This document shows, piece by piece, positions 1 through 14,677 of a DNA stretch of 14,677 nt. Made by a program: the position numbers and the translations under genes. Below the pieces are notes generated by a model. The model did not search any database and was not told the origin of the DNA. It was given only the letters and a program-made list of their open reading frames with translations. Each line of letters starts with the position of its first letter. Position 1 is the first letter of the stretch. The stretch covers positions 1 to 14,677 of the forward strand of contig NW_021825756.1 of assembly GCF_006345805.1 (NCBI RefSeq), given 5' to 3'. Source of the stretch: Octopus sinensis (lineage: Eukaryota).

Positions 1-221
1 TTATCTTCTACCCCATGTGTAGCTATGCCCCCTTCTATTTCGTCGAAGGCTTCAAGTAACATGTCTCTAAATCTCTGTCCATTAGCAGGGTCTTTCAGCT
101 TCCAGACCTTCTTCTCCATGTTGGTCGTCTTCTAGTCGTCCTCTTAGTCCTGATCCTAAAGTCACTGACTACCATTCTATGTTGTGGGGTACATTCTTCG
201 CCTGGGAAGGTTTTGGCATTC
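1..221 (-). mobile_element. RTE-clade LINE ORF fragment (end of AP endonuclease domain and linker), runs off the left edge
   Basis: Reverse complement reads NAKTFPGEECTPQHRMVVSDFRIRTKR...(frameshift)VWKLKDPANGQRFRDMLLEAFDEIEG. Clearly homologous to 12835-13030 (+). Confidence 0.8.
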
Positions 222-336
222 ATATAGTGTCTATAATTTTATATATATATATTGTTATAGTATTGTTTATATAAATATAGTGTATAATATATTGTATTAT
301 AATATAGTGTATATAATATTTTATATATATATAGTG

Positions 337-380
<44 letters not shown>

Positions 381-454
381 GGTATATATAATATATAGTG
401 TCTATATATATATAATATATTATATATATATATTGTATATATTAAAGTGTATAT
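222..454. repeat. Degenerate (TA)n microsatellite
   Basis: Almost pure TA with interspersed TAGTG/TATT variants. Confidence 0.95.
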
Positions 455-2808
455 AAAGAGAGCACGGACATGCAGCCTACAAGAAACCCTCAGAATCTTT
501 CCAGCTTGAACTACCATAAGGCAAAACTGGAAACAAATTGAGAAAAAGAGATCCTCAAACAAAACTGGCCTAAATTCTCTCCTCGCCAGACATCGACGTG
601 AAACTTCAACAATTCATGACTGTAACGCAAGCCATATGCTACAAATGTGTGTCCAGAGAGAAAGGCCACTGTACACAAGAACAAAATCCCCAGAGAGAGG
701 AAAATTTAATGAGACGGCGTACAAAAATTTCAAATCGCCTAAACAAACAGATTGAAAGCAGTGAAAAGTCCCGCCTGAAAATAAAACTGTTGGAAATTGA
801 AAAATGTCTGCAACTCTCCCATGAAAAAAAGGAAAGAGCAGACAAGAAGCCTGGGCTATAGACAACATAAATCTAACCCCAGAGCTTTCTACAGGTATGC
901 CAAAGAAACAACTACGGTGCACTGTAGGATAGGGCCACTCCTTGAAAAGGATGGCACACTCACAGGAAAACCAATGAGGGTAAGTGAAACTGACTGAGCA
1001 ATTCAAGAGTGTTTTCACTCCACCCCTCGGGCATTTCCAAATCACCAATCCAACTGACTTCTTTACCACTTCAGCTATAAAATCAGAGGCGGCGACGATA
1101 AATTACATCGATATAAAGGAAGACGATGTAATAAAGGCCATAGATGAAATGAAAACAGACTCAGCTATTGGCCCCAATGGATTCCCGGCAATCCTCTTAA
1201 AAGTATGTAAGAGAGTCCTAGCAAGACCACTGCAGATCCTCTTTCAGAGCTTCCTTGCAGCTGGCAAACTTCCAAGAAAACTGAAGGAAGGCAAAATATG
1301 CCCTATTCATAAAGGAGGTAGCAGAGCAGAGGCCAAGAACTACAGACCTATCTCTCTCACCTCACACATCAGCAAGGTCATGGAACGAATAGTCAGAAGG
1401 AAACTAATCACCTTCCTTGAAGAAAATGACTTGCTGCCCGACACCCAACATGGTTTCCGACCAGGAAGAAGCTGCTTAACTCAGCTCCTACAACACTATG
1501 ACTGGGTGCTGAAACAACTGCTCAACCACTCAAATGTGGAAGTGATATATCTCAACTTTGCAAAGGCCTTTGATAAAGTCGATCATGGAATGATATGTCA
1601 CAAACTGCGTGATCTTGGCATAGTTGGAAAATTGGGAGAATGACTTCATGACTTTCTGAAGAATAGAAGTCAGGTGGTAGCAGCCAATGGGGCCACTTCC
1701 ATCAACACGCAAATAGTGAGCAGTGTTCCGCAGGGCACTGTTTTGGGACCACTACTGTTCATAATGGCCCTCAGCCACGCAGAGAGCCACGATCACAAGT
1801 TATGCAGATGATACAAAAGTTTCACAGGCAATACAGAACCCTGAGGACACTAAACACCTGCAATGTGAGCTGGACGAAATATACAAGTGGGCTGAAAAGA
1901 ATAGCATGCAGTTCAATGCTGAAAAGTTTCAAGCTTTATACTATCAGCATGCAAAACTGAATGCAATACCCAATGAATACACTGGACCTGGAGGGATTGC
2001 AATCCCAGAGGCACATCAGTGCGTGACCTGGGTATTCACATGAGTGATGACGCGACCTTTCATGTACATGTTGCTAAACTGGCAATGAAATGTAGACGGC
2101 TGGCTGGATGGATTCTTAGAACCTTTAGAACAAGAGAACAAGAAACCATGATGGTCCTCTGGAAGACCTTGTCCTAAGCCACTTGACTATTGCTCTCAGC
2201 TATGGTCACCATCCAGTGTCAAGTTGATCACAGAACTTGAGGCGATCCAACGAAGCTACACGAAGAAGATAGCCTCTGTGCAGCATATGAGCTACTGGGA
2301 AAGACTCAAGAGGTTAAAGCTCTATTCCTGGAGCGTAGGCGAGAAAGATATGCCATATATATATTCTGGAAGATCCTGGAAGGACTTGTCCCACACTTTG
2401 GCATCGAGAGTCACACAAATGCCAGAACCGGACGCCACTGCGAAGTACCAAGGACTCCAAATTGCCATCAAGATGTAGGACAAGAATTGTGATAGCCTGG
2501 GCTTCAGAGGCCCACAGCTCTTCAATATCCTCCCGAAGAACCGGAGGGACCTGCATGTTGTAGATGCGGATGTCTTTAAAGTAGGACTGGATCTCTTCCT
2601 GTCAGGTGTCCCGGATGAACCAAACTTCACGGCAGGAGGTGCAGATGAGGGCAGCTGCATCGAACTCTCTCATGCATCAGATGGCGTTTGCTAAAAAGCA
2701 TCTGTGAGGTAAAATCGTGTAGCAAACCAAATGGCGGTGCCCCAGCATGGCCACAGCTCATGAGCTGAAACTGGAAAAATCAAAATCAAATCAAAATCAA
2801 AATCAAAT
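455..2808 (+). mobile_element. 5'-truncated CR1-group (CR1/L2/Crack-like) LINE, copy 1, with intact 3' tail
   Basis: RT motifs YRPISLTS, QHGFRPGRSC, FAKAFDKVDH, VPQGTVLGPLLF, YADD (1801-1812), YCSQLWSP, YWERLKRLKLY. The 3' end has GGCGGTGCCCCAGCATGGCC, a stem-loop (2754-2767) and an (AAATC/AAAATC)n tail. The 5' boundary is approximate. Confidence 0.9.
460..2707 (+). pseudogene. Disrupted ORF2 (reverse transcriptase) of LINE copy 1
   Basis: Pieces match ORFs 598-861, 797-997, 984-1643 and 2224-2478. TGA at 1641-1643 lies where copy 3 has Trp (GEWIHDFL). YLNFAKAFD has N at the catalytic Asp position. Several frameshifts; ends ...AAASNSLMHQMAFAKKHL* at 2707. Confidence 0.85.
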
Positions 2809-2849
2809 ATATAGTGTATATATATATATATATATATACACTATATACA

Positions 2850-3124
2850 CCAGCCTCGTCTGGCACCTGTGTCGGTGGCACATAAAAAACACCATCCGAG
2901 CGTGGCCGTTCGCCAGCCTCGTCTGGCACCTGTGTCGGTGGCACATAAAATCACCCACTACACTCTCGGAGTGGTTGGCGTTAGGAAGGGCATCCAGCCG
3001 TAGAAATACTGCCAGATTTGACTGGGCCTGATGAAGCCTTCTGGCTTCACAGACCCCAGTAGAACCGTCCAACTCATGCTAGCATGGAAAACGGACGCTA
3101 AACGACGATGATGATGATGATGAT
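2850..3124 (+). mobile_element. RTE-type 3' UTR fragment (or derived SINE) with (GAT)n tail
   Basis: Repeat units with 63-bp period (2851, 2914), GGCGTTAGGAAGGGCATCCAGCC motif, CATGCTAGCATG palindrome, (GAT)n tail. Homologous to 4597-4943 and 5145-5710. Confidence 0.8.
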
Positions 3125-3153
3125 AGTGTATAGATATATTATATAGTGTATAT

Positions 3154-3210
<57 letters not shown>
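3125..3210. repeat. Degenerate (TA)n microsatellite
   Basis: Direct inspection. Confidence 0.9.
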
Positions 3211-3219
<9 letters not shown>

Positions 3220-3368
3220 CCACTCTCTTATATTTATTTTGTAAAAATATTATAATATATTATAAAATATTATAATAATCCAGGTTTCTCGGAGCACTAG
3301 GCCACTTGGTGTAGAATAGATATACTATTAAATTAGTATCTAATTCTCTCACCCTTATTAATTAATTA
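3211..3368 (+). repeat. Terminal direct repeat, copy A (158 bp)
   Basis: ATATAGTGACCACTCTC...CCCTTATTAATTAATTA; matches 3743-3905 apart from three indels (8, 2 and 1 nt). Confidence 0.95.
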
Positions 3369-3529
3369 TATTATGCTGCATTTATTTCTAAATGCTGTAT
3401 TTGTTTTCCGTGAAAATTTGGCGCGCTGTTAGTTGGGGCATTGAATTATAACGTCGGATGTAATCAATTGAACCACACGCGTATTTATCGTTATGGTAAA
3501 ATCTGGCGTGTGATTGAGTGGATTTCATC

Positions 3530-3624
3530 CAGATAGTTTTGGCTGAGGAGCTACAAGTGGATTTTTTTGTAAGTAAAATACATTTAATTCATTAATAGCG
3601 AAACAATTGTCCCAAAATAATCTG
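3530..3624 (+). ncRNA. Type I hammerhead ribozyme HHR-1
   Basis: Helix I CAGATAGTTTTGG(3530-3542)/CCAAAATAATCTG(3612-3624); core CTGAGGA 3543-3549; helix II GCTA(3550-3553)/TAGC(3596-3599) plus extension 3556-3563/3586-3593; GAAA 3600-3603; helix III within palindrome ACAATTGT 3603-3610; GUC cleavage triplet 3609-3611. Confidence 0.88.
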
Positions 3625-3742
3625 TAGTTTTGTTATTTTTTATTTGCCCTGTCCGTGTGAGCTAACAATCGTACTGACTTTCATGGAAAAATGTATTTTT
3701 GTGGTTTGAAACCTTTTGGATTAACTGGTGCTAGAGTGAGCC

Positions 3743-3905
3743 ATATAGTGACCACTCTCTTATATTTATTTTGTAAAAATTATAATATATTATAAAATAT
3801 TATAATAATCCAGGTTTCTCGGAGCAATAGAGCACTAGGCCACTTGGTGTAGAATAGATATACTATTAATTAGTATCTAATTCTCTCACCCTTATTAATT
3901 AATTA
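3743..3905 (+). repeat. Terminal direct repeat, copy B (163 bp)
   Basis: Matches 3211-3368; has GGAGCAATAGAGCAC where copy A has GGAGCAC. Confidence 0.95.
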
Positions 3906-4042
3906 ATATATATATATATATATATATAGTGTAATATAATATATATATATAGTGTATATATATATATATATAGTGTATATATAGTGTATATATATATAGT
4001 GTATATATATATATATATATATATATAGTGTATATATATATA

Positions 4043-4088
<46 letters not shown>

Positions 4089-4096
4089 TATATATA
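3906..4096. repeat. (TA)n with recurring TAGTG interruptions
   Basis: Direct inspection. Confidence 0.95.
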
Positions 4097-4463
4097 TCTC
4101 TCTCTATATAAACGGCAGTTTGTCTGTCTGTGTTCTGTGTGTCTGTCAGGTTGTACCCTCACCCTGACCACGGCTTTCAACCGATTCTGATGAAACTTGA
4201 CACACACATAGCCCAATGTCATAATTCAAAACTACGCAGCGAAAATTTTGAAAAGTTCCCCCAGTTCTGAAAAAACTCGATAAATTCGACATGGGGTCGA
4301 GAATCAGAAACACAAACCACAGACTGTCTAGGGGACGCAACTCGACCTTTTTTACTAAAAAAAAAATTACCATCGTTTTTTTCCATCTTTTTGCTATAAC
4401 TCTCTAAAATACGTTATAGTTATTTCCCTTACAAACCCGAGCAACGCCGGGTGATACTGCTAG
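4097..4463 (+). mobile_element. Non-autonomous Helitron (367 bp)
   Basis: 5' TC at 4097 after A, 3' CTAG at 4460-4463 before T, subterminal GC-rich hairpin ACCCGAGCAACGCCGGGT (4435-4452), internal (TGTC)-type microsatellite near the 5' end. Confidence 0.85.
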
Positions 4464-4494
4464 TATATATATATATATATATATATAATATATC

Positions 4495-4534
<40 letters not shown>

Positions 4535-4596
4535 TATATATATATATATAATATATATATATATATAGTGTATATATATATATATATATATAATAT
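4464..4596. repeat. Degenerate (TA)n microsatellite
   Basis: Direct inspection. Confidence 0.9.
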
Positions 4597-4943
4597 ATCA
4601 TCATCATCATCATCATCATTAGCGTCCGTTTTCCATGCTAGCATGGGTTGGACGGTTCAACTGGGGTCTGAGGAGCCCGAAGACTGCATCAGGCCAGTCA
4701 GATCTGGCAGTGTTTCTACAGCTGGATGCCCTTCCTAACGCCAACCACTCCGAGAGTGTAGTGGGTATATTTTATGTGCCACCGACACAGGTGCCAGACG
4801 AGGCTGGCGAACGGCAGACGGCCACGCTCGGATGGTGTTTTTATGTGCCACCGACACAGGTGCCAGATGAGGCTGGCGAACGGCCACGATCGGATGGTGT
4901 TTGTTACGTGCCCACAGCACGGAGGCCAGTCGTTGCGGTACTG
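4597..4943 (-). mobile_element. RTE-type 3' UTR fragment (or derived SINE) with (GAT)n tail
   Basis: (ATC)n from 4597, palindrome 4633-4646, reverse-complement GGAAGGGCATCCAGC motif, repeat units starting near 4771, 4840 and 4904. Confidence 0.8.
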
Positions 4944-5144
4944 ATATATATATATATATATTGTATATATATATAGATTGTATATATATATAGTGTGTAT
5001 ATATATATAGTGTTATTATATAATATAGTGTATATATATATATATATATTATATATATTGTATATATATAGTGTATATATATATAGTGTATATATATATA
5101 GTGTATATATATATAGTGTATATATATTATATATATATATATTA
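4944..5144. repeat. Degenerate (TA)n microsatellite
   Basis: Direct inspection. Confidence 0.9.
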
Positions 5145-5710
5145 TTTGGAAATATGCTGTGGTTGAGAAGACGCGGCAAGCCAAATAAGACCATAACCTG
5201 CGGGCTATGAAATGAGACCATAACCTGTGGCCTATGCTAGGAGTGTAACCAGCCCACTTATGCATACCTTTTCCTTCTTTGGTCACTAAACTCTGCTTGC
5301 AAACACCTGTCGCCTTACTGGCACTTGTGCCCGTGCTAGGGTACCAAGTGCACCATCCGAGCGTGATCGTTGCCGGAGCGGCAAACTGGCTCAGTGCCGG
5401 TGGCAAGTAAAAAGGCACCATTCGAGCGTGATCGTTGCAAGCATCGCTTTGCTGGCACCTGTGCCGGTGGCATGTGTAGGGGGATTCAAGCAAGGTCATT
5501 GCCAGTGCCGCCTGACTGGCCCCGTGCTGGTGGCACATAAAAAGCACCCACTACACTCTCGCAATGGTTGGCATTAGGAAGGGCATCCAGCTGTAGAAAC
5601 TCTGCCAGATCAAGATTGGAGCCTGGTGCGGCCGTCTGGTTCGCCAGCCTCAGTCAAAATCGTCCAACCCATGCTAGCATGGAAAGCGGACGTTATATGA
5701 TGATGATGAT
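5145..5710 (+). mobile_element. RTE-clade LINE 3' end: probable ORF terminus, 3' UTR and (GAT)n tail
   Basis: Begins WKYAVVEKTRQAK* (resembles an RTE ORF C-terminus; inference), 27-bp duplication 5183-5236, diverged ~60-bp repeats, GGAAGGGCATCCAGC motif, CCATGCTAGCATGG 5669-5682, (GAT)n. Confidence 0.72.
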
Positions 5711-5711
5711 G

Positions 5712-5772
<61 letters not shown>

Positions 5773-5877
5773 GTATATATATATAATATTATTATATATT
5801 GGTGTGTGTATATATATATATATTATATATATTGTATATATGTGTGGTGTGTGTATATTGTATAATAATATATATAC

Positions 5878-5935
<58 letters not shown>

Positions 5936-5960
5936 TGTACATATATATTACATATTATAT
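5711..5960. repeat. (TA)n/(TG)n microsatellite
   Basis: Direct inspection. Confidence 0.9.
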
Positions 5961-6338
5961 TCTCTTTTACTTGTTTCAGTCATTTGACTGTGGCCATGCT
6001 GGAGCACCGCCTGTAATCGAGCAACTCGGCCCCGGGACTTATTCTTTTGTAAGCCCAGTACTTATTCTATCGGTCTCTTTTGCCGAACTGCTAAGTAACG
6101 GGGACATAAATACACCAGCATCGGTTGTCAAACAATGCTAGCGGGACAAACACAGACACACAAACATGCATACATATATATACATATATACGACAGGCTT
6201 CTTTCAGTTTCCATCTACCAAATCCACTCACAAGGCTTTGGTCGGCCCAAGGCTATACTAGAAGACACTTGCCCAAGGTGCCACGCAGTGGGACTGAACC
6301 AGGAACCATGTGGTTGGTAAACAAGCTACTTACCACTC
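5961..6338 (-). mobile_element. tRNA-derived CORE-like SINE with LINE-derived 3' tail
   Basis: Minus strand: partial tRNA-like head (GTGGTAAGTAGC), B-box-like GGTTCAGTCCC (6290-6300), CORE-like CCTTGGGCAAGT (6267-6278), central TA/TG microsatellite, tail GGCGGTGCTCCAGCATGGCCACAGTCAAATGACTGAAACAAGTAAAAGAGA. Second copy at 13521-13884. Confidence 0.85.
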
Positions 6339-6341
6339 ATA

Positions 6342-6392
6342 TTTTTTTTATTTCATCTAGTTTCAGCTCACGAGCTGTGGCACCACCATTTA
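6342..6392 (-). mobile_element. Tail-only stub of the CR1-group LINE (internally deleted)
   Basis: Reverse complement AAATGGTGGTGCCACAGCTCGTGAGCTGAAACTAGATGAAATAAAAAAAA matches 2729-2775 and 7291-7337, lacking 11 nt (CCAGCATGGCC). Confidence 0.8.
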
Positions 6393-6441
6393 TATTTATA
6401 TGTATATTACATATCATATATATTGTATATATATATTATAT

Positions 6442-6486
<45 letters not shown>

Positions 6487-7289
6487 TGTATGTATATATA
6501 TTTATATTATTATAATTTACATAATATTCATTGATAAGATAAGTAACGTTTTTTTATTTAACAATATTTAATTTTTGAATTGTATTATGTTTGATTATTA
6601 TTATTATTTGGTTAAATATTAATTTATATATAATTTCTTGATAATTATTAGTTACAATACGTATATCTATTTAATTTATTATGTTTATTATTATTTTTAT
6701 AATGTGATTTAATATATAACATAATTTACTTTGAGAAATAGTTTTGTAAGACAATATATTATTTAATAGTTAGGAGGTCTTTTTGTTACATAGTATTACA
6801 TTTAAGTAAATAAGTTTAATATTAATTGATATTTTGGTCAACTCTATAAGTGAGTGAAATATTAAATCTATATATACTATTTATAAATTAATAATATTGT
6901 AAGTGTATATAATAGGTGTGTATATATTTGAACCATTTTCTATTTTTAAATCTAATATTTATAGCTTTTACTAGCATTATGTATATAACTTAACATGAAG
7001 TTTTTTTAGTATATATTACTTAATTAGAATAAGATTTAACTTAGATGTTTATTAAATAAATAAATTAATTAATTAATAATTTGATTTAATGCATATAGAA
7101 TAAATTATAGTATTTTAGTTTTCACTTAATGTATATTTTGTATTTTATATATATACATATATATATATATTTGTTTTAAATAATTTAATTGTATTTTATT
7201 TTCTAGTAATGATATATTATAGTTTGTTTTTCTTTTCTTATATAAGTTAAAATTTTATTTTTATAGATATAATAACTATTTACAACTGG
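6393..7289. other. (TA)n grading into extremely AT-rich low-complexity sequence of unknown origin
   Basis: No recognisable coding signal; may be part of the element carrying HHR-2. Confidence 0.5.
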
Positions 7290-7354
7290 TAAATGGCGGT
7301 GCCCCAGCATGGCCGCAGCTCGTGAGCTGAAACTAGAATCAATCGAATCAATCA
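7290..7354 (+). mobile_element. Tail-only stub (~65 bp) of the CR1-group LINE
   Basis: AAATGGCGGTGCCCCAGCATGGCCGCAGCTCGTGAGCTGAAACTA followed by (GAATCAATC)2; near identical to 2729-2772. Confidence 0.85.
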
Positions 7355-7474
7355 TTTATACCTCTTTATTCTATTTCTATTTACACCAGAATATATTTGT
7401 TAAGATATTTCGTATTTTACAAGATCATAAACATATATTTATTTATTTATTTAATTGTTTTTATTTTTTATCTT

Positions 7475-7560
7475 TGACCTGAAGAGTGGCTCTATATGTA
7501 AATTGAATTGATTTTACTGTTATCATTTCTTAAATATAGCCCATGAAACATGTGTAGTCA
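7475..7560 (+). ncRNA. Type I hammerhead ribozyme HHR-2
   Basis: Helix I TGAC(7475-7478)/GTCA(7557-7560); core CTGAAGA 7479-7485; helix II GTGG-ct-CTATAT(7486-7497)/ATATAG-c-CCAT(7534-7544); GAAA 7545-7548; helix III AC/GT with ATGT loop; GUA triplet 7554-7556. Confidence 0.75.
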
Positions 7561-7725
7561 TTTTACCAAATTTATACGTTTTATGCGTTATTTTGCACAT
7601 TACTTAATCATTGGTATATGTTTTTATTTTATATAAAATTTTTTCTATAGGATGTCATTTTTTTCTATATGGTATAATTTAATTTTTTCATTGTTGAATT
7701 GATTAAAGGTGTTTTTTTCTAATTC

Positions 7726-7727
<2 letters not shown>

Positions 7728-7777
<50 letters not shown>

Positions 7778-7868
7778 CATATTATATTTTACATATGTAT
7801 ATATATGCTTACATATATTGTATATTTACATATATATATATATTGTATACTTACATATTATATATGTA
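7728..7868. repeat. Degenerate (TA)n microsatellite
   Basis: Direct inspection. Confidence 0.85.
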
Positions 7869-8209
7869 ATGGTGGATATTGTCTCAAAACAACACTTATT
7901 GAAAGACAATATCCACCCTCTCTTATCGACGAGGGAATTAAACGGCCCAAACAATTGGACACAAAACACTAAGAACTAAAAAACATAGCACCACACCTCA
8001 AACCAAAACATTACTATTTATATCAACAGACAACTCTAGAAACAGTGAGGCATTCAACACTATTGTGCAAACTCTTCCTTTACTAACTAGAGATCCAAAA
8101 ATGAACAACATCCTGAAAACACACAAACTCATCAAATGCAAAAAAACAAGACAAATCGCTAAAGAGATTACTAACAAATGCGAAGCTTTACAAAGCAACC
8201 ACGAAACCA

Positions 8210-8599
8210 ATGGTTGAAACGTGTGGATGCCCAAACCTGCTTGAAGGCTCAGATTTCCTTTTCAAACAAGGACAGAGGTTCAGAATTAAAACTAGTTTCA
8301 CCTGTCCCTCTGAGTACCTAATTTATGTAATAACCTGCTCGGGTTGCAGACACCACTATACTGGACAAACGAGTATGACCTTGAGAAAGAGAACCACTCT
8401 ACATAAGGAGTGAAGTCGTTTCCCGCAATACAAATTCCTCTCAGTGAACATATAGCAAAAATGTGCAGGTAACATCAAACCAAATTTCACAGTCTTCCCT
8501 TTCTACCAGTGCAAAGACACAATCTTTCAACTAGAACATTTAAATAAAGAAACTTTTTTCATTGAAAAATACAAAACATGTCTTAATATGCACTCATAA
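8210..8599 (+). pseudogene. GIY-YIG endonuclease domain of the PLE, disrupted
   Basis: LIY-x3-C-x2-C-x3-YTGQT...R-x3-H...H pattern (CCHH-bearing GIY-YIG typical of PLEs); premature TGA 8411-8413 and frameshifts. Confidence 0.85.
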
Positions 8600-8881
8600 T
8601 CAACTTTTATCTTTTTACATATTTCAATTGATGATTACATCTCTGTACATAAATCCGCTACTAAACAAGGTTTTTGAAACTTGTCTCTGTCTGTACACAT
8701 ATATAATCCTCACCCATTACCGAAAGCTGAACAGTTATCTCCCTTACCCACAACAATAACAATCATAACGACAACCAATTACCTCCTTTTATCTACTTGT
8801 GAATTTACTCGTGAATTTCCTCACACACAACATGGACCAAATTTCTTAAGAAAAAATATATATTCAAATAAGTAAAACATA

Positions 8882-8916
8882 ATATCATGAATAACGATAG
8901 TGAAACCGGTCGATAT
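8882..8916 (+). ncRNA. Minimal type I hammerhead-like motif HHR-3 with variant core (A3-U8)
   Basis: Helix I ATATC(8882-8886)/GATAT(8912-8916); ATGAATA 8887-8893 in place of CTGANGA; helix II AC-gata-GT 8894-8901; GAAA 8902-8905; palindrome ACCGGT 8905-8910; GUC 8909-8911. Sits in the PLE 3' region, where minimal HHRs are expected. Confidence 0.6.
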
Positions 8917-9015
8917 ATCAAAAATTATATTAAAACTATGTAAGTGTGCGTATTTTTAATTTTTTATATACATTACAATCACGTGGAGATAATCGAAATT
9001 CCTCTTTTCTGTTAC

Positions 9016-9019
<4 letters not shown>

Positions 9020-9068
<49 letters not shown>

Positions 9069-9232
9069 CTGTATATATATATATATATACATACTGTATA
9101 CACACATATATATATATACACACATGCATATATATATATATATATATTGTATTCAATATATATTGTATTCAATATATATATATACTATATGTATGAATAT
9201 ACATTTTGTCTATATATATTATATATATATAC
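9020..9232. repeat. Degenerate (TA)n microsatellite
   Basis: Direct inspection. Confidence 0.9.
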
Positions 9233-9611
9233 AATCCTTAAATCTTTAAAAATGTTTCAGCCCGAAAGCTGCGGCCGTCGAATGAGCTACACTCATATGT
9301 AAAACCACCACTGATACATGGCACTGCCCGCATCTGTGTCTCCTGCCGAGAGGTAAGTTCATCTGGAACCCTGACAAGAAGAGATCCAGTTTAGTTTTAA
9401 AGAAACCTACAACCACACCATGCAGGTCCCTTAGGCATTTAGGAAGGATATTGAAGTGCTGTGGTCCCCTGAAACCCAAGCTGTTGCAGTATCTGGTCCT
9501 GTATTTTGATGGTGATGTTGGGATCTTTGGCACCATGCAATGGCGCCCAGTTCTGCTGTTGGTGGTAACTTTCAATGCCAAAATTCAGGACAAGACCCCT
9601 CAGGATTTTCC

Positions 9612-9620
<9 letters not shown>
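9233..9620 (-). mobile_element. CR1-group LINE copy 2 (3' ~385 bp)
   Basis: YIWKIL...[12 protein letters not shown]...[26 protein letters not shown]...FKTKLDLFLSG, homologous to 2355-2650. Stem-loop 9258-9271 and TTTAAAGA/TTTAAGGA tail. Confidence 0.88.
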
Positions 9621-9673
<53 letters not shown>

Positions 9674-9727
9674 ATAATATTTATGATATACAGATATATA
9701 TACATATGTATATATCTATGTACATTA

Positions 9728-9780
<53 letters not shown>

Positions 9781-9987
9781 TATATAATATATATATAAAA
9801 TATATATATATATATATAATATATATATATAATATATAAAAATATATATATATATATAATATATATATATATATAAAAATATATATATATAATATATATA
9901 TATATAAAATATATATATATATATATATAATAAAATATATATATAATATATAATATATATATATTAAAATATATATATTATATATAA

Positions 9988-10023
<36 letters not shown>

Positions 10024-10051
10024 AAATATATAATATATAAAATATATATAT

Positions 10052-10102
<51 letters not shown>

Positions 10103-10142
10103 TATATATAAAATATATATATATATATATATATAAAATATA
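9621..10142. repeat. Long degenerate (TA)n tract
   Basis: About 520 bp, TAA/TAAAA interruptions. Confidence 0.95.
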
Positions 10143-11373
10143 TACTCTTTACTCTTTTACTTGTTTCAGGCATCCGGCTGAGGCCATGCTGGGGCACCGC
10201 CCTTGTTGCTACCTTCCTAGTTGCTAAGCCCTTGCTAAGCCCTTGTTGCTAAGTCCAGTTTGCCGTGGCTGGCCACTGATCTAAGAGAGAGTTTGTAGCT
10301 GCTGCCCTTAGGTTACCTTCGTACCTTGCAGTGGGTTCATCTGGGATCCCGGAAAGCAGCTTGTCTAGATGTTTTTTGAAAATGTCCACATCCGCATCAT
10401 GTAGATCTCTTAGTTTTCTTGGCAGTTTGTTGAACAGCTGAGGGCCCCTGAACCCCAGGCTATTACAGTATCTGCTCCTTACCCTGGATGTGGAAGACGG
10501 GACCTTTGGCACCACACAGTGACGTCCTGTACGGGGATTGGAACAGCTCTCAATTCCAAAATTTGGTGCTAGTCCCTCCAGGATTTTCCATATGTATATC
10601 ACTGCATATCTCTCTCGTCTTCGTTCCAAGAGTACAAATTGAGTTCCCTAAGCCTCTCCCAATAGTTCTTTCTTTCATGGTGGAAATCCTCTGGTGAAAT
10701 GTCTTTGGATTGTCTCAAGCTCTGTGGTTAGTTTGACACTATGCGGTGACCACAGTTGGGAGCAGTAGTCCAGGCAGCTTAGGACAAATGTCCTCCATAG
10801 TGTCAACATGGTCTCGCAGTCTTGTCCGGAATGTCCTCAGGATCCAGCCAGTGAGTCGTCTGCACATTGTCACCACCTTCGCGATGTGTGAAGAAAAAAT
10901 GCATCGTCACTCATGTCTATCCCCAGGTCCCGTATTGATTTCGATACTGGGATTTCGATCCCTTCTGGACCAGTATAGTTGTGTTGTAATGTATATGTGT
11001 TTACAGCTTGATTGTAAGGCTTGAAATTTACCAGCATTAAATTGCATGTTGTTGTCTTCAGCCCATTTGTATATGGCATCCAGATCTTGTTGTAAAAGGT
11101 CAGCATCAGCTGGGTTTTTGATTGCCTGTGCTACCTTTGTGTCATCAGCATAGCTAGTGAGGGATGTTGTTTGTGCTACCAAGGGCATGTCAGAGAGCGC
11201 CACCAAAAACAGCAAGGGTCCCAAGACTGTGCCCTGTGGCACCCCGCTTGCTATTGGTGTTTCCCGAGAGGGCTCCATTGGCTGCAACCATCTGGCTTCT
11301 GTCCTTCAGGAAGTCATGTATCCACTCACCTACTTTTCCTGTTATGCCGAGTCTGAGTAATTTGTGACATATC

Positions 11374-11375
<2 letters not shown>
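10143..11375 (-). mobile_element. CR1-group LINE copy 3 (3' ~1.2 kb, partial RT and C-terminus)
   Basis: VICHKLLRLGITGKVGEWIHDFL...SGVPQGTVLGPLLF...YADDTK (YADD 11141-11152)...DLGIDMSDD...ERRRERYAVIYIWKIL...GIPDEP...RAAATNSLLDQ. Short TTGCTAAGCCC repeats in the 3' UTR; tail AAACAAGTAAAAGAGTAAAGAGTA. Confidence 0.9.
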
Positions 11376-12834
<1,459 letters not shown>

Positions 12835-13519
12835 ATGCAAAAACCTTTCCAGGCGAAGAATGTACTCCTCAACATAGATTAGTAGTTAGCGACTTCAGGA
12901 TCAGAGCTAAATGGTTGCCCAGAAGAAGACCTGCTTGGAGGAGAAGGGTCTGGAGCTTAAAGATCCTGCAAATGGACAGAGATTTAGAGACATACTACTC
13001 GAAATAGAAGGGGATATAGCTTCACTTAATGTGGAAAGCAACTGGAGGATTTTCTACGGGACAATCTGCTGACAGCCACTGACCAGATCTGTGGATGGAG
13101 CAAAGTACCGTCTCGACCCAGAGTAACATGGTGGTGGAACACTGTGGTTGACAGGGCTATTAGACAAAAGAGACAGGCTTGGAAGGACTGGAGAACGGGT
13201 GGTAGCAGGGAATTGTATCAGACAGCAGAAGGGAAGCTAGGAGACAGGTTTATTTAGCCAGAGGGGGAGCGGATAAGAAAAAATTTGCCAATGTTTGGAG
13301 CCGTGAGGATGAAAGACTTGAGGTATTTCGTGTTGCAAGACAGTGTGTGAGAGAGAAATCGTGATGTGGTAGGAGAGAAGTGTATTCGCATGGATGATGG
13401 TTCACTTGCGCTAAATGAGGATAGGATGCAAAGAGAGAGTTTGGAGATGCCACTATGAAAGGTTGCTGAATAAAGAAAATGAATGGGATAAAGAGAGTCT
13501 GCCGAATGTTGACCCAACA
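12835..13519 (+). mobile_element. RTE-clade LINE ORF fragment (endonuclease end and linker), disrupted
   Basis: AKTFPGEECTPQHRLVVSDFRIRAKW...TATDQICGWSKVPSRPRVTWWWNTVVDRAIRQKRQAWKDW...DVVGEKCIRMDDGSLALNED, with frameshifts. Homologous to 1-221 (-). Confidence 0.82.
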
Positions 13520-13520
13520 T

Positions 13521-13628
13521 TTTCAAACCTACTCGTGGCATCTTGGGCAAGTGTCTTCTACTATAGCCCCGGGCCGACCAATGCCTTGTGAGTGGATTTG
13601 GTAGACGGAAACTGAAAGAAGCCTGTCG

Positions 13629-13676
<48 letters not shown>

Positions 13677-13884
13677 TGTGTCTGTGTTTGTCCCCCTAGC
13701 ATTGCTTGACAACCGATGCTGGTGTGTTTACGTCCCCGTCACTTAGCGGTTCGGCAAAAGAGACCGATAGGATAAGTACTGGGCTTACAAAGAATAAGTC
13801 CTGGGGTCGATTTGCTCGACTAAAGGCGGTGCTCCAGCATGGCCGCAGTCAAATGACTGAAGCAAGTAAAAAAGTAAAAGAGTA
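13521..13884 (+). mobile_element. Second copy of the CORE-like SINE, 5'-truncated at the B box
   Basis: TCTTGGGCAAGTGTCTTCTACTATAGCC..., central (TA)n(TG)n, tail GGCGGTGCTCCAGCATGGCCGCAGTCAAATGACTGAAGCAAGTAAAAAAGTAAAAGAGTA; matches the reverse complement of 5961-6300. Confidence 0.88.
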
Positions 13885-13897
13885 TATATATATATAT

Positions 13898-14677
13898 GGC
13901 ATTTCTTCGATATAGCTCGACAAGGTCGAGGCATTTCACTTCAGCTATTTCTGTGGGTTGTGGAGAATAGATATAACGAAATTATGCCAGCAATGTCTCA
14001 TTTTAAACTTGAACCTCCAATTCATATTCTTCTTTTTCCTCAGTTGCACGTCTATATTCTCACTTGCTCCCCATTTGTTACGTGAGTTCATTTCTGTCTG
14101 TGTTTTTTGTTGACTTGAACTGTTGTCTTGGGACAAACAGTAATTTTCGCCCTAAGGGGCAGAAAATTTCTGAATTTTATGAAATTGTCTCTCGTCATTT
14201 GTGACAAGGTTTTCTTGTGCTACATCAGGGAGTACGACCTCGCATCAAAAATTGATTTTCCCGAGAGATGGAAGGAATAACAACGGAATAACAACGGAAA
14301 AAAAGGAAACCAGGAAAAAACAAAGTTTTCAGCTGCCATAGGTGGAAATGTCATTGAACTGGAAGTAGCAATGGACAAGCTCTTCCAGTTAAGAAAATTA
14401 ATCGTAAAAACTGGTGAAGAAACCAAGTTAGTACCGCCCCGGGAAACTGTTCAAGCAATTCGGGAAAAACAGTCGTTTACAAGGTGCTTAATATTAAGGA
14501 AAAATGAATCGCCAATGTGAAGAATGAAGTGGTTGAGCGGCGCATGGCTCCGATATGGAACAAGGTGTGCTACGTTGGCAGAGGTGTAAGAAGTGCTACA
14601 ATAGAAGCACATTTCGAGTCGGCTAACGTAGCAAAGGAAATTTCGACCCAAACGTTGAAGAACAAAGAAATTATGTT
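13898..14677 (+). other. Unique-complexity segment with a frameshifted coding-like region from ATG 14268; possibly 5' UTR and ORF1 of a non-LTR retrotransposon (L1/Tx1-like)
   Basis: Stop-free frame 14281-14517 (NQEKTKFSAAIGGNVIELEVAMDKLFQLRKL...FTRCLILR), then after a frameshift IANVKNEVVERRMAPIWNKVCYVGRGVRSATIEAHFESANVAKEISTQTLKNKEIM to the edge. The family assignment is only a resemblance. Confidence 0.4.

Follow-up and report, generated by a model that had tools for sequence, protein, structure and literature searches.

The insertion at positions 3211–3904 (+) of the Octopus sinensis contig analysed here (14.7 kb, taken whole as the window, from a genome assembly of 2.72 Gb) likely belongs to a young non-LTR retrozyme family of known type with unusually clear Penelope insertion footprints. 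A protein-free 535 bp hammerhead repeat shows Penelope-type ends in (TA)n, which makes the borrowing of a Penelope-like reverse transcriptase (RT)-endonuclease likely. In our view the repeat is probably a non-LTR retrozyme mobilized by such an enzyme, with a predicted role for the ribozyme in releasing unit-length RNAs from tandem transcripts, which as circles would act as the template. The published grounds for proposing that Penelope-like elements move animal retrozymes, with circles as the template, are co-occurrence and phylogeny. Here, a Penelope footprint is found on arrays lacking an open reading frame (ORF), together with a strict rule of one end of each of two kinds and one haplotype per insertion. 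With haplotype markers and an end rule in a young family, it becomes possible to test whether a circle or a multimer is the template and how the inverted arm arose. A literature search gave no published description of this family, which repeat databases such as Repbase and Dfam may contain.

The repeat and its hammerhead

The window insertion is single-armed and 5'-truncated, comprises 1.3 units of the 535 bp repeat and stops at a fixed end, termed end A. A 5' partial unit (3211–3367, +; unit positions 379–535), which is a direct repeat of 3743–3904, precedes a full unit without an ORF (3370–3904, +). The full unit differs by three substitutions and a few small indels from the natural copy L016, and its haplotype is common to loci L002, L012, L016, L045, L116 and L128. 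End A corresponds to unit position 535–538 (window 3904–3907) and a second fixed end, end B, to unit position 408 (window 3772 and also 3240); the 'tail' of about 127–130 nt lies between them at 3773–3904 (+). The (TA)n target microsatellite is present on the left (3129–3215) and right (3906–4097) flanks, with no strand assigned. The unit contains no ORF of 80 amino acids, no tRNA head was found in it and there is no LTR; the RT plus GIY-YIG ORF of an autonomous Penelope-like element is likewise absent from it. The sequence-only reading of this DNA had found the hammerhead but overlooked the 535 bp repeat around it.

Searching the genome with the hammerhead core pattern gives 1,658 matches, compared with none for the reversed control; these take in close sister families and represent at least 1,658 copies. 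A wider clade pattern gives 2,142 genome matches. Of 972 candidates, the best 40 scored are 98–100% identical. The sister families, at 70–90% identity, have a closed unit of 500–540 bp whose parts are arranged as in this family, along with indels and compensatory pairs. Tandem arrays reach 17 units. Two or more same-strand hammerheads are present in 26 of 65 insertions and just one in the other 39, the window copy included.

The type I hammerhead motif lies at 3530–3624 (+), as indicated by direct reading, a pair-by-pair check, covariation and an Rfam match. The core nucleotides CUGAGGA, GAAA and GUC, earlier described as being in register, are so both when read directly and pair by pair. CUGAGGA occupies 3543–3549 (+), its position 7 being G, C, A or U among copies, and GAAA occupies 3600–3603; from the hammerhead consensus and the Rfam match, self-cleavage is predicted to follow GUC (3611/3612, +; cut after C3611). 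Helix I (3530–3542/3612–3624) has 12 of 13 positions paired, with one G-U (3536/3618) and one A·A mismatch (3535/3619), and the pair-by-pair check gave the same count as the earlier reading. The extended helix II (3550–3599, +) comprises 4 bp, an internal loop, 8 bp and an apical hairpin. Its base is GCUA/UAGC (3550–3553/3596–3599), followed by a 2 × 2 internal loop and an 8 bp extension (3556–3563/3586–3593) with two G-U pairs; these 4 bp and 8 bp segments had been recognized previously, but the apical hairpin at 3568–3571/3579–3582 had not. In the monomer, helix III consists of A3603-U3610 and C3604-G3609 closing AAUU. As the sequence-only reading also stated, these 2 bp lie within a perfect 8 nt palindrome, ACAAUUGU (3603–3610, +), for which an 8 bp helix III is predicted in a dimer. 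Among 162 full copies, the palindrome is preserved in 149 and the hammerhead core in 154. The CUGANGA/GAAA/UH core, the three helices and the opening at helix I are those of a type I hammerhead.

The fold of the motif differs from chance with a z of −2.75. The full Rfam model Hammerhead_1 (RF00163) matches 3537–3617 with an E value of 2.2e-5, so that the Rfam check suggested earlier does return a match, but one of 28.6 bits, which is below the gathering score of 34 bits because of a 38 nt insertion in loop 2 (the long helix II). A scan of the whole window against Rfam gave microsatellite noise only and did not list the hammerhead at 3530–3624. We are in very little doubt that 3530–3624 is a real hammerhead, and by itself such a ribozyme is ordinary for an invertebrate. 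A second hammerhead-like motif, of another family, is present at 7475–7560 (+), with a 4 bp helix I, the loop AUGU and a z of −0.5.

In an alignment of 17 hammerheads from the family and its sister families, 14 of 29 pairs have changes on both sides, amounting to 65 cells. None of 500 shuffles reaches this number and slid controls give 7–18 cells; 88% of the cells pair. Compensatory change therefore preserves helices I and II. Helix III is invariant in this set, which was chosen for the palindrome. The UAAUC segment of the helix I 3' strand is invariant in all 17 sequences. Folding also predicts a long self-paired rod enclosing the hammerhead (3396–3693, +), part of which covaries across the sister families. 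The 535 bp unit folds far better than its shuffles (z of −6.4), and a consensus fold over 14 sequences has double changes at 21 of 74 pairs in an alignment without a shuffle control. We count the hammerhead covariation, the unit z value, the consensus pairs and the preservation of the core in most full copies as support for selection acting on the RNA of the unit.

Insertion ends and the probable source of the enzyme

The 48 loci examined first gave 35 two-armed and 13 single-armed rows. The two-armed set comprises 44 distinct insertions with both ends in view, namely 32 (with the incomplete L014 and the duplicates L041 and L119 dropped) and a further 12 (with the duplicate L150 dropped). The arms are oriented head to head, their 5' ends are scattered, and the insertion ends give way abruptly to (TA)n. 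In 41 of the 44, one end is A (535–538) and the other is B (408); the remaining three (L112, L140 and L148) combine a regular end with an irregular one, and no two-armed insertion has two ends of the same kind. Single arms stop either at A or at B. The outer fixed ends A and B are about 127 nt apart. End B is located at unit position 407–408 in 38 of 52 cases and is followed by (TA)4 in 45 of 52, while end A is located at unit position 536–538 in 44 of 51 cases and is followed by (TA)4 in 48 of 51.

The inverted 5'-truncated arm, the one-sided tail and the AT-rich target are of the Penelope type. An inverted arm, a one-sided tail and a (TA)n bias are attributed to endonuclease-bearing Penelope-like elements in two reports (10.1101/2021.04.23.441226; PMC3846280). 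A third (PMC11167929) ascribes the Penelope tail to two internal RT starts, with both target strands extended by a predicted dimer; a dimer with two such starts would yield the rule of one end A and one end B. On sequence evidence, the repeat is very probably a non-autonomous element mobilized by Penelope-like machinery.

Comparison with Neptune, Naiad and Poseidon insertions, as described by Craig et al. (2021), Arkhipova et al. (2013) and Frangieh et al. (2024), indicates that they share partial tandems, an inverted 5'-truncated arm, a tail at one end only, an AT-rich or (TA)n target and a hammerhead upstream of the tail. Unlike these elements, the octopus family has no RT or endonuclease and forms whole-unit arrays of up to 17. 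Its tail of 127–130 nt (about 100 nt in the sister families) is three to four times as long as the 30–40 bp published for Penelope-like elements.

As in non-LTR retrozymes, each unit of this short tandem repeat bears a single type I hammerhead. The metazoan non-LTR retrozymes described by Cervera and de la Pena (2020; PMC7229834) and Li et al. (2026; 10.64898/2026.07.22.740005) likewise have an ORF-less tandem unit with one type I hammerhead, low GC and a self-paired fold, range from monomers to long arrays, reach thousands of copies and coexist with Penelope-like elements. The unit of 535 bp is longer than the 170–400 nt of the former paper but within the 51–972 bp of the latter. Helix II here is an extended arm of 50 nt, compared with 4 bp and a short loop in metazoan retrozymes. 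In the sections of the two papers that were consulted, we found no account of retrozymes with inverted arms, a pair of fixed ends and (TA)n targets such as those observed here. Circles and cleavage are predicted for the octopus family.

The anatomy of the insertions also bears on a different origin, in which the units would be pLTR stumps of an undiscovered autonomous Penelope-like element, the arrays would have arisen by later unequal crossing-over and the hammerhead would be a passenger. This model is the one favoured in 10.64898/2026.07.22.740005. Arms longer than one unit can expand, there is some unit heterogeneity in L004 and L120, and hammerhead cleavage is dispensable for insertion in vitro, where hammerhead mutants of an anole element were without effect according to PMC11167929. 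However, no other conserved sequence was found upstream of the unit in the insertions examined for anatomy; end A passes straight into the next unit and the 5' truncation points lie within earlier units. That the sister families keep a closed unit and compensatory pairs implies that the ORF-less unit has long evolved in its own right, under structural selection. We regard an origin from pLTR stumps as improbable, and retain the retrozyme interpretation.

Intact RT-endonuclease frames of 770–850 amino acids exist in the genome, and those of its intact Neptune-like elements that were read by eye also end in (TA)n and have inverted arms and tails of about 35–40 nt. An autonomous element with the hammerhead or tail of the unit was found at none of 133 loci sampled with Neptune-like queries (30 endonuclease, 20 hammerhead, 33 end-A and 50 N-terminal RT loci), and no adjoining RT was present at the 20 hammerhead or the 33 end-A loci. 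Several candidate partners were rejected. The young intact Penelope families carry different ends, L214 has only a 9 nt motif before its end A in common with the unit, which is too little to name it as the partner, and the Penelope remnant in the window itself is from another, older family. This remnant is a decayed Neptune-like 3' end (7880–9020, +) that ends in (TA)n, with a GIY-YIG frame at 8120–8410 (12,183 candidates in the genome) and a degenerate hammerhead-like stretch near 8880–8915. Loci L214, L217, L219, L220 and L231 are young Neptune-like elements with an intact RT-endonuclease frame of 770–810 amino acids, preceded by an overlapping upstream frame; a small hammerhead with a U3-A8 core variant is present in L214/L215. 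Bivalve names occur among the protein relatives of Penelope.

The template of the inserted copies

At 32 diagnostic columns, the mismatch is 2.4% within an arm and 1.1% between opposite arms, compared with 27.4% between insertions. Private variants are common to both arms in L002, L115, L128, L132, L140 and L146, and are present in 17 of 17 units of L120 and L121 together. The low mismatch within insertions and the private variants spanning arms or all units indicate that both arms come from one haplotype, although shared haplotypes could also result from gene conversion or assembly polishing. The 5' ends lie within 8 nt of the cut site in five of 106 cases, compared with 3.4 expected (four incomplete or doubled loci being left out), in a test that is biased by the choice of loci for containing the hammerhead or its 3' flank. 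There is no pile-up of these 106 ends at the cut site, nor one 8–12 nt upstream of the core, and a cut linear monomer is therefore not the usual template. In L004 two haplotypes are combined, and in L120 some variants are confined to part of the units. Such heterogeneity speaks against a purely circular template and is compatible with multimeric templates, with unequal exchange at a later time or with polishing of the assembly. Because a circle and a tandem transcript of homogeneous units would produce identical junctions, the two are indistinguishable here, and either a circle or an uncut homogeneous multimer fits as the template. We lean modestly towards a circular rather than a linear multimeric one.

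In the pathway that we envisage, tandem read-through transcripts would self-cleave after GUC, more efficiently where neighbouring hammerheads swap helix I and form the 8 bp helix III. If cleavage is favoured in the dimer, a lone or circular monomer would be slow to cut. The released monomer, its ends joined by helix I, would be ligated by a host ligase. A dimeric Penelope-like enzyme would then nick both strands of the (TA)n target, and reverse transcription would begin internally in the RNA, with end A used for one strand and end B for the other; such internal starts have an in vitro precedent in the anole element (PMC11167929). Reverse transcription would run 0.1 to 17 times round the unit, after which head-to-head joining of the two cDNAs would follow, at 5' positions set at random. 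A more specific version is that one Penelope-like enzyme dimer per insertion starts reverse transcription on one RNA circle made by the hammerhead, using two sites separated by about 127 nt, with one start per target strand and rolling up to 17 times, and that the inverted arms then give double-stranded RNA with A-to-I editing that hits the hammerhead core. We put this version forward tentatively, judging it to fall just short of an even balance. If it is true, these insertions would directly prove, at the genomic level, both rolling-circle reverse transcription and the mobilization of retrozymes by Penelope elements, in a genome with tens of thousands of hammerheads that have palindromic loops.

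Contigs of four of 20 listed public runs cover every one of 30 bins of the unit and extend across its junction. The four runs represent four studies and two organisms, perhaps differing from the animal of the genome, and are guessed to be RNA, none being recorded as such. A>G is the main change in their contigs, at 16, 21, 9 and 28 places, and 12 listed A>G sites show little or no variation across 153–198 genomic units; one loose contig piece is changed from A to G across the GAAA core. Over L016:1367-1901 the changes in the four runs are clustered A>G (and T>C), partly through the hammerhead core, which suggests editing of both strands. The A>G pattern looks like ADAR editing of inverted arms. 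Among genomic copies, A>G is found at 38 of 154 sites and T>C at 22 of 209 (p = 5e-4), or at 21 and 13 sites, respectively, where there is two-unit support (p = 0.018). Such an excess of A>G could come from edited RNA being copied back into the genome, but the neighbour preference of ADAR is not seen in the genomic A>G sites, six of 21 of which follow G.

The same contigs are relevant to the apical hairpin of helix II, which opens with a motif, GURAGUA (window 3569–3575), that is nearly invariant across the clade and resembles a 5' splice site. If it were one, splicing and self-cleavage would be alternatives. The motif is conserved in 15 of the 17 sequences aligned and varies mainly at R, its pairing partner varies by wobble only, and Penelope hammerheads can overlap an intron. 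However, the contigs of the four runs, which as contigs drop rare forms, have no joint or loose end at GURAGUA, their sole joint being the 535 nt return, and an exonic AG is absent before the motif. A splice site is highly unlikely in our view; GURAGUA pairs in a conserved hairpin, so that a structural or protein-binding role suffices.

Cleavage as a monomer or as a dimer

The weak palindromic helix III is that of dimer-type hammerheads (newt satellite and Penelope type). Dimer-compatible helices III have already been published for metazoan type I and Penelope hammerheads, and this is no new trait. The published type I hammerheads for which dimer cleavage is proposed have, as here, a long helix II and a palindromic helix III/loop 3, and likewise occur as inverted pairs 100–700 bp apart. 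The differences are in helix I (7 + 5 bp here, 4–5 bp in the published examples) and helix III (2 bp plus a tetraloop here, minimal in the published examples). This family also has no extra base between A9 and G10.1 and no adjoining ORF, unlike the published hammerheads.

The sequence-only reading proposed that cleavage may need two copies, and folding predictions bear this out only in part. Monomeric helix III has a predicted pairing of about 1%, and two isolated motifs are predicted to co-fold to a double hammerhead 5.5–5.8 kcal/mol below two monomers. The dimer-compatible helix and tandems of up to 17 units are in keeping with the proposal, but for natural tandem pairs the predicted minimum energy is that of two monomers, with the double form 2.6–7.8 kcal/mol higher. 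A hammerhead-like pattern with a long helix II has at least 38,772 genome matches in many families (control, 1,747). Counted by hand in the first 100 matches listed, loop 3 is a perfect palindrome in 75 (chance 1/16), with eight sequences represented; 13 of the other loops are wobble-compatible and 12 neither. These 100 rows are not independent because families and arrays recur. Among the first 100 clade matches listed, the loop is AAUU in 92 and the non-palindromic AUUU in three, which belong to one sister subfamily. Natural mutants for a test of dimer cleavage are available in the palindromes that covary across many families.

From these models, dimer-enhanced cleavage in cis is plausible; whether cleavage is strongly dimer-dependent we consider evenly poised. 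The same element might instead cleave well as a monomer with the help of contacts between internal loops in helices I and II, in which case the palindrome would be an inherited extra. A helix III of 2 bp plus a tetraloop is called similar to those of invertebrate hammerheads, which cleave as monomers, in PMC7229834, with rates of about 0.8 per min for coral and 0.1 per min for mussel monomers. The long helix I with its invariant UAAUC, the AUUU subfamily and the predicted folding of tandem pairs as monomers point in the same direction. Against efficient monomer cleavage stand the scant predicted pairing of monomeric helix III, the recurrence of palindromic loops in eight sequences, the prevalence of AAUU in the clade and the axolotl 2 bp form, which in the same paper is still much faster as a dimer. 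For the favoured pathway it is a difficulty that eight of nine Xenopus retrozyme dimers were without cleavage according to 10.64898/2026.07.22.740005, as are the unaffected anole mutants and the single same-strand hammerhead in 39 of 65 insertions. Efficient cleavage of the monomer is a real possibility, against which we incline somewhat.

It had further been suggested that cleavage would be sensitive to copy number, which would follow if a partner RNA in trans were required, so that the ribozyme senses copy number or expression level. The predicted stability of the double hammerhead over two monomers would allow this, as would the single hammerhead per strand in most of the 65 insertions, the window's included. 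That gain nevertheless corresponds to a predicted dissociation constant near 1e-4 M, which far exceeds plausible cellular RNA levels; trans pairing of such weakness argues against copy-number sensing. A partner is available in cis from tandem copies, and the single copies are most simply dead-end insertions. The suggestion is thus unsupported, and a required partner in trans is very unlikely.

Another hammerhead family, with a 1,350 bp tandem unit and internal inverted repeats, is present at L105:2961-5648. Elsewhere in the window there are broken LINE reverse-transcriptase fragments (RVT_1) at 480–2700 (+), 9240–9610 (−) and 10250–11360 (−), and short interspersed repeats at 2850–3120, 4600–4940, 5290–5710, 5960–6340 and 13520–13880.

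What the first reader, a model, noticed from the sequence alone, without database searches (positions are those of the whole stretch)
8882..8916. HHR-3: minimal PLE hammerhead whose C3-G8 core pair appears swapped to A3-U8
Seen: the 35-nt fold matches a minimal type I HHR (5-bp helix I, 2-bp helix II, GAAA, palindromic ACCGGU, GUC), but the core reads AUGAAUA instead of CUGANGA. The only two deviations are at positions 3 and 8. Established: positions 3 and 8 form a Watson-Crick tertiary pair in the active fold, and compensatory swaps can partly rescue activity. Inference: two changes at exactly these positions that stay complementary suggest a natural A3-U8 variant, which CUGANGA-based searches would miss. 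Caveat: the motif is short and AT-rich, and this PLE copy is decayed.
Basis: partly seen in the sequence, partly recalled or inferred. Interest (0 to 1): 0.78.

Follow-up and report, generated by a model that had tools for sequence, protein, structure and literature searches.

The report
Hammerhead ribozyme with swapped core pair
A family of jumping genes in this animal genome carries a tiny hammerhead-type RNA motif whose usual C-G core pair is A-U in almost every copy, while sister families use U-A or G-C, so the pairing is likely kept by selection for an RNA predicted to cut itself as a dimer.

Summary
Confirmed and extended. The motif at 8882-8916 is a minimal type I hammerhead near the 3' end of a decayed, 5'-truncated Penelope-like element (PLE). 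A3-U8 is family-fixed, not private: 295 of 317 exact-pattern copies are A3-U8 and none is C3-G8. It is also fixed in contigs of three coded organisms. Related PLE families share the architecture with other pairs. Of 6,663 motifs, 5,007 are U3-A8, 1,050 A3-U8, 79 G3-C8 and 96 C3-G8 (94% Watson-Crick). A3-U8 sits in two separate lineages. In one, G3-C8 and A3-U8 subfamilies differ at only these two of 241 columns. The 3:8 pair belongs to the active fold, so selection for that fold is inferred; cleavage is untested. This copy also carries a private G-C to A-U change at 10.1:11.1. Natural U3-A8 is published, also in PLEs. I found no report of natural A3-U8 or G3-C8 families, but could not read Lunse 2017. 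This scan noted one A3:U8 hammerhead before, in a phage.

The parts
7883..9017 (+). 5'-truncated, decayed copy of a Penelope-like element (C-terminal-endonuclease type), between (TA)n tracts
   Evidence: Homology to other copies starts at 7883 and runs to about 9017; 1,536 first-look candidates in G000; 15 of 401 positions differ from the column majority
7883..8599 (+). Frameshifted C-terminal part of the ORF: end of RT region, cysteine linker (partly deleted here), GIY-YIG endonuclease, stop codon at 8597-8599
   Evidence: tblastn of an open 811-aa relative (L268) matches 7883-8587, E 7e-44; GIY-YIG E 0.064 here, E 0.0013 in family copy L047; RVT_1 E 9.6e-7 in L046; all below Pfam gathering scores
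8600..9017 (+). 3' untranslated region / presumed pseudo-LTR; family copies end near 8973 or carry a further ~45-nt tail to about 9017
   Evidence: a 30-40 bp tail is described for PLEs in Craig et al.
8882..8916 (+). Minimal type I hammerhead motif
8887..8893 (+). Core positions 3-9, with A3 (8887) and U8 (8892) in place of C3 and G8
   Evidence: fixed in the family
8894..8901 (+). Helix II (2 bp plus 4-nt loop); this copy has a private A10.1-U11.1 where the family has G-C
8905..8910 (+). Palindromic helix III, predicted to pair between two hammerheads
   Evidence: two-molecule folds
8911..8912 (+). Predicted cleavage site after C17 (8911)
   Evidence: hammerhead numbering and the NUH rule; not tested

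Best explanation
This is a decayed copy of a retrotransposon-borne minimal hammerhead motif whose 3:8 core pair is A-U throughout its family, and it likely works as a dimer that is predicted to cut the element's RNA after C17. Shown: the motif, its fixed place about 290 nt behind the endonuclease ORF, fixation of A3-U8, and Watson-Crick covariation at 3:8 and in helix I across sister families. From the literature: 3:8 is a pair of the active fold. Inferred: two hammerheads, from tandem pseudo-LTRs or from two transcripts, pair through the 6-nt palindrome to form helix III; A3-U8 then stands in for C3-G8, positioning residue 8 for catalysis, perhaps with help from the PLE protein. Selection on the replicating master elements is inferred to have kept the pair complementary through several double changes. 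The window's own copy is solitary and altered at 10.1:11.1; I put its own activity at about 0.35.
For: Family fixation: 295 of 317; the 7% remainder is near the ~6% expected from neutral decay at 3% per site. Genome-wide, 6,232 of 6,663 motifs are Watson-Crick at 3:8, in all four forms; the reversed-pattern control found 17. In a search blind to positions 3 and 8, the first 100 of 174 listed matches were 71 A-U, 24 G-C, 2 A-C, 0 G-U, 3 other (counted by eye). Those G3-C8 (7 copies) and A3-U8 (22 copies) subfamilies differ at 2 of 241 majority columns, exactly 3 and 8. In 21 hand-picked representatives all 21 pair at 3:8 (AU 8, UA 6, GC 5, CG 1, UG 1), all 5 helix I pairs covary, score 0.742 against 0.197 shuffled and at most 0.195 slid. 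The endonuclease tree separates the two A3-U8 lineages by branches at 95-99 SH-aLRT. Of 40 loci chosen by RT match, 10 are A3-U8, 18 U3-A8, 1 U3-G8, 1 A3-A8, 4 doubtful U3-A8, 6 unread, 0 C3-G8. Two-molecule folding gives intermolecular helix III plus both helices I for 11 of 19 representatives with 6-nt flanks, this copy included. The C3-G8 pair is seen in tertiary-stabilised, not minimal ground-state, crystal structures (PMC3884650). In an Anolis PLE hammerhead, single 3 or 8 mutants are dead, the double swap partly rescues, and cleavage needs the PLE protein (PMC11167929).
Against: No cleavage data and no usable RNA reads. Counts are copies, not events, and 75% come from U3-A8 families; independent double changes number only a handful. 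The patterns fixed U4, G5, A6, A9, G10.1, C11.1, GAAA and the palindrome, so their invariance is by construction. The 21 rows were picked to span the 3:8 classes, mostly from searches that required a Watson-Crick pair. 8 of 19 representatives did not give the dimer fold, there was no shuffle control, and this copy lost it with exact 35-nt ends and with 15-nt flanks. Helix II has only 2 bp and no loop-loop contact is evident. None of 10 long own-family copies showed a same-strand 5' pseudo-LTR or a complete ORF. Published minimal PLE hammerheads cleave poorly even as dimers, and cleavage was not needed for insertion in vitro in the Anolis element. The tree is a quick, unrooted one from degraded copies.
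Confidence: 0.72

Rival explanations
1. The hammerhead fold, 3:8 pair included, is kept as a structural handle for the PLE protein (RNP assembly or reverse-transcription set-up), and cleavage is negligible.
For: Low in vitro activity of PLE hammerheads, whose authors do not exclude other functions; no RNA-seq ends at the cut site and no need of cleavage for insertion in the Anolis element; canonical C3-G8 is only 96 of 6,663 in this motif class.
Against: A protein contact would be expected to favour particular bases, yet all four pairs occur. N17 stays A, C or U in 27+2 of 29 copies not chosen by pattern, as the cleavage rule needs.
Confidence: 0.2
2. The conserved part is a DNA element (the palindrome as a promoter or factor-binding site in the pseudo-LTR) and 3:8 complementarity is incidental to a decaying ribozyme.
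For: The palindrome is the least variable part; it resembles a Grainyhead/CP2-type site (recalled, from no call); PLE pseudo-LTRs hold promoters; the monomer has no stable fold.
Against: It does not explain covariation in helix I or the linked 3 and 8 changes that are the only 2 differences in 241 columns. The palindrome differs in other families while staying palindromic.
Confidence: 0.05
3. A3-U8 is a private mutation of this decayed copy or a chance AT-rich match.
For: The copy is decayed and carries other private changes.
Against: Fixed in the family and in contigs of three coded organisms.
Confidence: 0.01

Closest known systems
[quoted passage not shown]
   Same: Type I topology, short helix I, palindromic helix III for dimer folding, place in the terminal repeat of mostly 5'-truncated PLE copies, G10.1-C11.1 in the family; the paper reports U3-A8 in about 1,300 Schistosoma motifs.
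   Different: A3-U8 and G3-C8 are not in the text I read; helix II here is 2-3 bp, not 7-8; there is no extra nucleotide between 9 and 10.1; non-C-G pairs are the rule in this PLE clade.
Natural U3-A8 hammerheads (Perreault et al. 2011, PMC3088659)
   Same: Natural compensatory change at the 3:8 pair.
   Different: Only the pyrimidine-purine swap U3-A8, in several examples; here purine-at-3 forms occur in hundreds of copies, with a near-isogenic G-C/A-U subfamily pair.
Short-stem-III PLE hammerheads that cleave as dimers (Lunse, Weinberg, Breaker 2017)
   Same: Palindromic very short stem III and dimer cleavage, as summarised in PMC6765202.
   Different: Not held, so not read; whether its alignment already holds A3-U8 or G3-C8 is unknown.
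Poseidon element PAc hammerhead of Anolis (Frangieh et al. 2024, PMC11167929)
   Same: PLE-borne minimal hammerhead; engineered G3-C8 partly rescues activity.
   Different: Natural C3-G8; Penelope/Poseidon clade. The element here has a cysteine linker between RT and endonuclease, as in Neptune/Nematis.

Membership tests
Hammerhead ribozyme, type I | Three-way junction with helices I, II, III; ends in helix I | tested here: met
   Helix I and II covariation; helix III only as an intermolecular palindrome
Hammerhead ribozyme, type I | U4 G5 A6, A9, G12 A13 A14, A15.1-U16.1, H17 | tested here: met
   Present in the window and in 27-29 of 29 copies chosen by BLAST rank
Hammerhead ribozyme, type I | Literal C3 and G8 (CUGANGA box) | tested here: not met
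   A3 and U8; 0 of 317 family-pattern copies are C3-G8
Hammerhead ribozyme, type I | Watson-Crick pair between 3 and 8 | tested here: met
   6,232 of 6,663 motifs; linked change
Hammerhead ribozyme, type I | G10.1-C11.1 closing pair | tested here: inconclusive
   Met in the family (28 of 29 at each side), A-U in this copy
Hammerhead ribozyme, type I | Loop I - loop II tertiary contact of fast canonical hammerheads | not tested
   None evident by eye; minimal PLE forms are described as lacking it
Hammerhead ribozyme, type I | Self-cleavage after position 17 | not testable with these tools
   Needs a bench assay or raw RNA reads
Rfam hammerhead models (clan CL00010) | Score at gathering threshold | tested here: not met
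   No hit in the window; of 8 loci only L198 gave a sub-threshold HH9 hit, E 1.5
EN+ Penelope-like element | One ORF with RT followed by C-terminal GIY-YIG | tested here: met
   open ORFs of 770-920 aa in sister families
EN+ Penelope-like element | 5' truncation, inverted and tandem partial copies, short 3' tail | tested here: met
EN+ Penelope-like element | ORF flanked by two same-strand pseudo-LTRs with hammerheads | tested here: inconclusive
   Seen in U3-A8 sister copy L272 (4.0 kb apart); in 0 of 10 long own-family copies
Neptune/Nematis clades | Zn-finger-like cysteine motif between RT and endonuclease | tested here: met
   CxxxxCxxC in L052 and L268; feature from Craig et al.
Neptune/Nematis clades | RT phylogeny with reference elements | not tested
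   No reference sequences were in the trees

The most novel reading that the evidence does not exclude
A whole PLE clade has left the canonical C3-G8 core and cycles through all four Watson-Crick pairs, giving the first large natural families of purine-at-3 hammerheads (A3-U8, G3-C8). They are active ribozymes, which would show that PLE hammerheads are selected for the catalytic fold and that CUGANGA-based surveys miss thousands of ribozymes per genome.
Probability: 0.45. Interest if true: 0.75.

Novelty: new variant of a known kind. Interest (0 to 1): 0.6.

Why it matters
Whether PLE hammerheads really cleave in vivo is open: activity is low in vitro and was dispensable for insertion in the one reconstituted element. 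The 3:8 pair belongs to the active fold, so repeated compensatory change there is evolutionary evidence that the fold is selected. The near-identical G3-C8 and A3-U8 subfamilies are a ready-made natural pair for assays. A CUGANGA descriptor would find only 96 of the 6,663 motifs of this class, so hammerhead censuses, and statements that some PLE lineages lack hammerheads, may need a recount with a free 3:8 pair (Craig et al. did try relaxed cores).

Tried and rejected
Rfam scans of the window and of 8 loci gave no hammerhead at threshold. Monomer folding gave no hammerhead fold. RNA evidence: no RNA holder listed; only contigs could be laid, which cannot show RNA ends, so the cut site is unchecked. 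A full IQ-TREE bootstrap run timed out; FastTree on 58 rows and a quick tree on the 46 of 58 rows with at least 150 residues were used; 3 non-collinear rows had been dropped first. Neither tree is rooted, so the order of 3:8 changes is not established, and A-U and G-C rows are interleaved without resolution inside their clade. A same-strand 5' pseudo-LTR was sought in 17 extended loci and 10 protein-chosen own-family loci and not found. A link between this motif and the two other hammerheads of the window was rejected: no fetched family copy matches upstream of 7883. Literature: searches for A3-U8/G3-C8 and variant core strings and for hammerheads in cephalopod PLEs showed no natural A3-U8 or G3-C8 family. 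Lunse 2017, Przybilski and Hammann 2007, Hammann 2012, Lee and York 2008, Scott 2013 and Nelson and Uhlenbeck 2008 are not held, so absence from print is not established.

Full report
Observation. A 2-mismatch pattern finds it once against a shuffled mean of 0.02. It does not fold as a hammerhead alone and Rfam does not see it. One more departure was missed: 10.1:11.1 is A-U in this copy but G and C in 28 of 29 other copies each.

Context. The window is contig C2227 of a 2.72-Gb animal genome, G000; I guess a cephalopod from recalled genome features, untested. The motif lies about 290 nt behind the stop of a frameshifted ORF end (7883-8599) that matches residues 561-802 of an open 811-aa relative (E 7e-44). 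[quoted passage not shown] Copies are 5'-truncated, often inverted or tandem, end near 8973 or with a ~45-nt tail near 9017, and run into (TA)n. Copies differ from the column majority by 3.0% on average, this one by 3.7%. No complete ORF was seen in 10 long own-family copies, whereas U3-A8 sister families have open ORFs of 770-920 aa. The A3-U8 family therefore looks older and probably inactive (inference).

A3-U8 is fixed. Among the 29 other best BLAST copies, 29 have A3 and 28 U8. With the family's helix II and III as anchor, 295 copies are A3-U8, 8 are A3 with another base at 8, and 14 have another base at 3: C3-U8 4, G3-U8 5, U3-U8 2, U3-A8 2, U3-G8 1, C3-G8 0. Three of those 14 belong to a sister family. 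The 7% remainder is close to neutral decay. In contigs of coded organisms A, C and D no other base reaches 1% at 8887 or 8892, while 8894 and 8901 are G and C at 98-99%; run X18 may be close to the window's source. Ten of ten own-family loci chosen by RT match are A3-U8.

Sister families covary. With helix II freed, G000 holds 6,663 motifs: U3-A8 5,007, A3-U8 1,050, C3-G8 96, G3-C8 79, others 431; the reversed control gives 17. This class is limited to G10.1-C11.1, one palindrome and a short helix II; canonical hammerheads with other palindromes exist, two in this window. The motifs sit behind related endonucleases of about 50-65% identity and have family-specific helices I. In 21 hand-picked representatives all pair at 3:8 and all five helix I pairs covary (score 0.742; shuffled 0.197; slid at most 0.195); this set was picked to span the classes, so helix I is the unbiased part. 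The cleanest case is one clade holding both G3-C8 and A3-U8. A pattern blind to 3 and 8 gave 174 matches; the 100 listed were 71 A-U, 24 G-C, 2 A-C, 0 G-U and 3 others (counted by eye). Seven G3-C8 and 22 A3-U8 copies differ at 2 of 241 majority columns, positions 3 and 8. A quick endonuclease tree of 46 rows puts this clade apart from the window's clade, with U3-A8 lineages between or beside them (supports 95-99). Either A3-U8 arose twice or G3-C8 arose from it; both need repeated double changes. The tree is unrooted and unresolved within clades. Of 40 loci that I picked from 151 RT matches, 10 are A3-U8, 18 U3-A8, 1 U3-G8, 1 A3-A8, 4 doubtful U3-A8, 6 unread and none C3-G8.

Mechanism. Helix III is too short for a monomer. 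Folding two molecules gives an intermolecular 6-bp helix III in 16 of 19 representatives and the full double-hammerhead frame in 11 of 19 with 6-nt flanks, including this copy (-11.3) and the family type (-15.3 kcal/mol); this copy loses it with other flanks (no shuffle control). Same-strand neighbours exist: three family motifs 544-545 nt apart in L060 and two motifs 4.0 kb apart around a sister ORF in L272. C3-G8 is a pair of the tertiary-stabilised structure (PMC3884650), and in an Anolis PLE single mutants are dead, the G3-C8 swap partly rescues and cleavage needs the element's protein (PMC11167929). I infer selection on master elements for the active fold, hence dimeric, perhaps protein-assisted, cleavage after C17 (0.72). 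The main rival is a fold kept for protein binding with little cleavage (0.2), since PLE hammerheads are slow and cleavage was dispensable in vitro. That any Watson-Crick pair at 3:8 can keep activity in some hammerheads (Przybilski and Hammann 2007) is recalled; only its title was seen.

What is known. Natural U3-A8 is reported by Perreault 2011 (passages) and, in Schistosoma PLEs, by Cervera and de la Pena 2014 (parts 1-3 of 4 of the text, passages and part 1 of 3 of supplement file 2; file 1 could not be searched). Seen as passages only: PMC3884650, PMC11167929, PMC6765202, PMC6155905, PMC10085705, PMC11014351, PMC7229834, PMC13725137, PMC11620745, PMC6257768 and the Craig preprint; part 1 of 5 and passages of bioRxiv 10.64898/2026.07.22.740005. 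None of these passages, nor searches, showed a natural A3-U8 or G3-C8 family. Lunse 2017, the large survey of exactly this class, is not held and may already contain them. This scan earlier noted one A3:U8 hammerhead in a phage (e1-3482507), unchecked here.

Verdict. A real, family-fixed core variant of a known ribozyme class in a known retroelement type: a new variant of a known kind. Its value lies in the clade-wide use of all four pairs and in the near-isogenic G-C/A-U subfamilies. Interest 0.6.

Noticed in passing
window 3536-3618 (+): A canonical C3-G8 type I hammerhead with 7-bp helix I, long helix II and an 8-nt palindromic helix III; predicted to fold as a double hammerhead. It lies inside a ~570-bp direct repeat and belongs to another family.
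   Followed up: partly
window 7475-7560 (+): A second C3-G8 hammerhead-like motif with long helix II and a different 6-nt palindrome; a 2-nt duplication next to the cut site suggests decay. Not part of the A3-U8 element.
   Followed up: partly
L186-L214, around position 1500: The largest U3-A8 family (4-bp helix II) has a pyrimidine-rich tract ending in CAG directly before U3, like the intron end that meets helix I in Drosophila virilis Penelope.
   Followed up: no
L125-L154: A GC-rich C3-G8 hammerhead family in ~355-360-bp tandem and inverted repeats, no endonuclease match within 1.4 kb upstream: retrozyme-like.
   Followed up: no
L134, L145, L037, L273, L035, L042: Related 3' regions carry C3-G8, U3-G8 and U3-A8, a possible stepwise path through a wobble pair.
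   Followed up: partly
L257-L264, L284: In a family with open 782-aa ORFs an extra A follows GAAA; a sister subfamily has a matching extra U, giving an 8-nt palindrome.
   Followed up: no
L279-L283: A more distant PLE family with tandem ~90-bp repeats in its 3' region and a doubtful U3-A8 motif with another palindrome and weak helix I.
   Followed up: partly
L226, L228, L233, L240, L243, L173: A subfamily has a ~22-nt tandem duplication of the 5' helix I strand and start of the core just before its hammerhead.
   Followed up: no
window 984-2492 (+), 9246-9584, 10249-10647 and 10870-11305 (-): Fragments of a LINE-type reverse transcriptase ORF, recognised by eye from the translations.
   Followed up: no
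window 6046-6285 and 13534-13791: Two inverted copies of a short interspersed repeat, 88-91% alike.
   Followed up: no
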